This document shows positions 1-64,000 of a stretch of 64,000 bases of DNA, piece after piece; the stretch's first letter is position 1; the number at the start of each line of letters is the position of its first letter. Both the position numbers and the translations under genes were made by a program. The stretch lies in contig JAVCCW010000010.1 in assembly GCA_030765235.1 (NCBI GenBank), positions 94,907 through 158,906 on the forward strand. The letters are read 5' to 3'. The notes under the pieces were generated by a model, which was given only the letters and a program-made list of their open reading frames with translations, had not been told where the DNA came from and did not search any database. Source of the DNA: Candidatus Gorgyraea atricola (GTDB taxonomy: Bacteria > Omnitrophota > Gorgyraeia > Gorgyraeales > Gorgyraeaceae).

Positions 1-552
1 GACTAATTCCTTTAACTGACCTGCTGTAAGCTCATTGTCCAGTTTTACTCTGTATTTCTTTTTCAGGGCATGGATCTTTTCTTCAAAATGCTCATGGTCA
101 ACGCCCATCACCACATCACCGAACATATCAATAAACCTTCTATACGCATCCCATGCAAGGCATTCGTTCTTGGTCTTTTTAGCCAGGCCTACAACAGTCT
201 GATCATTTAGGCCCAGGTTAAGGACTGTATTCATCATGCCAGGCATGGAAACAGCAGCGCCGCTCCTCACTGATACTAAAAGCGGGTTGTTGATGTCGCC
301 GAGCTTCGCGTCCATTACCTTTTCAAGCTTTATGATATTTGCGTCGATCTGCTTCTGAAGATCAGCAGGATATTTTTTGCCGTGCTTATAATAATAATCG
401 CACACCTCTGTTGAAATAGTAAATCCAGGAGGAACTGGAACTCCTATATTTGTCATCTCTGCGAGGTTAGCACCTTTACCTCCGAGAAGCGTTTTCATCT
501 TTGTATTTCCGTCTGCTTTTCCTTTGCCAAAAAAGTACACCATCTTGCTCAT
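1..552 (-). CDS. ppdK: pyruvate, phosphate dikinase, N-terminal part (gene continues beyond left window edge)
   Basis: Minus-strand translation from ATG at 552 gives [71 protein letters not shown], the classic PPDK N-terminus. Not in the ORF track because it is truncated by the window edge. Confidence 0.85.
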
Positions 553-585
553 GCTTTAAACCCCTTTCTATCTAATTTATGTTAG

Positions 586-705
586 AAAAATCCCAATACT
601 ACCAATACTACCAAATAAATCCCAATTTCAAAATCCCAAACATGGTTTTGGATTTGGGATTTTGGATTTATTTGGGATTTGGTAGTATTTGGATTTTGGA
701 TTTTT
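586..705. repeat. Family A imperfect palindromic intergenic repeat (words tcccaaa/taccaa, centre cccaaacatggttttgg)
   Basis: Inverted-repeat arms readable directly. Near-identical copies at 16894-17018 and 18210-18334, half copy at 24265-24345. Confidence 0.9.
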
Positions 706-2720
706 CATCTCACTAGTATCTGTGGCAGTAATGCCAAGTCCGCAATACGTTCTGTGTATAACCTGTTGATCGCCTTCATCATTGCCAGGCGATTAAGTCG
801 CAACGACCTATCTTTATCATTCACCATTACATTGTCAAAAAAATCATGCAATGCCCTGTAAAATGCCTGGGCATATTTCTTGGTCGCCTCTACGTATTCT
901 TCTTTATCAATTAGCGCGCTTATCTTATCTTTCGAATCTAAATATGCCTGCCAAACATCTTGCTCTAATTTTTCCTTGAAAAGCCCTTTATTCACTTCGC
1001 TGATTTTTTCATTCTTTGCACCTTTTAAGATATTGCTCGTACGCTCTACGACCTTTGCTGCTTCTAAAAAATACCTCTCGTTAGCCACAGAACTCAATGC
1101 CTCGATTCTATTAAATATATCAACTATGTCAGAACGCCCTGAGTCCAGTACTGCCCTTTTTAATTCAATGGGCCTTATGTCTCCCATTAAAAACTCCACC
1201 CTATCCTTTATATAATCAGCGACCTTCTCTTTTGAAGTCTTTAATTTGTTACCGTATAGCTGAATTGCTTTTTCTACTAGCTCTACTATTTCAAATCTCA
1301 GAGACTGATCTTTTACAATGCGAATAAGGCCTAGCGCGTTTCTTCTTATACCAAACGGATCAAAACTTCCGCTTACTTCCTTGGTTACTCCTAAAAAACC
1401 AACCACATTATCTATCTTATCGCTGATCGCGAGGATCGCGCCCTGTTTTGTCTTAGGCAAGTCATCTTCCAGGCCCTGAGGAAGATACTGCTCGCCTATG
1501 GCTAGCGCAATATCTTTTTCTTCTTTGTTTCTCAATGCATATTCTCTTCCCATCACACCCTGCAGGCTAGGAAACTCGCCCACCATGTGAGTGACAAGAT
1601 CTACTTTTGAAAGCTCGGCTGATTTTTCTATATTCTTTTTCAAAGAACTGTCTACGTTTAATCTGTCGCAGATAAAAACGCAAAGTACTTTCAGGCGTTC
1701 GATTTTTTCGAACATATTACCTAAATCCTTGTGAAAAATCAAGTCTTTTAATTGAGGGATATTATCCGAGAGGCTTCTTTTTATATCCTCGTCGAAGAAA
1801 AACAGGCTATCCTTTAGTTTTGCCTCTAAGATATTTTCATAATTTCTTCTAACCAGCCTTATGTTCCTGCCGCTGCCGTCTATTACAGCGATAAACCTGT
1901 TTGTGAGTCTATCTTTTTTCACAACAGGAAATATCCTCTGATGTTTTGCCATGCTGGCCCTGAGCACATCTTCTGGCAATGCCAGAAATTTCTTGTCAAA
2001 TTCTCCGCTGAATACCGTGGGGGAATTCACCATAAACGTTATCTCTTCCAGGAGCGCTTCATCAACGCATTGATCTGCCCTGAGTTTCTTTGTCTCGCGC
2101 AGGATCAATCTTTTTATCTCAGTCTTTCTTTTGTCTGAATCAGATAATTTTATTTTCTTTAGGTCTTTCGCTGAGGGGATGTTTCCGAGTCTTATATCTA
2201 AATGCTCTTTGCCGAATAATGCCAAGACTGACTCTATCGGCCTTGCAAAACGCAAACCAGAATCATCCCATCTCATTGTCTTTGGAAAATAGATATTCCT
2301 TATAATGCGCGGGGTTATTTCTTTAAGAATATCTTTTGTATTGCGGGCTTTTTCTTTTTTCTCAACAACTACATATTCGCCTTTTGGGGTCTCTTTGATT
2401 TTCAAATCCTCTATTTTCACACCCTGATTTTTTGCAAAACCAATAGCTTGCTTTGTAGGGTTACCGTTGTCGTCAAAGGCTATTCTTTTAGGTGGGCCTA
2501 GAATTTCCTTGGAGCTTTCCTTCTGGCACACATCCATATCTTTTATATAGCAAATCAATGAGTTCTTTGTACCTAAATTTACTGTGAGGTTATGGTCAAA
2601 AGCTATGCCTAACTTGGTTAGCTCTAAATGAAAATCACTGCATAGACTATCTAAAGCTCCCCTTACATAGCCTGCCGGCAACTCCTCCACATTTATCTCT
2701 AACAAAAAATTCTTCTTCAT
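705..2720 (-). CDS. glyS: glycine--tRNA ligase beta subunit
   Basis: 671 aa; N-terminus MKKNFLLEINVEELPAGYV typical of GlyS; lies directly downstream of glyQ. Confidence 0.85.
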   Translation of the reverse strand: MKKNFLLEINVEELPAGYVRGALDSLCSDFHLELTKLGIAFDHNLTVNLGTKNSLICYIKDMDVCQKESSKEILGPPKRIAFDDNGNPTKQAIGFAKNQGVKIEDLKIKETPKGEYVVVEKKEKARNTKDILKEITPRIIRNIYFPKTMRWDDSGLRFARPIESVLALFGKEHLDIRLGNIPSAKDLKKIKLSDSDKRKTEIKRLILRETKKLRADQCVDEALLEEITFMVNSPTVFSGEFDKKFLALPEDVLRASMAKHQRIFPVVKKDRLTNRFIAVIDGSGRNIRLVRRNYENILEAKLKDSLFFFDEDIKRSLSDNIPQLKDLIFHKDLGNMFEKIERLKVLCVFICDRLNVDSSLKKNIEKSAELSKVDLVTHMVGEFPSLQGVMGREYALRNKEEKDIALAIGEQYLPQGLEDDLPKTKQGAILAISDKIDNVVGFLGVTKEVSGSFDPFGIRRNALGLIRIVKDQSLRFEIVELVEKAIQLYGNKLKTSKEKVADYIKDRVEFLMGDIRPIELKRAVLDSGRSDIVDIFNRIEALSSVANERYFLEAAKVVERTSNILKGAKNEKISEVNKGLFKEKLEQDVWQAYLDSKDKISALIDKEEYVEATKKYAQAFYRALHDFFDNVMVNDKDRSLRLNRLAMMKAINRLYTERIADLALLPQILVR

Positions 2721-2726
2721 AGGTTC

Positions 2727-2775
2727 GTGTGTTCGAGGCCGGACCTCGGCTTTTGGCTTGCCAAAAGCCGAGGTC
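2727..2775. repeat. Family G hairpin (gaggccggacctcggctttt..aaaagccgaggtccggcctc) between glyQ and glyS
   Basis: Perfect inverted repeat; related copies at 11588-11635 and 27772-27806. Confidence 0.8.
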
Positions 2776-2780
2776 CGGCC

Positions 2781-3626
2781 TCAGATTTTGAGATACAACT
2801 CCGCGCATTTCTTGGCTAAAGAACGGATCCTGCCTATGTAGCGTGGGCGTTCGCTCTGGCTTACAGCGCCGCGGGCATCAAGTATATTAAAGGCATGTGA
2901 TGCCTTTAAGACAAAACTATATGCCGGGTAGACCAATTTTTTCTCCAGCAGGGCCTTTGCCTCTTTCTCAAAAGATTCAAAACCTTTTAGATGCATATCT
3001 ATATCTGCTTCGTCAAAATTATATTTAGAATATTCTATCTCGTGTTTCTTGTGCAAGTCTCCGTATTTTACGCCTGGCTGCCATTCTAGATCAAAGACAT
3101 TGAACTTATTCTGTATAAACATTACTATGCGTTCCAGGCCGTACGTGATCTCGCAGGAGACATGGTCTACCTCTATACCGCCTATCTGCTGAAAATACGT
3201 AAACTGTGTTATCTCGAGGCTGTCCAGCCACACCTCCCAGCCCAGTCCAGACGCGCCAAGTGTAGGTGATTCCCAATCGTCTTCCACGAACCTGATCTCG
3301 TGCGCCTTTAGATCCACGCCCAGGACCTTGAGGCTCTCCAGATAAAGCTTTTTTATATCTCTCGGGTTTGGTTTTACCAGCACCTGATATTGATAATAAT
3401 GCTGCATGCGCAACGGATTATCCGCGTACCTGCCGTCAGTAGGTCGCCTTGAAGGCTGCACATATGCGGTACGCCATTTATCCTTGCCAAGCGATTTGAA
3501 AAACGTAGCTGGATGAAAAGTGCCTGCGCCCACCTCTGTATCAAGCGGCTGCACTATCACGCAACCTTGCTTCTGCCAGAATTTATTCAGTCTTTCGATT
3601 ACTTCGACAAATGTGAGTTTTCTCAT
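2781..3626 (-). CDS. glyQ: glycine--tRNA ligase alpha subunit
   Basis: 281 aa; [38 protein letters not shown] motifs of GlyQ. Confidence 0.9.
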
Positions 3627-3643
3627 GAGTCACCTTTATTGCT

Positions 3644-3768
3644 GTGGAGGTTACGAAGGTTTCGGAAGGTTTCGGAATGTTGCGGAAGGTTGTCAAAAAG
3701 TTTGAAATCCATAGCTGTTGTAACCTTTCGTAACCTTCTCTAACATTCCGTAACATTCCGTAACCTCC
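3644..3768. repeat. Family B palindromic repeat (ggaggttacgaaggtt...aaccttcgtaacctcc)
   Basis: Long imperfect inverted repeat of acgaaggtt/tcggaa words; other copies at 22313-22420, 36058-36187, 53203-53272; half copy at 12013-12060. Confidence 0.9.
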
Positions 3769-3774
3769 CTATTA

Positions 3775-4413
3775 TCATGCAGCAAGCATTTTTGCCGTCT
3801 TAAGCGGCCTATCCAGATTATCCGCTATTATCTTAGCTGTCACCTTTTTTATATCATTTCCTACTTCGCGCGTCAGTTTTATCTTGGAAGAGACCTGCCA
3901 TGCCTCTCTTTCAAAGCACGCCAATGTGGACACTGCGCCCTTGGTCAGCTTAAAAGAGCTAGAGCCTGGCCAAAGCCCGAGTCCGAGCAAAAATTTTACC
4001 TCAAAAAGTCTTGCTATTACGCCTGGCTCTTTCTTGTGTTCCAGTGACCTCAGGCCATTTAAGAGCGTTTCGAATATCCCGCTATCCTCTCCGCCTGGTT
4101 CTGTAAACACATCTATAAGTTCTAATAAATAATATGCGATCGAGGCCCTGTCCCAATCCTTAAGGATATTAAAAAAGATCTCCTGCGCATCGCACTGAGA
4201 GATAATGAAAAGATCACTCTTCTTTTTTTCGTAAAAGACTATCTGGTCAAGACTGAAGAATAGCGGATTTACGCTGCTCCTGGCGCGGTTGCCTCGCGCG
4301 CCTTTTAAAACGCCGTTTACCTTACCAAAATCTCTAGTAAAATAACTGAGTATAAGGCTAGTCTCTCTAAGATCTTTTTTCCTTAATAGTATTGCGTCTG
4401 TCTTTTGTATCAT
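3775..4413 (-). CDS. recO: DNA repair protein RecO
   Basis: 212 aa; N-terminal OB-fold region ILLRKKDLRETSLILSYFTRDFGK typical of RecO. Confidence 0.8.
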   Translation of the reverse strand: MIQKTDAILLRKKDLRETSLILSYFTRDFGKVNGVLKGARGNRARSSVNPLFFSLDQIVFYEKKKSDLFIISQCDAQEIFFNILKDWDRASIAYYLLELIDVFTEPGGEDSGIFETLLNGLRSLEHKKEPGVIARLFEVKFLLGLGLWPGSSSFKLTKGAVSTLACFEREAWQVSSKIKLTREVGNDIKKVTAKIIADNLDRPLKTAKMLAA

Positions 4414-4429
4414 TAGCTCGCTTTGCTCG

Positions 4430-5053
4430 CTAATACATCTGTGTTTTAGGGACGATCGCGCCGCCCGAGACGATCATCTTCATTGCCTCAGCCACAGACA
4501 TATCCAAAGATACAGTCTCTTCTTGCGGAACAAATACCAGCATGCCAGAGGTGGGATTTGGAGTGGTCGGCACAAATATATTTAAAAGAGTGTTTTTTGT
4601 CTTTTGCTGGACCTCACCCTTTGTCCCTGAAACCACAAAACCCAACTGATACACGCCCTTTCTTGGGTATTCTATTAAAACTACTCTCTGAAAAATAGTA
4701 TTTTTATGAATAAAAAGAGCAGACCATATCTCTTTTATGGTCCTGTAGATCACGCTGATCATCGGCACCTTATACAGGATCCTCTCGCCAAAACCAAAGA
4801 TGTTCCTCAATACTATTATCCTCGCGGCAAAACCCACCAGGGTCAAGAAAACCAATAATAAGATAAAGATTATTATATTGGTAAAGACCTCTATATTCTG
4901 AGCTGCCGGGACAAACCTTTCTAAAACATTGGTTATGGGTGAGAGTAGAAAAGTAAATCTATCTATTATGAAATAGAGCACCCAAAAAGTAAGCACCAGT
5001 GGTACTACGATCAAGAGGCCTGTGAAAAAATTCGCCCTAATCTTAGAAAGCAT
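4430..5053 (-). CDS. DUF502 family membrane protein
   Basis: 207 aa; two TM helices; motifs FFTGLLIVVPLVLT and VPTTPNPTSGMLVFVP characteristic of DUF502. Confidence 0.7.
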   Translation of the reverse strand: MLSKIRANFFTGLLIVVPLVLTFWVLYFIIDRFTFLLSPITNVLERFVPAAQNIEVFTNIIIFILLLVFLTLVGFAARIIVLRNIFGFGERILYKVPMISVIYRTIKEIWSALFIHKNTIFQRVVLIEYPRKGVYQLGFVVSGTKGEVQQKTKNTLLNIFVPTTPNPTSGMLVFVPQEETVSLDMSVAEAMKMIVSGGAIVPKTQMY

Positions 5054-5055
5054 GG

Positions 5056-5757
5056 TTATCTCCTTAAAAACTGAAAGATCAATAGCGTTATGAAAATGCC
5101 TACTAGCGCGCCTGTAAAGACCTCTAGGGCCGAGTGGACACCATCCCTGACCCTGCTTCTGGACACAAGAAACGAAAGAATAAATACAAGAAAGATTACA
5201 ATGCTATTTGGATACAGTAGTGAGATTATGGTCCAGATGGAAAATGCTATTGCGCTGTGACCGCTTGGCATGCCCCCTCTTAGCGGCGTGCCGCTGCGGA
5301 ACAAGACCTTGCTTAAAACCACAAACCCCAGGATTGTTAATAAAACTATAAAACTGATATGCCAACTGGATTCCTTTATTTTTATTATATTGTCCTCTAT
5401 CCTGATACCCGCCTTTGAGACAAACAGCATGTAGCCGACAACTACAGCTGCTAACGCGCTCAATAAGACCGCGCCTGCGCATATATCCTTTACGATCCTT
5501 GCAAGAGGATGAAACTCTTCTTTGACCAAGTCTATGGTGTGTTCTATTGCCGTATTAAACATCTCGGCAAACAGGACAAACGCTATGGTAAGGCAAAGGA
5601 TTATCAGTTCTATGTATGTAAAATTTAAAAATATCCCAAGAATAATCGCTGTAATGCCGATCGCGAAATGCAGTCTCATATTGCGCTGGCTCTTAAAAAC
5701 AAATACAAAACCCTCTATAGCGGAATTAAAACTCTCTACCAGATTCTGCCGTTTCAC
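5056..5757 (-). CDS. dgkA: diacylglycerol/undecaprenol kinase (DgkA) fused to PAP2-family lipid phosphatase
   Basis: N-terminal half SFNSAIEGFVFVFKSQRNMRLH..AEMFNTAIEHTID is the DgkA fold. C-terminal half carries PAP2 motifs PSGH and SRSRVRDGVHSALEV. Confidence 0.75.
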   Translation of the reverse strand: MKRQNLVESFNSAIEGFVFVFKSQRNMRLHFAIGITAIILGIFLNFTYIELIILCLTIAFVLFAEMFNTAIEHTIDLVKEEFHPLARIVKDICAGAVLLSALAAVVVGYMLFVSKAGIRIEDNIIKIKESSWHISFIVLLTILGFVVLSKVLFRSGTPLRGGMPSGHSAIAFSIWTIISLLYPNSIVIFLVFILSFLVSRSRVRDGVHSALEVFTGALVGIFITLLIFQFLRR

Positions 5758-6182
5758 CTGACCCCCAGCAACTCTTTTTCCTTAGCTCTCATCTTTTTTC
5801 TATCACTCGTCCGTTCATCTTTGTAACCCAAGAGATGCAATATCCCGTGAATAAGATATAACTCTATCTCGCTTTGTATGGAAACTCCTCTTTTCTTGGC
5901 CTCTCTTTTCGCAGTCTCAGTAGATATGACCACATCTCCTAAAATGGGGCTTTCCTTTGGCAATCCATACCCCTCTCTCATTGAAAAGGCCAAAACATCT
6001 GTTTTGGAATCTACATCACGATACTTTGAGTTTAACTGCCTGATATAAGAATCTGCCACGAATAAAAGACTCAGCTCCCCTTTATCTTCGCCCATCTTCT
6101 TTAATACAGCTTCAGCGCGCTGGACTATCTTTTTAGTGTCGATCTTTACCCTGGCTTGTAAATCTCGGATATCTACCTTCAT
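5754..6182 (-). CDS. ybeY: rRNA maturation endoribonuclease YbeY
   Basis: 142 aa; DVLAFSM and HGILHLLGYKD metal-binding motifs. Confidence 0.85.
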   Translation of the reverse strand: MKVDIRDLQARVKIDTKKIVQRAEAVLKKMGEDKGELSLLFVADSYIRQLNSKYRDVDSKTDVLAFSMREGYGLPKESPILGDVVISTETAKREAKKRGVSIQSEIELYLIHGILHLLGYKDERTSDRKKMRAKEKELLGVR

Positions 6183-8353
6183 TCTTTCTCGGGTCCATCA
6201 GGATATTCCACGCGCGTGTGAAATATTCCTGTGAGTATATGCATGAAAACTTCTGCGATTCTTTCCAGATTCTTGAGCGTCAGATCGCATTCGTCCAACT
6301 GACCGTCAATAAATTTATTATTTATGATCTTTTTCACCAGGCCTTTTATCCTGGACGGTGTAGGATTATCCAGTGCACGCGATCCTGCCTCAACTGAATC
6401 AGCCAGAAGCACGCATGCTGCTTCCTTTGTCTGTGGTTTTGGTCCAGGATACCTGAAAGACTGTTCTCCTACATCCTCGTCTGTCACCTTTTCCAGTGCC
6501 CTCTTAAAGAAATAAAAAACAAGGCCTGTGCCATGATGCTGCCTGATGATATCAATGATCTTTTTATTGAGCTTGTGTTTCTGTGCCAACTCCACGCCAT
6601 TTTTAACATGGTTGGTGATTATGAGACTGCTCATGGTGGGCGAAAGTTTATCGTGCGCTGAACCCTCGCTGGATTGATTCTCACTAAAATATGATGCCTT
6701 TTCGATCTTGCCTATGTCGTGAAAATATGAACTGACCCTGGCAAGAAGCGGATTAGCGCCTATTGCCTCACAGGCCGCCTCTGCAAGATTTCCAACAACA
6801 AGGCTGTGATGATAAGTGCCTGGCGCCTTCATTACCATCTCTTTTAAAAGCGGATGGTTTAGATCCGCTAACTCGAGAAGGCTTATATCTGTCGTGATCT
6901 TAAAGATGTTTTCAAATACAGGTAGTATGCCTGTCACAATAACCGCAGACATTATGCCATTTGTAAGCCCAAAAAGCGCCTGTGTGATGTATGTATTAAA
7001 ATCCAACCCTCTTACAAGACCCATACCGATAAGATAACTCACGTTCGCAAAACCAACACACAGGCCAGCTGTCATGACCTGTGACCTGCGCCTTACGCCC
7101 TTCATCGCAAATATACCGACCATGCCTCCGACAAGAGAAACGCCTGCGATATCCAGAATATTTCCAGCGATCATGCCAACTAGTATACTTAAAAAACAAG
7201 TAGCTATCATTGCCATGCGGCTGTTTATTAAGATGGCTATAAGCATTGAAGCCACTGCCACAGGCACGAGATTACTTGGCCAGGGAGACATCACTATGAT
7301 CTTTGCCGCTACTAAGATCAGAAAAGACACTACGGAAAGCAAAACCAGCTCTTTATTTGCTGCTATAAAAATAGGTTCGTAAAATTTTACATAGAGCACT
7401 ACGATAAGCATGAAAAGCCCGACCAGTAGCAGTATCCCGAAGAGCCCTCCTATTTTCATTGCCATGGACTCATTCTGCTCTATGCCTTTTAACTTCACTA
7501 TATGATCCTTGCCAATACGCTCACCCTTGTTCAATATCATCTCATTCTTCTTTACCTCTATTGTATTGCGAATAGGGTTTATTTTCTGGGCAAGTTCATC
7601 TTTTTCTGCTGCTGTCTTTTCTTCATCATATATTATATTTGTGCTCAAAATGGCTTTCATAAAATCATTGGCAGCTGAACGCTCTTTTCTGCCTCTTATG
7701 CCTGAAGAAAAATCCTCCATGTTTTCCTTTAGATCTCCCAGCGTAAAAAAATCTTCTACCCATGCCGTGCTTTCAGTGTCCTCGATTTTATCTAGCACCT
7801 TTATTCTTTTTATCTCGTTCTCCACGAGCATAGAACGCTCTGAAGCAGAGATTATGCCTTTTAACATAAGGCGCTCTATTGCATCCTTTACTGAGTCGTA
7901 AAACATCTCGTGATCCTTTAGTTCCAGGATGCTAGTTGTAAGTGCCTCTGAGATATTATAATCAGCTGAAACTGCTGCGACCTTTGTCTTTTTTTCTTCA
8001 TCCGCCAAATCAGGTTCTGTCTTTAAAAGCGAGACTGAGTCCACGATAGCCTTGGCCTTATTCAAGACATTCTGCTGCACTCCAGCGTCAAAGATATAAA
8101 TGGGCAATACTGAATCCGCGGCCTTTTTTCTTGCGATATCCGTAGCCCTGGTATTTACCTCTCCTTTTATATTAAAATCATATGGCGCGTAAATAGAGCT
8201 CAGCGCTATGTCGCCCTCGCGAAACTCTGCCTTAAAAAGTCCCCTGTCCCACTGTATGATCGTCACCATTAAAAGACACGTTAATACCGCGATGATGGTA
8301 TGGGATAATGCATGTGAATTACTTTTCTTCTTACTATTAAGGATTTTTTTCAT
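6179..8353 (-). CDS. 7TM-receptor HD-domain phosphohydrolase (PgpH-like)
   Basis: 724 aa; central block of 7 TM helices followed by HD/HDIG domain (HDIGK); conserved phoH/pgpH-ybeY-dgkA neighbourhood. Confidence 0.75.
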   Translation of the reverse strand: MKKILNSKKKSNSHALSHTIIAVLTCLLMVTIIQWDRGLFKAEFREGDIALSSIYAPYDFNIKGEVNTRATDIARKKAADSVLPIYIFDAGVQQNVLNKAKAIVDSVSLLKTEPDLADEEKKTKVAAVSADYNISEALTTSILELKDHEMFYDSVKDAIERLMLKGIISASERSMLVENEIKRIKVLDKIEDTESTAWVEDFFTLGDLKENMEDFSSGIRGRKERSAANDFMKAILSTNIIYDEEKTAAEKDELAQKINPIRNTIEVKKNEMILNKGERIGKDHIVKLKGIEQNESMAMKIGGLFGILLLVGLFMLIVVLYVKFYEPIFIAANKELVLLSVVSFLILVAAKIIVMSPWPSNLVPVAVASMLIAILINSRMAMIATCFLSILVGMIAGNILDIAGVSLVGGMVGIFAMKGVRRRSQVMTAGLCVGFANVSYLIGMGLVRGLDFNTYITQALFGLTNGIMSAVIVTGILPVFENIFKITTDISLLELADLNHPLLKEMVMKAPGTYHHSLVVGNLAEAACEAIGANPLLARVSSYFHDIGKIEKASYFSENQSSEGSAHDKLSPTMSSLIITNHVKNGVELAQKHKLNKKIIDIIRQHHGTGLVFYFFKRALEKVTDEDVGEQSFRYPGPKPQTKEAACVLLADSVEAGSRALDNPTPSRIKGLVKKIINNKFIDGQLDECDLTLKNLERIAEVFMHILTGIFHTRVEYPDGPEKE

Positions 8354-8356
8354 AAG

Positions 8357-8971
8357 TTATTCAGGAATTACCAATTCCTGCCCTGGCTTGATATTATCAG
8401 GACTTTCTAAAATATTTTTGTTGGCTTCGAAAATCTTCTTCCATTTCTTTGTGGTGCCATATGCCTTGTCTGATATCTTTTGAAGTGTATCTCCCTTCTC
8501 TACTGTGTATATCCTTTCCCCTGTCTCTACTTTTCCTTCTCCTATAGTGCCACTACCTTTTTCCTTTCCATATTTATTATCTGAGCTTGCAGACGGTTGG
8601 TAAATTACTTGCGGTTTACTTGATCTGGTAAAAGGGAACAGTCCTTTTCTTCCTGTTTCTTTCTTTGCAGGAGCAGTTGCCTCTTTAGGAGATTCTTTCC
8701 CTGCCAAATACCCTCTGTTTCCTTCAATCGCCACATCTTTACGCGCTGATTTCTTATCTCTCCTTGAAGGAAGTTCTATCTCAAGATTGTACATCTTTTT
8801 GGTCTTTTTTCTTTCCACCTCAGGCATGTCTGAAACCTTACCCCCGATTATACCTCTGTTACCATTAAGTTCTTGATCAACCCTATCTGCCTCGTAAGAC
8901 GTTACTCTTGCCACACAGCCAGACACCACTAAAGCTGCAAAAAGTAAACTGTAAGCTATAAACTTTTTCAT
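8357..8971 (-). CDS. LysM-domain lipoprotein
   Basis: Lipoprotein signal LVVSGC; C-terminal Lys[28 protein letters not shown]. Confidence 0.7.
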
Positions 8972-10347
8972 ATAGCCTCCTTTGTTTTAGTTGCTAGTTT
9001 AATTCCTAATTCCCTCAGCTGTTTTGCATCTACTGACGATGGCGCATCTGTCATTGGGCAAGAGGCCTTTTGTGTCTTTGGGAATGCAATGACCTCTCTT
9101 ATGCTCTCGACCCCACATATCAATGAAAGAAGCCTGTCAAGACCAAATGCAATGCCGCCATGCGGAGGCGCGCCATAACTGAACGCCTCGAGCAAAAATC
9201 CGAATCTCTCTTTCGCGTGCGCTGCATCCAGGCCTATGCGCTGAAAAATTTTCTCTTGTAATTCCCTATTGTGGATCCTTATACTGCCACTGGCTATTTC
9301 CACGCCATTTATAACCAGGTCATAGGCCCTTGAGCCCACCTTATCAGGAGCTGACTCTATCAGATCTATATCTTCTGACACAGGTGATGTAAAAGGATGG
9401 TGCTCCATATCCCATCGCTTTTCTTCGTCATTATATTTAAAAAGCGGGAAGTTTAAAACCCACAGAAACTCAAACCCCTTGCCGTCTTTTCGCAGATCAG
9501 GCTTATCTGTCTTGTATTTTTCCATTGCCTCTTTATGACTGATCCTGGGAAAAGGGATCTTTAGTTCTATGCCTAAGACCTCCTTGAATACATGATAAAA
9601 CATTTTCTCTGCAACATTAAAGAGATCATCTTCATCTATAAAAGACATCTCCATGTCCAGCTGGGTAAATTCCGGCTGCCTGTCCGCGCGAAGATCCTCA
9701 TCCCTAAAGCACTTTGCTATCTGAAAATATTTCTCAAAACCAGACACCATCAAGAGCTGCTTGAAAAGCTGTGGTGACTGCGGAAGCGCGAAAAACTTAC
9801 TCAGGCTCAACCTAGAAGGTACCAGAAAATCCCTTGCGCCTTCTGGCGTGGATTTGGTAAGAATAGGCGTTTCTACCTCTATAAACCCGTCCTTATCCAG
9901 AAAATCCCTCATTGATTTACATACCTTGTGACGCAAAAATAATCTCTTCTGGACCTCAGGCCTTCTCAGATCGATGTATCTATACTTAAGCCTGACTTCC
10001 TCTGAGATATCTGTCATCTCATCAAGTTCAAAAGGAGGTGTCTTGGATGGATTTATTATTTCAAGCTCTTCCACTCCAAGCTCTACCTCGCCTGTTACTA
10101 TCTTTGGGTTATCAGTGCCCTTGGGCCTTTTCTGCACCTTACCCTTTACAGCTATCACGTACTCGCTGCGAAGCTCCTCTGCTTTTTTATTTTTAAAAAA
10201 CACGATCTGCGTAAAGCCAGAACGGTCTCTTATATCCACAAATATGATCTTCCCATGGTCCCGCCTCTTATACACCCAGCCAAGAAGCGTTGCCTCTTTA
10301 CCCATATCCTTTGCTGTCAATTCACCGCAGGTGTGTGTCCGCTTCAT
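8968..10347 (-). CDS. aspS: aspartate--tRNA ligase (short form, no GAD insertion)
   Basis: 459 aa; OB-fold N-terminus, [10 protein letters not shown], class II motifs [18 protein letters not shown] and GGIAFGLDR. Confidence 0.8.
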
Positions 10348-11575
10348 TGATTATCCTTTCTATTTCATTCAGATATACCTCTTGTTGCTGTTTAAGCTCC
10401 ATATCTCGTAGCACGATCTTTTTGTTTTTTAATTCTTCTTCACCAAAGATAATAACAAATCTCGCGCCGAGTTTTTCTGCTCGCCTCATCTGTGCCTTTA
10501 GAGATTTATCCTCGTAATCCATGTTGCACGAAAGACCTTTGCGCCTTAATTCATCCATAAATATAAAGGCCTTTTGGCGTGTGTTGCCAGCAGTTGCTAT
10601 AAAGATATCAAGCGCGGATTTACCTTCATTGTCTTTTTTCATGGCCATAATCAATCTTTCAATGCCAAACGCGAATCCTATTGCAGGCATATCCTTGCCG
10701 CCCATGTCTTTTACCAGGTTATTGTATCTGCCGCCTGCGCAGATCGCGTCCTTTGCGCCAAGATCCTTTTGCACTATCTCAAATACAGTCTTTGTGTAAT
10801 AATCCAGGCCACGTACTATTCTTTTATCTATTTCAAAATCTATTTTGAGATCCTTTAATCCTTTTTTTACAGTCTCGAAATGGCTGGAACAATCCTTACA
10901 CAATGAATCTGAGACCTCGATCTTTTCAACGATCCTTCCGCAGTCTGGATTCTTGCAGTCAAATATCCTTAGGACATTCTTAGTGTAACGCTGGTTGCAC
11001 TCACTACAGAGAGACTTTAGGTGCGGTTTGACAGCCTTTCTGTATTTTTCTATTATCTCTTTTTTATCCTTGTCGCAACCCAGGGTGTTTATCTTTAAAA
11101 CAAAATCAGTTATGCCTATTTTTTTCAAGAACCCTGCTGCGAGCGAAATGACCTCCACATCAATAAACGCGTTATCTGAGCCAATCGCCTCTACGCCCAG
11201 CTGATAAAACTGGCGCTGTCTGCCTTTTTGCGGACGCTCACTCCTGAACATGGGTCCTATATAAAATAATTTCGAAAGGGCCTCTTTCTGCGCCATGGAA
11301 TTTTCTATGTATGCCCGAACAATAGATGCTGTTGCCTCTGGCCTCAATGCAATATTTCTGCCGCCCCTGTCAGTAAATACATACATCTCCTTCTGGACTA
11401 TATCAGTGGCATCGCCTATGCTCCTAATAAAAAGAGACGCCTCCTCTATGATAGGCGTCCTTATCTCTTTATATCCATATATAGCAAATATATCCCTGGC
11501 AGATTTCTCTATACATTGCCAGAGACTGATTTCACTGGGTAATATATCTTTGGTACCGCGTAGGGCTTTTAGCAT
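10322..11575 (-). CDS. hisS: histidine--tRNA ligase
   Basis: [16 protein letters not shown] motifs. Start trimmed to the second Met ([10 protein letters not shown]) because the upstream extension runs into the intergenic hairpin. Confidence 0.85.
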
Positions 11576-11587
11576 ATAAATATCCAA

Positions 11588-11635
11588 GGTCCAGCCTCGG
11601 CTTTTTAGTAACAAAAAGCCGAGGCTGGACCTTAG
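11588..11635. terminator. Family G hairpin (aaggtccagcctcggcttttt / aaaaagccgaggctggacctt) downstream of HU gene
   Basis: Perfect stem read from sequence; T-runs on both sides; candidate bidirectional terminator. Confidence 0.55.
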
Positions 11636-11643
11636 TTTTTTAG

Positions 11644-11916
11644 TTATTTCACCTTTGCCTTCATCACAAGGCCGGGTTTGAATATTGCTACTTTTTTCGG
11701 TGCCACAGGTACCTGCTGGCCTGTCCTGGGATTGCGCCCCATGCGGCCTTTTCTCGACTTAGTCTTAAATACGCCGAAATTCCTGAGCTCGATCTTCTTC
11801 CCCTGCGCAAGCGAGTCGATTATAATATCAAACGTCATCTGCACAACCTGCTTAACATCAATCTGCTTAACATCAGTCTCATTCGAGATCTTTACAACGA
11901 TATCTTTCTTGGTCAT
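11644..11916 (-). CDS. HU/IHF family DNA-binding protein
   Basis: 90 aa; ..GKKIELRNFGVFKTKSRKGRMGRNPRTGQQVPVAPKKVAIFKPG.. HU arm signature. Confidence 0.85.
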   Translation of the reverse strand: MTKKDIVVKISNETDVKQIDVKQVVQMTFDIIIDSLAQGKKIELRNFGVFKTKSRKGRMGRNPRTGQQVPVAPKKVAIFKPGLVMKAKVK

Positions 11917-12012
11917 ACAAAACCTCCTTATGTTATCGTATCTAGTTTAATTACAAGGGGTAGTGTAACAGTTTCCAATTATGATGTCAAGAATGTTTTA
12001 TTAATATAACTT

Positions 12013-12060
12013 GTGGAGGTTACGAAGGTTACGGAAGGTTTCGCATTTGTACGGCTAACC
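12013..12060. repeat. Family B half copy (tgtggaggttacgaaggttacggaaggtttcg)
   Basis: One arm only. Confidence 0.7.
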
Positions 12061-12108
12061 TGGCAAAATCTAACCAGGTTAGATATTTATTTAGATATTT
12101 ATCCTATA

Positions 12109-13101
12109 TCACAAATTTACAGGAATTACGACAGAATGGACTTTTTCTTTTAAATTAAAACTATGGGGCTTTTGAAAAACTCTAATTGGCACTTTTCCTA
12201 AAACTAATGCTACATCGTCATAAAAACGGCTCTGGATGCTTTTTCCTGTAGATAAAACGTCTCTGACCTTTTTAAAAGTTGGTTGCGCTAAATAATCTAA
12301 ATATCCTAATTCTTTCATAATAAAATCTGAAAGCAATAAATCATCTCTTTCATGGGCAACAATAATAAAACCTCCGCTTTTGAGCAATTCCTCGCTTGTC
12401 TTTTTTATTAAATCTTTAATACTACTGTTAAGCCGTTTCTCGAATTCTGTTTTCTGGGCAGACTTGCTCCATTTAAACAACTCTGCGTCTGGGAATGCTT
12501 TATGATGTTCCGCCCAAGCCGTTAATCCTTTTATTAGCAGAACATCGACTCCGCCCGCTTTTTTAATTTTAGGAAAATACGACTTATAACTAAAGTTGTT
12601 TCTTGTAAACACTTTATATTTTTTTTTCATATTCCAATACATTTTTGGCAAACCTCTACCAATAGCTTCTTTTTCCAACAACTGCATATTTTTGACCGTA
12701 ACACCTATTCCATTTTTAACATTTAAACCAAAAGTCATAGTAAAATATGAAGGGAAATAATCATTCCCCCAAGAAAAATATAGTAAATTCCCTTTTAGCA
12801 CCTCTATAAAATTAAGCACCTCGAGCCTAGAGATCCAATTAGGGATTAGATTGTCGTAGTTGGTTTCCATAGAAATAATCTCTTTTAATTTTTTATTAAG
12901 TCTGTCTTGAGCCGCGAAACTATTGGAGATAATTTGTTCATTGAAATTTGCCGCTCTATCTTTATCTAATTTTAAATTTGAAGATAGAGGTTTTCTGAGA
13001 TGGACTATGTCAGAAGCATACAGAGAGCTATTAGCCATATATAATATGCCTACCAGCGCAATTGTGATTCTTAAGTTATTCCCTTTTCCAATCTCCTTCA
13101 T
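12109..13101 (-). CDS. hypothetical secreted protein (signal peptide, no recognisable domain)
   Basis: 330 aa ORF with N-terminal signal peptide; AT-rich; flanked by repeat elements. Confidence 0.5.
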   Translation of the reverse strand: MKEIGKGNNLRITIALVGILYMANSSLYASDIVHLRKPLSSNLKLDKDRAANFNEQIISNSFAAQDRLNKKLKEIISMETNYDNLIPNWISRLEVLNFIEVLKGNLLYFSWGNDYFPSYFTMTFGLNVKNGIGVTVKNMQLLEKEAIGRGLPKMYWNMKKKYKVFTRNNFSYKSYFPKIKKAGGVDVLLIKGLTAWAEHHKAFPDAELFKWSKSAQKTEFEKRLNSSIKDLIKKTSEELLKSGGFIIVAHERDDLLLSDFIMKELGYLDYLAQPTFKKVRDVLSTGKSIQSRFYDDVALVLGKVPIRVFQKPHSFNLKEKVHSVVIPVNL

Positions 13102-13208
13102 AATCCACCTAAAAAATCCTGCTTCGCAGGAATTCTGTTAGTTATTGATAATTATAGCATATAAATAGCAGCTACGCAACGATTTTAATGTCCTCCTACC
13201 CTTAGCTT

Positions 13209-13458
13209 TTTGCATCACAGGCAGGCTGGGGTCTGAGGCACATTAGGAAGATTTTGGCAAAAGTCCGCAAGGATTTACAGCGAGCCCCGTTCCAAATTCT
13301 TAAAGATTATCAAATAATATATCAAAATTGTACGCAGTTAGTTACAGATAATAAATCGAGAATCGATTAGAATTTGGAACGGGGCGAGCTGTAAACCGTA
13401 GCGGACGGCAAAATCTCTCCAGTGCCGAACGGCCCCAGCCTGTCTGTGATGCAAAAGC
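13209..13458. mobile_element. MITE-like long imperfect palindrome (two ~90 nt inverted copies around a ~70 nt AT-rich centre)
   Basis: Outer arms gcatcacaggcaggctgggg / ccccagcctgtctgtgatgc; inner arms agcgagccccgttccaaattct / agaatttggaacggggcgagct; no ORF. Confidence 0.55.
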
Positions 13459-16400
13459 CTAGTTTTTCTCAAATTTGATATGGTCGCGGCTTACGAATTC
13501 TTCTAGTTCGGTGAGCATGTCGTTGGTGACATTTACGAACAGGTCCTTGTCGACCTGGATGCGGTAGGCGCCGTTCTTCTTGGTGGAGACATTTAGGTAG
13601 ACAGGGGTAGTACCTTTGTGTCTTGCAAAAACAGTCTTTAATCTCTCGAGCATAGTCTCTTCCATGCCCAGCGAGATAAGATCAATGGAAATAGCCCGGG
13701 TAAAGCGTGTGCGTGCCTCCTCAATAGGAATGATCTCCTCGACTATTATCTTAGGACGGTCCTCCCTGAGATTTAGCCTGCCGCTCACAAACACAGCAAA
13801 ATTAGGCCTGATAAACTTTGAAACCTTCTTGTACGACGCTGGAAAAGCCAGGACCTCGACCTTGCCCTCCAGATCCTCTATCATCATAATAGCCATTCTC
13901 TCGCCAGTGCGCTTCGTGACCGTGCTCTTAACCTTATTGATAATGCCGCCAAACCAGACCTTTTGGCCATCCTTTAGATCCCTGAGTTCACTACTGTTAG
14001 CTGTTGAATATTCATTCAACTCCCTCTCGTACTTGGCAAGCGGGTGCCCTGTTATGTAAAATCCAAGCATCTCCTTTTCAAAATGAAGAAGCTGGCCCTC
14101 TGGCCATTCCTTTATATCTGGGGCCTCATCATGCATCTTTCTGTCATTAAAAAGCAGCATCTGGCCAGATGATTTTTCCTTCTGTATAGAGCTCGCTATG
14201 TCCATTGCCCTGGAAAGTATAACCATGAGCTGAGCCCTTTTAAAACCAAGGCTATCAAACGCGCCGCACTTTATAAGACTCTCCATCACCTTCTTATTTA
14301 CCAGGCGCGAATCCGTGTACTCGCAAAATTCACACAAAGACTTAAAGGCACCGTGCTCCTGTCTTGCCTGGATAATAGAATTTATAGCAGTCTGGCCCAC
14401 ATTTTTAACAGCACCCAGGCCAAAACGTATGGTGCTCTTTTCAACCATTGTAAAATTGGCAAAACTCTCATTTACATCAGGCGGCAGGATCTTCATGCCC
14501 ATCTCTTCTGCCTCGTTTATATACTCAACGATCTTGTCCGTATTATCTTTTTCGCTTGTTAGAAGCGCGGTCATGAACTCAACAGGGTAATTCGCTTTTA
14601 AAAACGCTGTCCTGTAGGAGATCATTGCGTACGCGGCAGAATGACTCTTATTAAATCCATACCCGGCAAAATGCTCTATGAAATTAAAGATCTTCTCAGC
14701 AATGCGCTTGTCGATCTTATTCTTCACAGCACCTTCAATAAACGCGCGGCGCTGCTGGTCCATTATCTCAGGCGTCTTCTTCCCTATCGCGCGGCGTAGA
14801 AGATCCGCCTGGGCAAGTGAAAAACCTGCCAGCTTAGAAACTATCATCATTACCTGTTCCTGATACACAATGATCCCGTATGTCGGCTTTAAGATAGACT
14901 CGAGCAATGGATGATCGTATCTTACATCCACTTCGCCGTGTTTTCGTTTCATAAAATCATCAAGCATGCCGCTTCCTATAGGACCAGGCCTATAAAGAGC
15001 CAAGAGCGCTACAATATCCTCGAACTCTTGAGGCTTTAACTTCTTTAGAAGATCCCTCATGCCTGAACTTTCTAACTGGAATATGCCCATTGTATGCGCG
15101 CGGCCAAAAAGCTTGTACGTCTTTGAATCATCTATTGGTATATCCTCGATATTTAATTTAATATTGTTTACCCTGTTTACTATCTTTATGGCCTCCTGGA
15201 TAACAGTGAGCGTCCTCAAGCCCAGAAAATCCATTTTTAAAAGACCTATCTTTTCGAGCGAACCCATGGCATAACCTGTTGAGATCTGACCATCCCCTGT
15301 CTTAAAAAGAGGTACGTGGTTTGATAGGACATCCTCGCTTATCACAACACCTGCGGCGTGAGTAGATGCGTGGCGTGTAAGGCCTTCGAGATGTCTCGAT
15401 GTATCAATAAGCTCTTTTATAATAGGATCTTTTTTGTAAAGGCCTTTGAGCTCTGGCTCTTGTTCAAGCGCCAGGTCCAACGTAATATTCGGATCCATTG
15501 GAACCATTTTGGCGATCTTGTCTACATCAGCGTAAGGCACATTCATTACCCTGCCGACATCCCTAAGGACGCCCCTTGCTGCCATTGTGCCAAATGTTAT
15601 GATCTGCGCTACATTATCCTGGCCATATTTCTTTATAACATAATCTATTACCTCACCCCTTCGCTCATAGCAAAAATCTATATCAATATCAGGCATGGTA
15701 ACGCGCTCACGATTCAAGAATCTTTCAAAAAGGAGATTGTATTTCAATGGATCGATGTCTGTTATGCCGAGACAGAAACTTACTATGCTTCCTGCCGCGG
15801 AACCCCTGCCAGGCCCGACTGCTATGCCCTTTTCTTTTGCAAAACTCACAAAATCCCTGGTGATAAGAAAATAACTCGTATACCCGGACTTATTGATTAC
15901 ATCCATTTCGTATTCGAGTCTTTGCCTTATCTCAGACGATGCGCCAGGATATTTCTTTTTTAGGCCCTGCTCGCAAAGATCCTTAAGGTATTTTTCGCGT
16001 GTCGTACCATCAGGCGCCACATAGTGCGGCAAATATGTCTTTGAAAAATCCAGTTCCAGATTACAGCGTTCTGTTATCTTTATGGTATTCTGGATCGCCT
16101 CAGGCACATCTTTAAAAAGAGCCTTCATCTCTTCAGGCGGCTTAAAATAAAACTGGTCTGTCTGCAGCTTCATGTGTTTTGGATCATCCAGGGTAGTCTG
16201 CGTCTGGATACAGAGAAGCGCCTCGTGCGCCCTGGCGCTGTCCTTACTAAGGTAATGCACGTCATTTGTCGCAACGAGCCCTATGTCCAGGGACCTGCCC
16301 AGCTTTATAAGGGTGGTATTTACGATCTCCTGTTCTGGGATGGAATTATTCTGGATCTCAAAATAGAAATTATCCTTACCTAAAATTTCGCGGTACTGGC

Positions 16401-16887
16401 CTGCTACCTCTTTTATTTTTGACTCTTTTTTGTTAATAGCAAGCTGCGCGCACTCGCCTTTAAGACAGGCTGAAAGCCCTATAAGGCCTTCTGAATATTT
16501 AGACAAGATCTCTTTGTCAATTCTCGGCTTATAGTAAAAGCCTTCCAGGTAGCCGATAGTAACGAGTTTCATCAGGTTCCTGTACCCGGTCTCGTCCTTT
16601 GCCAAAAGCACAAGATGATTCGATGTCTCGCCTCCGGCGTAAACAGTCTTATCGAGCCGGTTCTTTGGCGCTACGTAAACCTCGCACCCTATGATGGGTT
16701 TTACGCCATTCTGCATGCAGCTTTGATAGAATTCGATCGCGCCAAACATGTTGCCGTGGTCTGTCATCGCAACAGCAGGCATCTTCATACGCCTTGCGCT
16801 ATCAGTGAGTTTTTTTATTAGACATGCTCCGTCGAGGAGACTGTACTGCGTGTGGACATGGAGGTGTGTGAAGTCGGAATGAGGCAT
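13459..16887 (-). CDS. dnaE: DNA polymerase III alpha subunit
   Basis: 1142 aa; PHP domain start MPHSDFTHLHVHTQYSLLDGA; full-length DnaE architecture. Confidence 0.95.
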   Translation of the reverse strand: MPHSDFTHLHVHTQYSLLDGACLIKKLTDSARRMKMPAVAMTDHGNMFGAIEFYQSCMQNGVKPIIGCEVYVAPKNRLDKTVYAGGETSNHLVLLAKDETGYRNLMKLVTIGYLEGFYYKPRIDKEILSKYSEGLIGLSACLKGECAQLAINKKESKIKEVAGQYREILGKDNFYFEIQNNSIPEQEIVNTTLIKLGRSLDIGLVATNDVHYLSKDSARAHEALLCIQTQTTLDDPKHMKLQTDQFYFKPPEEMKALFKDVPEAIQNTIKITERCNLELDFSKTYLPHYVAPDGTTREKYLKDLCEQGLKKKYPGASSEIRQRLEYEMDVINKSGYTSYFLITRDFVSFAKEKGIAVGPGRGSAAGSIVSFCLGITDIDPLKYNLLFERFLNRERVTMPDIDIDFCYERRGEVIDYVIKKYGQDNVAQIITFGTMAARGVLRDVGRVMNVPYADVDKIAKMVPMDPNITLDLALEQEPELKGLYKKDPIIKELIDTSRHLEGLTRHASTHAAGVVISEDVLSNHVPLFKTGDGQISTGYAMGSLEKIGLLKMDFLGLRTLTVIQEAIKIVNRVNNIKLNIEDIPIDDSKTYKLFGRAHTMGIFQLESSGMRDLLKKLKPQEFEDIVALLALYRPGPIGSGMLDDFMKRKHGEVDVRYDHPLLESILKPTYGIIVYQEQVMMIVSKLAGFSLAQADLLRRAIGKKTPEIMDQQRRAFIEGAVKNKIDKRIAEKIFNFIEHFAGYGFNKSHSAAYAMISYRTAFLKANYPVEFMTALLTSEKDNTDKIVEYINEAEEMGMKILPPDVNESFANFTMVEKSTIRFGLGAVKNVGQTAINSIIQARQEHGAFKSLCEFCEYTDSRLVNKKVMESLIKCGAFDSLGFKRAQLMVILSRAMDIASSIQKEKSSGQMLLFNDRKMHDEAPDIKEWPEGQLLHFEKEMLGFYITGHPLAKYERELNEYSTANSSELRDLKDGQKVWFGGIINKVKSTVTKRTGERMAIMMIEDLEGKVEVLAFPASYKKVSKFIRPNFAVFVSGRLNLREDRPKIIVEEIIPIEEARTRFTRAISIDLISLGMEETMLERLKTVFARHKGTTPVYLNVSTKKNGAYRIQVDKDLFVNVTNDMLTELEEFVSRDHIKFEKN

Positions 16888-16893
16888 AAATAG

Positions 16894-17018
16894 AAAATCC
16901 CAAATCCCAATAATACCAATACTACCAAATAAATCCCAATTTCAAAATCCCAAACATGTGTTGGGGTTTGGGATTTTGGATTTATTTGGGATTTGGTAGT
17001 ATTTGGATTTGGGATTTA
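16894..17018. repeat. Family A palindromic repeat copy
   Basis: Near-identical to 586-705 and 18210-18334. Confidence 0.9.
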
Positions 17019-17022
17019 TATT

Positions 17023-18183
17023 TCATTTCCCCATCCCAATCCCCTGCGCTCTTTGCAGGAGTTTTCCTTCTGTCTTAATGGATGGGGCTATTATTATTTC
17101 GGTCAATTGCATTTCTTTTATATCTCTCGCGCCGACATTTCCCATCGAGGTCATTAGCGCGCCTACAAGATTTTGTGAACCATCATCGAGCTTTGCGGGG
17201 CCAAGTAAGATCTCTTCTAATGTCCCGGTCGTGCCCACGCGGATCCGCGTACCTCTGGGCAGGTTTGCATGCGGTGTGGCCATGCCCCAATGATATCCTT
17301 TTCCTGGCGCCTCTTGCGCCCTGGCAAACGCGGAGCCGACCATCACAGCATCTGCGCCGCTGGCAAAGGCCTTGCAGGTATCTCCGCCTGAATCCATGCC
17401 GCCGTCTGTAATAATCGGTATATATTTTCCTGTCTTCTTATGATAAAAATCTCGCGCTGCTGATGTATCTGAAGTAGCTGTGACCTGCGGTACACCTATG
17501 CCAAGGACGCCTCTTGTGGTGCACGCCGCGCCAGGCCCGATGCCGACCAGGATCGCGCTAGCCCCAGCCTCCATCAGCTCAAGCGCAACAGAATACGTAA
17601 CGCAGTTGCCCAATATAACAGGGATCTTCATCGATTTTATGAACTTGGCAAGATCAACTACTTTATATTCCTTAGACATATGATGCACACTTATCACTGT
17701 AGACTGGACTACAAATATGTCTGCGCCTGCATCCTGCGCAAGCTTACCAAAACGCTCTGCAGTCTGCGGAATCGTACTTACAGCCGCGGTCGCGTTCTTT
17801 TTCTTTATTTCCTTTATCCTCTTTGTAATGAGCTTTTCTTTTATAGGTTTAACATAAAGGGATTGCACGAGCTTTGTGGCCTCTTGCGGGCTTGCCTTTG
17901 CTATTTTTTTAAGTATCTCGTCAGGATTCTCATAACGGGTCTGCACGCCGTCCAGGTTTAAAACAGCCACGCCGCCGAGCTTACTCATCTCTACAGCAAA
18001 CTTCACATCCACCACGCCATCCATTGCAGCAGCAAGTATGGGTATCCTGTATTTCTTGCCTGCCAGCTCCCAACTTGTATCTACCTCGTTAGGATTTATC
18101 GTAACAGAACCAGGTACAAGAGCTATCTCATCAAATCCATAACACCTTCGCGCCTTTCTCCCTCTTCCAACCCACATACCCAT
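17023..18183 (-). CDS. IMP dehydrogenase-family protein without CBS pair (GuaB3-like)
   Basis: TIM-barrel IMPDH motifs (FDEIALVPG, ILAAAMDGV, GIGPGAACTTR). Start set to MGMWVGRG, which is preceded by AAAGGAGG. Confidence 0.65.
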   Translation of the reverse strand: MGMWVGRGRKARRCYGFDEIALVPGSVTINPNEVDTSWELAGKKYRIPILAAAMDGVVDVKFAVEMSKLGGVAVLNLDGVQTRYENPDEILKKIAKASPQEATKLVQSLYVKPIKEKLITKRIKEIKKKNATAAVSTIPQTAERFGKLAQDAGADIFVVQSTVISVHHMSKEYKVVDLAKFIKSMKIPVILGNCVTYSVALELMEAGASAILVGIGPGAACTTRGVLGIGVPQVTATSDTSAARDFYHKKTGKYIPIITDGGMDSGGDTCKAFASGADAVMVGSAFARAQEAPGKGYHWGMATPHANLPRGTRIRVGTTGTLEEILLGPAKLDDGSQNLVGALMTSMGNVGARDIKEMQLTEIIIAPSIKTEGKLLQRAQGIGMGK

Positions 18184-18209
18184 CCTAGTACCTCCTTTTG
18201 AAATACGCA

Positions 18210-18334
18210 AAAATCCCAAATCCCAATAATACCAATACTACCAAATAAATCCCAATTTCAAAATCCCAAACATGTGTTGGGATTTGGGATTTTGGATTTA
18301 TTTGGGATTTGGTAGTATTTGGATTTTGGATTTT
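18210..18334. repeat. Family A palindromic repeat copy
   Basis: Near-identical to 16894-17018. Confidence 0.9.
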
Positions 18335-18394
18335 CTACCATAAATATCTATTACCTTTTAGTTCTGTGTATAATACAGTAAACCTTGTAAAAAG

Positions 18395-20014
18395 TCAAGT
18401 CTTCGGTATCAGCAATACGTCTAACAGCAGCGCCTTAAATGCTATATTCTTCCAGAAATGCTTCCCTTGATCCCTCCCTAAAACAACATCCTTGACCCCA
18501 TGAAAAAATCCCAGGTTCTGCTGCGAATGTTCCTTAGAGATATTATGCGCGGAAAAACGGGCTTCTAAAAAACCTTCTGTTATATCATGCATGGGTTTTG
18601 GATTATCTGATAAAATAGCCCCTACAGATTCAAGGAACTCCCTTGCCGCAATATAGTCAAATTTAGAAGCGCCATATATCTTAAAACCCCTGCATAGAAT
18701 GCCATAGATCTCCTTTATAAATTCCTTTGGATCCTTGATCGCTAATTCCTGCAAACGTTTGCTTCTCATAAACATGTACACAGTAAAAAATAAAAGCCCT
18801 AAAACCACAAGCCACAAAACGCTAATAGATGAGTAATATAAAGGGCCTTTTTTCTTTATTGGTATTAGAGGGGGCAATATCTCAATGTACAGATCATTGC
18901 TAAATGTCCCGAGATAAGACGCAGATACATGCACGCTTCCTTCTTCTTTTGGCTTGAGATTCCCTTGATTATTTATTGATACCTCTGTGCTGCCGCTGGT
19001 CACCCAGTCAACAAGCTTTGTTACTGTAAGAGTAGAGTCATCGCTCATGGTCAATTCCGCTTCAAGTCTAACTTGCTTACCAAGGGGGACCTTATCCGCA
19101 TTTGAGTATATTGTAAGAGCCTTTATCTCAAAAATATCTATTTCCTTATTAAATCCTTCTGCGCGAAAACGCTGCTCGATCGCCTTTTTGGCCTTTCCTT
19201 CTGTCTCTTGTATTAATTCCTCTTGTCTTATCCTTACGCCCTGAGTTTCCCTCTTTTTCTTTATGGCATCTACGAGCTGTTCTTTTTTCCTTTTTTTATT
19301 GTCTTTTAGCTCTTTCGGCGCCTGATGCAATAACTTTAAAAGCGGGATCTTCTCGGGGATCCCTAAAAGCGTAGAGGGCAGTCCCTTTAAAGATAGATTC
19401 TCAAAACGCGGGACAAAGGGATAGACTAGAGACGCGACTATTAAAACAAAAGAAAACATCATTGCAGCCACTTTTATTTGCTGCCATAAACTCATTATCT
19501 TTTCCTGATCCCCCACTATAAGAGAGCCCTTGTTCTTTTTTTCGCATACCAGACTCAAACGCATCGCAAAGATAAAGATAAACAAAAAAACCGCAAGCAT
19601 GACCATATAAACTGGTTCCTGTTCCAGGGCAAGAGAAATGGATGAGATCAAAAGACACACTGCTATAAATTGCAACATAGCATAACTTTTTTCTTCTTTC
19701 AGGCCAAAACTTTGAAAAAGCGTAAGCCATGCCAGGGCTATAGAAAAACCCGTCAGAAGATTATCAAATGTCAAGGCCTTGTCAAAAAGGCCTCCCAATG
19801 TCACGACCACTGCTGCAAGAGACAGCATCCCTATAAAGGTATCTATATGCTGGGGTCTGGATTTTCTGATCCGCCAGCTTACAAGAAAACCTGCGATCGT
19901 ACCAGGTATCAGGAGCGCAGCGACAAAAGGATTTATGATCCCCTGGATGCTAAAAAGTCCTATCAGGACTATCCCCAGATTTGAAAAGTGAAAATATAAC
20001 GCGTCTCTGTCCAC
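18395..20014 (-). CDS. TgpA-like membrane protein (DUF3488 N-terminal TM region, Big_2-like domain, C-terminal DUF4129)
   Basis: Multi-TM N-terminus; C-terminal YIAAREFLESVG..EARFSAH resembles DUF4129; third gene of the MoxR-DUF58-TgpA operon. Confidence 0.55.
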   Translation of the reverse strand: MDRDALYFHFSNLGIVLIGLFSIQGIINPFVAALLIPGTIAGFLVSWRIRKSRPQHIDTFIGMLSLAAVVVTLGGLFDKALTFDNLLTGFSIALAWLTLFQSFGLKEEKSYAMLQFIAVCLLISSISLALEQEPVYMVMLAVFLFIFIFAMRLSLVCEKKNKGSLIVGDQEKIMSLWQQIKVAAMMFSFVLIVASLVYPFVPRFENLSLKGLPSTLLGIPEKIPLLKLLHQAPKELKDNKKRKKEQLVDAIKKKRETQGVRIRQEELIQETEGKAKKAIEQRFRAEGFNKEIDIFEIKALTIYSNADKVPLGKQVRLEAELTMSDDSTLTVTKLVDWVTSGSTEVSINNQGNLKPKEEGSVHVSASYLGTFSNDLYIEILPPLIPIKKKGPLYYSSISVLWLVVLGLLFFTVYMFMRSKRLQELAIKDPKEFIKEIYGILCRGFKIYGASKFDYIAAREFLESVGAILSDNPKPMHDITEGFLEARFSAHNISKEHSQQNLGFFHGVKDVVLGRDQGKHFWKNIAFKALLLDVLLIPKT

Positions 20015-20040
20015 GATCCTTATCCTTAATAACTCGTTGG

Positions 20041-20106
20041 TGTAAAGTGCAAAGTGTCAAGTGTCAGGGCCCTTTTGACACCTGACACCTAAAACCTGAC
20101 ACCAGC
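20041..20106. repeat. Family C palindromic repeat (gtgtcaagtgtcagg...cctgacacctgacacc)
   Basis: Other copies at 41376-41446, 45502-45531/45907-45944, 49389-49421; variant at 42903-42968. Confidence 0.85.
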
Positions 20107-20127
20107 CTTGTATTTATACAAAGCAAG

Positions 20128-21357
20128 TTACACCGTCTCGAACTTCTTCTCTAAATCATCGCCTTTCGAGATCCTGTAGGCGTATCCCTCCAGGCCTGCG
20201 AGTGCCTCATCAAATTTTCTTGCTGCCTCCATGTCAAGCTGCTCGCCCTCTGCCAACTGGCCAAACGTAGAAGTCGCGAGAACTATGGTTATCAATCTTA
20301 TCCCTTTTGCCTTAAATTGAACAAGGCTTGACAGAGCAGCCATATCATTATCCAGCATTATTGTTATAAGTGTAGAGCTGTATGGTGTAATAAAACTTGC
20401 TTCTTCAAGCGTCTGAGATAGAGAAAATTTACCATCCGAACGAACCTTTGCAAGATATTCTAACATCTTATGCAAATGCGATTCGCCTTTTCCAAAAGGC
20501 AGAGTCATTGCTGTCCTAGAATAACCCATCATCTGCACAAGTGCGCCTTCACTCAAGAGATATTTTGCAATAGACCCTGCTATTTTTACTGAATACTCCA
20601 AGGTTGTCTCTCTTTCTACGCCGACATCATGTTCTTTCTTTAAATCAATAACTATGGTTGCCTCCTGCACTACATTGCGTTCAAACTGCTTTACGATCAA
20701 TTTATTATGCCTGGCTGTTGAAGGCCAATGCATACGGCTCATGGCATCGCCCCTCTGATATTCCCTGACTCCGAAAAACTCATGACTGTCGCCGCCTATC
20801 CTTGTAGTCTCTACACCCATCCACGAAACAGAGCCTTTTGCAAGAGGCGGAAATGAAAATATCTTGAATAGGCCTGGATAGATCAAAATATCCGCAAATA
20901 CACTAAAGATCTTTTTCATCTTGAAAAATCCAAGCGCATCCTGAGAAATAACAAATATCGGGCCTATCTTCCATAAGCCCCTTCTATAGCAGTTAATCAC
21001 ATACCTAAAAGATATTTTCTTTTTGGCTTCTATATCTAATATAAATAGTGATGGCTTTTTCTCGTCAGGCGGCGCAAATGGAACCGTATCTATTATTTCA
21101 AAAAAAGAGGCGTCTATCTTGCGCTTATTCTTAATGTCCATCTTAACATTAAGCATATCATCTTCGAATGCCGTGTCTTGCAATGTCCTGCTTAAAGAGA
21201 TATCAGGAATATTAATCTGCAAGTGTATAAAAGAAAGGGTAAATATGACAAAGGCTATCACGAAAAATATGTAGATCATTGTTATGTCAGTATTCCACGC
21301 GATAGCAAGAAGAAGAATGGATGTTATGAGGAGAAAGATACTTTTCGAAGTAAACAT
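20128..21357 (-). CDS. DUF58 domain protein (MoxR-associated)
   Basis: VREYQRGDAMSRMHWPSTAR signature of DUF58; N-terminal TM helices. Confidence 0.75.
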   Translation of the reverse strand: MFTSKSIFLLITSILLLAIAWNTDITMIYIFFVIAFVIFTLSFIHLQINIPDISLSRTLQDTAFEDDMLNVKMDIKNKRKIDASFFEIIDTVPFAPPDEKKPSLFILDIEAKKKISFRYVINCYRRGLWKIGPIFVISQDALGFFKMKKIFSVFADILIYPGLFKIFSFPPLAKGSVSWMGVETTRIGGDSHEFFGVREYQRGDAMSRMHWPSTARHNKLIVKQFERNVVQEATIVIDLKKEHDVGVERETTLEYSVKIAGSIAKYLLSEGALVQMMGYSRTAMTLPFGKGESHLHKMLEYLAKVRSDGKFSLSQTLEEASFITPYSSTLITIMLDNDMAALSSLVQFKAKGIRLITIVLATSTFGQLAEGEQLDMEAARKFDEALAGLEGYAYRISKGDDLEKKFETV

Positions 21358-22295
21358 TATGCCGGGACTGGAACCTTCTTTAATATATGACTTACTATGT
21401 CTTTCGCTGCGAGGCCGCGGACTATTGAGCGCGGCTGGAGTATTATCCTATGCCTTAATACAGGGAGCGCTAATTTTTTTACATCATCAGGTATTACATA
21501 ATCTCTTTTATCAAGAAAGGCCAAGGCCCTTGCAGTACGCATAAGCGCGAGTGACGCGCGAGGACTTGCGCCAAGCTTTATATCGCCTGGCAATTCTCTT
21601 GTCGTGGAAATGATCTTTACGATGTACTCTGTGATACGCGGCTCTATATGAAGAGACATCACTGCCTTCTGCAAATCAATAATATCCTGTACACTCACAA
21701 CGCTCTTAAGGGTATCCAGGGGCGACTCTTTCACGTTTCTGGTAAGGATCTTTACCTCTTCCTGATTAGAGGGATATCCTACTGCAAGCTGCATAAGGAA
21801 CCTGTCGACCTGGGACTCCGGGAGAGGGTATGTGCCGTGAAACTCTATAGGGTTTTGAGTAGCTATAACAAAAAACGGTTCAGGCAATTTCCTCAATACG
21901 CCGTCAACAGTGATCTTAAACTCCTGCATGGCTTCTAAAAGCGCAGACTGGGTCCTCGGAGTAGTACGGTTTATTTCATCGCCGAGTACTATATTTGCAA
22001 ATATAGGGCCTTTTCTGAATTCAAATTCTCCTGTCTTCTGATTGTATATAGAAACGCCTGTGACATCAGACGGCAAAAGATCTGGCGTAAACTGGATCCT
22101 TTTAAACTCGGCATCTACTGACTTTGAAAGGGATCTGGCAAGCATTGTCTTGCCAAGACCAGGCACATCTTCTAATAGCACATGGCCATTAGCCATAATG
22201 CTGACTACGACAAACTCGATAACCTCTCTCTTGCCTACAATGACCTTTGAGATATTCTCAATTAATTTGTGGGGGATTTCATGAAGATCTGGCAT
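21357..22295 (-). CDS. MoxR-family AAA+ ATPase
   Basis: 312 aa; Walker A GLGKT, MoxR-typical ..IQFTPDLLPSDVTG.. and ATQNPIE. Confidence 0.9.
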   Translation of the reverse strand: MPDLHEIPHKLIENISKVIVGKREVIEFVVVSIMANGHVLLEDVPGLGKTMLARSLSKSVDAEFKRIQFTPDLLPSDVTGVSIYNQKTGEFEFRKGPIFANIVLGDEINRTTPRTQSALLEAMQEFKITVDGVLRKLPEPFFVIATQNPIEFHGTYPLPESQVDRFLMQLAVGYPSNQEEVKILTRNVKESPLDTLKSVVSVQDIIDLQKAVMSLHIEPRITEYIVKIISTTRELPGDIKLGASPRASLALMRTARALAFLDKRDYVIPDDVKKLALPVLRHRIILQPRSIVRGLAAKDIVSHILKKVPVPA

Positions 22296-22312
22296 GTGTT
22301 CCTCCTGTTTTT

Positions 22313-22420
22313 AGCGAAGGTTTCGTAAGGTTGTGTGAGGTTTCGTTAGGTTGCGTAAGGTTACATTATTGCAACTTCACGAAACATTACGAAACTTTAC
22401 GCAACTTCACGCAACCTCCA
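22313..22420. repeat. Family B palindromic repeat copy
   Basis: gcgaaggtttcgtaaggtt...cgcaacttcacgcaacctcc. Confidence 0.85.
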
Positions 22421-22472
22421 TAATATATAATTACACTAACTATATCACAGCCATTAATTATTGTCAAAAAAT

Positions 22473-22512
22473 AAAAACCCCGTTCCAAATTCTTAATTAA
22501 GAATTTGGAACG
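22473..22512 (-). terminator. groEL rho-independent terminator (perfect palindrome ccccgttccaaattcttaa/ttaagaatttggaacgggg + T-run)
   Basis: Perfect 19-bp stems followed by ttttt on the minus strand; preceded by a second hairpin at 22546-22577 (tgtaggtgaccctt/aagggtcacctaca). Confidence 0.7.
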
Positions 22513-22592
22513 GGGCACGGCCCGCGAGTTTGCGCGAGTTATCCACATTGTAGGTGACCCTTAAGGGTCACCTACAATTAGTTGTTTGCGTA

Positions 22593-24345
<1,753 letters not shown>

Positions 24346-24358
24346 TTCTAGTTATATT

Positions 24359-24646
24359 TTATTTAAGTATAGCCAGGATGTCTTCTTCCCTTAAGATAAT
24401 GTATTCCTGGTCATCGTGAGTTATTTCATTGCCAGCGTATTTCCCAAAAAGCACCTTGTCGCCCTTTTTTACCTCTAAAGGCTCTACCTTGCCGCTCTCC
24501 AATACCTTGCCCTTGCCAGCAGCAACTACTTCACCCTTCTGCGGCTTTTCCTTTGCAGTCTCTGGCAGCAAAATGCCACCCTTTGTCTTCTCCTCAGCTT
24601 CGAGACGTTTTACCAAAACCCTGTCTCCTAATGGTTGTATTGCCAT
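24359..24646 (-). CDS. groS: co-chaperonin GroES
   Basis: 95 aa [14 protein letters not shown]... Confidence 0.97.
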
Positions 24647-24673
24647 ACTTACACCCCCTTGTATTGTTTGTTG

Positions 24674-24700
24674 TTAGCACTCTATTTAGAGGAGTGCTAT
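24674..24700 (-). promoter_or_regulatory. CIRCE operator (HrcA binding site) upstream of groES
   Basis: TTAGCACTC-TATTTAGAG-GAGTGCTAt matches the TTAGCACTC-N9-GAGTGCTAA consensus with one mismatch. Confidence 0.85.
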
Positions 24701-24711
24701 TAAGGAAGTAC

Positions 24712-24740
24712 TATAATAAGCCAATATCAATTTCTTGTCA
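24712..24740 (-). promoter_or_regulatory. sigma70-type promoter of groESL (TTGACA-17-TATTAT)
   Basis: Minus strand TTGACAagaaattgatattggctTATTAT immediately upstream of CIRCE. Confidence 0.65.
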
Positions 24741-24748
24741 AGGATTTT

Positions 24749-25405
24749 TTATCTGGATTCAAAAGAGATGATTACGTTGAAGGTGATCTGGTATTGGCTC
24801 ATGCCTTTGGGGAATGATGGGAATGGGCTGGCATCTCTTACGCTATTTATGGCGATCTTTCTTAGTGTTGGACTTCGCGCAGATCTTTCATCTATTACCT
24901 TGACCAAAAGCAGCTCGCCGCTTGAGGCAACCACAAAGGATAAAAACACCTCGCCCCTGGCCAACCTCTTTCTACGCGGGTAATTCTTGTCCGCATACTG
25001 TCTTATCTTCTCCCTAACCGAGCGGTAATAGCTTATGTATGTTGCCTTTTTAGCATCGTCCTTCTCTTCCTCAATTACCTTTTCAAAGCGCTTCTCTTTT
25101 ACCTCCACCTTCTTATGCGCTGCAACACGCCTCGGCTTCTTCTGCGCAACCTGCTTCTTCTTTACAGCGATCTTCTTTGGGGGCTTAGCTATCTCTTCCT
25201 TTTTTATGTCAGGGAGTTTCTTTGCAATTGGCTCAACTACCTTTTTAACCTTTGGCGCTTCCTTTATCTTATAATACGCGATCTTTATACTCTGCAAAGA
25301 CCTCTTGCTCGGCATAATCGGCATATGCGGCAGTCCCAAGAAAAAGACAGAATGAGCCACTACAGAAACTAAAAGTGATATTTGAAAAGTCTTATTCTCC
25401 GACAT
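24749..25405 (-). CDS. tonB: TonB family energy transducer
   Basis: N-terminal TM helix, Lys/Pro-rich linker, C-terminal TonB domain (..YYRSVREKIRQY..GEVFLSFVV..). Confidence 0.75.
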   Translation of the reverse strand: MSENKTFQISLLVSVVAHSVFFLGLPHMPIMPSKRSLQSIKIAYYKIKEAPKVKKVVEPIAKKLPDIKKEEIAKPPKKIAVKKKQVAQKKPRRVAAHKKVEVKEKRFEKVIEEEKDDAKKATYISYYRSVREKIRQYADKNYPRRKRLARGEVFLSFVVASSGELLLVKVIDERSARSPTLRKIAINSVRDASPFPSFPKGMSQYQITFNVIISFESR

Positions 25406-25450
25406 GTGTATCTATAATAACAAGTGTTTACTCTTTTGTCAAACGCGAGA

Positions 25451-27445
25451 TTAAAACTTATAACTCGCGCCCATCTCAAAGTTACGCTCTGGCGCGGGGT
25501 AATAGTCTTTTTTATTTGAACTCGAGCTCTTGGCAGCGTATGTGAAATATTTCTCATCGAATATATTATTAATGCCTGCGTAAATCTCCAAGGAATCCTT
25601 ACCATAGGAAAGCTTACTATCCAACGTAAAAAAATCCTTCATCTTGGTCGTCTCATTCCTTGTGTCATTAATAGCATAGCGCTCGCCAACATATCTTCCT
25701 GTCAAAGAAAGATTGTAATCCTCATAAAGCTCAGCTCTCAAACTAACCACAGCCTGATGCATGGGAGTCATCGGTATGTCATTGCTGCCATAGTCGCCGC
25801 CCTTGAATTTTGCCTGCTGACATGTGTAATTTGCATGCATAAAAGCTTTATCTACATAAGGCAAGTCTATGAAATTCGACAAGTCCAGATCTACTCCCAA
25901 CTCAACACCCTTTCTTCTTGTCTTATCATAATTTTCATTTTGACCCGGCGAGGGATAAGGATTCACGTATATCTCATCCTTTATATCTATCCAATACGGC
26001 GTAACTGTAACTATCACTATATCGTCAAAATTATGCCTGATACCAACTTCATATTGCGTACCTGTCTGCTGTCTGAGATTGGTATTTAATCCTGACCAGG
26101 TGCTATACCATTCATCAGTAGCAAGAAATCTAAAACTCTCCTGCATGCTTAAATGCAGGCTAGAATCATCAGAATATTCATATTTAAGGCCAGTCATAAA
26201 TACGGACTCTGTTGGCTCTTTTGTCTCACGCCGCACAGTAGACGCACGCTGATCAAATATATATTCTGCCTTTTGATATCTCGCCCCGCTGTTTATAAAA
26301 AGATTCTTGAACATCTCGTATTCTGAATAACCGTAAAAGCCTATCTCTTCCTTAAATATAGTAAGGTCATCTGAATTCCATTCACTGCCCTTGATTATAT
26401 TTTCAATATCATAATAGTCCGTGCCAATAACAAAATTCAGCTCTTGATCGCCAATGCTGCCATCGTATGTATATTTTATAGTAGCGCCTTCTGTATCTAT
26501 CATGTATTTCTGCGCAGATGGCCAGCCTCCATAATTAAGCCATGAATAAGAGTCTCTGTTTCTGTAAAAGATATCTACGTTAAAATGCGCTGAATCCGTG
26601 ACATCAAACCACGGCCTTAGATCCAGCGACAGATTGACATATCTATCCTTTGTAGAAGCGAAATCACTCTCATCCGGCGACCCGCGCCTGCCATACTGCG
26701 TAAGCTCACCCTGATCATCAAGGCCTCCTGGCATGCCATAGTCATCCTCGTGCCATCCTGCTGTAAGCTCAAGCGATAGATCTTCTGAAAATTCATAACC
26801 CAGCTTTGTATTGCAATCCTTTGTATTCACATTACTATTTGATCTATAGCCATCACTATCGTAATGTTTCAAATATAAATAATGAGAAAACCCTTCTGTC
26901 TTTCCCGAAACTTCTACATCCTCTTGATAACTATCATAGCTCGCGCACATTACACCTGCTTTCCCTGATATGCCTGTGTTACCTTTTTTTGTTATGACGT
27001 TAACTACGCCACCTACTGCATTATCTCCATATAAAACTGAGCCTGTGCCCCTTATGACTTCTATTCTCTCTACGCTCTCCAGTGGTAGCTGCAGCCAATC
27101 AGGGCCTGATATATCTGCAGGATTGACCTTGCGGCCATTTACTAATAAAAGCACGTTTCTCCCAGCAGTATCTCCAAAACCCCTAATATCTACTGTTGCA
27201 GTCTTGGCGCTGCTATTGTCATAATAATGGATCCCTGCCTCTTCCTTTAATATATCTGCCACATTCTGGGCATTAGAGGATTCGATACTCTTAGAGTCGA
27301 TCACAGTAATGTTTGACCCTGTTTTATAATCCTCCTGGGCCATCCTTGTTGGCGTAACTACGATCCTTTCTAACTCCACGTTCTCTGCATAAACAAGCCC
27401 TGTTGATATAGCTAATGCCAATGCCAAAAAAGTTATCTTCATCAC
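25451..27445 (-). CDS. TonB-dependent outer-membrane receptor (BtuB-like, riboswitch-controlled)
   Basis: Signal peptide, plug domain with TonB box region, C-terminal ..GASYKF aromatic terminus; cobalamin riboswitch immediately upstream. Confidence 0.85.
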   Translation of the reverse strand: MMKITFLALALAISTGLVYAENVELERIVVTPTRMAQEDYKTGSNITVIDSKSIESSNAQNVADILKEEAGIHYYDNSSAKTATVDIRGFGDTAGRNVLLLVNGRKVNPADISGPDWLQLPLESVERIEVIRGTGSVLYGDNAVGGVVNVITKKGNTGISGKAGVMCASYDSYQEDVEVSGKTEGFSHYLYLKHYDSDGYRSNSNVNTKDCNTKLGYEFSEDLSLELTAGWHEDDYGMPGGLDDQGELTQYGRRGSPDESDFASTKDRYVNLSLDLRPWFDVTDSAHFNVDIFYRNRDSYSWLNYGGWPSAQKYMIDTEGATIKYTYDGSIGDQELNFVIGTDYYDIENIIKGSEWNSDDLTIFKEEIGFYGYSEYEMFKNLFINSGARYQKAEYIFDQRASTVRRETKEPTESVFMTGLKYEYSDDSSLHLSMQESFRFLATDEWYSTWSGLNTNLRQQTGTQYEVGIRHNFDDIVIVTVTPYWIDIKDEIYVNPYPSPGQNENYDKTRRKGVELGVDLDLSNFIDLPYVDKAFMHANYTCQQAKFKGGDYGSNDIPMTPMHQAVVSLRAELYEDYNLSLTGRYVGERYAINDTRNETTKMKDFFTLDSKLSYGKDSLEIYAGINNIFDEKYFTYAAKSSSSNKKDYYPAPERNFEMGASYKF

Positions 27446-27462
27446 ATTCCCTCCTTAAAAGC

Positions 27463-27700
27463 AAAAAACTCTTAATCCATTATAGTGGATTAAGAGTTGC
27501 ACCCTGTTTTCTTCACCCTTTATGACTGCCCTCAGCAGCTCCCTGTTATAGGGAAAAATATATTGTAAGGTTTTCTGACTTAAGGCCGTCTACTCTCTGC
27601 GCCTTCTCGTCCGCCCAAAGCGAACAATGGCTTATTGCAGATTTCGTAACCTATTACAGCAGCGGGGCTGCGCTGGACTCCCACCAGCTTCCCTTAAACA
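27463..27700 (-). promoter_or_regulatory. cobalamin (B12) riboswitch with terminator expression platform
   Basis: Minus strand AAGGGAAGCTGGTGGGAGTCCAGCGCAGCCCCGCTGCTGTAATAGG matches the AAGGGAA..GGTG..A.TCC..GC.G.CCCGC..CTGTAA core; GAAGGC further on. Terminator aactcttaatccactataatggattaagagtttttt at 27463-27499. Candidate promoter TTGACT-17-TATAAA at about 27740-27770. Confidence 0.75.
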
Positions 27701-27771
27701 ACATAATATGAAATATTCAATTGTAAATATTTTATACCCTAATTACTAAAACAAGTCAACAAAAAAATACC

Positions 27772-27806
27772 TTTGCCGAAAAAGCCGAGGTCCAGCCTCG
27801 GCTTTT
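27772..27806 (-). terminator. rho-independent terminator after the ABC ATPase gene (family G hairpin + T-run)
   Basis: aaaaagccgaggctggacctcggcttttt on the minus strand. Confidence 0.65.
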
Positions 27807-28579
27807 TACCGCCTCACCAAAAACACATGCGGCCGGGATGTCAGGGGATTTTCTTTGACAATGACCCGGGTCTTGTAGACCTCTTCTATTGTCTTGTAAT
27901 CAAGGACCTCGCTTGGTGTGCCTTGTTTTTTTATCCGGCCCTCGCTCAATAATATTAATCTATCGCAATAAAGCGAAGCTAAGTTCAGATCATGCAATAT
28001 CGCAACTACTGTCAATTTTGATTCCTTGTTCAGCTTCTTTAATAGTGAAAATGTCTCTATCTGATGGCTTATATCAAGGTGTGTGGTTGGCTCGTCTAAA
28101 AACAAAACCCTTGGCTTTTGCGCAAGTGCCTTTGCAATGACAACCCTCTGACGCTCGCCACCACTCAGCTCATCTATAAATCTATCCCTCAGGTGTATAG
28201 CATCCACTTCTTCCAGTGCCTTAAATGCGATCCTCAGATCATCCTGAGATTCAAATCCTAATCTGCTCAAATAAGGTATACGGCCCATCAAGACTACATC
28301 CAGCACTTTAAATGGGAACATAAACAGCGCGTCCTGCGGCACTACTGCTATCAGCTTTGCTATCTCTTTTAAAGGTGTATCCTTTAGCCTTTTCTTCTGC
28401 AAATATATCTCGCCCTTAAAAGGCTTTAGCACCTTTGTAGCAGTACGCAAAAGCGTTGATTTGCCTGAGCCGTTCGGGCCGATTATGCCAATAAAATCCC
28501 CAGGATCGACACTAAAGGTCACATCCTTTAGGACCTCAGTACTCCCGTAACCACTCGCGACATCTAAAAAGTAAAGCAT
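27806..28579 (-). CDS. iron-siderophore/B12-type ABC transporter ATP-binding protein (BtuD/FecE-like)
   Basis: Walker A GPNGSGKST, signature LSGGERQR. Confidence 0.9.
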   Translation of the reverse strand: MLYFLDVASGYGSTEVLKDVTFSVDPGDFIGIIGPNGSGKSTLLRTATKVLKPFKGEIYLQKKRLKDTPLKEIAKLIAVVPQDALFMFPFKVLDVVLMGRIPYLSRLGFESQDDLRIAFKALEEVDAIHLRDRFIDELSGGERQRVVIAKALAQKPRVLFLDEPTTHLDISHQIETFSLLKKLNKESKLTVVAILHDLNLASLYCDRLILLSEGRIKKQGTPSEVLDYKTIEEVYKTRVIVKENPLTSRPHVFLVRR

Positions 28580-28580
28580 A

Positions 28581-29552
28581 TTATCTAAAATATACCTTTC
28601 TGGTCCGTCTCAAGATAAATATAAAAAATGGTACACCCACGAACGCGGTAACGACTCCTACTGGGATCTCGGCCGGCGCCATCACAGTCCTTGAAAAAAG
28701 ATCACACACTAAAAGAAACGCCGCTCCTGTTAAAACAGAGCTCGGTATAAGCACTCTGTGGTCAGGCCCTACCAGTCTCCTTGTTATATGAGGCACCATA
28801 AGGCCCACAAAACCTATAATGCCGCACATGGAAACCACGACACTTGTGACCAACGCAGAAATAACCAGCAGTAGTTTTTTTACCTTATTGATATCCACGC
28901 CAAGATGCATTGCGTCTTCTTCTCCTAATGACAAGGCGTTTAATTCCTTTGCAAAAATGGCGGCTAATAATAAACCCAGGGCCACTGCTCCAGAAACAAT
29001 GGCTACATGTATACCTTTATATACCTGTAGATTACCCAGGAGCCACCACATAATAGAATGGACCTTTGCGCTGCTGGAAATAGAGACAAAAAACATCAAG
29101 AGGCTAGAGAATAACGCGCTTACTAATATTCCAGCGATGATCATGTTTTCAGTAGATAATCTATTGCCTGACCTTGCGATATTATAGACGATTATTATGG
29201 TCAGGATGCCGCCTAAAAAGGCCAGGCCATGCGAAGCCGCGACATGCGAAAAGAACAATAACCCTATAACCGCTCCCAGGCCAGAACCAGAAGATACGCC
29301 TAAGACATAGGGTTCTGATAGAGGGTTTCTCAATACACCTTGCAGGACTACGCCTGAGAGACTAAGCCCAGCGCCAGCTGCAATGGCCAGGATAACCCTA
29401 AATAGCCTCAATCTCATAATATCAGAATACTTCTGCAGAAATATCTCATCTATGGCTATTTTGACAGGGCCTATCAGCATGCCTAAGATAATCAGGACAG
29501 TGATAAATAAAAGCGAAGTCAGTATATAAGTCAGGGGTTTAATTCTTTTCAT
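28581..29552 (-). CDS. FecCD-family ABC permease (BtuC-like)
   Basis: 323 aa, about 9-10 TM helices, FecCD family pattern. Confidence 0.85.
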   Translation of the reverse strand: MKRIKPLTYILTSLLFITVLIILGMLIGPVKIAIDEIFLQKYSDIMRLRLFRVILAIAAGAGLSLSGVVLQGVLRNPLSEPYVLGVSSGSGLGAVIGLLFFSHVAASHGLAFLGGILTIIIVYNIARSGNRLSTENMIIAGILVSALFSSLLMFFVSISSSAKVHSIMWWLLGNLQVYKGIHVAIVSGAVALGLLLAAIFAKELNALSLGEEDAMHLGVDINKVKKLLLVISALVTSVVVSMCGIIGFVGLMVPHITRRLVGPDHRVLIPSSVLTGAAFLLVCDLFSRTVMAPAEIPVGVVTAFVGVPFFIFILRRTRKVYFR

Positions 29553-30279
29553 AGAATATCTTGTTTAGTTCTTCGATAGCCAATATGATTCGCGGGCCTG
29601 GTCTTAAAAGGGTATCTGGATTAAAATCCGCATCTTTTGAAAAACTCGTCTTTATAATAATATCCGGATCCCTGTACAATAAAACCTCAGGGCTAAAAAG
29701 GCCATTGTCATCCTTTACATCCTGAGCTATATTATTACCACCTGCCAACCTCACAACATCTCCGATAAACGACGAACCAGTAACAAGCGGATCGTGAAAT
29801 AACTGTACAAAAACCTTGGGTCTATCTGCACCCTTTTTTACTGGTAGATTTTCTATGCGGGTCTTCATATCCTCTATGATAAAGCGGGCCTTATCTTCCC
29901 TATTAAATATCTTGCCAAGCATCAGCATCCTTCCGTGTAGCTCATCCATGCTTTTAGGTGACACCTTTATAATCTTCGCACCCCTTAGCCTTAAATAATC
30001 CATTAGATCAGCATCAAGATCAGCATTCACCAGGATATGGCTTGGCCTTAATAAAATTATCTTTTCTATATTTGGCCTATTAAAACTTCCGACGCGCTCT
30101 ATATCCAGGGCCTTTCTCGGATAATCTGAATACTCATCCACACCTACTACTGACTCGCCAAGTTCGAGGCTAAACAATATCTCCGTAGTATTCGGCGCCA
30201 GAGAAATTATGCGATATTCCCGAGCCATAGCCATGGATGCAATTAATAAAAATAGGCATAAAAATATTATCTTTTTCAA
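29539..30279 (-). CDS. periplasmic substrate-binding protein (BtuF-like, cobalamin/heme class)
   Basis: Signal peptide; RIISLAPNTTEILFSLELGESVVGVDEYSDYP typical of PF01497 binding proteins. Confidence 0.8.
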   Translation of the reverse strand: MKKIIFLCLFLLIASMAMAREYRIISLAPNTTEILFSLELGESVVGVDEYSDYPRKALDIERVGSFNRPNIEKIILLRPSHILVNADLDADLMDYLRLRGAKIIKVSPKSMDELHGRMLMLGKIFNREDKARFIIEDMKTRIENLPVKKGADRPKVFVQLFHDPLVTGSSFIGDVVRLAGGNNIAQDVKDDNGLFSPEVLLYRDPDIIIKTSFSKDADFNPDTLLRPGPRIILAIEELNKIFYEKN

Positions 30280-30800
30280 TACTCTATTCCTTTCCTCGCG
30301 CCAACCTTAGATCTAAAAGGATGTTTTTTATCTATCATTGCCGTCACATAATCCGCATGCTCTTCTATGCCAGAGATATCCCCTCTACCTGTAAGCACCA
30401 ACTCAAGTTCCTGTGGTACACTTTTTAATAATTTGAGGAATTTTTCCTTACTGAAAAACCCTTGATCTATAACATTTATAACTTCATCCAACACCACCAT
30501 GCCATACTTCTTGCTAAACATTACCTTTTCTGCTTCTTTGACCATTCTCTCGATAGCCTTTTTCACCTTCCCTTGTCCCTTGTCACTTGTCACTTGTCCC
30601 ATAAATAAAGGGTGACATTCCTCGCACTTCACAACCTCTATGCTTAACTCCTTAGCCGAAATCTCTTCCCCGCAAACCAGTTTCTCAGGCTTAAAAAACT
30701 GGAACACGCAGACCTTAAGTCCCTGGCCGCTCGCCCTCATTGCCAGGCCAAAGGCCGAAGTAGTCTTGCCTTTTCCATTTCCAGTATAAATATGTATCAT
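30276..30800 (-). CDS. cobO: cob(I)yrinic acid a,c-diamide adenosyltransferase (CobO/BtuR)
   Basis: MIHIYTGNGKGKTTSAFGLAMRA P-loop start typical of CobA/CobO; contains in-frame (cttgtc)-heptamer tract at 30570-30600. Confidence 0.85.
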   Translation of the reverse strand: MIHIYTGNGKGKTTSAFGLAMRASGQGLKVCVFQFFKPEKLVCGEEISAKELSIEVVKCEECHPLFMGQVTSDKGQGKVKKAIERMVKEAEKVMFSKKYGMVVLDEVINVIDQGFFSKEKFLKLLKSVPQELELVLTGRGDISGIEEHADYVTAMIDKKHPFRSKVGARKGIEY

Positions 30801-30821
30801 CTTGGATTTTCTATCCTCTTC

Positions 30822-30957
30822 TTAGAAACTCTAAACACTAAACTCTAAATCCTAAACAAACTCAAAACACAAAACTCAAATGCCAAAACTGCAGTTTTGA
30901 GTTTTGGATTTGGGGTTTTGGATTTGTTTAGAGTTTAGGGTTTCGAATTTAGAGTTT
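30822..30957. repeat. Family F palindromic repeat (aaactctaaa.../...gttttggatttggggttttgg, centre ctgcag)
   Basis: Imperfect inverted repeat; right arm shares words with family A. Confidence 0.8.
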
Positions 30958-30964
30958 ATATTTA

Positions 30965-31477
30965 TCAAAATGCTGACCTACCTGCTATCGTCAGCATCGT
31001 TACTACTGTTGCTGCTATCAGGACGCCGAGGGTTGCGGCTATAAAGGTTGGCACAAAGTGTATGCGTAAAAGTGATGCTATGAGGCAGCCTGTCCACACG
31101 CCTGTGCCTGGGAATGGTATGCCAACGAAAAGCATAAGCCCCAGCGCTTCGTATTTCTCGATAAGCCCGGCACGCTTCTTTGCTCTTGCGAAAAGCCACT
31201 CGAAGAATTTACGCATGAGTTCGGTCTTGCCCAGTCTTTTAGAAATTGGCTCTAATAAAAAATATATCGGCGCTATTGGCAGAAGATTCCCTATCACTGC
31301 ATAAAAAAATACCAAATAAACATCCTGTTTGAGCAGTAGAACGCCTATAGGTATAGACGCCCTTAGCTCAGTAACAGGTAAGGTGCTTAACAATAAGATC
31401 GTTACTTTTGGAGATAATCCGAATGAATATAAGAAGTTGACTATTGCGTCTTGCATAGCATTTAAAAACGTCTCCAC
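30965..31477 (-). CDS. small multidrug-export-like membrane protein (COG2426-like)
   Basis: 170 aa, 4-5 TM helices; weak family assignment. Confidence 0.45.
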   Translation of the reverse strand: METFLNAMQDAIVNFLYSFGLSPKVTILLLSTLPVTELRASIPIGVLLLKQDVYLVFFYAVIGNLLPIAPIYFLLEPISKRLGKTELMRKFFEWLFARAKKRAGLIEKYEALGLMLFVGIPFPGTGVWTGCLIASLLRIHFVPTFIAATLGVLIAATVVTMLTIAGRSAF

Positions 31478-32133
31478 AGGGATTCATAGATGATAAGCTT
31501 TATAAATCTGAGCGTATCAAAAAAGGGATTGATCTGGCTGGATTCACTCCCGTAGATCGAATCTATATCCACAAACGTTATGCGCAAATTATGTCTTTTT
31601 GCCTCAAGGAGCATCTCTGATTCTATCTCATACTTTGTCGTCCTTAGATTCATTTTATCAATAGCGTTCCTGGACAGGAGCCTGTATCCGCATTGCGAAT
31701 CTTCCACCTTCTCCCCCAGGATAAGCGATATTATAAAAGACATAAATACATTTGTGCACCGCCTTACAAAAGGCATTTTCTTTGGATTGCGCATTCGATT
31801 GCCAAGTACAATATCCGCGCCTGATCGTTTGTGTTCTTTTATGAATTTATCGATCTCTGCAAGATCATGCTGGCCATCACCATCCATAGTGATGACAAAA
31901 TCACAGCCATTATCCAGGGCGTATTCCATGCCTTCTCTTATGCACCGGCCCTTGCCTACATTTTTAGAATGCACCACGAGCTCTGCCCCGAATTTATTCG
32001 CCTCTACAATAGTGTGATCACGTGAACCATCGTCCACGACCACGACCCTGAAATCCATTGTCCTGAGTTTCCTCACGATAGGACCAATAGTCCTTTTCTC
32101 ATTATAAGTTGGGATGACTATAAATACGCTCAT
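31462..32133 (-). CDS. GT2 glycosyltransferase (dolichyl-phosphate mannosyltransferase-like)
   Basis: MSVFIVIPTYNE..VVVDDGSRD..DGDGQHD motifs. Confidence 0.85.
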   Translation of the reverse strand: MSVFIVIPTYNEKRTIGPIVRKLRTMDFRVVVVDDGSRDHTIVEANKFGAELVVHSKNVGKGRCIREGMEYALDNGCDFVITMDGDGQHDLAEIDKFIKEHKRSGADIVLGNRMRNPKKMPFVRRCTNVFMSFIISLILGEKVEDSQCGYRLLSRNAIDKMNLRTTKYEIESEMLLEAKRHNLRITFVDIDSIYGSESSQINPFFDTLRFIKLIIYESLWRRF

Positions 32134-32136
32134 AGA

Positions 32137-33018
32137 TTAAAGCACAAACGCGTCTGTGGGCGCCTCCCAGAATCTCCTGAATACAAGCCACTGTTCTGGA
32201 TACGCCTTGATATATTTTTCCATTACAGGTACAAAACTTTCTGTTGCCCTTTTAATCATTTCCTCTTCTGTCATGCCCGGTATCTTTTTTATTTCAATGG
32301 GTTTCTCAAATATTAACTTGTAGCTAAATCTATCATGACGTATACAAAATCCTGGTATAATCGGTGAGCCTGTCTTTAAACTAAGCGCTGCTGGACCCTT
32401 TGGAATGCTTGTTGGCACACCGAAGAACTCCAGGGTTACGCCAGAATCCGTAAAATCCCTGTCTCCGACCAATGCAAGCATGCCGTTTCTCAATAACGTC
32501 CTGATACAGCCTCTCATAACAGAGCTCATCCCGATCACTTTCATGCCGTTCTCTTCTCTCTGTTTAATAAAAAAATCATTTATCCTGTCGTGCCTGTGAT
32601 TCAAGGTAACAGCGGATATGTCATAGCCCTTTATGCCTACTGCCACTCCGGCTATCTCCCAGTTGCCAATATGACAGCTGAGAATAATGGCGCCTTTATT
32701 TTCTTTTAAAGCCTTATCAATATTCTCAAGGCCTTCGATCTTAACGTTTCTATCAATATTTTCTTTATTAAGTTTTGGTATTCTGAAGAAATCCACAAGA
32801 TACAGACCAAAATTCCTGAAGACCTTTCTTGCCAATACGCGAGACCCTGCAATATCTTTCTTAAGCACTGTACTTAAATTCTCAGTGACAGCCTCTCTGT
32901 CTTTTTTTGAAATGCAATAATGAATATCAGCGAATCTCTCTGCAAGCCAGTATACAACCTTTAGCGGCAGGGCATTCGAAAGAAAAAAACCAATTCTGTA
33001 TAAAATATAAAAAAACAT
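32137..33018 (-). CDS. lysophospholipid/lipid A acyltransferase (LpxL/HtrB family)
   Basis: 293 aa; N-terminal TM helix, PF03279-like layout. Confidence 0.7.
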   Translation of the reverse strand: MFFYILYRIGFFLSNALPLKVVYWLAERFADIHYCISKKDREAVTENLSTVLKKDIAGSRVLARKVFRNFGLYLVDFFRIPKLNKENIDRNVKIEGLENIDKALKENKGAIILSCHIGNWEIAGVAVGIKGYDISAVTLNHRHDRINDFFIKQREENGMKVIGMSSVMRGCIRTLLRNGMLALVGDRDFTDSGVTLEFFGVPTSIPKGPAALSLKTGSPIIPGFCIRHDRFSYKLIFEKPIEIKKIPGMTEEEMIKRATESFVPVMEKYIKAYPEQWLVFRRFWEAPTDAFVL

Positions 33019-33019
33019 T

Positions 33020-34138
33020 TTATTCCGTATCCAATACCAGCTTTGCGATATCCCTGGCTGCGTTGGGTCTTTTTAGTTCACTGGCCCTTTTGCGCATCTG
33101 GTCGAGTTTTGTATTATTCAAAAGTAGCTCCTTGACAAGCGCCACTATGTCCTCGCTGTCTTCTGCCTTAACAGCCACGCCCTGCTGCAGGAGAAATTCA
33201 GTATTTTTTGCCTCCTGCCCTGGTATTGGACGTACAATGATCATTGGCAGATCTTTACTTAATGCCTCGGATGTCGTAAGTCCTCCTGGTTTTGTAATGA
33301 CTATACTCGAGACTTCCATTAACTCATCTATGTTTTCCACATGGCCAAAGACAAACAATTTCTTCTTGTACTTGAGCTCCCTTTTTTTTAGTGTCTTCTC
33401 GAGTTTTTTATTGGTTCCGCAAACCACTGCCAACTGAAAAGGGATATCTATGCTTTCAAGCATATCAACAATGTCCTCGACAGGTCCCAGCCCCTGGCTT
33501 CCGCCCATAATGAGAACAGTGGAGACTTGAGGATCAAGCCCTATATCCTTACATACTTTATTCTTATCGTGTGCTATGCCAAATCTTGGATTGATTGGAA
33601 TACCAAAGACCTTTATCCTGGATCCACTCACTCCGTTCTTCACAAATCTCTCCTTGCAGATCTCAGACGGCGTAATATACCAGTCCACATCATTAAATAT
33701 CCAGTAGGAATGCGGGGCATGATCTGTCAGGACGCCTGTCAGCGGCAGAGGCAGATTCAAATTCCTTTTGTAATCAGCTATCATGCCACATGGAAACGCC
33801 TGTGTGCACACAACAGCATCTGGCTGGAAATCCTTTAAAAGCGCTTTTAATTTTTTAGAATTAAATCTGTGTATGGCTTCCCGTATAGCCTGGGCATTCT
33901 TTAAGATCTTTGGATTATCATACAGGTACTCCCATACCTCTGGCTTCTTCTTTATCACCTCTGCATATGTTTTGCTGATCACCTTTTCGAGAATAGGATT
34001 AGTGTACCCAAAGGCATTTATGTTAAGGGTCTGGACTGACGGCGAGATCTCCTTTAAGGCGCTCTCAATGGCAATGCTGGCGCGATGATGCCCGGAACTC
34101 TCGGTTATGTACATTAAGAGGATTTTTTTATCTGGCAT
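33020..34138 (-). CDS. GT28 glycosyltransferase, monogalactosyldiacylglycerol synthase-like
   Basis: N-terminal MGDG_synth-type region (ILLMYITESSGHHRA), C-terminal GT28 Glyco_tran_28_C (VITKPGGLTTSEAL). Confidence 0.75.
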   Translation of the reverse strand: MPDKKILLMYITESSGHHRASIAIESALKEISPSVQTLNINAFGYTNPILEKVISKTYAEVIKKKPEVWEYLYDNPKILKNAQAIREAIHRFNSKKLKALLKDFQPDAVVCTQAFPCGMIADYKRNLNLPLPLTGVLTDHAPHSYWIFNDVDWYITPSEICKERFVKNGVSGSRIKVFGIPINPRFGIAHDKNKVCKDIGLDPQVSTVLIMGGSQGLGPVEDIVDMLESIDIPFQLAVVCGTNKKLEKTLKKRELKYKKKLFVFGHVENIDELMEVSSIVITKPGGLTTSEALSKDLPMIIVRPIPGQEAKNTEFLLQQGVAVKAEDSEDIVALVKELLLNNTKLDQMRKRASELKRPNAARDIAKLVLDTE

Positions 34139-35282
34139 TTTTCTTTATGAATCTCTCTATGCGCAGGCACGCCTCCTTTAGATCAGGCATCTTGGAAGCA
34201 TAGGATATTCGTATATAATCTTTTCCTTCTGGCCAAAAAGCTGTGCCAGGCACGACTGCCACATTTTCTTTCTTTAAAAGTTTTTTCGCGAATTCCATGC
34301 AGTTCATGCCTGTATTTTTTATTGAAGGGAATATATAAAAAGCGCCGTCTGGCATAGGACAGACTAGTCCTATCTCGTTCATCCGGTCTACTATAAAATC
34401 GCGCCTTCTCTTATATTCGCGCTTCATCTCCTGCACGTAACGGCTGGAATTCTTCAGCGCCTCGATCGCCCCTATCTGCCCCATTATAGGAGAGCACAGC
34501 ATTGTATACTGGTGGATCTTTGTCATAGCGTCTATTATCTTTTTTGGGCCGCATGCATATCCGACCCTCCACCCTGTCATGGCAAATGTCTTGGAAAATC
34601 CATTTAAGTACACAGTTCGATTCTTCATCCCCTTTAATGTGCAGAGAGGCGTATGCGAAAAATCGTAAGTAAGTTCGTCGTATATCTCGTCGCTTATGAC
34701 AATAAGGTCGTGTTTTATAAAAACCTTGGATAGCTCCTGAAGCTCTTTCTTCGAATAAGAAACACCTGTGGGATTTGCAGGGTAATTTAAGATTATTGCC
34801 TTTGTGCCTCTTGATATGTGTTTTTCCACGAGAGAAGGCGTTAATTTAAAACCAGTCTTTTTGGTGTTGATAAATACAGGTGTACCTCCTGCCAGGAAAG
34901 TTACAGGATGATATGACACGTAACAAGGCACAGGTATAAGCACTTTATCGCCTGGATTCATGAGGCTGCGCAAAACAAGATCCATGCCCTCACTTACACC
35001 TGTAGTAATAAGCACTTCTGTATCAGGATCATACTCTACGTTGTGCCTGGTCTTTAGGTGTTTTGAAATCTGCGACCTTAACTCGTAAAGACCTTTATTA
35101 GAAGTATATGAGGTCGCCCCTCTTTCAATAGAAAATATGCTAGACTCGCATATGTTCCATGGTGTGACAAAATCCGGTTCGCCCACACCAAGAGAGATCA
35201 CATCCTTCATCCCGATGACAAGTTCAAAGAATTCCCGTATACCCGAAGGCGGTATTTGTTCTACTTTCTTGGATATATCCAT
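34128..35282 (-). CDS. class I/II PLP-dependent aminotransferase (AspAT family)
   Basis: LNGFSKTFAMTGWRVGY Lys-containing PLP motif, NYPANPTG. Confidence 0.85.
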   Translation of the reverse strand: MDISKKVEQIPPSGIREFFELVIGMKDVISLGVGEPDFVTPWNICESSIFSIERGATSYTSNKGLYELRSQISKHLKTRHNVEYDPDTEVLITTGVSEGMDLVLRSLMNPGDKVLIPVPCYVSYHPVTFLAGGTPVFINTKKTGFKLTPSLVEKHISRGTKAIILNYPANPTGVSYSKKELQELSKVFIKHDLIVISDEIYDELTYDFSHTPLCTLKGMKNRTVYLNGFSKTFAMTGWRVGYACGPKKIIDAMTKIHQYTMLCSPIMGQIGAIEALKNSSRYVQEMKREYKRRRDFIVDRMNEIGLVCPMPDGAFYIFPSIKNTGMNCMEFAKKLLKKENVAVVPGTAFWPEGKDYIRISYASKMPDLKEACLRIERFIKKNAR

Positions 35283-35300
35283 AATTTAGCCTCGTTAATT

Positions 35301-35786
35301 TTAAAATGAAATAGCGATGCGCTTATCTCTCTCAGCCCTTTTTAGTACGTCTCCGTCTTCTTTGTATTTTTTCAAAAGAAAATGTGTGACTGTGCCTCTG
35401 ACATTGTCGAGCGTTGCAAGGCGCTCAGAGACAAAGCTCGACACAGCCTGTATGTCCTTGCCTTCTACAACCAGTAAAAGATCATATGTGCCTGAGAGCA
35501 GATAGCAGCTTACGACCTCTGGAAATCTGTATATCCTCTCAGCTATATGATCAAAACCATGTCCTCTCTGTGGCGCAATATTTACCTCTATCAATGCCCT
35601 GACAGCCCTGTTATTATCTTTTATAAGCTCCCGATTCAAAACTGTTTTGTATTTAAGTATTACTCCGTCTTTTTCAAGCTTCTTTATTGTATTTTTTACT
35701 GTCACAACGCTCTTCTTCACGCTCTTTGCTATTTCCTGCGGCGTTGTCCGCGCATCTTTCTCGAGAATCTCGAGGATTTCCTTCAT
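35301..35786 (-). CDS. Lrp/AsnC family transcriptional regulator
   Basis: HTH N-terminus plus RAM domain. Confidence 0.85.
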   Translation of the reverse strand: MKEILEILEKDARTTPQEIAKSVKKSVVTVKNTIKKLEKDGVILKYKTVLNRELIKDNNRAVRALIEVNIAPQRGHGFDHIAERIYRFPEVVSCYLLSGTYDLLLVVEGKDIQAVSSFVSERLATLDNVRGTVTHFLLKKYKEDGDVLKRAERDKRIAISF

Positions 35787-35795
35787 GACTACCTC

Positions 35796-36026
35796 CTATT
35801 CTATTACTGCTAAAACATCGCCAACCTTAACAGTGTTACCTTCTTGTGCAACAATCTTCTTCAGCGTACCTGCGGCCTTTGACGGCACATTAAATGCTGC
35901 CTTATCAGTAGCCATCTCCACAAGCTCATCTCCTTCTTTTACTGCATCGCCTTCCTTAAAGTGCCAAAAAGACACGACTGCCTGATCCACGCCTTCTGTC
36001 AACTCCGGTAATCTTAATTCTGCCAT
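35796..36026 (-). CDS. stand-alone lipoyl/biotinyl-attachment domain protein
   Basis: 76 aa; EMATDKAAFNV lipoyl-lysine motif; adjacent to lipA/lipB. Confidence 0.75.
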   Translation of the reverse strand: MAELRLPELTEGVDQAVVSFWHFKEGDAVKEGDELVEMATDKAAFNVPSKAAGTLKKIVAQEGNTVKVGDVLAVIE

Positions 36027-36057
36027 ACTTCCTCCCCTTATTTTTTATTACTTACTT

Positions 36058-36187
36058 ACGTGGAGGTTACGTAAAGTTACGGAAGGTTTCGGAATGTTGC
36101 GTAAGGTTGTATTAAGAGCGTTGGAATCCATCGCTCTTGTAACCTTCGGTAACCTTCTCTAACATTCCGTAACCTTCGTAACCTCCA
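36058..36187. repeat. Family B palindromic repeat copy
   Basis: tggaggttacgtaaagttacggaagg...ccttcgtaacctcca. Confidence 0.9.
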
Positions 36188-36195
36188 TGTAGTAT

Positions 36196-37047
36196 TTACA
36201 TATAAGACGACCTCGTAAACGGGCTGCAGGAATGTTTCTTGAAGCCCAGCTCCTCTGCCCATCTTGAAAATTTAGTAAATTCCTCTGGCGCTAAAAATTC
36301 CTCGACCTCCAGGCAGCTCGGATCAGGCCGTAGATACTGGCCTATGGTAATTATTTCGCAGCCTGCTTTCCTTAAGTCCTCCATCGAGACTCGAACCTCG
36401 TCTCGAGTCTCGCCAAGCCCTACCATCAGGCCGCTCTTTGTTGTAACCTGGTTGCTCGCATACCTTATGAGATCCAATGATCTTTTATAATCTGCCTGCG
36501 GCCTGACTCTATTATATAATCTAGGTACGGTCTCTATATTATGCGAAAATATATCAGGTTTTGCAAGAATAACTTTATCAATTGCATAGCGCTTGCCAAG
36601 AAAATCAGGGACAAGCACTTCTATCCTTAAATCGCTGTTAGATTCCCTTAAGATCTTAATGCAATCTGCGAAATGGCTTGCGCCGCCATCCCCTAGATCA
36701 TCACGCGTAACAGAGGTTACGATCACACTGAGAAGCCCTAATCTTTTAACTGCATCTCTTATATCAAAGAGCTCTTTTTTGTCTGGCAATGACAATTTCT
36801 GCGCTGTCTCGATCGCGCAAAACCTGCAACTCCTGGTGCATCTATTGCCTAATATCAAAAATGTGCACTTGCGCCTTGAAAAACAGTCGTATATGTTAGG
36901 GCATTGCGCGCTCTGGCATACTGTATTAATATTTGAATCACGCAAAAGTTCCCTGAACTCTGCTGTATTCTTATCAATTCTTACTGACTGTCTCAGCCAA
37001 TAAGGGAATCTCTTTAAATGTCGAGATGAGTCTATTTTTAGCATCAT
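36196..37047 (-). CDS. lipA: lipoyl synthase
   Basis: CPNIYDCFSRRKCTFLILGNRCTRSCRFC cluster motifs. Confidence 0.95.
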   Translation of the reverse strand: MMLKIDSSRHLKRFPYWLRQSVRIDKNTAEFRELLRDSNINTVCQSAQCPNIYDCFSRRKCTFLILGNRCTRSCRFCAIETAQKLSLPDKKELFDIRDAVKRLGLLSVIVTSVTRDDLGDGGASHFADCIKILRESNSDLRIEVLVPDFLGKRYAIDKVILAKPDIFSHNIETVPRLYNRVRPQADYKRSLDLIRYASNQVTTKSGLMVGLGETRDEVRVSMEDLRKAGCEIITIGQYLRPDPSCLEVEEFLAPEEFTKFSRWAEELGFKKHSCSPFTRSSYM

Positions 37048-37600
37048 CCATGTCTATTTCGCGCTTCAGCAAACTTTTTAATGATGTGATCTCAACGCCT
37101 TCAATGCCACATGGCCTGATAAATGAAAAAGGCATAAGATCAGTGTTGATATTCATGGCCAAGCCGTGATACGTGACCCATTTTTTTACGCCTATGCCTA
37201 TGGAGCCGATTTTTTTATTGTCGGTCCATACACCTCTGAGTCCAGGTCTTTTTTCTGTAAAAATCCCGTATTGTGCTAAAAAAGCGCTTCCTATCTCTTC
37301 TAAAAACTCTAAAAATCTATGTATATCCCGACTCTCATTTTCCAGTTTAAAAATAGGGTACGCTATGAGCTGGCCAGGGCCGTGATATGTAACATCCCCA
37401 CCCCTGTCAGTCTGAACCACATGGATCTCGCGCCTAAATACATTCTGCTCTGAACCAGTTCTCCCTATTGTTATAACTGGGTTGTGTTCTGTTACGAGTA
37501 ACGTATCTTCACAAATACCCAGGGCAACTCTCTCTACGAATTCCCTCTGAAGCTGATATATCTCTGAAAAATCAGTTACACCCAAATCTATAACTCGCAT
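36974..37600 (-). CDS. lipB: octanoyltransferase
   Basis: 208 aa; LipB/LplA-type fold (..RTGSEQNVF..RGGDVTYHGPGQL..). Confidence 0.9.
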   Translation of the reverse strand: MRVIDLGVTDFSEIYQLQREFVERVALGICEDTLLVTEHNPVITIGRTGSEQNVFRREIHVVQTDRGGDVTYHGPGQLIAYPIFKLENESRDIHRFLEFLEEIGSAFLAQYGIFTEKRPGLRGVWTDNKKIGSIGIGVKKWVTYHGLAMNINTDLMPFSFIRPCGIEGVEITSLKSLLKREIDMDDAKNRLISTFKEIPLLAETVSKN

Positions 37601-37628
37601 AATGACTTGAACGGGCTAACGACCTCAG

Positions 37629-38849
37629 CTATTTGAACCTCACCCTATACGACTCTAAGTGCTTTGTTAATCCCTCTATCTTTGTGATCTTCTCGATCGC
37701 TTCTTTTTCTCTTTCAAGCGCCTTTTTGGAATATGCTATCGTGTGCGTGCTCTTAAGAAAAGACCTCACACTAAGACCTGAGAAAAACCTGGCTGTGCCG
37801 CCTGTTGGCAAGACATGGCTCGGACCTGCCACATAATCTCCTACGCATACAGGCGAATATGGCCCTATAAACACTGCGCCCGCGTTATTAATTAACTTCA
37901 AGACCCTGTTGGGGTTTTTTATAAACACCTCGAGATGCTCAGGCGCGATCCTATTTATGACCTCTGCTGCCTGCTGAAGATTTTTTGCCAGTACGATATA
38001 ACCCTTGCCTACTTCTTTTCTCATTGCGCGGGCGAATTTTTTTGATGTAGTAACAAGGATTGCAAGGCCCTTTAAATGTTCTGCCTGAGCCTGCATGTCT
38101 TCTATTACATAGTCTTTATCTGAAAACTGGTTCGCCAATATAACGACTTCGCTCGGACCTGCAAGCATGTCTATGTCAACATAACCATACACCTGACGCT
38201 TTGCCTCAGTCACATAATCATTGCCCGGGCCCACGACCTTATCCACCTTTGGTATAGTCTTTGTGCCAAACGCAAGGGCAGCTATTGCCTGCGCGCCTCC
38301 GACCTTATAAACCTCATCCACCTTTAAGAGATTTGCCACTGCGAGTATGTGGGGATCAACAGTGCCGAATTTTGTCGGCGGAGTCGCGAGTATTATCCTT
38401 TTCACGCCAGCTATCCTCGCAGGTAAAACGCTCATGTACACGCTCGAGACAAGCGGTGCTGTGCCTGCTGGTACATATATGCCGACGCTTTCAATAGGCC
38501 TAAAGATCTCGCCCAGCTGAATACCTTCCGCGTCTTTTATCTTCCATGGCCTAGGCAATTGTTTTCTGTGGAATTTCTCGATGTTCCCGATTATGGTTTT
38601 CAGGCTCGATATAAAACCTGTATCTATATTCTGATAGGAGCCATTGATCTCGTTTGCGCTTACCTTTAGGTCTTTTGGAGAGAGCTTTACCTTATCAAAT
38701 CTCCTGGTATACCTGATGACTGCCTTGTCACCATTCTCTCTCACGTCATCTACGATCCTGCGCACCTTTTCTGTTACGCGCTTTTTATTGCAATAATATC
38801 TCCCACAGAGTTTCTGTATTTCCTTGCTGGAAAGTCTCAAAATTTTCAT
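37629..38849 (-). CDS. hisD: histidinol dehydrogenase
   Basis: GGAQAIAALAFGT, VGPGNDYV, AGPSEVVILA motifs. Confidence 0.9.
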   Translation of the reverse strand: MKILRLSSKEIQKLCGRYYCNKKRVTEKVRRIVDDVRENGDKAVIRYTRRFDKVKLSPKDLKVSANEINGSYQNIDTGFISSLKTIIGNIEKFHRKQLPRPWKIKDAEGIQLGEIFRPIESVGIYVPAGTAPLVSSVYMSVLPARIAGVKRIILATPPTKFGTVDPHILAVANLLKVDEVYKVGGAQAIAALAFGTKTIPKVDKVVGPGNDYVTEAKRQVYGYVDIDMLAGPSEVVILANQFSDKDYVIEDMQAQAEHLKGLAILVTTSKKFARAMRKEVGKGYIVLAKNLQQAAEVINRIAPEHLEVFIKNPNRVLKLINNAGAVFIGPYSPVCVGDYVAGPSHVLPTGGTARFFSGLSVRSFLKSTHTIAYSKKALEREKEAIEKITKIEGLTKHLESYRVRFK

Positions 38850-41350
38850 AAATGCTCCTTTAGGACTTCTTGTGCTTTTTTTAATATTTTCTTTATGTCG
38901 ATATTAGCGCGGGCTCCTGCCTGGGCAAAATCTGGCCTGCCTCCACCTTTTATGCCAAAACTTGAGCCTATCTCATTCAATACCTTGACAGCATCCATGC
39001 CTGCCTGGACCCTGACAACCATTGAAAGCTTTCCGTCCTTTTCAGATACCAGGACAAAAATTGACTCCCTTATCCTGCCTTTTATTGTATCAGCTGTTTT
39101 TCTCAGCATAGCCATATCCACATTGCTGATCTCTGCAACAATAACATCGCGCCCTTTGATCTTCTTTATGTCTTTCAAAATCCCATCAATGCTTGAGGAA
39201 GCGAATCTATCACTGACAATATTCAAATCTTTCTCTATCTTCTTAAGCCTTTTTGTCAATTTTTCTATTTCTTTTAGTATATTATCTGGCGATGTCTTTA
39301 ATTCTTTCGCTATCTCTTTTACTAAGGCTATGCTTTCCTGGATCTTTTTATTCGCCGCGTCTCCTGTAACAGCCTCGATCCTTCTTACTCCGCCTGCTAT
39401 GGAAGACTCTGAGAGGATCTTAAATCTGATGATCTCTCCTGTATGCCTTACATGCGTGCCGCCGCATAATTCCTTGCTATATTCACCCACAGAGACCATT
39501 CTCACAGTATCCGCATATTTTTCTCCAAAAAGCGCGATCACGCCCTGCTTCTTTGCCTCTTCCAATAAAAGCTCTTTAACACACACCAGGCTATCCTCTT
39601 TTATTCTTTCATTCACAAGATCCTCTACCCTTGAAAGCTCCTCGCCTGTAAGCGCCTTAAAATGCGTGAAGTCAAATCTCAGATGATCTGGCGCGACCAA
39701 AGAACCAGCCTGCTTTACATGCTGGCCCAGCACCTTTCTTAAGGCATTATGCAAGAGATGTGTAGCTGTATGATTTTCTCTTACCTGGCCTCTACGTTTT
39801 ACATCTATCCTTGCCACTACTTTATCACCTGGTTTTAGCGCGACTGTTTTCATCTTTACCTGATGCTCGATCCTCCCGGCAAGATCAATTGCATTTGTAA
39901 CCTCTGCTATAACTTTTCCATCCTTGATCAATGCCCCAGTATCACCTACCTGGCCACCTTTTTCGCCATAAAAATTTGTCTTCTTCAAGAAAATAGAATC
40001 TCCTGAAACCTGCACAACTTCAGTCTCGAGTTCTTCTTCGTTTTCTACAAAAATACTTTCATCAGGCAATTTCAGGTTTGCGTCGCCTTTAAATATCGAA
40101 CCTTTTATCTTGCTGGATGCGCGTGACTTAATGCGCTGGTCTTTCATGCATTTTTCAAAACCCGGGATGTCTAGCTTTATACCCCTGACTCTTGCTATGT
40201 CTTGTATTAATTCTACAGGAAACCCATAAGTATCATAGAGTTTAAAAATAGCTTTCCCTGGAAGCACGCCTTTAGACTTAAAGGTCTCCTCTACCTCTTT
40301 CAGCCTCTCTTGACCAGCTTGGATAACGTTACTAAATCTTTTTTCCTCTTCCAATATTTCCTGCGCAATATATTCTCCGCGCTGTGTAAGTTCTGGATAT
40401 GGCCTCTTCATCTCCCCTGCAACCACAGGAACCAACTTATACAAAAAAGGCTCTTTAATGTCCATTGCCCTACCATGCCAAGATGCTTTTCGAATCAATT
40501 TACGAATAACATAGGCTCTCTCTTCATTAGATGGCGACACACCATCTCCAATCGCAAATGTAACTGCGCGTATATGATCAGCGATAGTATTAACAGTATT
40601 AGGATTGTGAGAACTTCCAGCAAATCCTTCTATCTTCTTAACTATCGGTTCAAACGAATCTATCTCGAAATTCGTCTTTTTCCCCTGCATGACCCTTGTG
40701 ATCCTCTCAAGTCCCATGCCTGTATCTATGTTCTTGCCTGGCAGCGGGTCTAATTTGCCGTGATCCTTTCTGTCAAACTGCGTAAATACAAGATTCCATA
40801 TCTCCACACCATCTGGGCCGCCATAAAAAATCTCAGAGCATGGACCACATGGCCCGTTCGGACCTTTGCTTGGCGCGCTCGCTGGCCAGAAATTATCTTT
40901 TTCTCCCAGCTTTAGGATCTTTTTCGTAGGTACTTTTATTTCATTCTTCCAGATATCGTACGCCTCGCTATCATCTTTATACACTGAGACCCATAGATCC
41001 TTTTCCTTAAGGCCTAACTCCTTTGTCAGAAACTCCCATGCCCACTCTATTGCCTCTTTCTTAAAATAGTCGCCGAACGAAAAATTTCCAAGCATCTCAA
41101 AGAACGTATGATGATCAGGCGTCTTTCCCACATTCTCAAGGTCGCCTGTGCGCAGGCACTTCTGGCAGGTCGCTGCCCTTCTCGGGCCCTTCACTCTACC
41201 AAGAAACTCTTGTTTAAATTGATTCATACCCGTGCCTGTAAAAAGAAGGCTGGGGTCATTGGCAGGAACGAGTGAATCGCTTGGATAGATCTTATGTCCA
41301 CGTTCCTCGAAGAACTTCAAGAAACGATCTCTGATTTCGTCTGCTGTCAT
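38846..41350 (-). CDS. alaS: alanine--tRNA ligase
   Basis: 834 aa; N-terminal FLKFFEERGHKIYPSDSLVP..FTGTGMNQFK. Confidence 0.95.
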   Translation of the reverse strand: MTADEIRDRFLKFFEERGHKIYPSDSLVPANDPSLLFTGTGMNQFKQEFLGRVKGPRRAATCQKCLRTGDLENVGKTPDHHTFFEMLGNFSFGDYFKKEAIEWAWEFLTKELGLKEKDLWVSVYKDDSEAYDIWKNEIKVPTKKILKLGEKDNFWPASAPSKGPNGPCGPCSEIFYGGPDGVEIWNLVFTQFDRKDHGKLDPLPGKNIDTGMGLERITRVMQGKKTNFEIDSFEPIVKKIEGFAGSSHNPNTVNTIADHIRAVTFAIGDGVSPSNEERAYVIRKLIRKASWHGRAMDIKEPFLYKLVPVVAGEMKRPYPELTQRGEYIAQEILEEEKRFSNVIQAGQERLKEVEETFKSKGVLPGKAIFKLYDTYGFPVELIQDIARVRGIKLDIPGFEKCMKDQRIKSRASSKIKGSIFKGDANLKLPDESIFVENEEELETEVVQVSGDSIFLKKTNFYGEKGGQVGDTGALIKDGKVIAEVTNAIDLAGRIEHQVKMKTVALKPGDKVVARIDVKRRGQVRENHTATHLLHNALRKVLGQHVKQAGSLVAPDHLRFDFTHFKALTGEELSRVEDLVNERIKEDSLVCVKELLLEEAKKQGVIALFGEKYADTVRMVSVGEYSKELCGGTHVRHTGEIIRFKILSESSIAGGVRRIEAVTGDAANKKIQESIALVKEIAKELKTSPDNILKEIEKLTKRLKKIEKDLNIVSDRFASSSIDGILKDIKKIKGRDVIVAEISNVDMAMLRKTADTIKGRIRESIFVLVSEKDGKLSMVVRVQAGMDAVKVLNEIGSSFGIKGGGRPDFAQAGARANIDIKKILKKAQEVLKEHL

Positions 41351-41375
41351 GTTATCCTATTTCAATAGCGCCTCT

Positions 41376-41446
41376 AGTGTCAGGTTTTAGGTGTCAAGTG
41401 TCAAGGAGCTAAAATCCCTGACACCTTTCACCTGACACTTGACACC
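41376..41446. repeat. Family C palindromic repeat copy
   Basis: agtgtcaggttttaggtgtcaagtgtcaagg...cctgacacttgacacc. Confidence 0.85.
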
Positions 41447-41451
41447 AACGC

Positions 41452-42885
41452 TTATCTCTCCTTAATTACAACATACCCTCTATAGGTTCCTATTAGCGCA
41501 TCGCCTGAGACATCGCTAATAGCACTCTTGTAGTCCTTCAGGCCCTTGATCCGTATTCTATTGATCTCGTAAATCACATCCCCTGAGCGTATACCAGACC
41601 CTTCGGCAGAACTACCTGGTTCCACCTTAATGACGATCACACCGATACTTTTGCTCAGCTTAAAACGACTCGCTATCTCAGGCGTAACCTCAGAAACCTC
41701 AAGCCCTCGCCAGAATTTACTGTCTACAGCCTCTGTCTTTACCTTTTTTCTGCTTTGCGCCAACGCAGTCTTTCCATCAGGCCTTTGGCCTATCTCTACC
41801 TCAAAAGTATGGATCTTTCTTTTTCTTATTATGCCAAGCGATGCCTTTTCACCAATATCTTTTTTCAATACCATCCTGATTAGATCCTGTGTATTCCTTA
41901 CCTTTTCATCGTCAAAAGACGCGATTATATCTCCTGGCAGCAACCCAGTCTTTTCAGCAGGACTATTTTCTAAAATCCTTGAGATCAAAACCCCAAACTT
42001 ACTATCCAATCCAAAATACTCAGCCAAATCAGAATCAACATCCTGTATGATCACGCCGAGCCAACCGTAAAGAACCTCTCGGCCCTGCTTCAAATCCTCC
42101 ATGATCCTCTTGGCTGTATTAGCAGGCACTGCAAAGCCTATGCCCTCGGACCCGCCACTCAAGGTAAATATCGCTACATTTATACCTATCACCTCTCCAT
42201 GGATATTCACAAGAGGTCCACCGCTGTTGCCTGGATTTATAGCCGCGTCAGTCTGTATTAAATCAGAATATTCTCTTGCCCTTTTGTCCGTCCTTGGAAG
42301 ACTCCTGCGCAAAGCGCTTACCACGCCCACAGTGACAGTAGGCTCAGGATTTTTTACAGCGTACGCGAATGGATTGCCGATCGCGATCGCCCAATGGCCT
42401 ATTTGCACATTATCCGAATCGCCAAGCCTCGCAACAGGAAGATCGCCTCTTGGCTCGATCTTGACAACCGCAAGATCCGAATGCACATCTGAACCTGTTA
42501 GCTGGCCTTTAAATTCCCTGCCATCCGGCAAGGTAACAGTGATCTTGTCTGCGGTGCCGACCACATGTTCATTAGTAAGGATATATCCTTCCTTATCTAT
42601 AATAACACCTGAGCCAAGGCCTGCGCGCTTAAACTCCCTGTCAGGACCAGCTACAAAAAAATCATCAAAAAAATCCTTGAAAAAATCATCCTGGAATTCC
42701 GCGAATGGATAATATCTAGTCTGATAATGCTCCACCTGTTCAATGCTTATGCTCACTACAGCTGGCCCGACCTCCTTGGAGACCTTGACAAACGAATCCT
42801 GCAGATTAAGCGCCTCCTGAGCAGGCTGGGCACTTGCGATGCATGCTATTAAAAGCAAACCCAGAATCAATGTAAATCTTTTCAA
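41452..42885 (-). CDS. htrA: Do/DegP-family periplasmic serine protease (trypsin domain + 2 PDZ)
   Basis: GSGVIIDKEGYILTNEHVV and GNSGGPL motifs. Start set to TTG (MKRFTLILGLLLIA signal peptide) 7 nt after GGAGAG, because the upstream extension is a repeat. Confidence 0.85.
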   Translation of the reverse strand: MKRFTLILGLLLIACIASAQPAQEALNLQDSFVKVSKEVGPAVVSISIEQVEHYQTRYYPFAEFQDDFFKDFFDDFFVAGPDREFKRAGLGSGVIIDKEGYILTNEHVVGTADKITVTLPDGREFKGQLTGSDVHSDLAVVKIEPRGDLPVARLGDSDNVQIGHWAIAIGNPFAYAVKNPEPTVTVGVVSALRRSLPRTDKRAREYSDLIQTDAAINPGNSGGPLVNIHGEVIGINVAIFTLSGGSEGIGFAVPANTAKRIMEDLKQGREVLYGWLGVIIQDVDSDLAEYFGLDSKFGVLISRILENSPAEKTGLLPGDIIASFDDEKVRNTQDLIRMVLKKDIGEKASLGIIRKRKIHTFEVEIGQRPDGKTALAQSRKKVKTEAVDSKFWRGLEVSEVTPEIASRFKLSKSIGVIVIKVEPGSSAEGSGIRSGDVIYEINRIRIKGLKDYKSAISDVSGDALIGTYRGYVVIKER

Positions 42886-42902
42886 CTCCGGTCTCTCCTT
42901 CT

Positions 42903-42968
42903 GTGTAATGTGTAAAGTGTAAGGTGTAATGTAATTGGGGTAGCTTGGTACATTACACATTACACAAC
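42903..42968. repeat. Family C variant palindrome (gtgtaatgtgtaaagtgtaagg...cattacacattacac)
   Basis: Imperfect inverted repeat between recA and htrA. Confidence 0.75.
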
Positions 42969-42979
42969 CGTTGTCCGTA

Positions 42980-44026
42980 CTATTTTCTCCCAGGTGTTTT
43001 AGCTAGTAAGGATTCCCTGATCTTTTTCTCGATCTCATTACTGACCTTTGTATTACTCCTTAAAAAATCCCTGGCTGATTCCCTGCCCTGGCCGATTTTT
43101 TCATTGCCAAACGTTACCCATGAGCCGGATTTTTCCAGTATCCCTGCGTCAATACCTAAGTCAAGGATCGCGCCTGTGCGCGAAATGCCCTCGTCATGCA
43201 TGATCTCAAACTCTGCTTTTTTAAAAGGCGGGGCAACCTTATTCTTCACGACCTTTGCCCTTACCCTTACGCCAACCACATTGTCCCCTGCCTTTATAGA
43301 GGTTATTCTTCTTAGATCGATCCTCACTGAAGAATAGAATTTCAATGCGCGGCCGCCAGTAGTAGTCTCTGGATTACCGAACATAACGCCGATCTTCTCC
43401 CTTATCTGGTTTATAAATATAACGCATGTGTTTGTCTTTGAGATAATAGCTGTCAGCTTACGTAATGCCTGTGACATGAGACGCGCCTGTAACCCTATGT
43501 GCCTATCACCCATCTCACCTTCTATCTCTGCCTTTGGCACAAGCGCTGCAACAGAATCAATGACGATCAAGTCCACTGCGTTCGAGCGCACAAGCATCTC
43601 TGCTATGTCCAGCGCCTGCTCGCCTGTGTCTGGCTGCGATATCAAAAGATCATCCAGGTTCACGCCTAATTTCTTGGAATAGCTCGGATCCAATGCATGC
43701 TCAGCATCTATAAACGCGGCTACTCCGCCCAGCTTCTGGGCCTGCGAAATAATACTCAGAGTCAGTGTGGTCTTCCCTCCTGCCTCAGGCCCGTATATCT
43801 CCACGACCCTGCCTCTTGGCACACCGCCAACACCCAAAGCCAGATCAAGCGGCAATGCGCCTGTTGGAATAACGTCAACTTCAAACTTTGTCTCTTTGCC
43901 AAGTCTCATGATGGCGCCCCTACCAAACTGCTTCTCGATCTGCGAAACCGCCATATCTAATGCCTTTTCCTTATTACCCTTAGCAGCAACCTTTTTCTCT
44001 TCCTTTTTCACTTCTTTCCTAACCAT
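42980..44026 (-). CDS. recA: recombinase RecA
   Basis: 348 aa; ..[22 protein letters not shown].. [10 protein letters not shown] Walker A. Confidence 0.97.
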
Positions 44027-44253
44027 CCTACACCCCCTTTTTTCTGTTAACTTTACACTTAAACAAAGCTCCTCTTCTGTAGGCCAGGTTTAAACCTGGC
44101 CTACTTTACGCTGAAGCAAAGCTCAAGTGTAAAGTTATTATATAATCCTAACCCTATAAAGTAAAGTAAATTATCCGCCACCTCCTTTCTACATATAGTA
44201 GACACATCGAGGAGCTAATTTTCTTTCAAAAAAGATTGCTTCTATAATTCATA

Positions 44254-45507
44254 TTGCATATAATAAGACCTATGGAAATATCCTCGCATGTAATATGCAT
44301 TGGCAATGAAATTATGCTTGGCCATATTAATAACACAAATGCCCAGCATATTTCAGAGAAACTCTCCTCTATTGGCATAAAGACTGCAAAGCATCTGTCC
44401 ATTCCTGACGTTCCAAAGGTTATTATTAATTCAATAAAAAATAGTCTAGCCGATGCTAATATCGTTATAGTTACAGGTGGTCTTGGTCCTACTGTGGATG
44501 ACCTGACGCTTGACTGCATCGGAAAGGCACTGGATAGAAAACTCATCTTTAAAGACAGGGTTGCAAACCATATAAGGCAGCATTTTAAAAATCGTAAGTT
44601 AAAGATGCCAAAAAATAACCTGCGCCAGGCACTTATACCTGAAGGGGCAACCCCAATACTAAACAATATAGGCAGCGCCCCAGGCCTTATAATCCAGACA
44701 AAAGGAAAAGTCCTTATTGCATTACCAGGTGTGCCTTTTGAAATGCATGCCATGATAAAAGATACTGTGCTGGGCTTTCTTAAAAAGAGATTCTCTCCAG
44801 GCAGGCTAATAAAATCCCGCGTAATAAAAATAACAGGGCTTCCAGAGTCAAAGGTGAATGAAAAGATCGAGGACATATTGAAGCTGGGTGGCAATGTCCA
44901 GATGGGTATCTACCCTCACCCCGAAGAGATCACAGTAAAGATAACTGTGACTGACAAAAAGGCTGACGCTACAATAAAAAAGATCGAGAGAAAGATAAAA
45001 TCACGGCTGGGAAACTACATATTCGGCTATGATGAAGAGAAATTAGAAGAAGTTGTTGGCAAGCTGCTCTTAAAAAAGAAAAAAACCTTAGCAGTCGCAG
45101 AATCCTGCACAGCCGGACTTTTGGCGAGTAGAATCACAGACGTTTCTGGAAGTTCAAGGTATTTCAAGATGGGTGTAGTTACTTACAGTAATCAAGCTAA
45201 GAATAAACTTCTATATGTGCCTAAAGATACGATAAAACAACACGGCGCTGTCTCCAAACAAGTAGCAAGCGCAATGGCCAAAAACATGCGGCTATTAGCT
45301 GACGCAAGCATAGGAATCGGTATAAGCGGCATTGCAGGTCCAACCGGCGGCACCAAGAAAAAACCAGTAGGCCTAGTCTACATCGCGCTCTCAACAAAGA
45401 AAAAGACCATTTGCAAAGAATTCCGCTTCCTGGGCCAGCGAAATATCATAAAGTTTAAAGCCACTCAAGCAGCCCTTAACCTGGTGAGGCTTCATGGGCT
45501 TGTGTAA
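44254..45507 (+). CDS. cinA: competence/damage-inducible protein CinA (MoCF-binding + PncC deamidase domains)
   Basis: 417 aa; N-terminal VICIGNEIMLGHINNTNAQ..VIVTGGLGPTVDD. Confidence 0.9.
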   Translation: MHIIRPMEISSHVICIGNEIMLGHINNTNAQHISEKLSSIGIKTAKHLSIPDVPKVIINSIKNSLADANIVIVTGGLGPTVDDLTLDCIGKALDRKLIFKDRVANHIRQHFKNRKLKMPKNNLRQALIPEGATPILNNIGSAPGLIIQTKGKVLIALPGVPFEMHAMIKDTVLGFLKKRFSPGRLIKSRVIKITGLPESKVNEKIEDILKLGGNVQMGIYPHPEEITVKITVTDKKADATIKKIERKIKSRLGNYIFGYDEEKLEEVVGKLLLKKKKTLAVAESCTAGLLASRITDVSGSSRYFKMGVVTYSNQAKNKLLYVPKDTIKQHGAVSKQVASAMAKNMRLLADASIGIGISGIAGPTGGTKKKPVGLVYIALSTKKKTICKEFRFLGQRNIIKFKATQAALNLVRLHGLV

Positions 45508-45538
45508 AGTGTCAAGTGTCAGGTGTCAAGGAGGATAA

Positions 45539-45908
45539 AGTGAGAAATTACAGGTTTGATTTCGAGAAATTAGATGTGTATGAGAAAACGTTAGATTTTG
45601 CAAATAAGGTTTTTAATATTACCAAGAAATTTGATAGAGAAATTCAATATTCACTTGGAGACCAATTTCGTAGAGCCTCTCTATCTATATGTAATAATAT
45701 CGCTGAGGGCAGCGGTAGACCCAGTCAAAACGCAAAAAGACAATTTTACGGCTACGCCTTAGATTCAGCCAGAGAATGTATACCAATGATAACGTTAAGC
45801 CAAATGCAGAATCAAATTACTAAACAAGATGAAGAAGCATTAAGAGACGAATGTATAAGTATCTGTAATATGACTGGCAAGCTAAAAATGTCAACAAAGC
45901 ATCCCTGA
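45539..45908 (+). CDS. four-helix-bundle protein (23S-rRNA-intervening-sequence protein family)
   Basis: ..YRFDFEKLDVYEKTLDF..SICNNIAEGSGR.. pattern. Start placed at GTG 45539 after AAGGAGG (ORF track starts at an upstream GTG inside the repeat). Gene bracketed by inverted family C copies. Confidence 0.7.
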
Positions 45909-45944
45909 CGCATTGACACTTAACACCTGACACCTGACACTAAC

Positions 45945-46502
45945 ATGCAAACTATCCGAGCATTTGTTGCAGTTGAAATCGACCAGCCAAATAAACAAAA
46001 GCTTTCCCAAGTCATCTCTACTCTCAAGCAAGCAAACGCAGACGTAAAATGGGTCAATAAAATCCAGATGCACCTGACACTAAAGTTTCTGGGAAATATT
46101 GAAGAAAATCGCATCAAAGAAATCTCAGACACACTTAAGTCTATTGCAGATAACTTTAGCGCCTTCAACATCCACCTCTCTAAAATCGGCGCATTCCCAA
46201 ACATGCATAAACCAAGAGTCATCTGGCTTGGAATTGACAAGGGCGCACAAGACTTAAAAAACCTAGCTTCTCAGCTCGAAAAACTCGGCCCCAAAGAAGA
46301 AAAGCGTGAGTATAAAGCTCATCTCACGCTAGGCAGGGTCAAATCCTTAAAAAACATCTCTCAACTAACAAAACTTATAAACGAAACCCCCTTTCAATCC
46401 CAAGGCAACATCCCCATCACCAAACTAATCCTCTTCCAAAGCACCCTCACGCCTAAAGGTGCAATCTACTCACCCCTGACAACATTAGCTTTAAAACAAT
46501 AA
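45945..46502 (+). CDS. thpR: RNA 2',3'-cyclic phosphodiesterase (2H family, ThpR/LigT)
   Basis: Two H-x-T-x motifs (HLTLKFLG, HLTLGRV). Confidence 0.85.
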   Translation: MQTIRAFVAVEIDQPNKQKLSQVISTLKQANADVKWVNKIQMHLTLKFLGNIEENRIKEISDTLKSIADNFSAFNIHLSKIGAFPNMHKPRVIWLGIDKGAQDLKNLASQLEKLGPKEEKREYKAHLTLGRVKSLKNISQLTKLINETPFQSQGNIPITKLILFQSTLTPKGAIYSPLTTLALKQ

Positions 46503-46504
46503 AA

Positions 46505-46765
46505 TCATCTATAAATCTCTCTTCTATGACCCAGGTCAATGATGTATACGATAAGCCGATTTTTATGAACTGTATATATCACACGGTAACTTCCTACGCG
46601 CAATGAATAGTCGCCTGAAAGTTTACCTTTAAGGCTTTTAGCTTGATAGGGGTCTGTCTTTAGGGCTTCTATGGCAGAGATTAGGCGGGAATACAATTTT
46701 TTGTCTTCTTTGTAAACTTTTCGCAGTTCTTTTGCTGCTGAATTGGCAAATTCTATTTTATACAT
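46505..46765 (-). CDS. RelE/ParE-family type II toxin
   Basis: 86 aa; ..LRVGSYRVIYTVHKNRLIVYIIDLGHRREIY; overlaps antitoxin gene by 8 nt. Confidence 0.8.
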   Translation of the reverse strand: MYKIEFANSAAKELRKVYKEDKKLYSRLISAIEALKTDPYQAKSLKGKLSGDYSLRVGSYRVIYTVHKNRLIVYIIDLGHRREIYR

Positions 46766-47033
46766 CTTTCTCTATCTTTTGCCTCAGCTTAGCTAAGGAA
46801 ATAGTCTTGCCTTCCCCAATCTCCTTCTTTGCCTTTTTTATCCTTCGGGCAACGGTTTTATTAGAAAGAATTTGTATGGTCTCTAAGAGGCCTTCGTAAT
46901 CATCAGGGCTCATCATGATAGCTATAGGTTTTCCTCGCTTTGTGACAATATAGCGATCCAGCCTATCGTCAATATGCTTTATTACTTCTGGTAATTCTGG
47001 TCGTAGTTCTTTTAAGGTAATTGTGTTAACCAT
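46758..47033 (-). CDS. Phd/YefM-family antitoxin
   Basis: 91 aa; ..YIVTKRGKPIAIMMSPDDYEGLLETIQILSN. Confidence 0.8.
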   Translation of the reverse strand: MVNTITLKELRPELPEVIKHIDDRLDRYIVTKRGKPIAIMMSPDDYEGLLETIQILSNKTVARRIKKAKKEIGEGKTISLAKLRQKIEKDV

Positions 47034-47122
47034 TGCACTCCACCTCCCTCTAATATAAATTAACTCGTTTCGCTCGTAATTTATTCCAAAGGGGCTTCGC
47101 CCCTATGGCGCTCCATACAACA

Positions 47123-47152
47123 AGTATACACTAAAGAGTATACTTTGTCAAT
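47123..47152 (-). promoter_or_regulatory. promoter/operator of the TA operon (TTGACA-17-TATACT with palindromic AGTATAC-N8-GTATACT)
   Basis: Minus strand TTGACAaagtatactctttagtgTATACT; the inverted repeat overlaps -10, as expected for antitoxin autoregulation. Confidence 0.55.
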
Positions 47153-47595
47153 CAGAAAAGTCTATGCACGATCTGTAGTATCAGATTCGCATAGACGCCG
47201 GCGAGGAGGTCGTCTAGCATGATGCCTAGGCTGCCATTTAGTTTTTCCAGGTTTCTTATGGGGCGGGGTTTTATGATGTCGAAGAATCTAAAGAGGATAA
47301 AAGCTGCGACTATGTAGCCCATGGTGGGCGGCAAAAGATATAACGCCACGAGCATGCCTGCGAATTCATCTATTATGATCTCACTCGCGTCCTTGCCGCC
47401 AAGAAGCTTCTCTGTCTTTCCTGCAGTTAAAAGACCCAAGATAATACATAACACAATGCTCGCGCCCATCATCTGTGGACTATTCTTGAGGGCTCCGTAA
47501 AGAAATAGCGCGGCAAAACTCCCGATACTACCTGGGGCCACAGGAAGATAGCCTAAATAAAAAACAGTTGCGATCAGCTTACATAATCTGTTCAT
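47152..47595 (-). CDS. pgpA: phosphatidylglycerophosphatase A
   Basis: ATVFYLGYLPVAPGSIGSFAALF PgpA signature. Confidence 0.85.
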   Translation of the reverse strand: MNRLCKLIATVFYLGYLPVAPGSIGSFAALFLYGALKNSPQMMGASIVLCIILGLLTAGKTEKLLGGKDASEIIIDEFAGMLVALYLLPPTMGYIVAAFILFRFFDIIKPRPIRNLEKLNGSLGIMLDDLLAGVYANLILQIVHRLF

Positions 47596-48158
47596 CCTTC
47601 ACCCATAAAAATATTTTTATTCTTTATCATAAAAGAAATACCTGAAGCTAAAGTCATTGCTACTGTAATAAGCATCAGGATATGCACAGCACCGGCATAA
47701 TAACCGATATATTGAAGAGTAAAACCAGAATCCCTAATTATCAAAAATATCAGTATAAATAACACTGCCACTATCTGTGACACGGTCTTATGTTTTCCTG
47801 CGATTTCAGCTGAGAGTACCTTCTTTCTTGCAAGCGCCAGTGCCCTTATTCCTGTTATCACTAACTCTCTCGCAATGATCACTATTACCATCCACGCAGG
47901 TATTATCTTCATCTCAACAAATGCAAGAAATCCGCCGAGTATGAGTATCTTATCAGCAATAGGGTCCATTAGCCTGCCAAAATCAGAGATGGAATTTGTC
48001 TTTCTCGCGATCAGGCCATCATAGTAGTCTGTAATAGACGCTACTAAAAATACAGCAAGCGCAAAAAACTTAGCACCTACGCCTCTAATGAAAAGCGCCA
48101 GTATAAAGATTCCTGCTAAGATTATCCTTGATATCGTGAGTTTATTCGCTAAGTTCAT
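47592..48158 (-). CDS. pgsA: CDP-diacylglycerol--glycerol-3-phosphate 3-phosphatidyltransferase
   Basis: CDP-OH transferase motif DYYDGLIARK..DPIADK. Confidence 0.9.
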   Translation of the reverse strand: MNLANKLTISRIILAGIFILALFIRGVGAKFFALAVFLVASITDYYDGLIARKTNSISDFGRLMDPIADKILILGGFLAFVEMKIIPAWMVIVIIARELVITGIRALALARKKVLSAEIAGKHKTVSQIVAVLFILIFLIIRDSGFTLQYIGYYAGAVHILMLITVAMTLASGISFMIKNKNIFMGEG

Positions 48159-49354
48159 AAAACCTGCCCTACAAGGTCATATTCATGTGTATCTGTTATT
48201 TTTACCTTGTAAAATTCGCCTATCTTTAAATCCTTGCCACTTACATGCACAACACCGTCTACTTCTGGGGCATCGTATTCAGTCCTTGCAATATCTTTTT
48301 CATCAACTAATACCTTTAGCGTTCGACCCTTGAATCTCTCGTTTATCTCGCGCGATACTGTCTGCTGCAGCAACATCCCTTCGCTAAAGCGTCTCTCTTT
48401 TTCTTTTTCAGATATCTGGTCTTTAAGCTTATACGCTGGTGTACCTTCCTCTCTAGAATACCTGAAAATACCTAATCTTTCAAATTTAATTTCTCTGATA
48501 AATTGTAATAGCTCCTGAATTTCTTGTTCTGTCTCGCCAGGGAAACCCACAATAAATGATGTGCGTAAAGCCACGTCCGGAATCTCTTTTCTAATATACT
48601 CTATCAATGAGATAATATCTTTCTTAGTAGTCTTCCTGCCCATTTGCTTTAATATCCTGTTATTTATATGCTCGATGGGTAGGTCAATATATTTACATAT
48701 GTTCCTACTATCTCTTATGACCTTTATTGCGTCTTTTCCCAGATTTGTTGGGTGCGTGTAAAGAAGTCTTATCCATTTATCTTTTGAAATTTTATCAAGC
48801 TCTTTCAATAATTCTGCTAATTTTTGATACGCTGAAGTATCCTGGCCCACCAAGATTATCTCTTTAGCAGAACTTTCTTCAGCCTCTTTTATGATCGAAT
48901 CAATTGCCCTGGCTTTATACGGTCCTTTTAGATGCGGTATTATGCAATACGTACATCTATTCTTGCATCCTTCTGAAATTTTGATATATTTGTAATGAGC
49001 CGGGGTAAGCCTCGAAGCGTAATCATCTTTAAACGCAGAAACTACACCTCTAAATTCATCTATTTCCTTTAAGTCTTTCTGCAATTCTCTCCTGTATCTC
49101 TGCGGAAGGCATCCTGCTACTATTATTCTTTTTACTTCACCTGCTTTCTTGGCATCTATCACCTTTAAAATAGTATCTATGGATTCCTTTTTTGCGTCTT
49201 CAATAAACGCGCATGTATTTATAACCACAGTATCCACGCCAATTGCATTCTCTTTAAATGCATAGCCCTTACTTGCGAACTCGGACATAATATGTTCTGA
49301 ATCAACCAAATTTCTTGGACAACCCAGACTTATAATGCTAAATGTCTTTGTCAT
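48155..49354 (-). CDS. rimO: ribosomal protein S12 methylthiotransferase RimO
   Basis: MTTase N-domain SLGCPRNLVDSE, radical SAM CxxxCxxC, C-terminal TRAM. Start trimmed to MTKTFSIISLGC because the upstream extension is a family C repeat. Confidence 0.85.
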   Translation of the reverse strand: MTKTFSIISLGCPRNLVDSEHIMSEFASKGYAFKENAIGVDTVVINTCAFIEDAKKESIDTILKVIDAKKAGEVKRIIVAGCLPQRYRRELQKDLKEIDEFRGVVSAFKDDYASRLTPAHYKYIKISEGCKNRCTYCIIPHLKGPYKARAIDSIIKEAEESSAKEIILVGQDTSAYQKLAELLKELDKISKDKWIRLLYTHPTNLGKDAIKVIRDSRNICKYIDLPIEHINNRILKQMGRKTTKKDIISLIEYIRKEIPDVALRTSFIVGFPGETEQEIQELLQFIREIKFERLGIFRYSREEGTPAYKLKDQISEKEKERRFSEGMLLQQTVSREINERFKGRTLKVLVDEKDIARTEYDAPEVDGVVHVSGKDLKIGEFYKVKITDTHEYDLVGQVL

Positions 49355-49388
49355 AAAAATAGGGACGCTCTCCCGCCCCTCAAAATAA

Positions 49389-49421
49389 CCTGACACTTTA
49401 AGTCATACTTAAAGTGTCAGG
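49389..49421. repeat. Family C short palindrome (cctgacactttaagtcatacttaaagtgtcagg)
   Basis: Perfect 13-bp stems. Confidence 0.8.
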
Positions 49422-50150
49422 TTAAGGTTGCCTAATGCCGTCTTTTGTGATGATTAGGGTCTTTTTCTCTCCTTTTTTACCAGGGGTGCCGAGGTTTTTT
49501 CCGTTGAAGGTCAGGGTTACGCCACCAGCATTGCCCAGCTCCAGATCTATCTGCTTTTTTGCTTCCCAACTATCAGAAGCGCCCTTCTTTAATATGCCTC
49601 TAAACAAGAGCTCTTTGCCGCTGGTGACCTGGACCCACGTGTTGTAACGCGCTGCAAGTTCGACCTTAAAACTCTCTGCTACCGCCGCAACCCCGGAGGT
49701 TGCCGTGCTCGCAACCTCCGGGGTTGCGACAACGGCTTGCCCCTTATGTTTAGTGAAAAGATTCCGTATAAACCTTCCCACCTGCACAAAGCCAAAGGCA
49801 AGCAAATACACGCTGAAAATAGTCACAAGCCCGAGTCCGATCTGGCGCTTGTGTTTTAAGAACCAGTCACTTTTGGACTTTTCAGGTTTTAAGGCTAACT
49901 GAGATCCGGGCTTTTTTTCTCCACTTGACAGAAATTCTTTTACTATTCTTTCTTCAAGCGCCCCCAGGAACTGCGAATAGGATTTAATAAAGCCTCTTGC
50001 GTAAAAAGGGTCCGCTGTCTTTAAGATGCTATCTTCTTCTATTGTAGAGATTATTTTCTTAGGTATGCGCGTTCTTTCTGAGACATCTTCTATGGAGAGC
50101 TGCCTTGTTTCGCGGATCTTCTTGAGTGTTTTTCCAAGTGATTCAGGCAT
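49422..50150 (-). CDS. rodZ: RodZ-like cytoskeleton protein (HTH + TM + C-terminal DUF4115)
   Basis: N-terminal XRE HTH LKKIRETRQLSIEDVSERTRIP; single TM; C-terminal domain. Contains GC-rich palindrome at 49687-49727. Confidence 0.7.
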   Translation of the reverse strand: MPESLGKTLKKIRETRQLSIEDVSERTRIPKKIISTIEEDSILKTADPFYARGFIKSYSQFLGALEERIVKEFLSSGEKKPGSQLALKPEKSKSDWFLKHKRQIGLGLVTIFSVYLLAFGFVQVGRFIRNLFTKHKGQAVVATPEVASTATSGVAAVAESFKVELAARYNTWVQVTSGKELLFRGILKKGASDSWEAKKQIDLELGNAGGVTLTFNGKNLGTPGKKGEKKTLIITKDGIRQP

Positions 50151-50151
50151 A

Positions 50152-50236
50152 ATCGTTTAGCCCGTTAGCCCGTTGCCCGTTAGCCCGTTGACCCATTAAC
50201 GGGCAAACGGGCTAAACGGGCAACGGGCTAAACGGA
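50152..50236. repeat. Family D palindromic repeat (cccgttagcccgttgcccgtt.../...aacgggcaacgggctaaacgg)
   Basis: Half copy at 52413-52452. Confidence 0.85.
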
Positions 50237-52411
50237 TTCGGAAGATTCTTCTTCCTTAATCTTGTATTCAGCTATCAGGATCTCTCTTGGCTTACTGCCT
50301 CTAAATGGGCCTACTATGCTTTCCTCTTCCATCGCGTCTATTAATCGCGCAGCCCTGGTGTAGCCCAGCCTGAGCCTGCGCTGCAGCATTGAAACAGAGG
50401 CCTGGCCTGTCTCAAGCACCATCTTTACTGCTTCGTCGAAAAACTCGTCCTTTTTAAAACCGCCTCGCCCAGACATGCTTTTTTTCTGCTGTTCAAGTAT
50501 TGCATCATCATAGATAGGATCTCTTTGTTCCTTTACTGAATTAACGACTTTTTCTATTTCAGCGTCTGTCAGGAGCGTACCTTGCGCGCGTACGGGCTTT
50601 GCGTTGCCAGGCTCTAAAAACAGCATATCGCCCTTGCCCAATAACTTATCCGCGCCATTCATATCTAAAACAGTCCTTGAATCCACTTTCGACGCCACTT
50701 TGAATGAGATCCTTGCTGGAAAATTCGCTTTTATTACACCTGTTACAACATCCACGGACGGCCGCTGCGTCGCGAGTATTATATGTATGCCCACTGCCCT
50801 TGAAAGCTGCGCGAGCCTCGTGATCGCATTCTCAACATCCTGCTGCGCTACTATCATAAGGTCTGCCAGCTCATCTATGATCACTACAAGATAAGGCATC
50901 TTTTCGCTGGATTTCTGGTTAAAGGCGTCTATGTTTCTCGCTACAGCCTTTGCAAGCTTCTTATATCTCACTTCCATCTCACTCACGACCCATTCAAGAA
51001 CGCCTGATGCCTTTTTTGAATCTGTAACCACAGGGCACAGAAGATGCGGCAGGCCATTATAGATAGCCAGCTCCACCATCTTTGGGTCCACCATTATGAA
51101 TTTCAATTCATCAGGCGTTGCATTATATATCATGCTCATTATCAAAGAATTCACGCACACAGTCTTGCCAGAGCCAGTAGTACCCGCGATCAAAAGATGC
51201 GGCATGTCGCCAAGATCTGCCACTACGCTCCTCCCAGCAATATCTTTTCCAAGCGCTATGGCAAGCTTTGAAGAGCCTGCCTGTTTCTGATATTCGCGAG
51301 ATTCAAGGATCTCTCTTAAGCCCACAAGGGATGTACTTTGATTCGGGACCTCTATGCCCACTGCTGATTTGCCCGGTATAGGGGCCACGATCCTGACTGT
51401 AGTCGCCTTCATAGTAAGCGCAATGTCATCACTTAAGGCTGTGATCTTATTCACCTTTACGCCAGGCGCTGGCTGCAGCTCGTACCTGGTAATAACAGGT
51501 CCCTTGTTTATCTCTACCACCTTTGCATCTATGCCAAAATCCTGCAAGGTATCCTCTAATACCCTGGCACTTCCTTCTAAATCCTCGCCCTTAATCTTCT
51601 CTGGCTCAGATGAAGGCATATTTAATAATTCCAAAGAAGGAAGCTTGTAGTCTCCGACTATCCTTGGTGTAAGTTTAACTGGTTTTTTAGGGGCAGGTTT
51701 TGGTTGAGCGAATATCTTAGGTTTTGGCAATACGATCCTCGGCGCAACTGGCCTCTCTACCTTTTTCTCTTCCTTGTCCCTTGTCCCTTGTCCCTTGTCC
51801 CTTGTCCCCAAGTTAACCGCCGGTCTCAACTTAGGCCTATCCTTAACCCTGACCCTCTTCTTGCTCGCCATCCCCGATATCAATTTCCATGCGCGGCCAA
51901 ATAAAAATGAAAAAATAGGTATAATCAAAAACTCTGTAGCAACCATGAGCGACAGGATAGCCAATGCAAGGGTTACTATGTATCCGCCGATCCCGCCAAA
52001 GTATCCAAGAATCTTGCTCGAAACAAAAAAACCAATAAGCCCGCCCCTCTCGACCGAAAGAACAGAATCTCCTGCGGCTGTAAGACTGAAGAACGCGCTG
52101 GCTGAGCTAAAAAGCAGCCCCAATCCTAAAAACCTGAACAAAGGTTTTTGTTCTAATCTTTCAGCGAGAATACCAATACCCCACGTGAAACACAAGAATG
52201 GAATAAGAAAACCCGCATAGCCCACTACCTTAAACACAAGCCACGCAAGATACGCGCCCACTATGCCAATATAATTTCTAACATGCAGATTCGGGGAGGA
52301 TGTTTCAAAGGAAATATCGTAAGGAGAGTAAGAAACCATTGCCGCCAGTAAAATCACTGCCAGCGCGAATAAGCTAAGCGAGATCAGTAAATCTTTCTTA
52401 TCTCTTGTCAT
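50228..52411 (-). CDS. ftsK: DNA translocase FtsK
   Basis: 727 aa; N-terminal TM helices, linker, motor domain with Walker A GTTGSGKT. Linker contains (cttgtcc)x4 heptamer tract at 51775-51805. Confidence 0.95.
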   Translation of the reverse strand: MTRDKKDLLISLSLFALAVILLAAMVSYSPYDISFETSSPNLHVRNYIGIVGAYLAWLVFKVVGYAGFLIPFLCFTWGIGILAERLEQKPLFRFLGLGLLFSSASAFFSLTAAGDSVLSVERGGLIGFFVSSKILGYFGGIGGYIVTLALAILSLMVATEFLIIPIFSFLFGRAWKLISGMASKKRVRVKDRPKLRPAVNLGTRDKGQGTRDKEEKKVERPVAPRIVLPKPKIFAQPKPAPKKPVKLTPRIVGDYKLPSLELLNMPSSEPEKIKGEDLEGSARVLEDTLQDFGIDAKVVEINKGPVITRYELQPAPGVKVNKITALSDDIALTMKATTVRIVAPIPGKSAVGIEVPNQSTSLVGLREILESREYQKQAGSSKLAIALGKDIAGRSVVADLGDMPHLLIAGTTGSGKTVCVNSLIMSMIYNATPDELKFIMVDPKMVELAIYNGLPHLLCPVVTDSKKASGVLEWVVSEMEVRYKKLAKAVARNIDAFNQKSSEKMPYLVVIIDELADLMIVAQQDVENAITRLAQLSRAVGIHIILATQRPSVDVVTGVIKANFPARISFKVASKVDSRTVLDMNGADKLLGKGDMLFLEPGNAKPVRAQGTLLTDAEIEKVVNSVKEQRDPIYDDAILEQQKKSMSGRGGFKKDEFFDEAVKMVLETGQASVSMLQRRLRLGYTRAARLIDAMEEESIVGPFRGSKPREILIAEYKIKEEESSESV

Positions 52412-52412
52412 T

Positions 52413-52452
52413 TTCCCGTTTCCCGTTAGCCCGTTGCCCGTTTAGCCCGTTA
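52413..52452. repeat. Family D half copy
   Basis: cccgtttcccgttagcccgttgcccgtttagcccgttac. Confidence 0.75.
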
Positions 52453-53190
52453 CAAAAATAATAGAGCTACTAGCCCAAGAATAATGCAATAAATGCCAAA
52501 CAGATGAAACTTATTCTTGTAAAGCACCCTTAATAACAATTTTAATGACAAAACACCAATAATGCAAGAAGTAATAAAGCCTATTAAATAAATCGGGCTA
52601 AATCCTGTCAAGGCCGGATCTTTTATCTTAAATAAGGCCGCGCCTATTATTGCGGGAATGGCTAATAAAAATGAAAATCTCGCGGCAGCCTGGCCATCGA
52701 GCCCCAGAAATAATCCCGTGGAAATAGTCACGCCGCTCCTTGATATGCCTGGCATAACTGCAATAGCCTGGGCCAGGCCTATCAAGATTGCCTTAAGGCC
52801 TGAAATACCACCAGAGCCGAATCTAAGAAAGCTCCCAAGGATAAGCCATATGCCGGTTACAACAAGCATTGCGCCGACCATCTTGACATTGCCAAATGCT
52901 GCTTCGATCCCTTTACCAAAAAACAATACGCATAATACAGTAACAGCAGTTGCCATTAAGATAAAGAAACCTATTTTTCTCTTAACAGTAACTGCCTCTA
53001 TTATATCTTTCCAAAATACTATGAATATAGCGGCCAGAGTACCAACATGCAGAAATATATCAAAACTAAGCTGCGGCCCTTCCATACCCATCAGCTTATG
53101 CATGATCACGAGATGACCCGAGCTGGAGACTGGAAGAAATTCAGTAAGGCCTTGGACTATGCCGGAGATTAAGGCTTGGAGGAAAGTCAT
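52450..53190 (-). CDS. uppP: undecaprenyl-diphosphate phosphatase
   Basis: GIVQGLTEFLPVSSSGHL N-terminal signature. Confidence 0.9.
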   Translation of the reverse strand: MTFLQALISGIVQGLTEFLPVSSSGHLVIMHKLMGMEGPQLSFDIFLHVGTLAAIFIVFWKDIIEAVTVKRKIGFFILMATAVTVLCVLFFGKGIEAAFGNVKMVGAMLVVTGIWLILGSFLRFGSGGISGLKAILIGLAQAIAVMPGISRSGVTISTGLFLGLDGQAAARFSFLLAIPAIIGAALFKIKDPALTGFSPIYLIGFITSCIIGVLSLKLLLRVLYKNKFHLFGIYCIILGLVALLFL

Positions 53191-53202
53191 ACTTTACAGC
53201 AA

Positions 53203-53272
53203 GAGGTTACGAAGGTTATGGAAGGTTATGTAACGTTCCATAACATTACGTAACATTCCATAACCTCCACGT
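53203..53272. repeat. Family B palindromic repeat copy (short)
   Basis: aagaggttacgaaggttatggaagg...cattccataacctcc. Confidence 0.85.
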
Positions 53273-53282
53273 ATTAAAACAC

Positions 53283-55358
53283 TTATTCCTGCGCCTGCTT
53301 AATACTCAAATTCAACCTACCCATATCATCTATCTTAATCAGCTTGACCTTGACCTTGTCGCCTACTTTTACAGCTTCCTCGACATTTTTGACAAACTTG
53401 CCTGCCAATTCAGATACATGGATCAGGCCTTCTTTTCCAGGGAAGATCTCGCAAAACGCGCCGAAATTCATAAGACGCGTGATCGTGCCCTCAAACACAG
53501 TGCCTATCTTGATATCACCTGCTATACCTTTTATGATCTCTATGGCCCTATCAATGGCTTCCTTGTTCTCAGACGCTACTGAAACCTTACCTTCATCTCC
53601 ATCCACCTCGATGGTCGCTCCTGTTTCCTGAATGATCCTCTTTATTACCTTTCCGCCTGGCCCTATTACCGCGCCGATCTTGTCCTTATTTATAGTGATC
53701 ATCTTTATCTTTGGCGCGTACTCAGAAAGTTCCTGCCGCGGCCCTTCCATTGCTTCCTTGATCTTATTCAAGATAAATGAACGCGCGGGTTTTGTCTGCG
53801 TCATAATCTTTTTTATTAATTCCAGGTCAATACCATCGATTTTCAGATCCATCTGGAGCGCTGTGACACCTACCTCAGTGCCTGTGACTTTAAAATCCAT
53901 ATCTCCAAAATGATCTTCAATGCCCGCGATATCAGTCAGGATCATGGCCTTGTCCCCATCTTTTACCAGACCCATGGCAATACCAGATACAGGTCTTTTT
54001 ATAGGTACGCCCGCGTCCATCAAAGAAAGCGTGCTCGCGCACACTGTTGCCATGCTGCTCGAACCATTTGACTCAAGTATCTCAGATACGATCCTTACTG
54101 TATAAGGAAATTCCTCAGCAGATGGCATCACTGCCTCAAGCGCCCTTGCTGCTAAAGCGCCATGCCCGATCTCACGCCTTCCAGGACCTCTTGCAGGCCT
54201 TGCCTCTCCCACGCTAAACGGAGGAAAGTTATAATGCAGCATAAAACTCTTGAACTTCTCGCCTTCCAGTGTATCAAGCCTCTGCTCATCATCGCCAGTG
54301 CCCAATGTCGTTACAGACAGACTCTGCGTCTGTCCTCTTGTGAATAACCCTGAGCCATGCGTCCTGGGCAGCACCCCGACTTCACACGTGATCTCCCTTA
54401 TGTCCTCACACTTCCTGCCATCTACTCTTTTCTTTTTTTCTAATATAAACTTGCGGACCTCTTCCTTCTCGATCTTCTCAAGCGCGCTCTTTATATCCGC
54501 GTCTTCTAAGGTCTCGTCCTGCGCCTTTAACTTTTCTATGACCTCTTTGCTCAGGATACTCAAAGCCTCTTCTCTCTGCTCCTTTATAGGAAGAGAGTTA
54601 ACTTTATTCAATCCTGACAGAGAAAGCTTTTTAACCTTCTCGCATAACTCATCTGAGACAAGCTTCAATTCAGGCTTGATCTTTTTCTTGCCTGCTTTTT
54701 TCTTTAATTCCTCTTGTAGTTCAATTGTCTCAGCTATGTATTTCTGGGCAAGCTCTATTGCCTCGACCATCTTTTCTTCTGATATCTCGCTTGCTCCTGC
54801 CTCGAGCATAACGATCTTGTCCTTCATGCCTACCGCGACCAGATTTAAAGCGCTGTTCTCCATCTCATCAAATGTAGGATTCACGATAAATTTATCTTCT
54901 ACTAATCCTATCCTCACAGCGCCCACAGGCCCTGCGAACGGTATATCTGAGATCGTCAATGCGGCTGAGGCGCCTATCAAGGCAGGTATGTCAGAATTAT
55001 TTTCTCCATCGCTTGAAAGCACTATTGCGAATATCTGCACGTCATTTAAAAACCCCTCTGGAAATAACGGCCTTATAGGCCTATCTATGAGCCTGGCGGT
55101 CAGGATCTCTTTTTCCGTAGGCCTTCCTTCTCTTTTGAAATATCCACCGGGTATCTTACCCGCAGCATATGTCTTTTCCTGGTATTCCACTGTAAGAGGG
55201 AAAAAGCCGATACCCTTCCTCTGTTCTTTTGAACTGACAGCAGTAGCCAGGACCATGGTATCTCCATACTGCACACACACAGAACCGCTTGCCTGCTTTG
55301 CCATTTTCCCGGTTTCAATAACTAAATTCTCTTTTCCTATCTTTCTTTCGACTTTCAT
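53283..55358 (-). CDS. pnp: polyribonucleotide nucleotidyltransferase (PNPase)
   Basis: 691 aa; two RNase PH domains, KH (..IGPGGKVIKRI..) and S1 domains. Confidence 0.97.
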   Translation of the reverse strand: MKVERKIGKENLVIETGKMAKQASGSVCVQYGDTMVLATAVSSKEQRKGIGFFPLTVEYQEKTYAAGKIPGGYFKREGRPTEKEILTARLIDRPIRPLFPEGFLNDVQIFAIVLSSDGENNSDIPALIGASAALTISDIPFAGPVGAVRIGLVEDKFIVNPTFDEMENSALNLVAVGMKDKIVMLEAGASEISEEKMVEAIELAQKYIAETIELQEELKKKAGKKKIKPELKLVSDELCEKVKKLSLSGLNKVNSLPIKEQREEALSILSKEVIEKLKAQDETLEDADIKSALEKIEKEEVRKFILEKKKRVDGRKCEDIREITCEVGVLPRTHGSGLFTRGQTQSLSVTTLGTGDDEQRLDTLEGEKFKSFMLHYNFPPFSVGEARPARGPGRREIGHGALAARALEAVMPSAEEFPYTVRIVSEILESNGSSSMATVCASTLSLMDAGVPIKRPVSGIAMGLVKDGDKAMILTDIAGIEDHFGDMDFKVTGTEVGVTALQMDLKIDGIDLELIKKIMTQTKPARSFILNKIKEAMEGPRQELSEYAPKIKMITINKDKIGAVIGPGGKVIKRIIQETGATIEVDGDEGKVSVASENKEAIDRAIEIIKGIAGDIKIGTVFEGTITRLMNFGAFCEIFPGKEGLIHVSELAGKFVKNVEEAVKVGDKVKVKLIKIDDMGRLNLSIKQAQE

Positions 55359-55381
55359 TGAAGACTCCCTTTCTTAGTTGT

Positions 55382-55450
55382 AGCTTTCAGCCCTCAACTC
55401 TCAGCTCTCAGCCTTAAAAGCTGAAAGCTGACAGCTGATCGCTGAAAGCT
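55382..55450. repeat. Family E palindromic repeat (agctttcagccctcaactctcagc.../...gctgacagctgatcgctgaaagct)
   Basis: Imperfect inverted repeat between pnp and rpsO. Confidence 0.8.
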
Positions 55451-55524
55451 ATCGTTATAATAAAAGCGGATCTGCCGACCCTAATTACCTGCTTAGCGAC
55501 CCAGGTCGTTAAATCCGCCCTTCA

Positions 55525-55794
55525 TTATTTCTTTAAGTTTAACTTTTTTACGAGCTCGCGATACTTGTCAGTATTTTCTCTTCTTAAATACTCCAAGAGT
55601 CTTTTTCTCTGACTGACCAAACGTAAAAGACCTACCCTGGAATGATAATCCTTCTTATGAGCTTTAAAATGCCCTGTAAGGTTATTAATCCTATTGGTAA
55701 GCAATGCTACCTGCACACTGCAGGAGCCTGTGTCTTTTTCGTGCTCAGCAAAATCCTTCACGATCCCTTGTTTTGCATCCTTCGCTAATACCAT
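55525..55794 (-). CDS. rpsO: 30S ribosomal protein S15
   Basis: 89 aa; ..[39 protein letters not shown].. Confidence 0.95.
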
Positions 55795-55821
55795 TTTTCT
55801 CTCCTTTGAGCTGAAATTATA

Positions 55822-56772
55822 CTATTTTTTACCCCTGCGGTCAAGCAATTTCTTCACGACCAACATATATCCCAATATCTTTAACTCATATAATACTATA
55901 AAAGGTAGATTCAATAATATGCCACGTAATGAATCATTCTTTTTTATGCATAAGTATCTATTCTTAATATACCTTCTCTTCAACTCCTCAGAAATACGGT
56001 GGACTAGGGGTTGGGGTGTCCTGTGAGTGGGAGGATCCACACCGGGCGGAGGGGCCCACGAACAGGATACCCCGACCTCTAGTCCACCCGCAGTTCCCCC
56101 TCTCACATGATACGCTAGTGCCTTCGGGTTATAATATGCTTTCCAATCCTTCTTCTGTGCTCTCCAACATAAGTCTAGATCTTCGTAATACATGTCAAAT
56201 CTCTCGTCAAAATATCCATATTTATCCCTTACATTCTTCAGCATGCTTTTTCTTAAAAAAGCGCATGCGCCGCTGGCTCCAAATACATATCCTGGCTCAT
56301 CATACTGCCCCTTGTCTACCTTTCCATAGCCTCTCTCGACTGGCTTTCTATTCTTGCCTAAAAATAATCCTGTTGAATCTATGGTCTTTTTATCCATTCT
56401 TAATATTTTTCCGCTTACCATGCCGATTCGCGTATCAAGACCTATCGCCAATAGAACCTGCCTCAGATAATCTTTGTCCAACACGCAGTCGTTATTCAGG
56501 CATAAGACAAAATTCCCTTTTGACGCATCAATGCCCTGATTCTGCGCTTTACAAAAAAGAAGGTTGCTGGTATTTCTGATCAATTGAACATCCGAATAAT
56601 ACATGGCTACCATCTCGATACTGCCATCGGTAGAGGCATTATCTACAACAATAGTCTCAATATCCTGAAAATTCTGTCCCCTTACGGAGTCCAGACACTG
56701 CCTCAACAAATCTTTCCTGTTGTAATTGACAATTATTATTGATATCATAGATTTAATTATATCATGAATCAA
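55822..56772 (-). CDS. GT2 glycosyltransferase carrying an in-frame 93-nt GC-rich palindromic insertion
   Basis: N-terminal IIIVNYNRKDLL..VVDNASTDGS; C-terminal ..RRYIKNRYLCIKKNDSLRGILLNLPF.. is normal GT2 tail. Between them lies a foreign 31-aa segment AGGLEVGVSCSWAPPPGVDPPTHRTPQPLVH. Confidence 0.8.
   Translation of the reverse strand: MIHDIIKSMISIIIVNYNRKDLLRQCLDSVRGQNFQDIETIVVDNASTDGSIEMVAMYYSDVQLIRNTSNLLFCKAQNQGIDASKGNFVLCLNNDCVLDKDYLRQVLLAIGLDTRIGMVSGKILRMDKKTIDSTGLFLGKNRKPVERGYGKVDKGQYDEPGYVFGASGACAFLRKSMLKNVRDKYGYFDERFDMYYEDLDLCWRAQKKDWKAYYNPKALAYHVRGGTAGGLEVGVSCSWAPPPGVDPPTHRTPQPLVHRISEELKRRYIKNRYLCIKKNDSLRGILLNLPFIVLYELKILGYMLVVKKLLDRRGKK
55997..56089. repeat. GC-rich palindromic element inside GT2 CDS (arms cggtggactaggggttggggtgtcctgt / acaggataccccgacctctagtccaccc)
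   Basis: 93 nt = 31 codons; locally very GC-rich against an AT-rich host gene; reads through in frame. Confidence 0.85.
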
Positions 56773-57945
56773 ACAGAAACCAAACCCTTATCACCCCTCA
56801 TATTTATTCCCTTATTATCCCTTATCTTCATCCGGCCTTTCATCTCTGGCCTTGCATACCCGGCCTTTGAGATGTTTTATGAAAACATCTTGATATTCCT
56901 TGCTATCATGATCTTATTCATGGAAAGATCCAGATTTAAACTGTATCCTAAAAATTTCAGTAACTTCCCTGTAATATTCCTATTATTTGCCTATGCTATT
57001 TCAACTATATTCTCGATCAACATACAAAACTCTATTAGAGAAACGCTTAAATTCATCAGTTTCTTTGCCATATTCTTTATGGTTTCCCAATCTGATGAAA
57101 AACAAAAGAAACTGCTGCTAAAGACCATTGTCATAGCTGCTTCAATAATAAGTCTGTATTCAATATACCAGTACTTCTGGGGATATGGACGCACACTAGA
57201 TTATCTACAAAAAACCAACAGCGATTTTCTCTCCACCTCTTCCTATGCCCGCGACATCCTGCTCTCAAAACGCGCAATAGGAACATTTCCCTCTCCGAAT
57301 ATCTTAGCTGGATACTTGATAATAATGTTTTTTCTCGCAATGCACTTACAGCGTCGCATTTCGCTAGTTCTAATCACTGCTGCGTTAATCCTCACTAAAT
57401 CCATGGGCGCGTGGTTAAGTCTTATTGCTGCACTGATCTACCTCGGTAACTTCGTAAGTTACCCAAAGGGTAACTTACGAAGTTACCGAGGTAAGTTAAT
57501 GGCAGTATTAATCGTAGCTATACTATGTTTTATCCTCGTGAATCGCTGGGAACGCCTGATGAACATGGAAAACCCGCAAAATTCCATTACCCAGCGCCTA
57601 AACTACTGGCGCACAGCCATAGCCATAATAAAAGATCAGGCTATTTTTGGAGTCGGACCTGGTAATTTTCAAGAAGTCTTCTTGGGGCATAAGGTAGGCT
57701 TAGGCACAGATACAAGATACGCGCATAACATATTTCTTCACATATGGTCAGAAATAGGTATCTTAGGTCTTGTAGGAGTCTTTTACCTTATTATTAATTT
57801 TTTCAGAAAAGCCAGATCTCAATCCAGCTATAGATTTATACTGTGCGGCGGGCTTGTGTTTATCCTGCATAATCTCATAGATAATACCTTTTTCATGCCT
57901 CAAGCTGCACTCTTCTGGTGGATATTACTGGCTTCTAAGGAATAG
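56764..57945 (+). CDS. O-antigen ligase/polymerase family membrane protein (Wzy_C domain)
   Basis: 393 aa polytopic membrane protein. Contains in-frame perfect palindrome at 57441-57491. Confidence 0.7.
   Translation: MNQTETKPLSPLIFIPLLSLIFIRPFISGLAYPAFEMFYENILIFLAIMILFMERSRFKLYPKNFSNFPVIFLLFAYAISTIFSINIQNSIRETLKFISFFAIFFMVSQSDEKQKKLLLKTIVIAASIISLYSIYQYFWGYGRTLDYLQKTNSDFLSTSSYARDILLSKRAIGTFPSPNILAGYLIIMFFLAMHLQRRISLVLITAALILTKSMGAWLSLIAALIYLGNFVSYPKGNLRSYRGKLMAVLIVAILCFILVNRWERLMNMENPQNSITQRLNYWRTAIAIIKDQAIFGVGPGNFQEVFLGHKVGLGTDTRYAHNIFLHIWSEIGILGLVGVFYLIINFFRKARSQSSYRFILCGGLVFILHNLIDNTFFMPQAALFWWILLASKE
57441..57491. repeat. Perfect 24-bp-arm palindrome inside O-antigen ligase CDS (cctcggtaacttcgtaagttaccc-aaa-gggtaacttacgaagttaccgagg)
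   Basis: 51 nt = 17 codons encoding LGNFVSYPKGNLRSYRG; words ttacgaag/cttcgtaa relate it to family B. Confidence 0.85.
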
Positions 57946-59603
57946 ACCCTATCCACGGCCATAAGTGTCGATGATCTATGAGAAACAGTAATCAGGCTTA
58001 TTTCTCCAAGGAGCTGTTTTATATTCAATAATATCTTTTCCTCGCTGGCTGAATCCACAGAAGACATTGCCTCATCAAGGATCAGGATCCTGGGCCTTTT
58101 AATTATTGCACGGGCAATGGCGATCCTTTGCTTTTGTCCTTCTGATATCTTGCAGGCATTTTCACCTATAACCGTTTCATATCCATCAGGAAGATTATTT
58201 ATAAAATCATCGGCCAAAGAATGCCTGGCGGCCTCACATATCTCAGCCCTACTCGCGTTCTTTTTTCCATAGGCAATATTGTTCGCTACAGTATCGTTGA
58301 ACAAAAAAGGTTCCTGCAATGCCATGCCGATCTGTTCTTTTAGGCTCCCCATCTTCATGTCCTTGATATTGACACCATCAATAAGGATCTCTCCCTGCCA
58401 TGGATCATAAAGCCTTACGATTAAATTCAATAATGTGGTCTTGCCAGCGCCTGAAGGCGCAAAAAAACCAATATGCTTATTGCCTTCTATTGAAAAACTT
58501 AGATCCTTTAGGATAGGCTTGCCCGGCATATATCCAAAGCTAACGTTTTTAAATTGTATATTGCCTTGACTGAAAACAATGTTTCTTGCGCCTTTGTCCT
58601 CAATGACCATCCCTTCTTCATCTAAAATAGCAGCCACCCTTTGACAGGAGATAAGCCCCAATACAGCTGTTTGAAAAAATCCTACAAAGCTATTCTGCAT
58701 AGCTACTAGCTGCCCCAGGTAGACCAATATCGCTGCAAGACTTCCAAGACTCATTTCTCCCCTGATAACCATATATCCGCCGTAAAAACTAATAAGGCCT
58801 ATAATGATCTTACTCCCCGCATTCGCGGCAAAAGCGCCAAAGATATCCAGCCTTACACTGCTAAGCTCTATCTTTATATTGTCCATCAACTGCCTCAGGT
58901 ATTTCTTCGTCTCGACATTTTCTTTATTAAATACCTTAATAAGAGGGATGTGAGAAAAAAGCTCCTGAATGGATTTAAAAATATTCTGAGAATTCCCGAT
59001 CAATCTTTCCCAGACCTTCCTTCTTTTATTGATAAAATAATATGACGGTAAATAGAGGAAGGGTGTGAGAAAAAAAGCGAGGACTGCAATCCTCCAGTTA
59101 AGATGCGATATAATAATAAGGATAAGCACAAGTTTAGGAAAAAGGGCTATGGCCCGAGGAAGCGTAGTCGCAACAAGATCTTTTACCCTGCTAATATCGT
59201 GATCGATCTTATAAAGATGCTCCCCTGTGCTTTTATTTTGAAACCAGCTAAGCGGAAGGATCTCTATCTTTTTAAAAACCTTCTTGTTTAGATCAAATTT
59301 TATTCTTAATTTTACATATCTCTCTAAATATTGCCCGAACCCGTTTATAATTCCTATAACAATAAAAACTGCCCCGCCTATGATTACCAGAATGACAAAG
59401 GTCTTTAAATCCTTATTTCCTATTGCCTTATCAACGACTAATTTTGTCAAATACGGATTGATCAGCCCCAGCAATGCCCCAAAACCACTCAGGAAGATAA
59501 TTGCTGCCCATTTTTCTCTATAAGGCAAGAGTAATTTTATAAATCTTAAGAAAAGCGCCTGCTGTTTCTTGTCTAATCTTATTTTATGCCGGGAAAAATT
59601 CAT
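57900..59603 (-). CDS. ABC exporter, fused permease + ATPase (no C39 peptidase domain)
   Basis: 567 aa; 6 TM helices then Walker A GAGKTTL, LSGGQRQR, Walker B ILDEA. Confidence 0.85.
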   Translation of the reverse strand: MNFSRHKIRLDKKQQALFLRFIKLLLPYREKWAAIIFLSGFGALLGLINPYLTKLVVDKAIGNKDLKTFVILVIIGGAVFIVIGIINGFGQYLERYVKLRIKFDLNKKVFKKIEILPLSWFQNKSTGEHLYKIDHDISRVKDLVATTLPRAIALFPKLVLILIIISHLNWRIAVLAFFLTPFLYLPSYYFINKRRKVWERLIGNSQNIFKSIQELFSHIPLIKVFNKENVETKKYLRQLMDNIKIELSSVRLDIFGAFAANAGSKIIIGLISFYGGYMVIRGEMSLGSLAAILVYLGQLVAMQNSFVGFFQTAVLGLISCQRVAAILDEEGMVIEDKGARNIVFSQGNIQFKNVSFGYMPGKPILKDLSFSIEGNKHIGFFAPSGAGKTTLLNLIVRLYDPWQGEILIDGVNIKDMKMGSLKEQIGMALQEPFLFNDTVANNIAYGKKNASRAEICEAARHSLADDFINNLPDGYETVIGENACKISEGQKQRIAIARAIIKRPRILILDEAMSSVDSASEEKILLNIKQLLGEISLITVSHRSSTLMAVDRVYSLEASNIHQKSAA

Positions 59604-59605
59604 AT

Positions 59606-60760
59606 CTATTTTTTAGATGTCCTTTTGAATGTCTCAAGCGATGCAGCGCGGGCATGGGCTACTTCGCAAAAATAATCTACCGGCTTATCTAATTCTCCTG
59701 TCTCTAAATGAGCGTGTGCTGGACACCAGGTACAGAGATTGATGATAGGGCAGATCCGGCATTTCTTCAAAAAATCTTCTCTTTTTGAGCGTTTATCCCT
59801 CACCCGAAGGACAAAATTCCGATATGCTTCAAGTAATGTCCCATTCTTAAGGTCATAGACACAATCCGGATGCCAGAGCGAAGAGCAAAGTCGGAAAAAA
59901 CCGTCATAGCTTACCGCAAAACTGCCGTTGCCTGCGCCGCAATGAAAGAGATGATCACAGTTAGTGTGAGCAAAATCAGGGTCAATGAACTTGCCGCAAG
60001 ATTCTTCTAATGCCTTGAAACGTTCTGAGTCATTTTTTTCAATTGAAACTATCTCTTCAGGAAGAAGCCGCTCGGATCTTATTTCTTTATTTCTTCCTGT
60101 ATCACCGTCAAAACGAAGATGCAAAAACGGATCAAAACGGAAATAATCCTTGGTCTTTTGCCTGCAAAATTGAGAAATAACAGTTAATTCATGGATGTTT
60201 GAACGCAGGGCCATTGTCTTAAGGCGCACCTTGATCTTGTTTTTGAGCAGAAGATCTAAGCCTTTCATAAAAGCATTGAAGGAGCCTGGATTTCTGGTTA
60301 CCTTCTCATAGGTTCCTTTAGTCGCGCCGTATACTGTTACTTCAATGTTGCGCGGCGGGTACCTTTTGAAAAATTTAATGTGTCTTTCTGTTATCAATGT
60401 AGCGTTAGTAAAAACCGAGACTAAAAGGCCTTTTTTCTTGAGATGCAGATATATATCAAAAAAATCTTCCCTTAAAAGAGGTTCGCCTCCTGTAATCAGG
60501 CACCACAATGCTCCTAAATCAGCTGCCTCGTCAATGATATTCTTTATCTGCTGAAACTTGAGCTCTTTTGATTTCGCGCAAGAATCTCCTGCTGGTAAAT
60601 TTATATAGCAGTGTCTGCAATTATTGTTACAGCGCGCGGCAATCTCTAAGTCAAAAGAGATAAGCTGCCTATTATTCTTCATCTTGTTCCAAAGGGAAAA
60701 CCGAGGCAAGGAAACTCGGGACACAAAAGATCTTTTCATGATATCAAACTCTTGATCCAA
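59606..60760 (-). CDS. radical SAM/SPASM-domain peptide maturase (paralog 1)
   Basis: CNNNCRHC (Cx3Cx2C), GGEPLL, C-terminal Cys-rich SPASM region ..CRICPIINLCTWCPAHAH.. Confidence 0.85.
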   Translation of the reverse strand: MDQEFDIMKRSFVSRVSLPRFSLWNKMKNNRQLISFDLEIAARCNNNCRHCYINLPAGDSCAKSKELKFQQIKNIIDEAADLGALWCLITGGEPLLREDFFDIYLHLKKKGLLVSVFTNATLITERHIKFFKRYPPRNIEVTVYGATKGTYEKVTRNPGSFNAFMKGLDLLLKNKIKVRLKTMALRSNIHELTVISQFCRQKTKDYFRFDPFLHLRFDGDTGRNKEIRSERLLPEEIVSIEKNDSERFKALEESCGKFIDPDFAHTNCDHLFHCGAGNGSFAVSYDGFFRLCSSLWHPDCVYDLKNGTLLEAYRNFVLRVRDKRSKREDFLKKCRICPIINLCTWCPAHAHLETGELDKPVDYFCEVAHARAASLETFKRTSKK

Positions 60761-61224
60761 AAAATAAAAGATAATAATCTTGTCTTGCTCAAAAAAGCAA
60801 TTATAAACCGTTCCAGGCCAAAACCAAGTTGAGTTTTCCTGCCTGCCCTTTCTACTTTCGACACAACGCCTAAAATGTCCTTCATTGGAATCAAACCGTC
60901 AGTCTCAACAGAGTTATCTCCTTTTATAAGATAATAATCGCCTTTTTTACCTACTACTCTATGAATAACAAGCCTCCCTGTCTGAGCGTGGATAAAAGCT
61001 ACTGGCTTACCAAAACCTATTGGATGATCAAGCAGCGGGGAAATAGTAACTACATCGCCATTTTTAATAAACGGTGACATGCTAAAACCCATAGCCTTAA
61101 ACCTAAAAGGAATTCTCATGCCAGTGGCAGCTTGAAGCAATCCAGTCATTGCTTCCCCTGAAAGAGAAAGTTCTTCTTCAGGAACTACGCAATATCCTGC
61201 TTTAATCTCGCTTGACTTCAACAA
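60736..61224 (-). CDS. S24/S26-family serine peptidase (candidate leader peptidase)
   Basis: 162 aa; GFSMSPFIKNGDVVTI resembles the catalytic Ser region of signal peptidase I / LexA-like peptidases. Confidence 0.6.
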   Translation of the reverse strand: MLKSSEIKAGYCVVPEEELSLSGEAMTGLLQAATGMRIPFRFKAMGFSMSPFIKNGDVVTISPLLDHPIGFGKPVAFIHAQTGRLVIHRVVGKKGDYYLIKGDNSVETDGLIPMKDILGVVSKVERAGRKTQLGFGLERFIIAFLSKTRLLSFIFWIKSLIS

Positions 61225-61504
61225 GCATTCTCCTTTTGAGTAATTCTTCGACCAGCCCTAATACATCTTTTTCTATTTCTATCTTAGATGATTCAAATTC
61301 TGCCCCCAGATCATCCGCTAAATCTTTTAAGCTTTTTTTTCCATCTATCCTGCGCCAAATTGCCTGTCCGGTCTCATTGAGACTAAATATCGCATCTTCT
61401 AAATCCGCTACCCCTGAAGTTATGGGAATAATAATAAACTCTCCTTGTATCTCTCGCGCGACTATATCTTCAGACGGTTTATAAACACTTTCGATGTGGC
61501 CCAT
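61202..61504 (-). CDS. PqqD-family peptide chaperone (RiPP recognition element)
   Basis: 100 aa; ..LNETGQAIWRRIDGKKSLKDLADDLGAEF.. typical PqqD fold signature. Confidence 0.8.
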   Translation of the reverse strand: MGHIESVYKPSEDIVAREIQGEFIIIPITSGVADLEDAIFSLNETGQAIWRRIDGKKSLKDLADDLGAEFESSKIEIEKDVLGLVEELLKRRMLVEVKRD

Positions 61505-61525
61505 AAATACCTCCTTCGTTTTCGG

Positions 61526-62698
61526 TTATTTTGTAAATTTCCTGATCCGATCCTTCCCGTCCTTGATCTCCCATGCCATTTCACCTTCTTTTATCAGGCC
61601 CAGAAATCTTGCCTGAGCATGGGCAATTTCACAATAATATTCTACCGGCGTATCTAAGGTGCCGCTTTCTAAGCAGGATTTTGCAGGACATTGCGCGCAC
61701 AGGCCTTTTAAAAAACATTTAGCACAGCGATTTAAATAATCAGGATTGATAGCTTTTATCTCTCTTACTTTTGGAAAAAAATTAATCAGCGCATCTTTAA
61801 GAGAACCCTTTTTAAGATCATAGACTGTCTCCTTCTGTCTAAGCAACATACAGGGCTGAAACATACCATAAGCATCCACGCATCCGCTGGCACGGCCGGC
61901 CCCGCAGGAAAAAAGTCTATCACCAGATGGCCGCATAAATTTTGAGCAAAATTCTTTCATATTATTAAGGTATCTATTTTTTTGGCGGGTAAGAACTCTA
62001 AGTCCCTGCTCTGGCGTAACTCTGAGTTTTTTAATTGATTCATTTTTCCGACTATCATACCTGCGCCGCAGGTTAAAAAACATAGAATAAGGCGGCGATT
62101 TGCCTATCCATGGAATATTTTTAGCCCATTTCTCGAATTCATCGATTTCATCTTTGTTAGGCGGCAGTAACGAGCTTTTCACTATAAAAGGGGTCTTTTT
62201 CTCCAGTAGTAAATTTATGCCCCGCCAGGCCGCTTCAAATGAACCGGAAACCCTGGTTACGCCTTCATACGAGGCCTTTCTCATCCCGTAAACTGTAACC
62301 TCCACTTTTTCTAAGGGCGGGATATGACTCAATAGATCAGCTAATTTAGACGTAATCAAAGTGGCATTGGTAAAAAGCAATACCTTTAAACCAAGCTTCC
62401 TCGCGAAAACATATAATTCCTCAAAATCATCCCTTAAAAGCGGCTCCCCTCCTGTAAACCGTACTGTAAGGCAATCCAGAGAAACTGCTTCCTTGAGAAT
62501 ATTTTTTATCTGACTAGTAGATAACTCTTTATCTTTGGCATTCAAATCACCTTCCGGCAGATTTATGCAGCAGTGAATACAGTTATTATTACAGCGTTCG
62601 GTAAGTTCTATATCCAAACTACCTAAAACTGGCATGCTATTCTTCCACAATAAAGCTTTACTTGTTTCCTGTTTTTTAACGTAAAGACTGCTCTTCAT
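61526..62698 (-). CDS. radical SAM/SPASM-domain peptide maturase (paralog 2)
   Basis: CNNNCIHC, GGEPLL, SPASM Cys cluster ..CAKCFLKGLCAQCPAKS..; paralogous to 59606-60760. Confidence 0.85.
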   Translation of the reverse strand: MKSSLYVKKQETSKALLWKNSMPVLGSLDIELTERCNNNCIHCCINLPEGDLNAKDKELSTSQIKNILKEAVSLDCLTVRFTGGEPLLRDDFEELYVFARKLGLKVLLFTNATLITSKLADLLSHIPPLEKVEVTVYGMRKASYEGVTRVSGSFEAAWRGINLLLEKKTPFIVKSSLLPPNKDEIDEFEKWAKNIPWIGKSPPYSMFFNLRRRYDSRKNESIKKLRVTPEQGLRVLTRQKNRYLNNMKEFCSKFMRPSGDRLFSCGAGRASGCVDAYGMFQPCMLLRQKETVYDLKKGSLKDALINFFPKVREIKAINPDYLNRCAKCFLKGLCAQCPAKSCLESGTLDTPVEYYCEIAHAQARFLGLIKEGEMAWEIKDGKDRIRKFTK

Positions 62699-62721
62699 TT
62701 GCTTATAAATTCCTTACATGA

Positions 62722-62913
62722 CTAAGAAGTTACATTCCCATCACAGTCAGCACAAACTTCCGGCATCTTACAAACGCTGTATGCTGTGCCTGCGAAGATG
62801 CTACTCTCTTCATCCTTTTCCTTGCAAGCTATCAGAACACCCTCCTCTGGTTTGCCTCTCATCAGCACAATCAGTTTTGGTCTCTCCCATTTTTTCTTCG
62901 CTTCTCTCTTCAT
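62722..62913 (-). CDS. RiPP precursor peptide B (leader MKREAKKKWERPKLIVL..GKPEEGVL; 4-Cys core ending -VTS)
   Basis: GGAGG 5 nt upstream of ATG 62913 (ORF track starts 12 nt earlier at 62925); immediately upstream of the rSAM gene; paralog of the 62959-63150 peptide. Confidence 0.75.
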   Translation of the reverse strand: MKREAKKKWERPKLIVLMRGKPEEGVLIACKEKDEESSIFAGTAYSVCKMPEVCADCDGNVTS

Positions 62914-62958
62914 TTTTACCTCCAATAAGTGCTAATAGTAAGGGAACAAGAACTATGG

Positions 62959-63150
62959 TCACGACGTCACAAGGACGTCACACCTCAGGTTAGCGCATAG
63001 ATCCACTCTAAAACATGATGCAAACGCGTTATCAGGGCCGATCATGCCGGGAAAAGTCTTGCAGCTCTGCAACACCCACTCTTCAGGTTTCCCTTTGGTT
63101 AAAATAATCAGCTTCGGCTTTTCCCATTTTTTCTTAGCTTCTTTCTTCAT
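62959..63150 (-). CDS. RiPP precursor peptide A (leader MKKEAKKKWEKPKLIIL..GKPEEWVL; 4-Cys core ending -VTS)
   Basis: Conserved leader with peptide B at protein and DNA level; alternative upstream start at 63174. Confidence 0.75.
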   Translation of the reverse strand: MKKEAKKKWEKPKLIILTKGKPEEWVLQSCKTFPGMIGPDNAFASCFRVDLCANLRCDVLVTS

Positions 63151-63180
63151 CTTTACCGCTTCCTCTGCATCCAACCTGCT

Positions 63181-64000
63181 CTACATCTGCCTCAAGGCAT
63201 CCACTATTTCTCCGCTTTTGTCAAAACGTAGAACATAAACAGGGACTCTTGCGGCTAAATTATCTATAACCAACAATGTCTTCTCCCACCAATCTACAGT
63301 TACAAATGGCCTTATCAAACAAGATAAGAGTTTTCTCACTATCTCTTTCTTGTCCTCAATACGCAAAATTTTATTTTCCAATGACTTCTCCAGAAAGAAA
63401 ATAGCTTTCAGCGCAGCAGAATTACTTGAGATATCAGGTATATCGCCGTGACTCCACGTCCCATAGATCCTAAACTTGCCTGCTTTTCTTCTTACGATCA
63501 TCCTGTCATCGCAAAGTATCTCGGCTTTTCCTTTTAACATTGTTGCCATTGTAGACTTACCTGCTTCAGAGTGCCCGGCAAAAAGCAGGCCCTTGCCTTC
63601 AAAATTAACACCGCAGGAATGCAAATAGCAGCCTTCTCTATCAGCTAAAATTCTTGCAAAGAGTATCTGATCAGTAGGGAACATAGTCAGAGAGTGCAGA
63701 TTCCCTCTTAAGAACATTTCTTTCTTATCGTTATAGATCCTGGCCCTGGTATGGCCTGAGTTAAATGTCGCAACGCAATGTGGACTTTTTCTATTCCCAT
63801 CTGGATAAATAACCCCAGAATAAATCCATGAGCCGTTATTTTTATATATTGCCCAAGGGGACCTGCAGTAAACCTCTTCGCCAAAATTCCTGCCGTTTAA
63901 ATCCGGCAGAGAAAAATGATGCCGGATATAAATAGTATCTTCTCTATGTCCATCAACCTCAAATTTTTTGAATTTGGAATGGAATGTTTGCTCATTTATC
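63181..64000 (-). CDS. HPr-kinase-like P-loop kinase (open reading frame continues beyond right window edge)
   Basis: GHSEAGKST P-loop resembling the HprK C-domain GxSGxGKS; the frame stays open upstream of the first Met to the window end, so the N-terminus is probably outside the window. Confidence 0.65.
   Translation of the reverse strand, partial: INEQTFHSKFKKFEVDGHREDTIYIRHHFSLPDLNGRNFGEEVYCRSPWAIYKNNGSWIYSGVIYPDGNRKSPHCVATFNSGHTRARIYNDKKEMFLRGNLHSLTMFPTDQILFARILADREGCYLHSCGVNFEGKGLLFAGHSEAGKSTMATMLKGKAEILCDDRMIVRRKAGKFRIYGTWSHGDIPDISSNSAALKAIFFLEKSLENKILRIEDKKEIVRKLLSCLIRPFVTVDWWEKTLLVIDNLAARVPVYVLRFDKSGEIVDALRQM

Follow-up and report, generated by a model that had tools for sequence, protein, structure and literature searches.

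Tandem-array hairpins in the intergenic spacers of Candidatus Gorgyraea atricola, probable members of a class of small IVS-like elements

The DNA analysed (the window) is a 64-kb stretch of a metagenome-assembled genome (MAG) of Candidatus Gorgyraea atricola, an uncultured member of the Omnitrophota. Almost all of its genes lie on the minus strand. The initial annotation had marked four stretches built of repeated short words, assigned to the palindrome families D, E and F, and all four are present in the sequence where it had placed them. The features at these sites are as follows, with the strand given where one was assigned.

50154-50234: family D hairpin, occupying the whole ftsK-rodZ spacer
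52412-52452, minus strand: family D direct array of AACGGG units (mRNA sense), occupying the bacA-ftsK spacer and abutting the ftsK ATG
55381-55451, minus strand: family E hairpin in the leader of pnp, flanked by the terminator of rpsO and the Shine-Dalgarno sequence of pnp
55462-55520, minus strand: canonical intrinsic terminator of rpsO, a stem plus UUUUAUUAU, distinct from E
30823-30960: family F hairpin, between the stop of a small-multidrug-export gene (30965) and the start of cobO (30800)

The family D hairpin consists of a left arm of four to five CCCGTT(N1-3) units and a right arm of four to five AACGGGC(N0-2) units, with periods of 8-9 nt and a match of 84-100% in TRF. Its outermost unit contains the ftsK stop codon (50228-50230), and the rodZ ATG (50150) lies 3-4 nt past the stem. 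In the mRNA sense it folds with -62.8 kcal/mol (z = -8.8). The second D site had also been read as a palindrome, but 52412-52452 is a direct array only, with no reverse-complement half, and it does not fold alone (z = -0.45). The D word occurs at these two sites in the window and at two in the comparison locus L023.

The family E hairpin has 7-nt units (4.4 and 4.9 copies) in arms of 35 nt that are 83% complementary, and folds with -51.5 kcal/mol (z = -8.4). In the window the sense strand of E is 13-14 kcal/mol more stable than the antisense, and a comparison covering the window and the orthologue in L081 gave a difference of 10-13 kcal/mol in both. The two orthologues differ at six positions, all of them within four stem pairs: one CG pair is changed to UA, two GC pairs to GU, and one mismatch to AU. 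Judged from this alignment, the pattern shows E to be conserved with compensatory changes, which points to constraint at the RNA level. In Escherichia coli, the corresponding position is that of the RNase III hairpin responsible for the autoregulation of pnp.

Family F has arms of 69 nt, built of 7-nt units and 77% complementary, that meet with no loop at all, and it folds with -47.3 kcal/mol (z = -8.5). The initial annotation placed it after cobO. The genes here are on the minus strand, so that F is upstream of cobO and downstream of the small-multidrug-export gene. In all 1.69 Mb of sequence fetched, the E and F words were found only as orthologous copies and weak look-alikes, and both are single-copy in these data. 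The D, E and F hairpins are without an ORF.

The three hairpins share one architecture with the other families of the window, as had been proposed: degenerate tandem arrays are followed by complementary arrays. In D, E and F each arm holds 4-10 unit copies with a match of 70-100% (TRF), the TRF period being 7 nt for E and F, the arms are 77-95% complementary, and the fold z-scores range from -8.4 to -8.8. At least 13 tandem-array hairpins were counted in the window. They occupy 11 of its 19 intergenic gaps of 60 nt or more, between co-directional genes, with stems of 25-52 base pairs, units of 7-10 nt across the class and at least seven different words in 64 kb. A detector for a TRF array paired with a reverse-complementary TRF array gave 11 matches in the window and none in 50 dinucleotide shuffles; the hairpins are genuine and exceed chance expectation. 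Kept out of the census, as coding according to Pfam (Wzy_C on the plus strand, LplA/B), were a 'G-like array' around position 56800 and two gaps, 56773-57899 and 37048-37628. The elements had been described as lying beside highly expressed genes, which is not supported given their frequency and neighbours of all kinds (glyQS, recO, dnaE, MoxR, alaS, htrA, ftsK, rodZ, bacA, cobO).

When folding energies were compared in both strands, nine of the 13 hairpins were slightly more stable as antisense. A general sense-strand (G.U) bias is absent in 12 of the 13, E being the only biased one. The structures of the others, D and F included, could act at the DNA level, or not matter. An Rfam scan of the window at the gathering threshold gave a cobalamin riboswitch alone, and no rRNA; the hairpins match none of the curated RNA families. 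A search of the window for tRNA genes gave none. The hairpins of the window have no U-tracts, and canonical terminators are present separately. The tails of D, E and F read AAACGAUUAUG, CAACUAAGAAAGG and CUAAGAAGAGG, without the G+C-rich stem plus U-run of an intrinsic terminator, and a terminator scan made no call on any of the three while calling that of rpsO separately. CRISPR was rejected, as the units are contiguous and without spacers. None of the 61 ORFs of the window encodes a transposase, Y1/RAYT protein, reverse transcriptase (RT) or integrase, which bears out the earlier view that a transposase-type IS or MITE does not explain the elements.

The remaining arrays of the window fall mainly into three further families.

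3645-3772: family A hairpin, 10-nt units of the GGAAGGTTAC type
22312-22422: family A hairpin, preceded by a terminator and a promoter
36058-36186: family A hairpin
53206-53268: family A hairpin between pnp and bacA, where relatives have other words or nothing
12010-12045, minus strand: family A 3' arm alone (half element)
590-706: family B hairpin, 7-nt units (AAATCCC / GGGATTT)
16890-17020: family B hairpin with hardly any differences from the copy at 18207-18336
18207-18336: family B hairpin
24266-24345: family B partial copy, the 3' arm and the loop-proximal part of the 5' arm
20036-20106: family C hairpin without an ORF
41370-41448: family C hairpin without an ORF, its irregular arm units common to the gene-bearing copy described below
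42898-42970: further hairpin in the recA-htrA spacer, TGTGTAA / ACATTAC units
51772-51808, minus strand: perfect heptamer direct array, GGACAAG in sense (5.3 copies), in the linker coding region of ftsK
30569-30600, minus strand: heptamer direct array, GACAAG[GT] in sense (4.6 copies), in the coding region of cobO

Since a terminator and a promoter precede it, the family A hairpin at 22312-22422 lies in a 5' UTR. Families A and B occur as near-identical copies at unrelated loci with irregular units in common, and over stretches exceeding 100 nt copies at separate loci agree in their irregular succession of units and in the loop. On this evidence, families A and B consist of dispersed copies of a master sequence, and so does C, to judge from the irregular units that its arms share. 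The suggestion that each locus has its own word is thus not supported by A and B; the arm units of C and the D sites also recur.

Nor is it supported in the opposite direction, since a single locus can hold different words in close relatives. Orthologous gaps turn over among relatives with 92-94% identical PNPase, and the pnp-bacA gap, in the window and these close relatives, contains three different words or, in L085, almost nothing. The word of the ftsK linker array likewise differs (GGACAAG or CAGAGAA), and in L081 and L085 an array word carries on into pnp, at the 3' end of its coding sequence. L081 retains D, and CCCGTT has there become TCCGTT throughout all units and both arms. Plain hairpins take the place of repeat hairpins in the pnp leader of L085 and L002 and at the F site of L143, a relative with 83% identical CobO. 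In independent assemblies, relatives again have D-type hairpins and the E hairpin, so that the elements are not confined to one contig. Isolated examples of hairpins were seen in L008 and L023. The nearest relatives in genome contigs (L001-L003, 76-80% PNPase identity) have no such hairpins around pnp, and the high density is therefore limited to the Gorgyraea lineage.

One family C element carries a gene between its arms.

45502-45533, plus strand: 5' arm of AGTGTCA units, providing the cinA stop codon
45540-45908, plus strand: PF05635 / TIGR02436 gene (23S-rRNA-IVS protein, four-helix bundle, Avd-like) in the hairpin loop
45911-45944, plus strand: 3' arm of TGACACC units, reaching the ligT ATG at 45945

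The encoded protein matches the solved structure 2GSC, from Xanthomonas campestris. The entire unit is missing in L081 and L083, where cinA and ligT overlap, and the ligT ATG of the window (45945) is inside the inserted segment. Comparison of filled and empty sites at cinA-ligT and pnp-bacA gave no target-site duplication or other transposition footprint. No copy bearing such a gene together with the D, E or F word is present in the 64-kb window. A PF05635 gene at the F site had been considered by taking two 4042-bp contigs, P0125 (PF05635) and P0242 (cobO), as one; they are two different contigs, and the candidate was rejected.

Inverted short tandem arrays flank PF05635 homologues in 29 of 38 metagenome loci by alignment and in 25 of 38 by an independent TRF-pair test. 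They were also present at 10 of the 12 plasmid loci examined (nine cyanobacterial, one Azospirillum) and at one Verrucomicrobia (Spartobacteria) locus that was found blind. Control genes have such flanks in only 6 of 1127 cases (0.5%), and the association is 50- to 150-fold above these controls. Many different words make up the arrays around the homologues. Hairpins of this kind enclose the small PF05635 gene in at least four phyla. In family C of the window, in L102 and in L126, ORF-less hairpins share irregular arm sequence with a gene-bearing copy on the same contig. In L094 a shortened PF05635 ORF (profile positions 1-36, E = 3.3e-6) is found between D-like arms, and this remnant looks like a decay intermediate. 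PF05635 genes might, however, have entered the loops of pre-existing hairpins rather than given rise to them. Among the results of the flank test was also, in the Omnitrophota locus L017, an IS200-like Y1_Tnp gene that has inverted flanks.

These observations make it probable that the ORF-less hairpins D, E and F belong to a class of small, selfish, IVS-like elements. The two arms of such an element would be degenerate tandem arrays of a 7-10-nt word, and the class would correspond to the STRR-type hairpins of cyanobacteria. A fuller form would carry the PF05635 gene in the loop, and bare hairpins would arise from it by internal deletion and occur as dispersed copies. The elements often themselves supply stop and start codons, and are therefore transcribed within operon mRNAs. 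There, the long, near-perfect double-stranded stems may be cut by RNase III in the manner of IVS stems, and the cut would either excise the element at the RNA level or split or destabilise the operon transcript. On transcription, D, E and F would probably become substrates for RNase III; the 64-kb window itself contains no rnc gene. Slippage and arm-to-arm template switching may keep the arrays alike by concerted evolution, and single copies, for example E, could be co-opted. Lone direct arrays, and arrays inside coding regions, are not explained by a pure hairpin-element model.

Alternatively, the hairpins could be functional RNAs of the host (operon processing sites, mRNA stabilisers or unconventional terminators) that arose in place and are maintained there, with the words a by-product of slippage, and with neither mobility nor a tie to PF05635. 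In its favour are E, which relatives keep in the same place through compensatory and G.U changes and which folds better in sense, the plain hairpins that stand where the repeat is missing, and the single-copy state of E and F in all fetched data. Against a host function stand the near-identical copies of A and B at unrelated loci, a pnp-bacA gap whose occupancy varies among very close relatives down to the almost empty L085, and the strength of the PF05635 association. The lack of sense-strand bias in all hairpins but one, and of U-tracts where ordinary terminators stand alongside, also speak against it, and we consider this explanation unlikely.

Somewhat more doubtful is the mechanism favoured by the initial annotation, in which arrays and their inverted partners are made de novo at each site, by slippage with fold-back or template switching, or by reiterative copying by a polymerase or RT, and families reflect chance or convergence. 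The replacement of one word by another at a single position in close relatives (pnp-bacA, the ftsK linker) is what such a process would give, and the P6b stem of the Nostoc trnL intron has switched between classes I and II (PMC4476775). The concerted change of D units in both arms between the window and L081, the entirely loopless build of F and the run of an array word into the 3' end of pnp in L081 and L085 are also consistent with it. Independent slippage, however, would not produce an irregular unit order and loop common to copies over more than 100 nt, and the cinA-ligT insertion put arms and gene together into a hairpin-free site. No RT or special polymerase is encoded in the window.

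That the hairpins are REP/REPIN elements moved by a RAYT (a Y1 transposase of the IS200 type), or MITEs derived from a classical IS, is very improbable. REP/BIME/REPIN, the Correia/NEMIS elements of Neisseria and ERIC are, like the window elements, small intergenic palindromes that are co-transcribed and form dispersed multi-copy families, transcribed Correia elements are cut by RNase III, and the Y1_Tnp gene with inverted flanks in L017 means that such systems exist in Omnitrophota. A REP unit, however, is one conserved imperfect palindrome of ~20-40 nt, whereas the arms in the window are tandem throughout; nor do the latter have the short terminal inverted repeats and target-site duplications of a classical MITE, duplications being absent at both sites compared (cinA-ligT and pnp-bacA). 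The 61 ORFs of the 64-kb window include no Y1, DDE or other transposase partner, and the sole gene found inside an element encodes a four-helix-bundle protein of PF05635 rather than a transposase. Finally, a MAG can contain palindromes from chimeric fold-back reads, but an assembly or amplification artefact is hardly conceivable for elements that lie inside contigs, exactly between intact genes, that recur at orthologous sites in independent assemblies (ENA ERZ247946xx, JGI, NCBI) from other samples and pipelines, and whose divergence between assemblies follows an evolutionary pattern.

Beyond the assignment of D, E and F to selfish IVS-like hairpins, we tentatively raise a broader possibility, which is rather speculative. 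PF05635 proteins may be what drives a class of mobile hairpins that extends across phyla, and bind, propagate or generate the arrays. STRRs, the Xanthomonas and Geobacter arrays, rRNA IVSs and the Omnitrophota hairpins would then be one system with a non-transposase mobility, maybe involving a polymerase or RT partner, as for Avd in diversity-generating retroelements (DGRs).

In the window, hairpins of STRR-type architecture are very dense, and the phylum is an uncultured one unrelated to the cyanobacteria. The elements put long double-stranded RNA stems into operons, and they matter for annotation by providing stop and start codons and by changing protein termini, such as the C-terminus of PNPase in relatives. 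If the PF05635 link holds, it would tie together repeat classes that have been described separately, give a biological context to the orphan PF05635 family, including the DGR accessory protein Avd, and partly explain the poor assembly of such genomes.

Tandem-heptamer STRR repeats have reportedly been known in cyanobacteria since Mazel et al. in 1990, and rRNA intervening sequences have been known for about as long. In the open-access literature we found no paper that ties PF05635, S23p or a four-helix bundle to STRR or heptamer repeats, and the PF05635 gene is unmentioned in four papers on such repeats (PMC2670836, PMC4692102, PMC4679880, PMC2700814).

The IVS elements of 23S rRNA (Coxiella, Leptospira and Salmonella, among others) consist of inverted terminal repeats, an S23p/PF05635 ORF being present in some and absent in others; they are regarded as selfish, their origin and function are listed as unknown, and RNase III cuts in their stem (PMC4990558). 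The window elements have the same long terminal inverted repeats as a stem, and in both groups the PF05635 ORF in the loop is optional. The family C element at 45502-45944 has exactly the IVS layout, and within the window it is the only one, D, E and F included, whose loop holds the ORF. The window elements, however, lie in mRNA spacers between protein genes rather than in rRNA helices 9, 25 or 45. Their arms are short-word tandem arrays, a possible further difference.

Xanthomonas has intergenic GGGAATC heptamers, with 70-75 inverted pairs per genome (PMC4692102), and related heptamer arrays are found in Nostoc, Geobacter and Beggiatoaceae (TAACTGA). The TAACTGA arrays stop 1 nt short of start codons (PMC4679880), much as the D array at 52412-52452 abuts ftsK. 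Papers on the Xanthomonas and related heptamers give them a regulatory or G-quadruplex interpretation. One word dominates in each of those genomes, in contrast to the seven or more in 64 kb here.

The closest likeness in build is to the STRR hairpins of heterocystous cyanobacteria, including that between hupS and hupL, a class whose origin and function are listed as unknown (PMC2670836), and to the P6b stem of the Nostoc trnL intron, which is built on 7-nt motifs (PMC4476775). The host here is a member of the Omnitrophota rather than a cyanobacterium, and the class must widen to include the window hairpins; the words are other ones, with units of up to 8-10 nt in families D and A, and the density (11 of 19 gaps) is very high. 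The shared characters are degenerate, mostly 7-nt tandem words, often followed by a complementary array to give a hairpin, an intergenic or intercistronic site, several word families per genome, and a swap of word class at one site among relatives (PMC2670836, PMC4476775). We also observed PF05635 genes between such arrays in cyanobacteria, as in the window element. The class had been taken as undescribed, but hairpins of tandem 7-nt words are known (PMC2670836, PMC4476775, PMC4692102); as far as their build can be compared, the window elements are of the same kind as the cyanobacterial STRR hairpins, and this build is not new.

All four stretches that the initial annotation assigned to families D (twice), E and F are present in the window where it placed them, and three form hairpins whose arms consist of tandem short words:

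~50154-50234: D hairpin, four to five CCCGTT(N1-3) units, then four to five AACGGGC(N0-2) units
55381-55451: E hairpin, 7-nt units repeated 4.4 times, then 4.9 times as the reverse complement
30823-30960: F hairpin, two 69-nt arms of 7-nt units with no loop (tandem-repeat caller TRF; inverted-repeat search)

Folded as gene-sense RNA, D, E and F reach -62.8, -51.5 and -47.3 kcal/mol, with z-scores, relative to dinucleotide shuffles, of -8.8, -8.4 and -8.5. The second D site (52412-52452) carries the D word but lacks the hairpin build ascribed to it, being a direct array that does not fold (z = -0.45). The outermost unit of the D hairpin contains the ftsK stop codon, and the rodZ ATG lies a few bases beyond the stem. 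No U-run follows D, E or F, and a terminator scan called no terminator on them. Ordinary terminators are in use in this genome; that of rpsO (55462-55520) lies just upstream of E, which places E in the pnp leader. Nine of 13 hairpins are slightly more stable as antisense, and the transcribed strand is not favoured overall. E departs from this pattern: as sense RNA it is more stable by 13-14 kcal/mol.

Complementary D arrays bracket ftsK, with an AACGG array 5' of its ATG (52412-52449) and a CCGTT arm 3' of its stop (50190-50227). The two could conceivably pair over long range, and ftsK ranks second-highest among the window genes in a flank-complementarity test. Perfect heptamer direct arrays also lie within coding regions, in the ftsK linker (51772-51808, sense GGACAAG, 5.3 units) and in cobO (30569-30600, GACAAG[GT], 4.6 units), and translate to low-complexity linker (GTRDKGQGTRDK and similar). 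The same ftsK position carries CAGAGAA in relative L081 (5269-5300) and GACAAGT/GACAAGG in relative L086 (3253-3289).

A detector requiring a TRF array and a reverse-complementary TRF array no more than 80 nt apart scored 11 times in the window but never in 50 dinucleotide-preserving shuffles; manual inspection raised the complete hairpins to at least 13 and added one split pair and several half elements. With gene calls corrected by Pfam, 19 intergenic gaps measure 60 nt or more, and of these 11 contain a complete hairpin and two more a partial one. Applied to the pnp neighbourhoods of 80 other genomes (1.3 Mb), the detector gave three matches, all in Omnitrophota. Nearly all window genes are on the minus strand, and the hairpins sit between co-directional genes, often making up the whole spacer. 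The neighbouring genes are an ordinary housekeeping mix and lend no support to the proposed association with highly expressed genes. The repeats are mentioned neither in the description of the source MAG, which is from Ace Lake, Antarctica, nor in a newer survey of Omnitrophota genomes.

The window also carries repeats of other build. A Wzy_C (O-antigen ligase) ORF (56764-57945, plus strand) contains a perfect palindrome (57439-57493) whose arms are 26 nt long (TACCTCGGTAACTTCGTAAGTTACCC and its reverse complement), and a glycosyltransferase ORF (55822-56772, minus strand) contains an inverted repeat (55998-56088) whose 34-nt arms are 85% complementary. Two further palindrome families have no tandem units (2735-2782, 11577-11642 and ~27780-27800; 13263-13406 and ~22470-22520). 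One of them, AAAAGCCGAGG-CTGGA-CCTCGGCTTTT, resembles a bidirectional terminator. The other, GCCCCGTTCCAAATTCTTAA..., includes one terminator and one core of an inverted repeat with 56-nt arms that lies in a 357-nt gap. A cobalamin riboswitch (Rfam RF00174, 87 bits; 27548-27743, minus strand) is located 5' of a TonB-dependent receptor gene and downstream of the btuFCD-cobO cluster.

Syntenic DNA was compared from relatives L081-L086 (PNPase 92-94% identical) and L143 (CobO 83% identical). E is kept in L081-L084 and is under demonstrable RNA-level constraint. Its 74 nt carry six substitutions, every one of them in the stem, where four pairs are affected: one went from C-G to U-A, two from G-C to G-U and one from a mismatch to A-U. 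Its site holds a plain perfect hairpin in L085 and a different long plain stem in L002. At the F site L143 has a plain hairpin of 18 bp, with a T-run. D is also kept in L081-L084, with TCCGTT/AACGGA in every unit in place of the CCCGTT/AACGGG of the window, which indicates concerted change of units and arms. At the direct-array site of D the array is missing in L081, where the genes overlap, and L086 has another direct array, AGTATCGAG. In the pnp-bacA gap the window has a hairpin of family A and L086 a different A subtype; the word found there in L081, AGGGGAATA, is unrelated, and the gap of L085 is nearly empty. In L081 (3795-3808) and L085 (2306-2320) the PNPase frame enters a repeat array, giving the extra C-terminal residues AGDKGK and DKGE as against QAQE in the window and L086; the elements are thus able to remodel protein termini. 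D-type CCGTT/AACGG arrays recur at two other intergenic sites in L023, a distant Omnitrophota genome of 67% G+C, where they too abut start codons. A purely host-functional origin of the hairpins accounts for part of this, namely E and the plain hairpins at the same sites of relatives, but is at odds with the fast turnover, the strand symmetry, the dispersed identical copies and the link to PF05635 genes.

The dispersed copies include those of family B, in which four elements are nearly identical across ~120 nt, irregular units and loop included. Family A elements have unit order and loop sequence in common, and family C copies have irregular arm units in common. Independent slippage would not reproduce such irregularities; the elements have thus spread as units. 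The observations of the initial annotation hold, and its interpretation does so in part: a single process generating different words de novo at each locus fits the switching of words at fixed positions, including the coding region of the ftsK linker, but not the irregularities common to copies. A known IS/MITE family was named there as a refuting explanation. Membership of REP/RAYT or a classical MITE family fails on the arm structure, the lack of target-site duplications and the missing transposase; the 61 window ORFs include no transposase, Y1/RAYT, reverse transcriptase, integrase or RNase III gene. Assembly artefact is excluded because independent assemblies show evolutionary divergence.

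One family-C element carries a gene for a PF05635 protein (23S-rRNA-IVS/Avd-like four-helix bundle, here IVP) in its loop:

45502-45944: family-C element between cinA and ligT
45502-45533 and 45911-45944: its left (AGTGTCA units) and right (TGACACC units) arms
45540-45908, plus strand: IVP gene

The protein is related to Xanthomonas XCC0516 (PDB 2GSC), and its family has a homologue in Avd, a protein of diversity-generating retroelements (PMC10053308). L081 and L083 provide the empty site, at which cinA directly overlaps ligT (CTTCAT-CTATG-ATCCG). In place of CTATG the window has ~440 nt of arms and gene, which provide a new cinA stop codon and a new ligT ATG. A ParE-toxin/Phd-YefM-antitoxin pair (46505-47033, minus strand) adjoins the ligT end of the insertion region.

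A metagenome scan with the window IVP gave 42 loci. Complementary short-word tandem arrays flank the homologue at 29 of the 38 testable ones, at identities down to 30%, with flank alignment scores of 29-77 against shuffle maxima of 17-29. The words vary by locus (AGTGTGTAAGTT, AAGGTTAAAGG, GTAATGC, AACGTGA, CGCGTAA, GCAGGGA, GACGTCC, TCTGAGA, AAAGTTNNT, GGCGAGT and others). An independent test requiring TRF arrays as both arms identified 25 metagenome and four plasmid loci, with 335-612 nt between arms. As a control, a score of 29 was reached by only six of 1127 genes in sequences L001-L080. One of these is another PF05635 gene, on a Spartobacteria contig (GGCGGAA/TTCCGCC arms), and another is an IS200-like Y1 transposase on an Omnitrophota contig (L017, 15152-16102). 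The latter is fused to a DnaA-C-like HTH and has inverted repeats on its flanks. Among 72,556 plasmids, tblastn found 31 records, 30 cyanobacterial (Nostoc 17, Calothrix 3, Aulosira 2, others) and one from Azospirillum. Inverted arrays are present at 10 of 12 inspected plasmid loci (nine cyanobacterial and that of Azospirillum), for example GGGAACA x4/TGTTCCC x7, CAGGAGT/ACTCCTG and GGGTGTA/TACACCC; of the others, one has direct arrays on both sides and one has none. The cas10 and cmr3 genes of a type III-B CRISPR operon on a Picosynechococcus sp. PCC 7003 plasmid (L135) are separated by a four-helix-bundle gene that has inverted arrays, GAGGAGATAAG/CTCCTAATCTCC. In metagenome contig L090 the same ~127 nt occur on either side of the IVP element (1-127, 652-778), perhaps because the element was duplicated in tandem, perhaps as an effect of assembly. 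Very short contigs carry many of the homologues, consistent with multi-copy repeats breaking assemblies.

Bare hairpins and an IVP-bearing element of the same contig have irregular arm sequence in common in three cases: window family C, L102 (25 identical nt, including the odd unit AATGTTC) and L126. In L094, a 48-codon PF05635 remnant (profile positions 1-36, E = 3.3e-6) lies between D-like arms, CCGGTTAG ... CTTAACCGGTAAACCGG, that pair with each other in the predicted fold; it looks as expected of a decay intermediate between full element and bare hairpin. No IVP-bearing copy of D, E or F was found, the coverage of the source genome being the 64 kb of the window. IVP-bearing elements would be reduced to bare hairpins through deletion, and arrays may be kept homogeneous by slippage and arm-to-arm template switching. 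The elements are probably transcribed as parts of operons, and their stems would be RNase III substrates on the model of IVSs and of the pnp leader in E. coli. The E. coli leader is reportedly cut in this way (Portier and co-workers).

The class, which had gone unrecognised in the initial annotation, is of a known though unexplained kind. Tandem 7-nt-word hairpins in filamentous cyanobacteria, such as that between hupS and hupL, are termed short tandemly repeated repetitive (STRR) sequences and are of unknown function (PMC2670836), and in the P6b stem of the Nostoc trnL intron two word classes swap among strains (PMC4476775). Xanthomonas has 70-75 convergent GGGAATC pairs per genome (PMC4692102), and related direct arrays occur in Geobacter (PMC2700814) and in Beggiatoaceae, where their ends often adjoin start codons (PMC4679880). 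These papers mention neither S23 nor a helix bundle; no paper linking tandem-word repeats to PF05635 was found in the open-access literature, and the link may have been noticed earlier elsewhere. The 23S rRNA IVS has terminal inverted repeats, with the S23p/PF05635 ORF present or absent; its stem is cut by RNase III, and it is seen as a selfish element of unknown mobility (PMC4990558). D, E and F add new members to the STRR-type kind, from a new phylum, and the cross-phylum association with PF05635 joins such hairpins to IVS elements and makes their biology testable.

Follow-up and report, generated by a model that had tools for sequence, protein, structure and literature searches.

The 64-kb stretch of DNA analysed here (hereafter the window) belongs to Candidatus Gorgyraea atricola (Omnitrophota) and carries on its minus strand a family-2 glycosyltransferase (GT2) gene, whose product is recorded in NCBI as MDP8229997.1 (308 aa, starting MISIII at 56748). 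Gene order around this gene is conserved in orthologous loci, with a divergent Wzy-like gene on one side and GT2 followed by rpsO, pnp, uppP, ftsK and rodZ. Inside the GT2 gene lies a GC-rich, imperfect palindrome that is read in frame (Table 1). The first-pass annotation had described such a palindrome at this place, and its sequence, its arms, its G+C content and the Glycos_transf_2 match of the surrounding gene all agree with that description.

Table 1. Features of the GT2 locus and of two related intergenic hairpins, in window coordinates.
Feature	Positions	Strand	Details
Family-2 glycosyltransferase host gene	55822..56772	-	longest ORF 316 aa, Glycos_transf_2 at 3e-27
Sigma-70-like promoter	55816..55844	-	TTGACC-17-TATAAT (11/12), 3' end of GT2 gene
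Variable GT2 linker	55981..56097	-	residues about 226-264, from homologue alignment
Palindromic element	55997..56089	-	93 nt, 31 codons, in frame in GT2 gene
Left arm of main stem	55998..56024	.	GGTGGACTAGGGGTTGGGGTGTCCTGT on + strand
Right arm of main stem	56062..56088	.	ACAGGATACCCCGACCTCTAGTCCACC on + strand
Apical core	56025..56061	-	37 nt, TCGTGGGCCCCTCCGCCCGGTGTGGATCCTCCCACTC read on - strand
24-nt GTAGG...CCTAC hairpin	22551-22574		intergenic
24-nt GTAGG...CCTAC hairpin	44080-44103		intergenic

The palindrome proper takes up 91 nt (55998-56088) of the element, which is 67% G+C as against 41% in the GT2 gene. Its 27-nt arms depart from perfect complementarity at three positions, all of them transitions that give G.U pairs on the plus strand and A.C pairs on the minus strand. 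Extended to 34 nt, the arms are still 85% complementary, and pairing continues to the centre, decaying toward the middle, with the apical core itself weakly palindromic. The ends read GGTGGAC...GTCCACC, and a CTAG occurs internally. When the window was searched with the arm pattern, allowing up to three mismatches, only the element's own two arms were returned, with none expected from 100 shuffles. For the plus strand the folding energy was -72.3 kcal/mol (z = -6.2), for the minus strand -63.7 kcal/mol (z = -3.9), and not one of 200 shuffles folded as well on either strand. A strand preference based on the three plus-strand G.U pairs was considered and dropped, as it is not significant (chance about 1 in 4); the plus strand is antisense to the gene, and the sibling copy described below showed no strand preference either. 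A search of Rfam 15 gave no family match, only miRNA-like long-hairpin matches at 16-35 bits against thresholds of 70-100.

Translation across the element supports the earlier statement that it is in frame: exactly 31 codons with zero stops, encoding AGGLEVGVSCSWAPPPGVDPPTHRTPQPLVH, are flanked by YHVRGGT and RISEELKRRYIKNRY, and 58 conserved codons are translated beyond it. Because three of the six frames across the element are open, the lack of a stop is unremarkable in itself. The promoter at the 3' end of the GT2 gene is likely that of rpsO; it lies downstream of the element, so the hairpin falls outside the rpsO leader transcribed from it. Neither strand had a predicted terminator-like site at the element, and both an intrinsic (Rho-independent) terminator and an rpsO leader element were therefore rejected. 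Sequence matches in the PDB cover the N-terminal half of the GT2 protein only and are thus uninformative on the region of the element.

That region is a variable linker, bordered by the GT-A catalytic domain (...AYHVRGGT) and the conserved C-terminal helices (...ELKRRYIKNRY...), whose length ranges from 0 to 63 aa among about 120 homologues (commonest length 18 aa). At least eight unrelated long forms of the linker can be told apart by peptide pattern among these 120 homologues. The element occupies the only part of the GT2 gene in which nearly every length and sequence is tolerated. In an AlphaFold2 model, residues 224-259 have pLDDT below 50 and no secondary structure; given that the model is moderate (mean pLDDT 63.5) and of low confidence in other regions too, the disorder of the insert is to be taken as support short of proof.

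The closest syntenic orthologs, at about 81-83% nucleotide identity, lack the element. To this extent the segment is an insertion, as had been claimed, but it is not a gain of 31 codons: these orthologs are 290 aa long as against 308 aa in the annotated window protein, a net difference of 18 codons (54 nt), and the alignment indicates that the element took the place of about 13 ancestral linker codons, which rules out a pure insertion. The flanks (...ACTGCG / element / GTATTT...) contain no direct repeat, and hence no target-site duplication. As for whether orthologs share the segment, the homologue alignment gave a divided answer, in that the sequence is not shared but the hairpin site is.

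Indeed, the linkers of many relatives hold hairpins of their own. In the orthologous loci L001 and L091, which are 88% identical in nucleotides, the linker folds into an 18-bp hairpin without mismatches around GTAGG...CCTAC as its core, and the four differences between the two stems amount to two compensatory pairs. Loci L003, L005 and L089 have nested GTCATTGCGAG...CTCGCAATGAC hairpins, whereas L016 and L017 have 24-nt GTAGG hairpins; the hairpin of L012 is of the GTAGG...CCTAC kind too. In L017 a GTAGG hairpin has a second hairpin inside its TTAA loop. Besides these two types, at least six more kinds of hairpin are found at the GT2 linker of relatives, while L008, L009, L010, L018 and L019 have no real hairpin there and L015 has lost the linker altogether. 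Points of insertion lie 0-6 codons apart between lineages, which fits a permissive region better than a precise functional position. With differing hairpins at one linker in relatives, the GT2 linker is a recurrent landing place.

A relative of the element itself came from a search of 1.84 billion representative proteins with the in-frame peptide, which returned protein P0124 (E = 9.5e-4, 86% identity over 21 aa). Its DNA (L093) is an unrelated short contig from a different assembly (ENA ERZ23495143). The 37-nt core is identical to L093 positions 250-286 (37/37), the longer match covers 55 nt at 90.9% identity (E = 5e-15), and the stems differ by compensated substitutions and indels. In L093 the core sits at the apex of a nested palindrome of about 355 nt. 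This comparison defines the element family by its apical core of 37 nt, which stays constant while the stems around it change by compensation. A core that is 100% identical on diverging stems is not what one would predict for a purely selfish element, and it could indicate function.

The sibling on L093 also bears on the possibility that the palindrome is an artefact of assembly or amplification, such as a chimeric or inverted join. The sequence does come from a metagenome-assembled genome (MAG), and the exact protein is recorded from a single contig. Yet the frame is kept, the flanks align cleanly with orthologs, the neighbouring DNA contains no inverted copy of the element, and orthologs in many assemblies bear analogous hairpins at the GT2 site. 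The independent assembly has this core in a hairpin whose stem differences are compensated, which shows that a repeat family exists and argues against an artefact, an explanation to which we give almost no weight.

Beyond this sibling, the earlier proposal to look for further copies yielded none: no second copy was found within the 64-kb window or in 370 kb of related loci, and a covariance model built from the element and L093 found nothing further in those 370 kb. Exact-arm scans likewise gave no true copy among the GTDB representative genomes, the JGI metagenomes or IMG/VR; these collections evidently lack the window's own genome, and the arms proved to be the variable part of the element. 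A JGI metagenome match (L007) was a non-palindromic chance match on a GC-rich contig. Scanning IMG/VR for the core and comparing the element with plasmids and phages by BLAST also returned no match. Word-indexed protein searches, with six concatenated frames or with the 43-aa in-frame peptide, found nothing and are uninformative, as they missed even P0001, the protein of the window itself, for which phmmer run locally gives E = 2e-11. The other proteins returned by the representative search, P0121-P0123, were rejected as relatives, being repetitive (P0122 and P0123 tandemly) with several short matching stretches.

Hairpins of other families are, on the other hand, abundant. The window contains 15 strong hairpins, as against about 0.1 in shuffles, and three of these lie inside ORFs: the element, one in the Wzy-like gene and one in a RodZ-like gene, all in frame. 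In Omnitrophota loci totalling 354 kb, 59 hairpins were counted, 18 of them within ORFs. Copies of the 24-nt GTAGG...CCTAC hairpin occur twice between genes of the window (Table 1), the one at 44080-44103 having the same 24-nt core as the in-frame GT2 hairpin of L016; there are five in L088 (four just 3' of genes and one at a gene's 3' end) and four in L017, and the hairpin lies in frame within the Wzy gene of L008. Double changes are seen at five of the 11 pairs of this family, although the copies were selected for pairing and their 100% pairing is therefore circular. The Wzy genes of L003, L005 and L091 likewise encode GTCATTGCGAG-type peptides. Taken together, these Omnitrophota genomes contain several hairpin families, located mostly just after genes and repeatedly in frame in permissive loops, and their hairpins tend to occupy or adjoin pre-existing ones. 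Such abundance, with a leaning toward existing hairpins, accounts for the GT2 linker bearing different hairpins in different lineages.

Individual 24-nt copies have locus-specific outer stems that resemble inverted copies of one flank, an arrangement that raises the possibility of a local origin, in which the element formed by template switching or fold-back synthesis on a short linker hairpin during replication or repair. The hairpin at the same place in the closest orthologs could have seeded such an event, and the pairing of the element up to its centre, with its decay toward the middle, is of the kind it might leave. We nevertheless think this origin quite improbable, as no local sequence in the window matches any part of the element, its base composition is foreign to the gene, and the identical core, on related stems, recurs in a sibling from another context and another assembly.

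A further alternative is that selection maintains the hairpin, which would then be no mere passenger but would act in cis within the GT2 mRNA or DNA, for example as a site cut by RNase III or processed in another way, as a determinant of mRNA stability, or as a cause of translational pausing ahead of the C-terminal membrane-associating helices. If any strong hairpin sufficed at this place, sequence would turn over while structure was kept, and several of our observations can be read in this way: the hairpins unrelated in sequence in the linkers of many orthologs, the perfect stem kept in L001 and L091, the Wzy-site hairpin that is perfect in both the window and L091 with many compensatory changes, and the apical core that is invariant across two contexts on variable stems. 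However, many orthologs do without a real hairpin and one without the linker, insertion points vary, and the same hairpin families are dispersed between genes and in other genes. Moreover, perfect stems and stems in alternative complementary variants are known behaviour of REP sub-families (PMC3733652), and the lack of a terminator-like tail, the downstream position of the rpsO promoter and the lack of an Rfam match add to the case against a cis-acting role, which we consider unlikely.

Palindromes in frame within genes are documented both for Rickettsia palindromic elements (RPE-1 to RPE-10; Ogata et al. 2000 and 2002, as summarised in PMC10969869 and PMC3733652) and for intragenic REPs (PMC10969869, PMC3733652). 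The first-pass annotation had likened the element to the former, and the likeness is real in that both are hairpin-forming segments lying in frame in a functional gene and adding a surface segment compatible with the host protein. The element is an in-frame palindrome of foreign composition in an intact, conserved gene, with at least one further family copy, and its 91-nt hairpin is similar in size to RPEs (about 100-150 bp). The resemblance does not extend to family membership. The host is an omnitrophotan and not a member of the Rickettsiales, and the 93-mer contains neither CGTC nor GACG, CGTC being the terminal tag by which RPEs are recognized (PMC3733652); the lack of the tag was read directly from the 93-mer. 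RPEs have dozens of copies per genome; the copies seen here are one within the 64 kb of host sequence covered and a sibling from an unrelated contig. What marks the family here is its apical core, and not a peptide conserved over the whole element. Also unlike RPEs, the element replaces part of a linker, at a site re-used by unrelated hairpin families in orthologs.

The GTAG REPs offer a further parallel. These are GC-rich stem-loops found mainly after genes, with complementary-stem sub-families, inside larger palindromes and occasionally in ORFs (PMC3733652; PMC3116915), and they sometimes lie at the same site in orthologous genes, as the hairpins do here. REP clusters can encode 43-82 aa, REPs occur within larger palindromes, and differing REPs have been found at about the same recB site; Opitutus terrae, a member of the same PVC superphylum, has the largest number of intragenic GTAG REPs (PMC3733652; PMC10969869). 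The 24-nt GTAGG...CCTAC hairpins of the relatives' GT2 linkers and of the window's intergenic regions fit the GTAG REP description well. The element shares with GTAG REPs and REPINs stems that vary, relative to L093, in pairing-preserving ways around an identical core, but it is 91 nt long instead of a unit of 20-40 bp, has no GTAG, ends in GGTGG...CCACC, and, unlike a REPIN, has arms that are not themselves REP-like palindromes. No transposase, RAYTs included, was found among the 24 window ORFs scanned against Pfam or in the gene tables of the related loci. Bacterial MITEs (ERIC, the QMITEs of Coxiella and Correia, among others; PMC10969869, PMC5896051) are similar in being small, non-autonomous and intragenic, with inverted-repeat ends and the capacity to add residues; the element differs from them in having no target-site duplication and no known parent IS or transposase, and in being one whole hairpin where a MITE has terminal inverted repeats around a unique middle. 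The element thus belongs to neither the Rickettsia RPE families nor the canonical GTAG-REP families.

All things considered, the element is probably a copy, lying within a gene, of a dispersed DNA repeat that forms hairpins, is REP/REPIN/RPE-like in character and is selfish or neutral in nature. As such a repeat it would be transcribed and translated with the GT2 gene, adding a disordered, Gly/Pro-rich loop of 31 residues, and it presumably persisted because its length is a multiple of three, its frame holds no stop and the loop is permissive; no benefit to the GT2 enzyme need be supposed. Candidate movers are a single-strand tyrosine transposase that recognizes hairpins, like that of REPs, and exchange between hairpins by template switching or gene conversion.

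A bolder reading of the Omnitrophota hairpins, and one that we think has little chance of being right, is that they are hairpin-homing elements recognized through their core or, alternatively, that the core binds a regulatory protein or RNA encoded by the host or the element. Homing would mean preferential insertion into the apex or arms of existing hairpins, giving nested palindromes such as that of L093 and the hairpin-within-a-loop of L017, and hairpin-bearing permissive loops (the GT2 linker, four Wzy sites and the RodZ linker) would act as self-renewing landing pads. Were this so, miniature mobile DNA would have a way of spreading that has yet to be described, and proteins of envelope biosynthesis would keep receiving new loop sequence.

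Rickettsia and a few REP-rich bacteria supply the best-known cases of in-frame palindromic repeats. The element is a new example of this known phenomenon, selfish palindromes within genes, and not a new kind of system; what it adds is the occurrence of the phenomenon in Omnitrophota, an uncultured PVC phylum. In the searchable text of two large Omnitrophota genome papers, the words palindrome, hairpin and inverted repeat are absent. Gene callers and protein clustering will take such segments for real protein sequence, examples being the CHCE..KQSQ..LLRFARND and GLNLPY peptides, which are translated repeats. The hairpins may also break short-read assemblies, which would fit the many short contigs here. 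With the conserved 37-nt core there is a concrete starting point for tracing the machinery by which these hairpins move, and the GT2 linker and Wzy loops form a natural experiment that tells where envelope enzymes accept arbitrary insertions.

The first-pass annotation had described a 93-nt GC-rich palindrome at window positions 55997–56089 (CGGTGGACTAGGGGTTGGGGTGTCCTGTGAGTGGGAGGATCCACACCGGGCGGAGGGGCCCACGAACAGGATACCCCGACCTCTAGTCCACCC), in frame within a family-2 glycosyltransferase (GT2) gene, and this description holds. The 27-nt arms (55998–56024 and 56062–56088) are complementary except for three transitions, a repeat finder extends them to 34 nt at 85% complementarity, and a scan of the window for the arm pattern with up to three mismatches returned only the element's own two arms (0 expected from 100 shuffles). 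Its GC content is 67% against 41% for the host gene, and it folds into a strong hairpin on either strand (plus, −72.3 kcal/mol, z = −6.2; minus, −63.7 kcal/mol, z = −3.9), with none of 200 shuffles as stable on either. Translation of the host ORF shows exactly 31 stop-free codons, encoding AGGLEVGVSCSWAPPPGVDPPTHRTPQPLVH; three of the six reading frames of the element are open. An Rfam search with the element gave no family, only generic long-hairpin matches far under threshold, and we found no flanking direct repeat (target-site duplication), no GTAG or CGTC tag and no coinciding terminator-like site.

The host gene product is 100% identical to an annotated 308-aa GT2 protein (MDP8229997.1, hereafter P0001) on a 174-kb contig of the Candidatus Gorgyraea atricola MAG (Omnitrophota). 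The gene order is Wzy_C-like (divergent), GT2, rpsO, pnp, uppP, ftsK and rodZ, and the same order around the homologues in related loci identifies these as true orthologs. Between rpsO and pnp, a 71-nt imperfect hairpin of AGCTGA-type units (55381–55451) lies where the RNase III-processed pnp leader is found in E. coli; a same-type hairpin is present at the equivalent place in the related locus L005 (4042–4112). Radical-SAM, PqqD and ABC-transporter genes (59606–62698, minus strand) adjoin the Wzy and GT2 genes, an arrangement that is kept in relatives L088, L090 and L091 and looks like a RiPP-type peptide-modification cluster. The window also holds a cobalamin riboswitch (RF00174, 87 bits; 27548–27743, minus strand) near a corrinoid adenosyltransferase gene (30276–30800), and a ParE toxin/Phd-YefM antitoxin pair (46505–47033, minus strand).

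In an alignment of 30 GT2 orthologs, two conserved parts, one running to ...AYHxRGGT and the other starting with ...ELKKRYIxNRY, flank a variable linker. Among homologues in which both landmarks are identifiable, this linker is mostly 18 aa long; it is longer in about 25 of them (maximum 63 aa), and is deleted in one GTDB ortholog (L015). By the same landmarks the window linker measures 36 aa. An insertion absent from orthologs, as first proposed, is borne out insofar as the nearest relatives are shorter, but they are shorter by just 54 nt, so the element replaces about 13 linker codons and is not a plain addition; of the ancestral linker, only the ...ISEEL end is recognizable in the window gene. 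In an AlphaFold2 model of moderate quality (mean pLDDT 63.5), residues 224–259, which separate the GT-A domain from the C-terminal helices (262–313), have pLDDT < 50 and no secondary structure. The GT2 C-terminus (alignment columns ~385–430; ~3330–3400 in L005) is a second palindromic hot spot; there, a CTCGACTTCGCTCGAAC...GTTCGAGCGAGCGAAG hairpin encodes the terminal LDSAFGLARTIFFERAKRAEKKK-type peptides of many orthologs and is missing from the window gene.

The orthologs do not share the element's sequence, but in several relatives the linker is itself a hairpin, a different one each time, belonging to other dispersed types. That of L001 (86% amino acid identity) is CACAAATGTAGGGGAGGTTTAAACCTCCCCTACATTTGTG, with a perfect 18-bp stem, and encodes HKCRGGLNLPYIC; L091, whose gene is 88% identical to that of L001, shares this hairpin but has GCCTTAAGGC in place of GGTTTAAACC, the four differences forming two compensatory pairs. 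The linker hairpins of L016 and L017 are GGTAGGCCAGGTTTAAACCTGGCCTACC and GTAGGGGAGGCTTAAGCCTCCCCTAC, respectively. Another family, GTCATTGCGAG...CGAAGCAATCTC...GAGATTGCTTCG...CTCGCAATGAC, occurs in L005, L003 and L089, has further hairpins nested inside, and encodes CHCE..KQSQ..LLRFARND-type peptides; as read from the sequences, L003 has 33 nt more than L005, in frame, made up of a 28-nt GC-rich hairpin and one more CTTCG pentamer. Judged by peptide patterns, there are at least eight unrelated long linker forms among 120 homologues, and the element start falls 0–6 codons past RGGTA, differing by lineage. The GT2 linker is a permissive region that is repeatedly hit, not one exact nucleotide. 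The main alternative is that a hairpin at this site is selected for a role at the RNA level, which the keeping of structure while sequence turns over favours. However, many orthologs have no hairpin at the linker (those of L008, L009, L010, L018 and L019 contain no real one), and complementary stem variants are normal for sub-families of the short palindromic repeats known as REPs (PMC3733652).

The proposed search for further copies gave the following at the nucleotide level: the 64-kb window contains just the one copy, related loci totalling 370 kb contain none, and exact arm scans of GTDB genomes, JGI metagenomes and IMG/VR gave no real match. A word-indexed protein search with 31-aa-insert queries missed the element's own protein P0001 (local phmmer E = 2e-11), and its negatives for Gly/Pro-rich insert peptides are therefore untrustworthy. 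A profile-free search of the in-frame peptide against 1.84 billion representative proteins gave one credible match, the 84-aa P0124 (86% identity over 21 residues, E = 9.5e-4); the other three matches were repetitive proteins, not relatives. P0124 is encoded on an unrelated 657-nt contig (L093; ENA ERZ23495143), where a nested, near-perfect palindrome of ~355 nt occupies positions 96–445 (−331 kcal/mol, z = −32). At the apex of this palindrome lies TCGTGGGCCCCTCCGCCCGGTGTGGATCCTCCCACTC, all 37 positions of which match window 56061–56025, the stems by this core are related, with compensated substitutions and indels (window GGGGTATCCTGT/ACAGGACACCCC; L093 GGGGTCCTCTGC/GCAGAGGAACCCC), and blastn aligns the element to the contig over 55 nt (90.9% identity, E = 5e-15). 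Given this core identity and the related stems, the element's family counts two or more members, from independent assemblies, which makes an assembly artefact very unlikely as its origin. The family's defining feature is a conserved, only weakly palindromic apical core, whose perfect conservation is a further point for selection on RNA. In L093 the family member occupies the apex of other hairpins; the palindrome's outer layers are GTCATTGCGAGG and GCAATCTC modules, which L003, L005 and L089 also carry in their GT2 inserts. Giant palindromes of this kind may be one reason why assemblies break.

In-frame hairpin copies are a habit of these Omnitrophota genomes. The window contains 15 strong hairpins against ~0.1 in shuffles, and three of the 15 are inside ORFs: the GT2 element and the hairpins of the Wzy-like and RodZ-like genes. 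Omnitrophota loci totalling 354 kb yielded 59 hairpins, of which 18 are in ORFs. A 24-nt hairpin, GTAGG-N5-TT(T/A)AA-N5-CCTAC (also given as GTAGG-N5-TTTAAA-N5-CCTAC), is conserved across Omnitrophota genomes, mostly just after genes. Besides its two intergenic window copies, one of which (44080–44103) shares its entire 24-nt core with the hairpin in frame in the L016 GT2 gene, there are five copies in L088 (13504–19802; four just after genes, one at a gene's 3' end), four in L017 (9948–11024) and two in L012; in-frame copies occur in GT2 genes and in the Wzy gene of L008. Of 11 stem pairs, 5 show double changes; the 100% pairing figure is circular because copies were chosen for pairing. An additional outer stem of 8–15 bp, particular to each copy, looks like an inverse copy of one flank. 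Wzy orthologs have hairpin-encoded stretches at four positions, each confined to some lineages. The window's own Wzy hairpin is also present in the L003 ortholog, and L003 has an intergenic sibling (1415–1465); at the same site L091 has a perfect 25-bp hairpin with many compensatory changes, and L005, L008 and L090 have a similar-length stretch without a hairpin. This dispersal of the same hairpin families elsewhere argues against an RNA-level role at the GT2 linker.

Many intergenic hairpins of the window carry short tandem units (GGTTACGAAG.., TGACACC.., CCCGTTAG.., TCCCTTG..) on one arm and their complements on the other, and a few motif families recur at several window loci. Inverted TGACACC-family arms (45499–45533/45914–45944) enclose a 23S rRNA-intervening-sequence protein gene (PF05635; 45516–45908, plus strand) located between cinA and ligT, where L088 and L090 have no gene.

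Window positions of the host gene, its promoter-like neighbour and dispersed hairpins
Feature	Position (strand)	Context	Sequence or domain
Host ORF	55822-56772 (-)	316 aa	Pfam Glycos_transf_2 at 3e-27
Strong sigma-70-like promoter	55844..55816	downstream of element, directly before rpsO	TTGACC-17-TATAAT
Perfect 26-bp hairpin, in frame	57439-57493	Wzy_C-like gene 56764-57945 (+)	TACCTCGGTAACTTCGTAAGTTACCC aaa GGGTAACTTACGAAGTTACCGAGGTA
Perfect 18-bp hairpin, 72% GC, in frame	49686-49728	variable linker, RodZ-like gene 49422-50150 (-)	CGCAACCCCGGAGGTTGC cgtgctc GCAACCTCCGGGGTTGCG
24-nt GTAGG hairpins	22551-22574, 44080-44103	intergenic	
Tandem-unit hairpins, group 1	3643-3768, 12012-12054, 22298-22378, 36057-36187, 53199-53273	intergenic	
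Tandem-unit hairpins, group 2	20037-20106, 41374-41449, 45499-45533, 45914-45944	intergenic	
Tandem-unit hairpins, group 3	50154-50241, 52415-52451	intergenic	
Tandem-unit hairpins, group 4	30569-30600, 51763-51808	intergenic	

In the window, then, an otherwise conserved gene holds an in-frame hairpin repeat in its permissive linker, and the composition of this repeat is foreign. Hairpins nested within hairpins occur in L093, L003 and L089, in L017 (10971–11024, a GTAGG hairpin with a second hairpin in its loop) and in the P0049 peptide (RAGL-SVLRSFSGGG-NLPY). No transposase was found among the 24 window ORFs scanned. The element would be translated as a disordered loop, neutral or nearly so, and would survive because copies escape selection only when they are in frame, free of stops and placed in a tolerant loop. 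The repeated hits on the linker may reflect either its tolerance or an attraction of new hairpins by resident ones.

In-frame Rickettsia palindromic elements (RPEs) and in-frame MITEs have been reviewed (PMC10969869). Di Nocera et al. (PMC3733652) described GTAG-/CGTC-tagged REPs that are intragenic in several species, most in Opitutus terrae (PVC superphylum) and R. conorii; REP clusters encode 43–82 aa, larger palindromes contain embedded REPs, and two Xanthomonas species have different REPs at about the same recB site. The 24-nt GTAGG hairpins of Omnitrophota fit the description of GTAG-REPs. The window's 91-nt element works like REPs and RPEs but departs from them in tag and sequence and, against REPs, in size. 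The resemblance to RPEs suggested by the first-pass annotation is right in kind. A full-text literature search for Omnitrophota with palindromic yielded nothing relevant, and the words palindrome, hairpin and inverted repeat are absent from the texts of some Omnitrophota genome papers. The element is real: an intragenic REP/RPE-like palindrome, a known phenomenon in a phylum where it had not been noted before. Worth following up are the many hairpin families that recurrently use one linker, the nested giant palindromes and the conserved apical core.

Follow-up and report, generated by a model that had tools for sequence, protein, structure and literature searches.

What does the run of genes at the end of this stretch of DNA (the window, 64,000 nt, from a MAG of Ca. 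Gorgyraea atricola, a bacterium of the Omnitrophota) produce? Between positions 57900 and 64000 we found eight ORFs, all co-directional on the minus strand and either very closely spaced or slightly overlapping (Table 1). An earlier note on this DNA had described the same minimally spaced array, and had read it as a candidate undescribed RiPP cluster set among ordinary loci and passing the window edge. On the 3′ side lie a convergent gene of the O-antigen ligase family (Wzy_C, 56764-57945), which overlaps the 3′ end of the ABC exporter gene by 46 nt, a GT2 glycosyltransferase gene, rpsO and pnp, ordinary genes indeed and unrelated to the cluster. The region 57900-64000 is a real, intact cluster for a ribosomal, heavily modified, exported peptide: conserved precursors stand beside the enzymes and the rSAM proteins are not of the cofactor-maturation type.

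Table 1. Features of the cluster in the window (positions as start..end)
Feature	Position	Strand	Basis or remark
ABC exporter, 567 aa, fused TMD-NBD	57900..59603	-	Pfam ABC_membrane and ABC_tran
rSAM/SPASM maturase B, 377 aa (ATG 60739) or 384 aa (TTG 60760)	59606..60739/60760	-	Pfam Radical_SAM, 75 bits
S26B (Sec11/SipW-type) signal-peptidase-like protein, 161 aa, presumed leader peptidase	60736..61221	-	Conserved boxes
Discrete PqqD-family protein, 100 aa, presumed RiPP recognition element (RRE)	61202..61504	-	Pfam PqqD, 57 bits (cutoff 23.4)
rSAM/SPASM maturase A, 390 aa, without fused RRE	61526..62698	-	Pfam Radical_SAM, 68 bits
Precursor peptide 2, 63 aa, MKREAKKKWERPKLIVLMRGKPEEGVLIACK-EKDEESSIFAGTAYSVCKMPEVCADCDGNVTS	62722..62913	-	Cys-containing
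C-x5-S motif (C57…S63) of precursor 2	62725..62745	-	Same family statistics as precursor 1
Precursor peptide 1, 63 aa, MKKEAKKKWEKPKLIILTKGKPEEWVLQSCK-TFPGMIGPDNAFASCFRVDLCANLRCDVLVTS	62959..63150	-	Family features canonical
C-x5-S motif (C57…S63) of precursor 1, proposed kinase target and 'ruler'	62962..62982	-	Family statistics
rSAM/SPASM-ScmC (HPrK-like) fusion, C-terminal 272 codons	63181..64000	-	Full gene 652 aa, start ~65139 (window-equivalent)

Precursor 1 has the same sequence as the hypothetical protein P0001 of Ca. Gorgyraea atricola. It carries W9xxPxL, PEE, C30-K31, G38-P39-x6-C46, C52 and C57-x5-S63, the serine being its C-terminus. Precursor 2 is 54% identical to it, with leader and Cys/Ser scaffold kept and a divergent core; GGAGG is found 6 nt 5′ of its ATG and the same gene call was made on JGI/ENA contigs. 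Neither peptide matched any family in a Pfam/NCBIfam scan, and a word-indexed search with precursor 1 returned only itself, as would be expected of chance ORFs, the substrate of the enzymes being encoded elsewhere. By contrast, a global profile search built on both peptides retrieved 1,866 representative clusters. The earlier note had made its reading depend on conserved homologs of the small ORFs beside the same enzymes, and these exist: the related loci hold 112 unique precursors, and 116 of 117 precursor ORFs are co-directional with the kinase-like (ScmC, hereafter K) gene. Their conserved N-terminal region of 31 residues follows the consensus KKKWxKPxL…PEExVLxxCK, with P and W/Y each at 100%, and 100 of 105 loci precursors end in S/T, against 15% of control ORFs (binomial p ~3e-75). 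Chance ORFs, to which we give next to no probability, were thus ruled out.

The remainder of the peptide, ~32 residues in the window precursors (with C2, then C3-x2-4-C4 and x5-Ser), is hypervariable but for its fixed Cys scaffold and closes with C-x5-[S/T]-COOH. Four is the modal Cys count, arranged as C1-x13-19-C2-x4-9-C3-x2-3-C4-x5-[S/T]. The C-terminal S/T follows the last Cys at a distance of exactly 6 residues in 78 of the 105 loci precursors and in 131 of 146 precursors of an independent sample, 141 of which end in S/T; in the 4-Cys set the C4-x5 spacing is present in 161/174. One to ~10 precursors occur per locus.

The kinase-like ORF has at least 272 codons, since its frame stays open up to position 64000. 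It had been taken for a separate 178-aa HPrK-like kinase gene. A metagenome contig, L047, is 100% identical to window positions 63101-64000 (900 nt), reaches 1,280 nt beyond them and carries a 652-aa ORF (L047:142-2100), in which a complete N-terminal rSAM domain (motif CNNNCRHC, aa 31-38) and SPASM Cys motif precede the K (ScmC) domain. Thus the kinase-like domain stands while the separate gene does not, the cluster does pass the window edge, and it encodes three rSAM/SPASM domains instead of the two first counted. A complete rSAM/SPASM unit is N-terminal to K in a single ORF at 64 related loci; 10 more have the SPASM motif before K and are cut by a contig edge, and ~5-6 have a stand-alone K, the fusion being present in ~90% of decidable loci.

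We observed in K a P-loop, GHSEAGKST, and an LCDDR motif, of which GHSxAGKST and CDDR are invariant throughout the family. Its AF2 model (pLDDT 86) gave Foldseek matches to PEPCK and HPrK/P only, with low TM-scores of 0.3-0.5, and a K profile aligned P-loop and DD with those of L. casei HPrK/P at marginal similarity (E 0.03). K homologs are assigned to Pfam PF27840 'ScmC' (SynChlorMet cassette protein C), and ScmC is also the top NCBIfam match (36-37, cutoff 125). Judged by its predicted structure, K is a kinase-like (ScmC) domain with an HPrK/PEPCK fold, distantly related to the HPrK-like kinases of lasso precursors. Hence the kinase does not lack a counterpart among named RiPP classes, as had been supposed. 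In lasso precursors it is the C-terminal Ser that HPrK homologs phosphorylate, and the rest of the sequence matters little for this; a DD to AA mutant is inactive, and PadeK (paeninodin) and PsmK (pseudomycoidin) leave a stable mono- or poly-phosphate on Ser (PMC6993621, PMC8498205). The present cluster resembles these systems in the HPrK fold, P-loop and DD, in the C-terminal Ser of the precursor, in a leader of the W/YxxPxL type for a PqqD-family RRE, and in an ABC exporter. They differ in that three rSAM/SPASM domains, one of them fused to K, here take the place of lasso cyclase and B2 protease, neither of which was found in the window or the related loci.

Maturase A has its C36xxxC40xxC43 motif and SPASM cysteines (C265, C283, C325, C328, C334, C337 and C356) 100% conserved among 57 homologs, and among solved structures it comes closest to SkfB (1.6e-9) and PqqE. 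Similarly, in B, which is 41% identical to A and whose ATG start shares the sequence ATGA with the stop codon of the peptidase gene, C44xxxC48xxC51, the SPASM cysteines (C274, C292, C334, C337, C343, C346 and C365) and also C199 and C255 are 100% conserved among 42 homologs. SPASM domains were assigned to A, B and the fusion from Cys motifs only, the Pfam SPASM model having scored none of them in a local scan. Pairing of rSAM/SPASM with PqqD is common to PqqE/PqqD and MftC/MftB, and MftC works on the C-terminal residue of its precursor; such a cluster might mature an intracellular, peptide-derived redox cofactor (PQQ- or mycofactocin-like) and not a secreted product. MftC, PqqE and AhbD/NirJ are indeed among the best NCBIfam matches of the rSAM domains, but all remain far under their curated cutoffs (PqqE ~60-63 against 381, MftC 67-94 against 265, AhbD/NirJ ~95-127 against 500), which places these proteins outside the cofactor-maturation families that the earlier note had named as the alternative. 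Hypervariable cores and several different precursors per locus are incompatible with a single cofactor structure, and a dedicated ABC exporter and leader peptidase are present. We regard a cofactor pathway as very improbable.

The discrete PqqD protein gave sub-threshold NCBIfam matches to PQQ PqqD, lasso PqqD and ScmD. Of the 'S24/S26' peptidase announced earlier, the peptidase was retained and its type narrowed to S26B (Sec11/SipW): it has the boxes G-x-S-M-x-P, H-R and G-D (G46, S48, M49, P51, D57, H88, R89, G102 and D103), and its AF2 model (pLDDT 76) best matched human SEC11A/C in the PDB (E 3e-4), then LexA, SipA and SpsB. Its homologs are labelled 'S26 family signal peptidase' in source annotations. 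It shares with the ER/archaeal-type signal peptidases (Sec11, SipW; MEROPS S26B) the fold and the Ser/His/Asp boxes (SMxP, HR, GD[N]), but it scores 33 against the TIGR02228 cutoff of 52 and, unlike them, has no N-terminal transmembrane anchor, only a C-terminal hydrophobic/amphipathic segment. Since its gene is embedded in a RiPP operon, it presumably cleaves the RiPP leader and not Sec signal peptides. No C39 peptidase domain was detected in the ABC exporter by Pfam scan.

We found the same genes together in 7 genome loci and 80 metagenome loci, far beyond what chance would give; the set is kept in Desulfobacterota, Chloroflexota, Aminicenantes, Actinomycetes and Omnitrophota. Its order is [rSAM/SPASM-ScmC]-precursor(s)-rSAM A-PqqD-S26 peptidase-rSAM B(-ABC), with the ABC gene 3′ of the cassette in many related loci and a shuffled order in some (DSKAB in L002, pADSKpBT in L005, pDBKAS in L007). 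Of 30 related loci that extend 6 kb or more downstream of K, all 30 have PqqD, 28 have A, 28 have B, 25 the precursor and 24 the S26 peptidase (S). This is apparently a very large, unstudied family. The word 'undescribed' holds: a literature search, in an incomplete library, found no paper describing the cassette, the precursors match no curated family, and none of the cluster enzymes, A and B among them, reaches any curated NCBIfam cutoff, SynChlorMet models included.

To our knowledge, the TIGRFAM description of SynChlorMet (SCM) identifies no precursor. SCM (TIGR04249, TIGR04248, TIGR04250, TIGR04251; PF27840) shares with our cassette PqqE-like rSAM/SPASM paralogs, a PqqD homolog and the HPrK-like ScmC. 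Family-model scores set the two apart, all four equivalog cutoffs being widely missed (ScmC as given above, ScmD 27.5 against 100, ScmE 87 against 400, ScmF 78-102 against 400). Here, moreover, a third rSAM/SPASM domain is joined to ScmC, the S26 peptidase and ABC exporter belong to the cassette, and we identify the family of its precursors. Sacti- and ranthipeptide maturases (AlbA, SkfB, StsB, PapB) similarly combine rSAM/SPASM, Cys-containing precursors and RRE-mediated leader recognition. They usually have their own N-terminal RRE, whereas A, B and the fusion begin at CxxxCxxC (residues ~31-51), presumably rely on the discrete PqqD and fall far under the cutoffs (PapB 55-61 against 340, StsB 72-78 against 625, AlbA 45-66 against 850). 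Those systems also have neither kinase nor S26 peptidase.

We favour, with somewhat better than even confidence, an intact operon that makes an exported RiPP and belongs to a large, uncharacterised 'SCM-like' cassette family, working through the following full pathway. Two 63-aa precursors would be made, whose leader and fixed-scaffold core can be read directly from the sequence. PqqD would bind the W-x-x-P-x-L leader and bring the peptide to enzymes without an RRE of their own, as suggested by the established PqqD/RRE role and the leader's likeness to lasso leaders. A, B and the K-fused domain, the three rSAM/SPASM paralogs, would then install Cys-dependent crosslinks, most likely thioethers, in keeping with the conserved Cys scaffold and the sacti-/ranthipeptide precedent. 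Since P-loop and DD motif are intact, S/T is near-universal at the C-terminus and PadeK/PsmK set a precedent, K would phosphorylate that C-terminal residue, which is probably the target of the fused radical-SAM/kinase-like enzyme. Because K and an rSAM domain form one chain, the C4-x5-S/T spacing, being invariant, might, speculatively, serve as a ruler that brings C4 to the active site of the fused rSAM domain. The Sec11-like S26 peptidase would cut off the leader, plausibly at the VL-x-x-C|K junction, and the ABC transporter would export the product.

The same RiPP cluster might leave no phosphate on its product, a version we hold rather unlikely. Given the rSAM fusion, K could be a docking or activating module and not a stand-alone kinase. 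Activation would involve Ser/Thr phosphorylation, elimination to Dha/Dhb and attack by Cys4, giving a C-terminal (methyl)lanthionine-like i,i+6 ring; in docking, K would do no more than hold the C-terminal end of the peptide in place for the rSAM domain it is fused to. Both are in line with the prevalent K-rSAM/SPASM fusion and with a C4-x5-[S/T] spacing strictly fixed around five hypervariable residues. In an Acidobacteriota variant the spacing is another one, C-x4-S before a …GS terminus, but likewise fixed. Ser and Thr are both accepted, as for lanthionine and methyllanthionine. Against this, no lyase or cyclase homolog was found in the cassette, and the characterised relatives PadeK and PsmK leave their phosphate in place. 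PsmN, of the NTP_transf_5 family, decorates phospho-Ser; such a neighbour is often common to the lasso systems and this family, accompanying 25 fetched family loci and one further relative on record, which suggests decoration of a persistent phosphate and argues for the phosphorylated product. The absence of any NTP_transf_5 homolog from the window itself speaks on the other side.

More distant K homologs (E 1e-4 to 1e-7 for L025-L027) occur in other settings. L026 lies in a bona fide lasso cluster, whose precursor (MKKQWIEPGLDVL…SSTS) resembles ours in its leader and likewise closes with Ser. In the Bacillales K-PqqD-S26-ABC clusters L025 and L027 the peptides are Cys-free and end in Lys, indicating that ScmC-like domains are not always tied to a C-terminal Ser.

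All eight co-directional minus-strand genes that the earlier note had placed at 57900-64000 are present, separated by no more than 45 nt or by short overlaps (see table).

Genes of the cassette at 57900-64000, with the Pfam evidence
Feature	Coordinates	Strand	Evidence
ABC exporter (T)	57900-59603	minus	Pfam ABC_membrane and ABC_tran
rSAM B	59606-60739/60760	minus	Pfam Radical_SAM
S24/S26-like peptidase (S)	60736-61221	minus	S24 Pfam match weak
PqqD (D)	61202-61504	minus	Pfam PqqD (PF05402), 57.0 bits vs gathering score 23.4
rSAM A	61526-62698	minus	Pfam Radical_SAM
Two 63-aa peptides (precursors 2 and 1)	62722-62913 and 62959-63150	minus	
HPrK-like ORF (K)	end at 63181, open to window edge	minus	HPr-kinase Pfam match weak

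The 3′ boundary of the cluster is clear: beyond the exporter lie a convergent Wzy_C gene (O-antigen ligase family), a GT2 glycosyltransferase, rpsO and pnp. The exporter and Wzy_C (plus strand, 56764-57945) share 46 nt at their 3′ ends (57900-57945), and no terminator-like site was found between these ends. Promoter and terminator scans gave counts not above those of shuffled controls and were uninformative. The GC content of the cluster (about 0.39-0.42) is like that of the adjoining glycosyltransferase/Wzy region; composition thus shows no sign of recent transfer. Between 50000 and 64000 almost every gene lies on the minus strand, and the GC skew stays negative throughout (-0.02 to -0.30).

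We then examined the kinase-like gene, described in the earlier note as a separate HPrK-like kinase at the head of a cluster running past the window edge. The 178-aa ORF of the ORF listing was rejected, since the translated frame is open to base 63999 and therefore encodes at least 272 aa. By blastn among related loci, a 2,180-bp JGI contig (L047), from the same sample series as other contigs identical to the window, matched positions 63101-64000 with 100% identity over 900 nt and continued for 1,280 nt more. One ORF of 652 aa on this contig begins with a radical-SAM domain (Pfam 89 bits, cutoff 29.5; CNNNCRHC at residues 31-38), continues with a SPASM-type Cys motif and closes with the HPrK-like domain. 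The HPrK-like domain was thus correctly recognised, but it is fused to a third rSAM/SPASM. The cluster does extend beyond the window, with the start of its first gene near window-equivalent position 65139, preceded by an AT-rich stretch. With this architecture the cluster carries three rSAM/SPASM domains. A complete rSAM and SPASM N-terminal to the kinase-like domain within one ORF was observed in 64 related loci; in 10 further loci the ORF is broken by contig ends with the SPASM motif still visible, and only about 5-6 stand-alone genes were found among the related loci. Fusion is the rule in this cassette family. A and B share 41% identity, and the rSAM of the fusion, a third paralog, shares about 31% with them.

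The AlphaFold model of the kinase-like domain (pLDDT 86, pTM 0.85) gave significant Foldseek matches in the PDB only to ATP-dependent PEPCK (2e-7) and HPrK/P (1e-5). In the family profile the invariant motifs H…G-H-S-x-A-G-K-S-T and C-D-D-R align to the P-loop and DD site of L. casei HPrK/P, so that both hallmarks of a PEPCK-like kinase fold, P-loop and acidic DD metal site, are present. Likeness to HPrK/P itself is remote, the domain scoring below both family cutoffs (TIGR00679, 21-22 bits vs 240; PF07475, 18-20 bits vs 33.3). PF27840, named ‘ScmC’ in gene tables of relatives, is precomputed in all 120 best homologs of the fragment (50-80% identical), and the assignment of the window domain to ScmC is made through these homologs.

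Both discrete maturases scored above the Pfam Radical_SAM cutoff of 29.5 (A 68 bits, B 75 bits), and the CxxxCxxC together with seven SPASM Cys is 100% conserved in A (57 homologs) and B (42 homologs). The SPASM Cys motif is visible in A, B and the fusion, yet none of the three obtained a score with Pfam SPASM (PF13186). Since CxxxCxxC starts at residues 36-51, there is no room for a fused RRE in A or B; the PqqD protein, scoring above its gathering score, is the presumed discrete RRE. The closest solved structures to A and B are SkfB, PqqE, MoaA and BlsE, with E values no better than 1e-9. The rSAM proteins missed the cutoffs of the sactipeptide/ranthipeptide maturases PapB (55-61 vs 340), StsB (72-78 vs 625) and AlbA (45-66 vs 850).

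The peptidase carries the invariant boxes G-x-S-M-x-P, H-R and G-D, the Ser-His-Asp signature of Sec11/SipW (S26B). Conservation of S48, H88 and D103 is at least 95% across 42 locus homologs and complete in a further alignment, and homologs are annotated at source as S26 signal peptidases. Among solved structures the model (pLDDT 76) comes closest to the human SEC11A/C catalytic subunits, followed by LexA, SipA and SpsB. It scored below the TIGR02228 cutoff (33.4 bits vs 51.85). No N-terminal hydrophobic segment or anchor was found, the maximum hydrophobicity (KD19 1.4) being located C-terminally, which suggests that the enzyme acts on the cytoplasmic face. Pfam detected no C39 peptidase domain in the exporter, and this fits leader removal by a separate protease.

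The sequence of precursor 1 is that of a hypothetical protein from the MAG ‘Candidatus Gorgyraea atricola’ (Omnitrophota). A word-indexed homolog search with this peptide returned only itself; relatives emerged by profile search. An iterated profile over small ORFs collected 112 unique precursors in related loci, which dispelled the concern of the earlier note that the small ORFs might lack conserved homologs near similar rSAM genes. Their core is hypervariable and their leader near-invariant, with the consensus KKK-W(91%)/Y(9%)-x-x-P(100%)-x-L-I-V-L-x-R-G-K-P-E-E-x-V-L-x-x-C-K. In 84 of 105 full-length locus precursors the Trp is followed 21 residues later by the first Cys, and the C-terminal residue of these 105 is Ser in 89 and Thr in 11. 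Among control small ORFs of the same loci, 15% end in Ser or Thr. Chance small ORFs were accordingly rejected: 116 of 117 are co-directional with the kinase-like gene, the leader is conserved, the C-terminal enrichment is strong (binomial p 3e-75) and the family is large.

An independent sample was drawn with a profile from the two window peptides only, searched against 1.84 billion representative proteins (E <= 1e-3), and gave 1,866 clusters. Among the best 150 of these, 146 were full length: 141 end in Ser or Thr, the last Cys of 131 is placed exactly six residues from the C-terminus, and four Cys occur in 107. Pooling the four-Cys precursors (n=174) gave the scaffold C1-x13-19-C2-x4-9-C3-x2-3-C4-x5-[S/T], with a semi-conserved G-P-x6-C2 motif; the C4-x5 spacing is kept in 161 of the 174 and its five residues are hypervariable. 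Both window peptides match the scaffold exactly (W9, P12, L14, C30-K31 and C57-x5-S63). In Pfam and NCBIfam, no family covers the window peptides or six diverse precursors, with only sub-threshold matches to lasso-peptide leaders; the W-x-x-P-x-L leader resembles the Y/WxxPxL leaders of lasso peptides. One database protein of 180 aa (P0125) contains two tandem precursor-like modules, each with leader, core and …S end, and may represent two precursors fused into one or a gene call with read-through.

Homologs of the kinase-like fragment fall into 1,349 clusters. The best 120 belong to Omnitrophota, Desulfobacterota, Aminicenantes, Poribacteria, Planctomycetota and Eremiobacterota, and all bear the NCBI label ‘hypothetical protein’. 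Scans with the alignment of this domain gave 27 genome loci (7 close) and 80 metagenome loci; of 600 candidate stretches, 536 proved to be true relatives. The dominant gene order, K-(p)n-A-D-S-B-(T), where p is a precursor, is that of the window. Shuffled orders (DSKAB, pADSKpBT, pDBKAS) in some genomes speak for a functional link between the genes and against common descent of a single arrangement. In 30 loci the sequence reaches 6 kb or more past the kinase-like gene on its downstream side; all 30 contain PqqD, 28 contain A, 28 contain B, 24 contain the peptidase and 25 contain a recognisable precursor. Each locus carries 1 to about 10 different precursors; L077 (8000-16700) and L056 have about 9-11 distinct ones with a common leader and differing cores, recalling prochlorosin-type combinatorial RiPP loci.

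No cassette protein reaches any curated NCBIfam cutoff. The closest match at the level of architecture is the SynChlorMet cassette, whose equivalog cutoffs were all missed widely: ScmC (36-37 vs 125), ScmD (27.5 vs 100), ScmE (87 vs 400) and ScmF (78 for A and 102 for the fusion vs 400). Maturation of a PQQ- or mycofactocin-like cofactor, which the earlier note had raised against a peptide product, was rejected, as PqqE (60-63 vs 381) and MftC (67-94 vs 265) scores are far too low and the precursors, present in several copies, are hypervariable. No lasso cyclase (Asn-synthetase-like) or B2 leader protease was found among the window genes or in related cassettes; the control locus L026, a distant homolog of the kinase-like gene in a genuine lasso cluster, has both. 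Its precursor (MKKQWIEPGLDVL…SSTS) shares the leader style and terminal Ser of the cassette precursors. The other Bacillales homologs were rejected as lasso clusters. Both L027 (9458-13024, Peribacillus kribbensis) and L025 (7015-10277, Paenibacillus cremeus) carry a different module, which lacks rSAM genes and comprises a small peptide, an HPrK-like protein, PqqD, an archaeal/SipW-type signal peptidase and an ABC transporter. The peptide is Gly/Asn-rich and Cys-free (…KKTYQRPLVLTHQPIVFETAQSWNKG…) with Lys at the end, and the module appears to be another uncharacterised RiPP-like family with a shared kinase-PqqD-S26 core.

In lasso clusters, the HPrK homologs PadeK and PsmK phosphorylate the side chain of the precursor C-terminal Ser with little dependence on the remaining sequence, a DD to AA mutant of such a kinase is inactive, and the NTP transferase PsmN then decorates the phosphate (PMC6993621, PMC8498205). 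The model that we propose for the cassette would thus have the ScmC domain phosphorylate the C-terminal Ser/Thr, PqqD bind the leader and guide Cys crosslinking by the three rSAM/SPASM domains, the S26 peptidase remove the leader and the ABC transporter export the product. The phosphorylation step is proposed from the near-universal Ser/Thr following hypervariable residues, the intact P-loop and DD motif, the terminal-Ser precursor beside the lasso homolog L026, and NTP_transf_5 homologs near family loci. The latter were found in 25 family loci, as PsmN-like nucleotidyltransferase neighbours (L109, 7237-8433, where a SAM methyltransferase also adjoins the cassette; L056, 5345-6550; and 23 others), in the gene table of one further relative and in L025-L027; the whole 64-kb window has none.

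Two other roles of the ScmC domain are possible: a phosphorylation-elimination-cyclisation route, or pure docking. The Cys-free peptides of L025 and L027, ending in Lys, indicate that the domain is not universally a C-terminal-Ser kinase. The fixed C4-x5-S/T spacing and the fusion suggest two tethered active sites working on C4 and the C-terminus together, a joint action that is speculative. We tentatively put forward, as a reading that could well prove wrong, that the cluster may be the founding example, accessible to experiment, of a new and very widespread RiPP class of mostly uncultured anaerobes (Omnitrophota, Desulfobacterota, Aminicenantes, Chloroflexota, Planctomycetota and others). 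In such a class a covalent rSAM/SPASM-kinase fusion would link radical crosslinking at the last Cys with an ATP-dependent modification of the terminal Ser/Thr, exactly six residues away. The product would be a phospho-Ser/Thr-capped peptide or a Cys-to-C-terminus macrocycle on a hypervariable core, with a novel C-terminal motif.

RRE-containing rSAM RiPPs as a kind are already known, and SynChlorMet-type cassettes are catalogued in TIGRFAM/Pfam. We found no description of the combination of an rSAM/SPASM-ScmC fusion, a three-rSAM set, a Sec11-like leader peptidase and a precursor family ending in C-x5-S/T, nor of any rSAM/SPASM plus HPrK-like RiPP system in the full-text literature, whose incomplete coverage leaves absence unproven. 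To that extent the claim that the cluster is undescribed stood. If the model is true, a large RiPP family (1,866 or more precursor clusters at 50% identity and more than 1,300 kinase-domain clusters) lies under the label ‘hypothetical protein’, and ScmC/SynChlorMet-type cassettes, hitherto bioinformatic entities only, would gain a substrate as well as a function open to testing. Phosphorylation of a C-terminal Ser by HPrK-like enzymes would then reach from lasso peptides to rSAM-modified peptides, and host-dependent nanobacteria such as Omnitrophota would invest in secreted, modified peptides. The enzyme set, facing hypervariable cores and in some loci as many as about 10 precursors, would be naturally substrate-tolerant and potentially useful in peptide engineering. 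Being very large and directly testable, the family has high practical value.

Divergent forms of the cassette were also observed. In an Actinomycetes MAG (L008, 10500-15900) the cassette is present with rSAM A and B each broken across several overlapping frames and a precursor without the Cys pattern, reflecting either a decaying cluster or long-read frameshift errors. Acidobacteriota have a more distant variant consisting of PqqD, one rSAM, a precursor and the kinase-like gene. In one Acidobacteriota MAG (L011, 10836-20105) the latter is directly followed by a 3,090-aa ORF with an N-terminus resembling the S26-like peptidase, about 10 DUF11 repeats, CARDB and a C-terminal Peptidase_C25 (gingipain-like) domain, and similar giant ORFs occur in L012-L016 and L018.

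Follow-up and report, generated by a model that had tools for sequence, protein, structure and literature searches.

A perfect in-frame palindrome in an O-antigen-ligase-family gene of 'Ca. Gorgyraea' belongs to a dispersed family of 51-55-nt palindromes in Omnitrophota

The hairpin at positions 57441-57491 of the window (the whole 64-kb stretch of DNA that was analysed) represents a dispersed family of 51-55-nt palindromes that a 'Ca. Gorgyraea'-related clade of Omnitrophota carries, with copies in spacers, at a gene end and, in frame, inside the coding sequences of unrelated genes. Our preferred explanation, to which we give a probability of roughly 0.65, is that these short perfect palindromes behave as selfish or neutral DNA (neutrality being assumed here), are tolerated in genes only where a stop-free frame is read and the encoded loop is permissive, are made symmetrical at the DNA level and move between lineages by recombination.

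The window letters at 57441-57491 read CCTCGGTAACTTCGTAAGTTACCC-AAA-GGGTAACTTACGAAGTTACCGAGG, which confirms the perfect palindrome (24-nt arms, AAA loop) reported by an earlier sequence-only reading of the window, and a repeat finder extends the arms to 26 nt (57439-57464 and 57468-57493, 100% complementary, 3 nt apart), the flanking TA..TA also pairing. The same reading was correct in placing the palindrome in frame inside an O-antigen ligase coding sequence, where it is translated as LGNFVSYPKGNLRSYRG (residues 227-243). The features of the locus are as follows.

56764..57945, plus strand: host gene, a Wzy_C / O-antigen-ligase-family membrane protein of 393 aa (Pfam Wzy_C, E = 1.8e-22)
57439..57464, no strand: left arm, 26 nt, encoding ..Y-LGNFVSYP at the end of a predicted TM helix (AlphaFold helix 214-231)
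57465..57467, no strand: loop AAA, the symmetry centre, in codons P234-K235 (CCA AAG) at the predicted turn between two TM helices
57468..57493, no strand: right arm, exact reverse complement of the left, encoding GNLRSYRG(K) at the start of AlphaFold helix 238-260

RNA folding of the 71-nt palindrome region gives one unbroken stem of -48 kcal/mol, compared with -13.2 +/- 2.6 for shuffled sequences (z = -13.4). A search for the 24-mer, which the sequence-only reading had proposed and which we ran on the window, returned the two arm positions only at up to 3 mismatches (0.00 expected from 100 shuffles). An internal terminator, a promoter and a known RNA family were considered and rejected: a terminator scan of 57200-57800 gave 0 terminator-like sites, with TAAGTTAATGG rather than a T-run directly after the stem, no promoter pattern fits at the palindrome, and in Rfam 15 no family reached its gathering threshold, the sub-threshold matches being generic miRNA-precursor hairpin models only (30.8 bits vs 75).

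The ligase ORF is intact, and alignment with its homologs shows that all family-invariant residues are present. A database protein with 100% identity to the ligase bears the name 'Candidatus Gorgyraea atricola' (phylum Omnitrophota). This alignment, suggested by the sequence-only reading as a check, maps the palindrome to the turn between two TM helices, where 23 of the 24 aligned homologs have a conserved native turn (..AL-FxLSYKSIKKQKL..); distant orthologs thus carry another, conserved turn, and the palindrome-encoded peptide is not conserved among them. The picture of a simple 17-codon insertion has to be revised, as the native loop has been replaced and the window ligase is only one or two residues longer than its homologs at this site (a net gain of ~1 codon). 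In the DNA, the palindrome and one further codon fill 18 codons where the palindrome-free ortholog on contig L002 has 13, and the TM segment that follows is 4 codons shorter in the window ligase than in L002. An AlphaFold model of the ligase (mean pLDDT 75.6, falling below 50 at residues 233-235) predicts a helix at 214-231, a turn at 232-237 and a helix at 238-260, so that the centre of the DNA hairpin falls at the turn of a protein helical hairpin. The turn bearing the hairpin tip is short and basic and probably cytoplasmic: every homolog has a basic turn here, and a single helix separates it from the next conserved loop, RWERL..NPQNSITQRLNYWR, which, from what is known of the Wzy_C family, we take to be periplasmic. 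A protein search with a tripled 51-column profile of four peptide variants returned 248 word-sharing candidates, none at E <= 10.

Among database homologs, only P0002 has a similar peptide at this site, and the contig that encodes it (L001) has the same gene order as the window (GT2, ligase, ABC transporter, radical SAM). The L001 ligase gene has ACCTCGGCAACCGCGTAGGTTGCCA-gaa-TGGCAACCTACGCGGTTGCCGAGGT at the corresponding codon. Its 25-nt arms are perfect and differ from those of the window at 6/24 arm positions, each of the 6 being compensated in the opposite arm, and this copy is read as LGNRVGCQNGNLRGCRG, unlike the window peptide. A third ortholog with the palindrome (L011), found by a metagenome pattern scan, has arms identical to those of the window, the AAA loop being the sole part that differs. 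The four ligase genes (window, L001, L002 and L011) are about equally diverged (73-83% nucleotide identity), with window and L011 77.6% identical overall; despite this, these two are nearly identical over one patch.

57419..57523, plus strand: patch of ~105 nt (the palindrome, ~20 nt upstream and ~30 nt downstream) nearly identical between window and L011; bounds approximate, from a codon alignment

Outside the patch the L011 ligase gene is closest to that of L002, which lacks the palindrome despite 95-100% identity with L011 upstream, and which is only 37-50% identical to L011 in the palindrome region. The local identity of window and L011, set against their overall divergence and the closeness of L011 to L002 elsewhere, indicates on sequence comparison that the palindrome-bearing segment was exchanged between lineages by homologous recombination.

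Further copies were sought with a metagenome pattern scan followed by fuzzy arm matching across all fetched loci. At least 5 of the ~11 family loci lie inside or overlap coding sequence, and in-frame copies are found in 4 or 5 unrelated genes. The agmatinase gene on contig L008 has an in-frame copy (peptide LGNLVGCQNSNLRGCRG) with two arm mismatches, which recurs, mismatches included, in an ENA contig (L020) and an NCBI contig (L021, GCA_018818505.1) and is thus present in three independent assemblies (JGI, ENA and NCBI). In L008 and L020 the adjoining maf gene ends in a copy with 26-nt perfect arms that supplies its last codons and stop, and in L013 and L014 a radical-SAM/DUF6873 gene contains an in-frame copy translated as LGNFVSCPKGNLRSYPG. 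Intergenic copies occur in L009 and L015, as does a second copy in L011, in the ligase-GT2 spacer, and L012 has a solo arm. The window-type arm is found with 0-3 differences per 24 nt at maf, radical SAM and an intergenic spacer, and a second arm type (C-type) is present in agmatinase and in intergenic DNA. The window itself holds one more copy.

49686..49728, no strand: second, diverged family copy, CGCAACCCCGGAGGTTGC-cgtgctc-GCAACCTCCGGGGTTGCG, with 18-nt perfect arms

By hand alignment its arm agrees with the C-type arm at ~19/22 positions. A RodZ-like protein (ORF 49422..50150, minus strand; Pfam HTH_25 and RodZ_C) carries this copy in frame, as part of its linker. Copy number in the source genome may be low, given only two related copies in 64 kb of it. 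A scan with the pattern GGTAACTTMSKAAGTTACC of a genome-contig collection that does not include the source genome gave only 4 unrelated chance matches. We do not claim a decayed copy at the maf end of L015, where nothing but a non-significant 7-mer is shared.

In the ligase genes of three genomes, and likewise in the agmatinase, maf and radical-SAM genes, the element invariably begins at codon position 3. The window-type (T-type) palindrome has TAA stops in both other frames and reads the same on both strands, so that one frame alone would be survivable within a gene. The RodZ copy, whose codon phase differs, has GGAG in place of the stop-making GTAG, which argues, from the sequence, that translation continues across the elements and that freedom from stops would act as a filter.

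Individual copies are present or absent among close relatives. The L013 agmatinase is 93% identical to that of L008, yet both L008 copies (agmatinase and maf) are absent from L013, just as L002 lacks the ligase copy. At maf the difference is a net insertion (8 nt in L013 vs 66 nt in L008), and at agmatinase a 53-nt element in L008 stands against 17 nt in L013 (KLKGS) and 17 nt in L015 (RPKGN). The L015 linker and the centre of the window-type element have a 12-mer in common (CCAAAGGGTAAC; ~1e-5 by chance, an estimate), and distant agmatinases, including the solved structures 3pzl and 3lhl, have at the element site a native segment of ~26 residues that has been lost in this lineage. The radical-SAM ortholog of L015 carries in the same loop a different perfect palindrome, ATTTCAAACCCGTCCGCCT-a-AGGCGGACGGGTTTGAAAT, and which palindrome or remnant occupies the GT2, radical-SAM and agmatinase sites varies from genome to genome. 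At every copy in coding sequence, either native sequence is missing or another palindrome or remnant occupies the site. No direct repeat flanks the 7 copies compared (7 junction pairs), and the compared loci include no clean empty site, which, together with the replacement at coding sites, is not the signature of simple cut-and-paste transposition. A TA target-site duplication of the IS630/mariner kind was also rejected, as the TA..TA belongs to the palindrome itself and varies between copies, the flanks at this position reading TA..TC in L001 and L008 and elsewhere CA..TC and AA..TT. A Pfam scan of ~50 window proteins, which are housekeeping proteins, found no transposase. Where the elements occur, native sequence thus tends to have been lost, and different palindromes appear to succeed one another at the same permissive sites, for which the routes may be independent insertions filtered by selection, targeting of existing palindromes or conversion seeded by centre-like sequences. 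Both 'empty' sites in L013 contain TAAA(A)GGCA, which is at most suggestive of such centre-like seeding.

When nine copies are aligned against the hairpin, 94% of the cells in its 26 pairs are paired and 12/26 pairs have changed on both sides, a level reached in 0/500 shuffles; sliding the partner lowers pairing to 25-45% of cells. The arms vary by up to 25% between copies and nearly every copy is still perfectly self-complementary, with only 1-7 nt between the arms and without any G.U-type pairs in the family hairpins. From this constant perfection of the arms, the drifting peptide and the lack of G.U-type pairs, we infer that symmetry is kept by a process acting on DNA. Each arm is also self-complementary in the window and L001 copies (GGTAACTT..AAGTTACC; GGCAACC..GGTTGCC), and we considered whether the arms are conserved mini-palindromes like REP doublets or operator half-sites. 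This four-way covariation fails in the L013, L011b and L008b copies, where arm positions 7 and 21 vary independently; the within-arm sub-hairpin is therefore not conserved.

In the reading that we prefer, copies would land, or be copied by recombination, into spacers, gene ends and coding sequence, and a copy within a gene would survive only if it had a length that keeps the frame (51 nt), were read in the stop-free frame and encoded a permissive loop. In the ligase the element would have taken the place of the native ..SYKSIKKQK.. turn, putting the hairpin tip at the helix-helix turn. The encoded peptide would not itself be under selection; what is kept would be the complementarity of the arms, one arm templating the other at the DNA level through template-switch perfection, repair of an extruded hairpin or the process that makes the copies, while palindrome-bearing alleles would pass between related lineages by homologous recombination.

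The main rival is that the hairpin is a selected cis-acting RNA or DNA structure with a function for the host, possibly as a stretch of perfect dsRNA (24-26 bp) serving RNase III-type cleavage or stability, as a pause point in translation or as a site for a palindrome-binding protein, the covariation then reflecting purifying selection on structure. The very stable fold, the strong covariation across copies and the uniform ~24-27-bp arms of several unrelated palindrome families all agree with this, and the perfect arms of three ligase orthologs that are ~22% diverged, with the peptide changing, could be explained equally well by structural selection. We nevertheless regard it as unlikely, since the contexts (a membrane ligase, cytosolic enzymes, a gene end, spacers) have nothing in common, individual copies are absent from very close relatives, G.U pairs, which RNA-level selection would tolerate, do not occur, the agmatinase copy is decaying (2 mismatches) and there is neither a terminator tail nor an Rfam match.

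The sequence-only reading had instead attached the palindrome, through the words ttacgaag / cttcgtaa and ggtaac, to a set of hairpins in the window termed family B, which have longer, imperfect arms made of ~9-10-nt TTACGRAGG-like tandem units.

~12019: family B hairpin, intergenic
~22314-22420: family B hairpin, intergenic
~36090-36190: family B hairpin, intergenic
~53206-53268: family B hairpin, intergenic

That the palindrome is a short member of this family that invaded an ORF seems to us decidedly unlikely. Words are indeed held in common (TTCGTAAG at 22322, TTACGAAG at 53207 and 12020, CCTTCGGTAACCTTC at ~36140), and 4 of the ~8 best weak local arm matches fall in B-type hairpins. However, the 8-mers are not enriched (42 elsewhere in the window vs 56 +/- 10 expected), the best local alignment of the arm with the rest of the window scores 12, within the range of shuffles (maximum 12.4 +/- 1.1), and the family B loci hold no match to the 24-nt arm within 5 mismatches; the B hairpins also stand apart in being imperfect, longer, composed of tandem units and all intergenic, whereas the true relatives of the palindrome share an architecture of perfect 24-27-nt arms. 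The proposal that one repeat system can enter ORFs with the frame intact accordingly stands for the dispersed family, which occurs in spacers and in frame in unrelated genes; its assignment to family B lacks statistical support, though a distant kinship may exist, given the B loci among the weak matches.

An origin in place, by template switching that perfected a local quasi-palindrome of the ligase gene with no repeat family involved, would suit the nearly unchanged length of the region (net +1 codon) and the resemblance of NFVSY in the left arm to the native FVLSY, and such perfecting of quasipalindromes is known (PMC6357072). It is very improbable here, because arms made locally would be specific to their locus, yet the same arms recur at unrelated loci, with 0-3/24 differences at maf, radical SAM and a spacer, and the C-type in agmatinase and intergenic DNA. 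Although the window comes from a metagenome-assembled genome and chimeric reads can yield palindromes, an assembly or amplification artefact, or a dead ligase gene, can practically be dismissed, as the ligase palindrome sits at the same codon in independent assemblies from NCBI, JGI and ENA samples, the agmatinase copy is identical down to its mismatches in contigs from all three sources and the ligase ORF is intact.

Several known systems resemble the dispersed family. Rickettsia palindromic elements (RPEs; Ogata et al., 2000/2002) are palindromic repeats found in frame within genes (PMC10969869). Both they and the Omnitrophota palindromes are dispersed, lie in frame in unrelated housekeeping genes and also in non-coding DNA, occupy permissive places and add or replace a peptide segment that is a by-product of a DNA repeat. 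RPEs, however, are ~100-150 bp, imperfect, make net peptide insertions and are confined to Rickettsia, whereas the palindromes described here are 51-55 bp, essentially perfect, replace native segments and have no known sequence relation to RPEs; as regards membership, they share the in-frame and intergenic occurrence, and length and lineage suffice to set them apart. REP sequences and REPINs (PMC3116915, PMC8266576) are likewise short hairpin repeats with several families per genome, no target-site duplication, both solo units and inverted doublets (compare the solo arm in L012) and changes that keep the hairpin, compensatory changes being common in REPIN hairpins (PMC3116915). They are imperfect palindromes with arms tens of nt apart, associated with a single-copy RAYT (Y1 HUH) gene flanked by REPs, and almost exclusively extragenic, with 14/1,067 REP 16-mers overlapping genes in SBW25 (PMC3116915); the Omnitrophota palindromes are not restricted to extragenic DNA, have no conserved REP unit within the arms and keep the arms 1-7 nt apart, and no RAYT (Y1_Tnp) gene was found by Pfam among ~50 proteins of the 64-kb window. 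MITEs (Correia, ERIC, BOX, RUP; PMC10969869) share with the palindromes small size, non-autonomy, hairpin-forming capacity and occasional in-frame fusions within genes. In MITEs, which derive from DDE transposons, terminal inverted repeats enclose an internal region, the target site is duplicated and the parent IS can be recognised, whereas here the whole element is the inverted repeat, the 7 junction pairs show no duplication and there is no known parent IS. Template-switch mutations, reported to 'universally perfect' quasipalindromes (Ripley model; Lovett laboratory, PMC6357072), let one arm template the other and so fit the copy-by-copy perfection seen here, but they are a mutational mechanism and not a repeat family, and account for the symmetry rather than the spread to unrelated loci. 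The palindromes lack defining features of RPEs, REP/REPINs and MITEs and yet behave like RPEs and REP/REPINs. Integron attC sites are imperfect palindromes with R''/L''-L'/R' boxes (RYYYAAC...GTTRRRY) and extrahelical bases, located at cassette boundaries next to intI. They were rejected as a candidate: GGYAAC/GTTRCC is unlike RYYYAAC/GTTRRRY, the arms have no bulges and the elements lie inside housekeeping genes.

The Omnitrophota literature that we searched makes no mention of palindromes or hairpin repeats. In-frame palindromic repeats, so far described mainly for Rickettsia, are now found in a distant uncultured phylum, in a shorter and essentially perfect form, and they offer a natural system for the upkeep of palindrome symmetry, the reshaping of protein loops without gene death and the movement of gene patches between populations by recombination. 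We tentatively raise the broader possibility that Gorgyraeia-type Omnitrophota carry several families of self-symmetrising perfect palindromes of ~51-55 bp that overwrite loop-coding segments, turn over at permissive sites and spread without the hallmarks of transposons, for example where short centre-like sequences seed conversion or hairpin-templated repair. If so, repeats of this class would propagate in a new way and would keep supplying variation to protein loops, possibly while also acting at the RNA level.

Related contigs contain more palindrome families of the same architecture, some of them in frame and several with arms of ~24-27 bp, examples being the following.

L018, 1104-1158: further palindrome of the same architecture
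L015, 3939-3991: further palindrome of the same architecture
Window, 44079-44104: palindrome of the GTAGNCCAGGTTT/AAACCTGGNCTAC family, intergenic

The phenomenon is thus general in the clade and not a curiosity of one gene. Odd loop peptides such as LGNFVSYPKGNLRSYRG or RPGLNLVY should, when genomes of Omnitrophota and other candidate phyla are annotated, be treated as repeat-derived and not as features of the protein family. The latter peptide comes from the GTAGNCCAGGTTT/AAACCTGGNCTAC family, which in L018 is read in frame both in a GT2 gene (RPGLNLVY) and in a ligase gene (RAGLNL).

The orthologs of the O-antigen-ligase-like protein encoded on L011, L001 and L002, three related Omnitrophota contigs, carry additional repeat-derived inserts in frame that are absent from the window ligase, so that this small membrane protein is a genome-specific mosaic of different repeat insertions. 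The relevant ligase features are as follows:

L011 122..1402, minus strand: ligase
After TM6: ortholog insert SLRGAKRRSNL
Close to the C-terminus: ortholog insert CHCE..EAIS

The adjoining glycosyltransferase gene (GT2) also contains a hairpin, and in its orthologs the same loop is occupied by different elements in different contigs:

Window 55998-56088: GC-rich hairpin of 91 nt, in frame in the GT2 gene (55822..56772, minus strand)
L001 248-287: element with 20-nt perfect arms
L011: repeat of the 'CHCE..RLLRFA..ARNDR' type
L018 7667-7692: element with 13-nt arms, coding RPGLNLVY

Owing to the 91-nt hairpin, the window GT2 is 16-22 aa longer than its ortholog in L018, a contig syntenic with the window. 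The hairpin has a folding energy of -72 kcal/mol (z = -9), and base-by-base reading showed that the three mismatches between its arms form G.U pairs on the plus strand, which is antisense to GT2; comparison with Rfam families gave no match.

Further palindromes were located in a third gene and in the spacers:

Window 49686-49728: perfect palindrome with 18-nt arms, in a RodZ-like ORF (49422..50150, minus strand)
Window 44079-44104: palindrome GTAGGCCAGGTTT / AAACCTGGCCTAC, intergenic, after recA
Window 22478-22515: perfect hairpin CCCCGTTCCAAATTCTTAA / TTAAGAATTTGGAACGGGG, intergenic

The first of these occupies the linker that joins the TM segment to the RodZ_C domain; in the L018 ortholog the linker at this site is unrelated. 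This palindrome is related to the C-type form of the one in the ligase (a form found in an agmatinase gene and in intergenic DNA), with approximately 19 of 22 arm positions agreeing in a hand alignment, and its codon phase differs from that of the ligase palindrome. The GTAGGCCAGGTTT / AAACCTGGCCTAC family is a second one crossing between spacers and coding sequences, as it occurs in L018 at 7667-7692 and 8539-8580, in frame within the GT2 and ligase genes. A copy of the CCCCGTTCCAAATTCTTAA / TTAAGAATTTGGAACGGGG family is likewise in frame in the L001 ligase (1557-1590), nested within another repeat that codes RGAKRQSNL.

Nearly all spacers downstream of minus-strand genes in the window contain a hairpin whose arms consist of 7-10-nt tandem units, the majority without a T-run; the hairpins may have a 3'-end or terminator-like role. 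The hairpin family CCAAATAAATCCCAATTTCAAAATCCCAA occurs three times in the window. The hairpin positions include:

611-675, 16925-16989 and 18241-18305
approximately 12019-12040, 22314-22420, 36090-36190 and 41373-41442
about 50154-50231, 53206-53268 and 55381-55451

The public annotation of P0001 (357 aa), a database protein identical to the window ligase, starts 36 codons downstream of the ligase ORF start (window 56764-56871). Homolog alignment supports the longer form, whose N-terminus is conserved (MxxxKSKPLSxxIF..); this form overlaps the start of the divergent GT2 ORF by 9 nt. The 3' end of the ligase ORF overlaps that of a convergent ABC-transporter ORF (57900..59603, minus strand) by 46 nt (57900-57945). 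All 2-kb bins across the window (1-64000) show a negative GC skew. Almost every gene is encoded on the minus strand; the sole plus-strand genes are the ligase and a cluster at 44254-46502.
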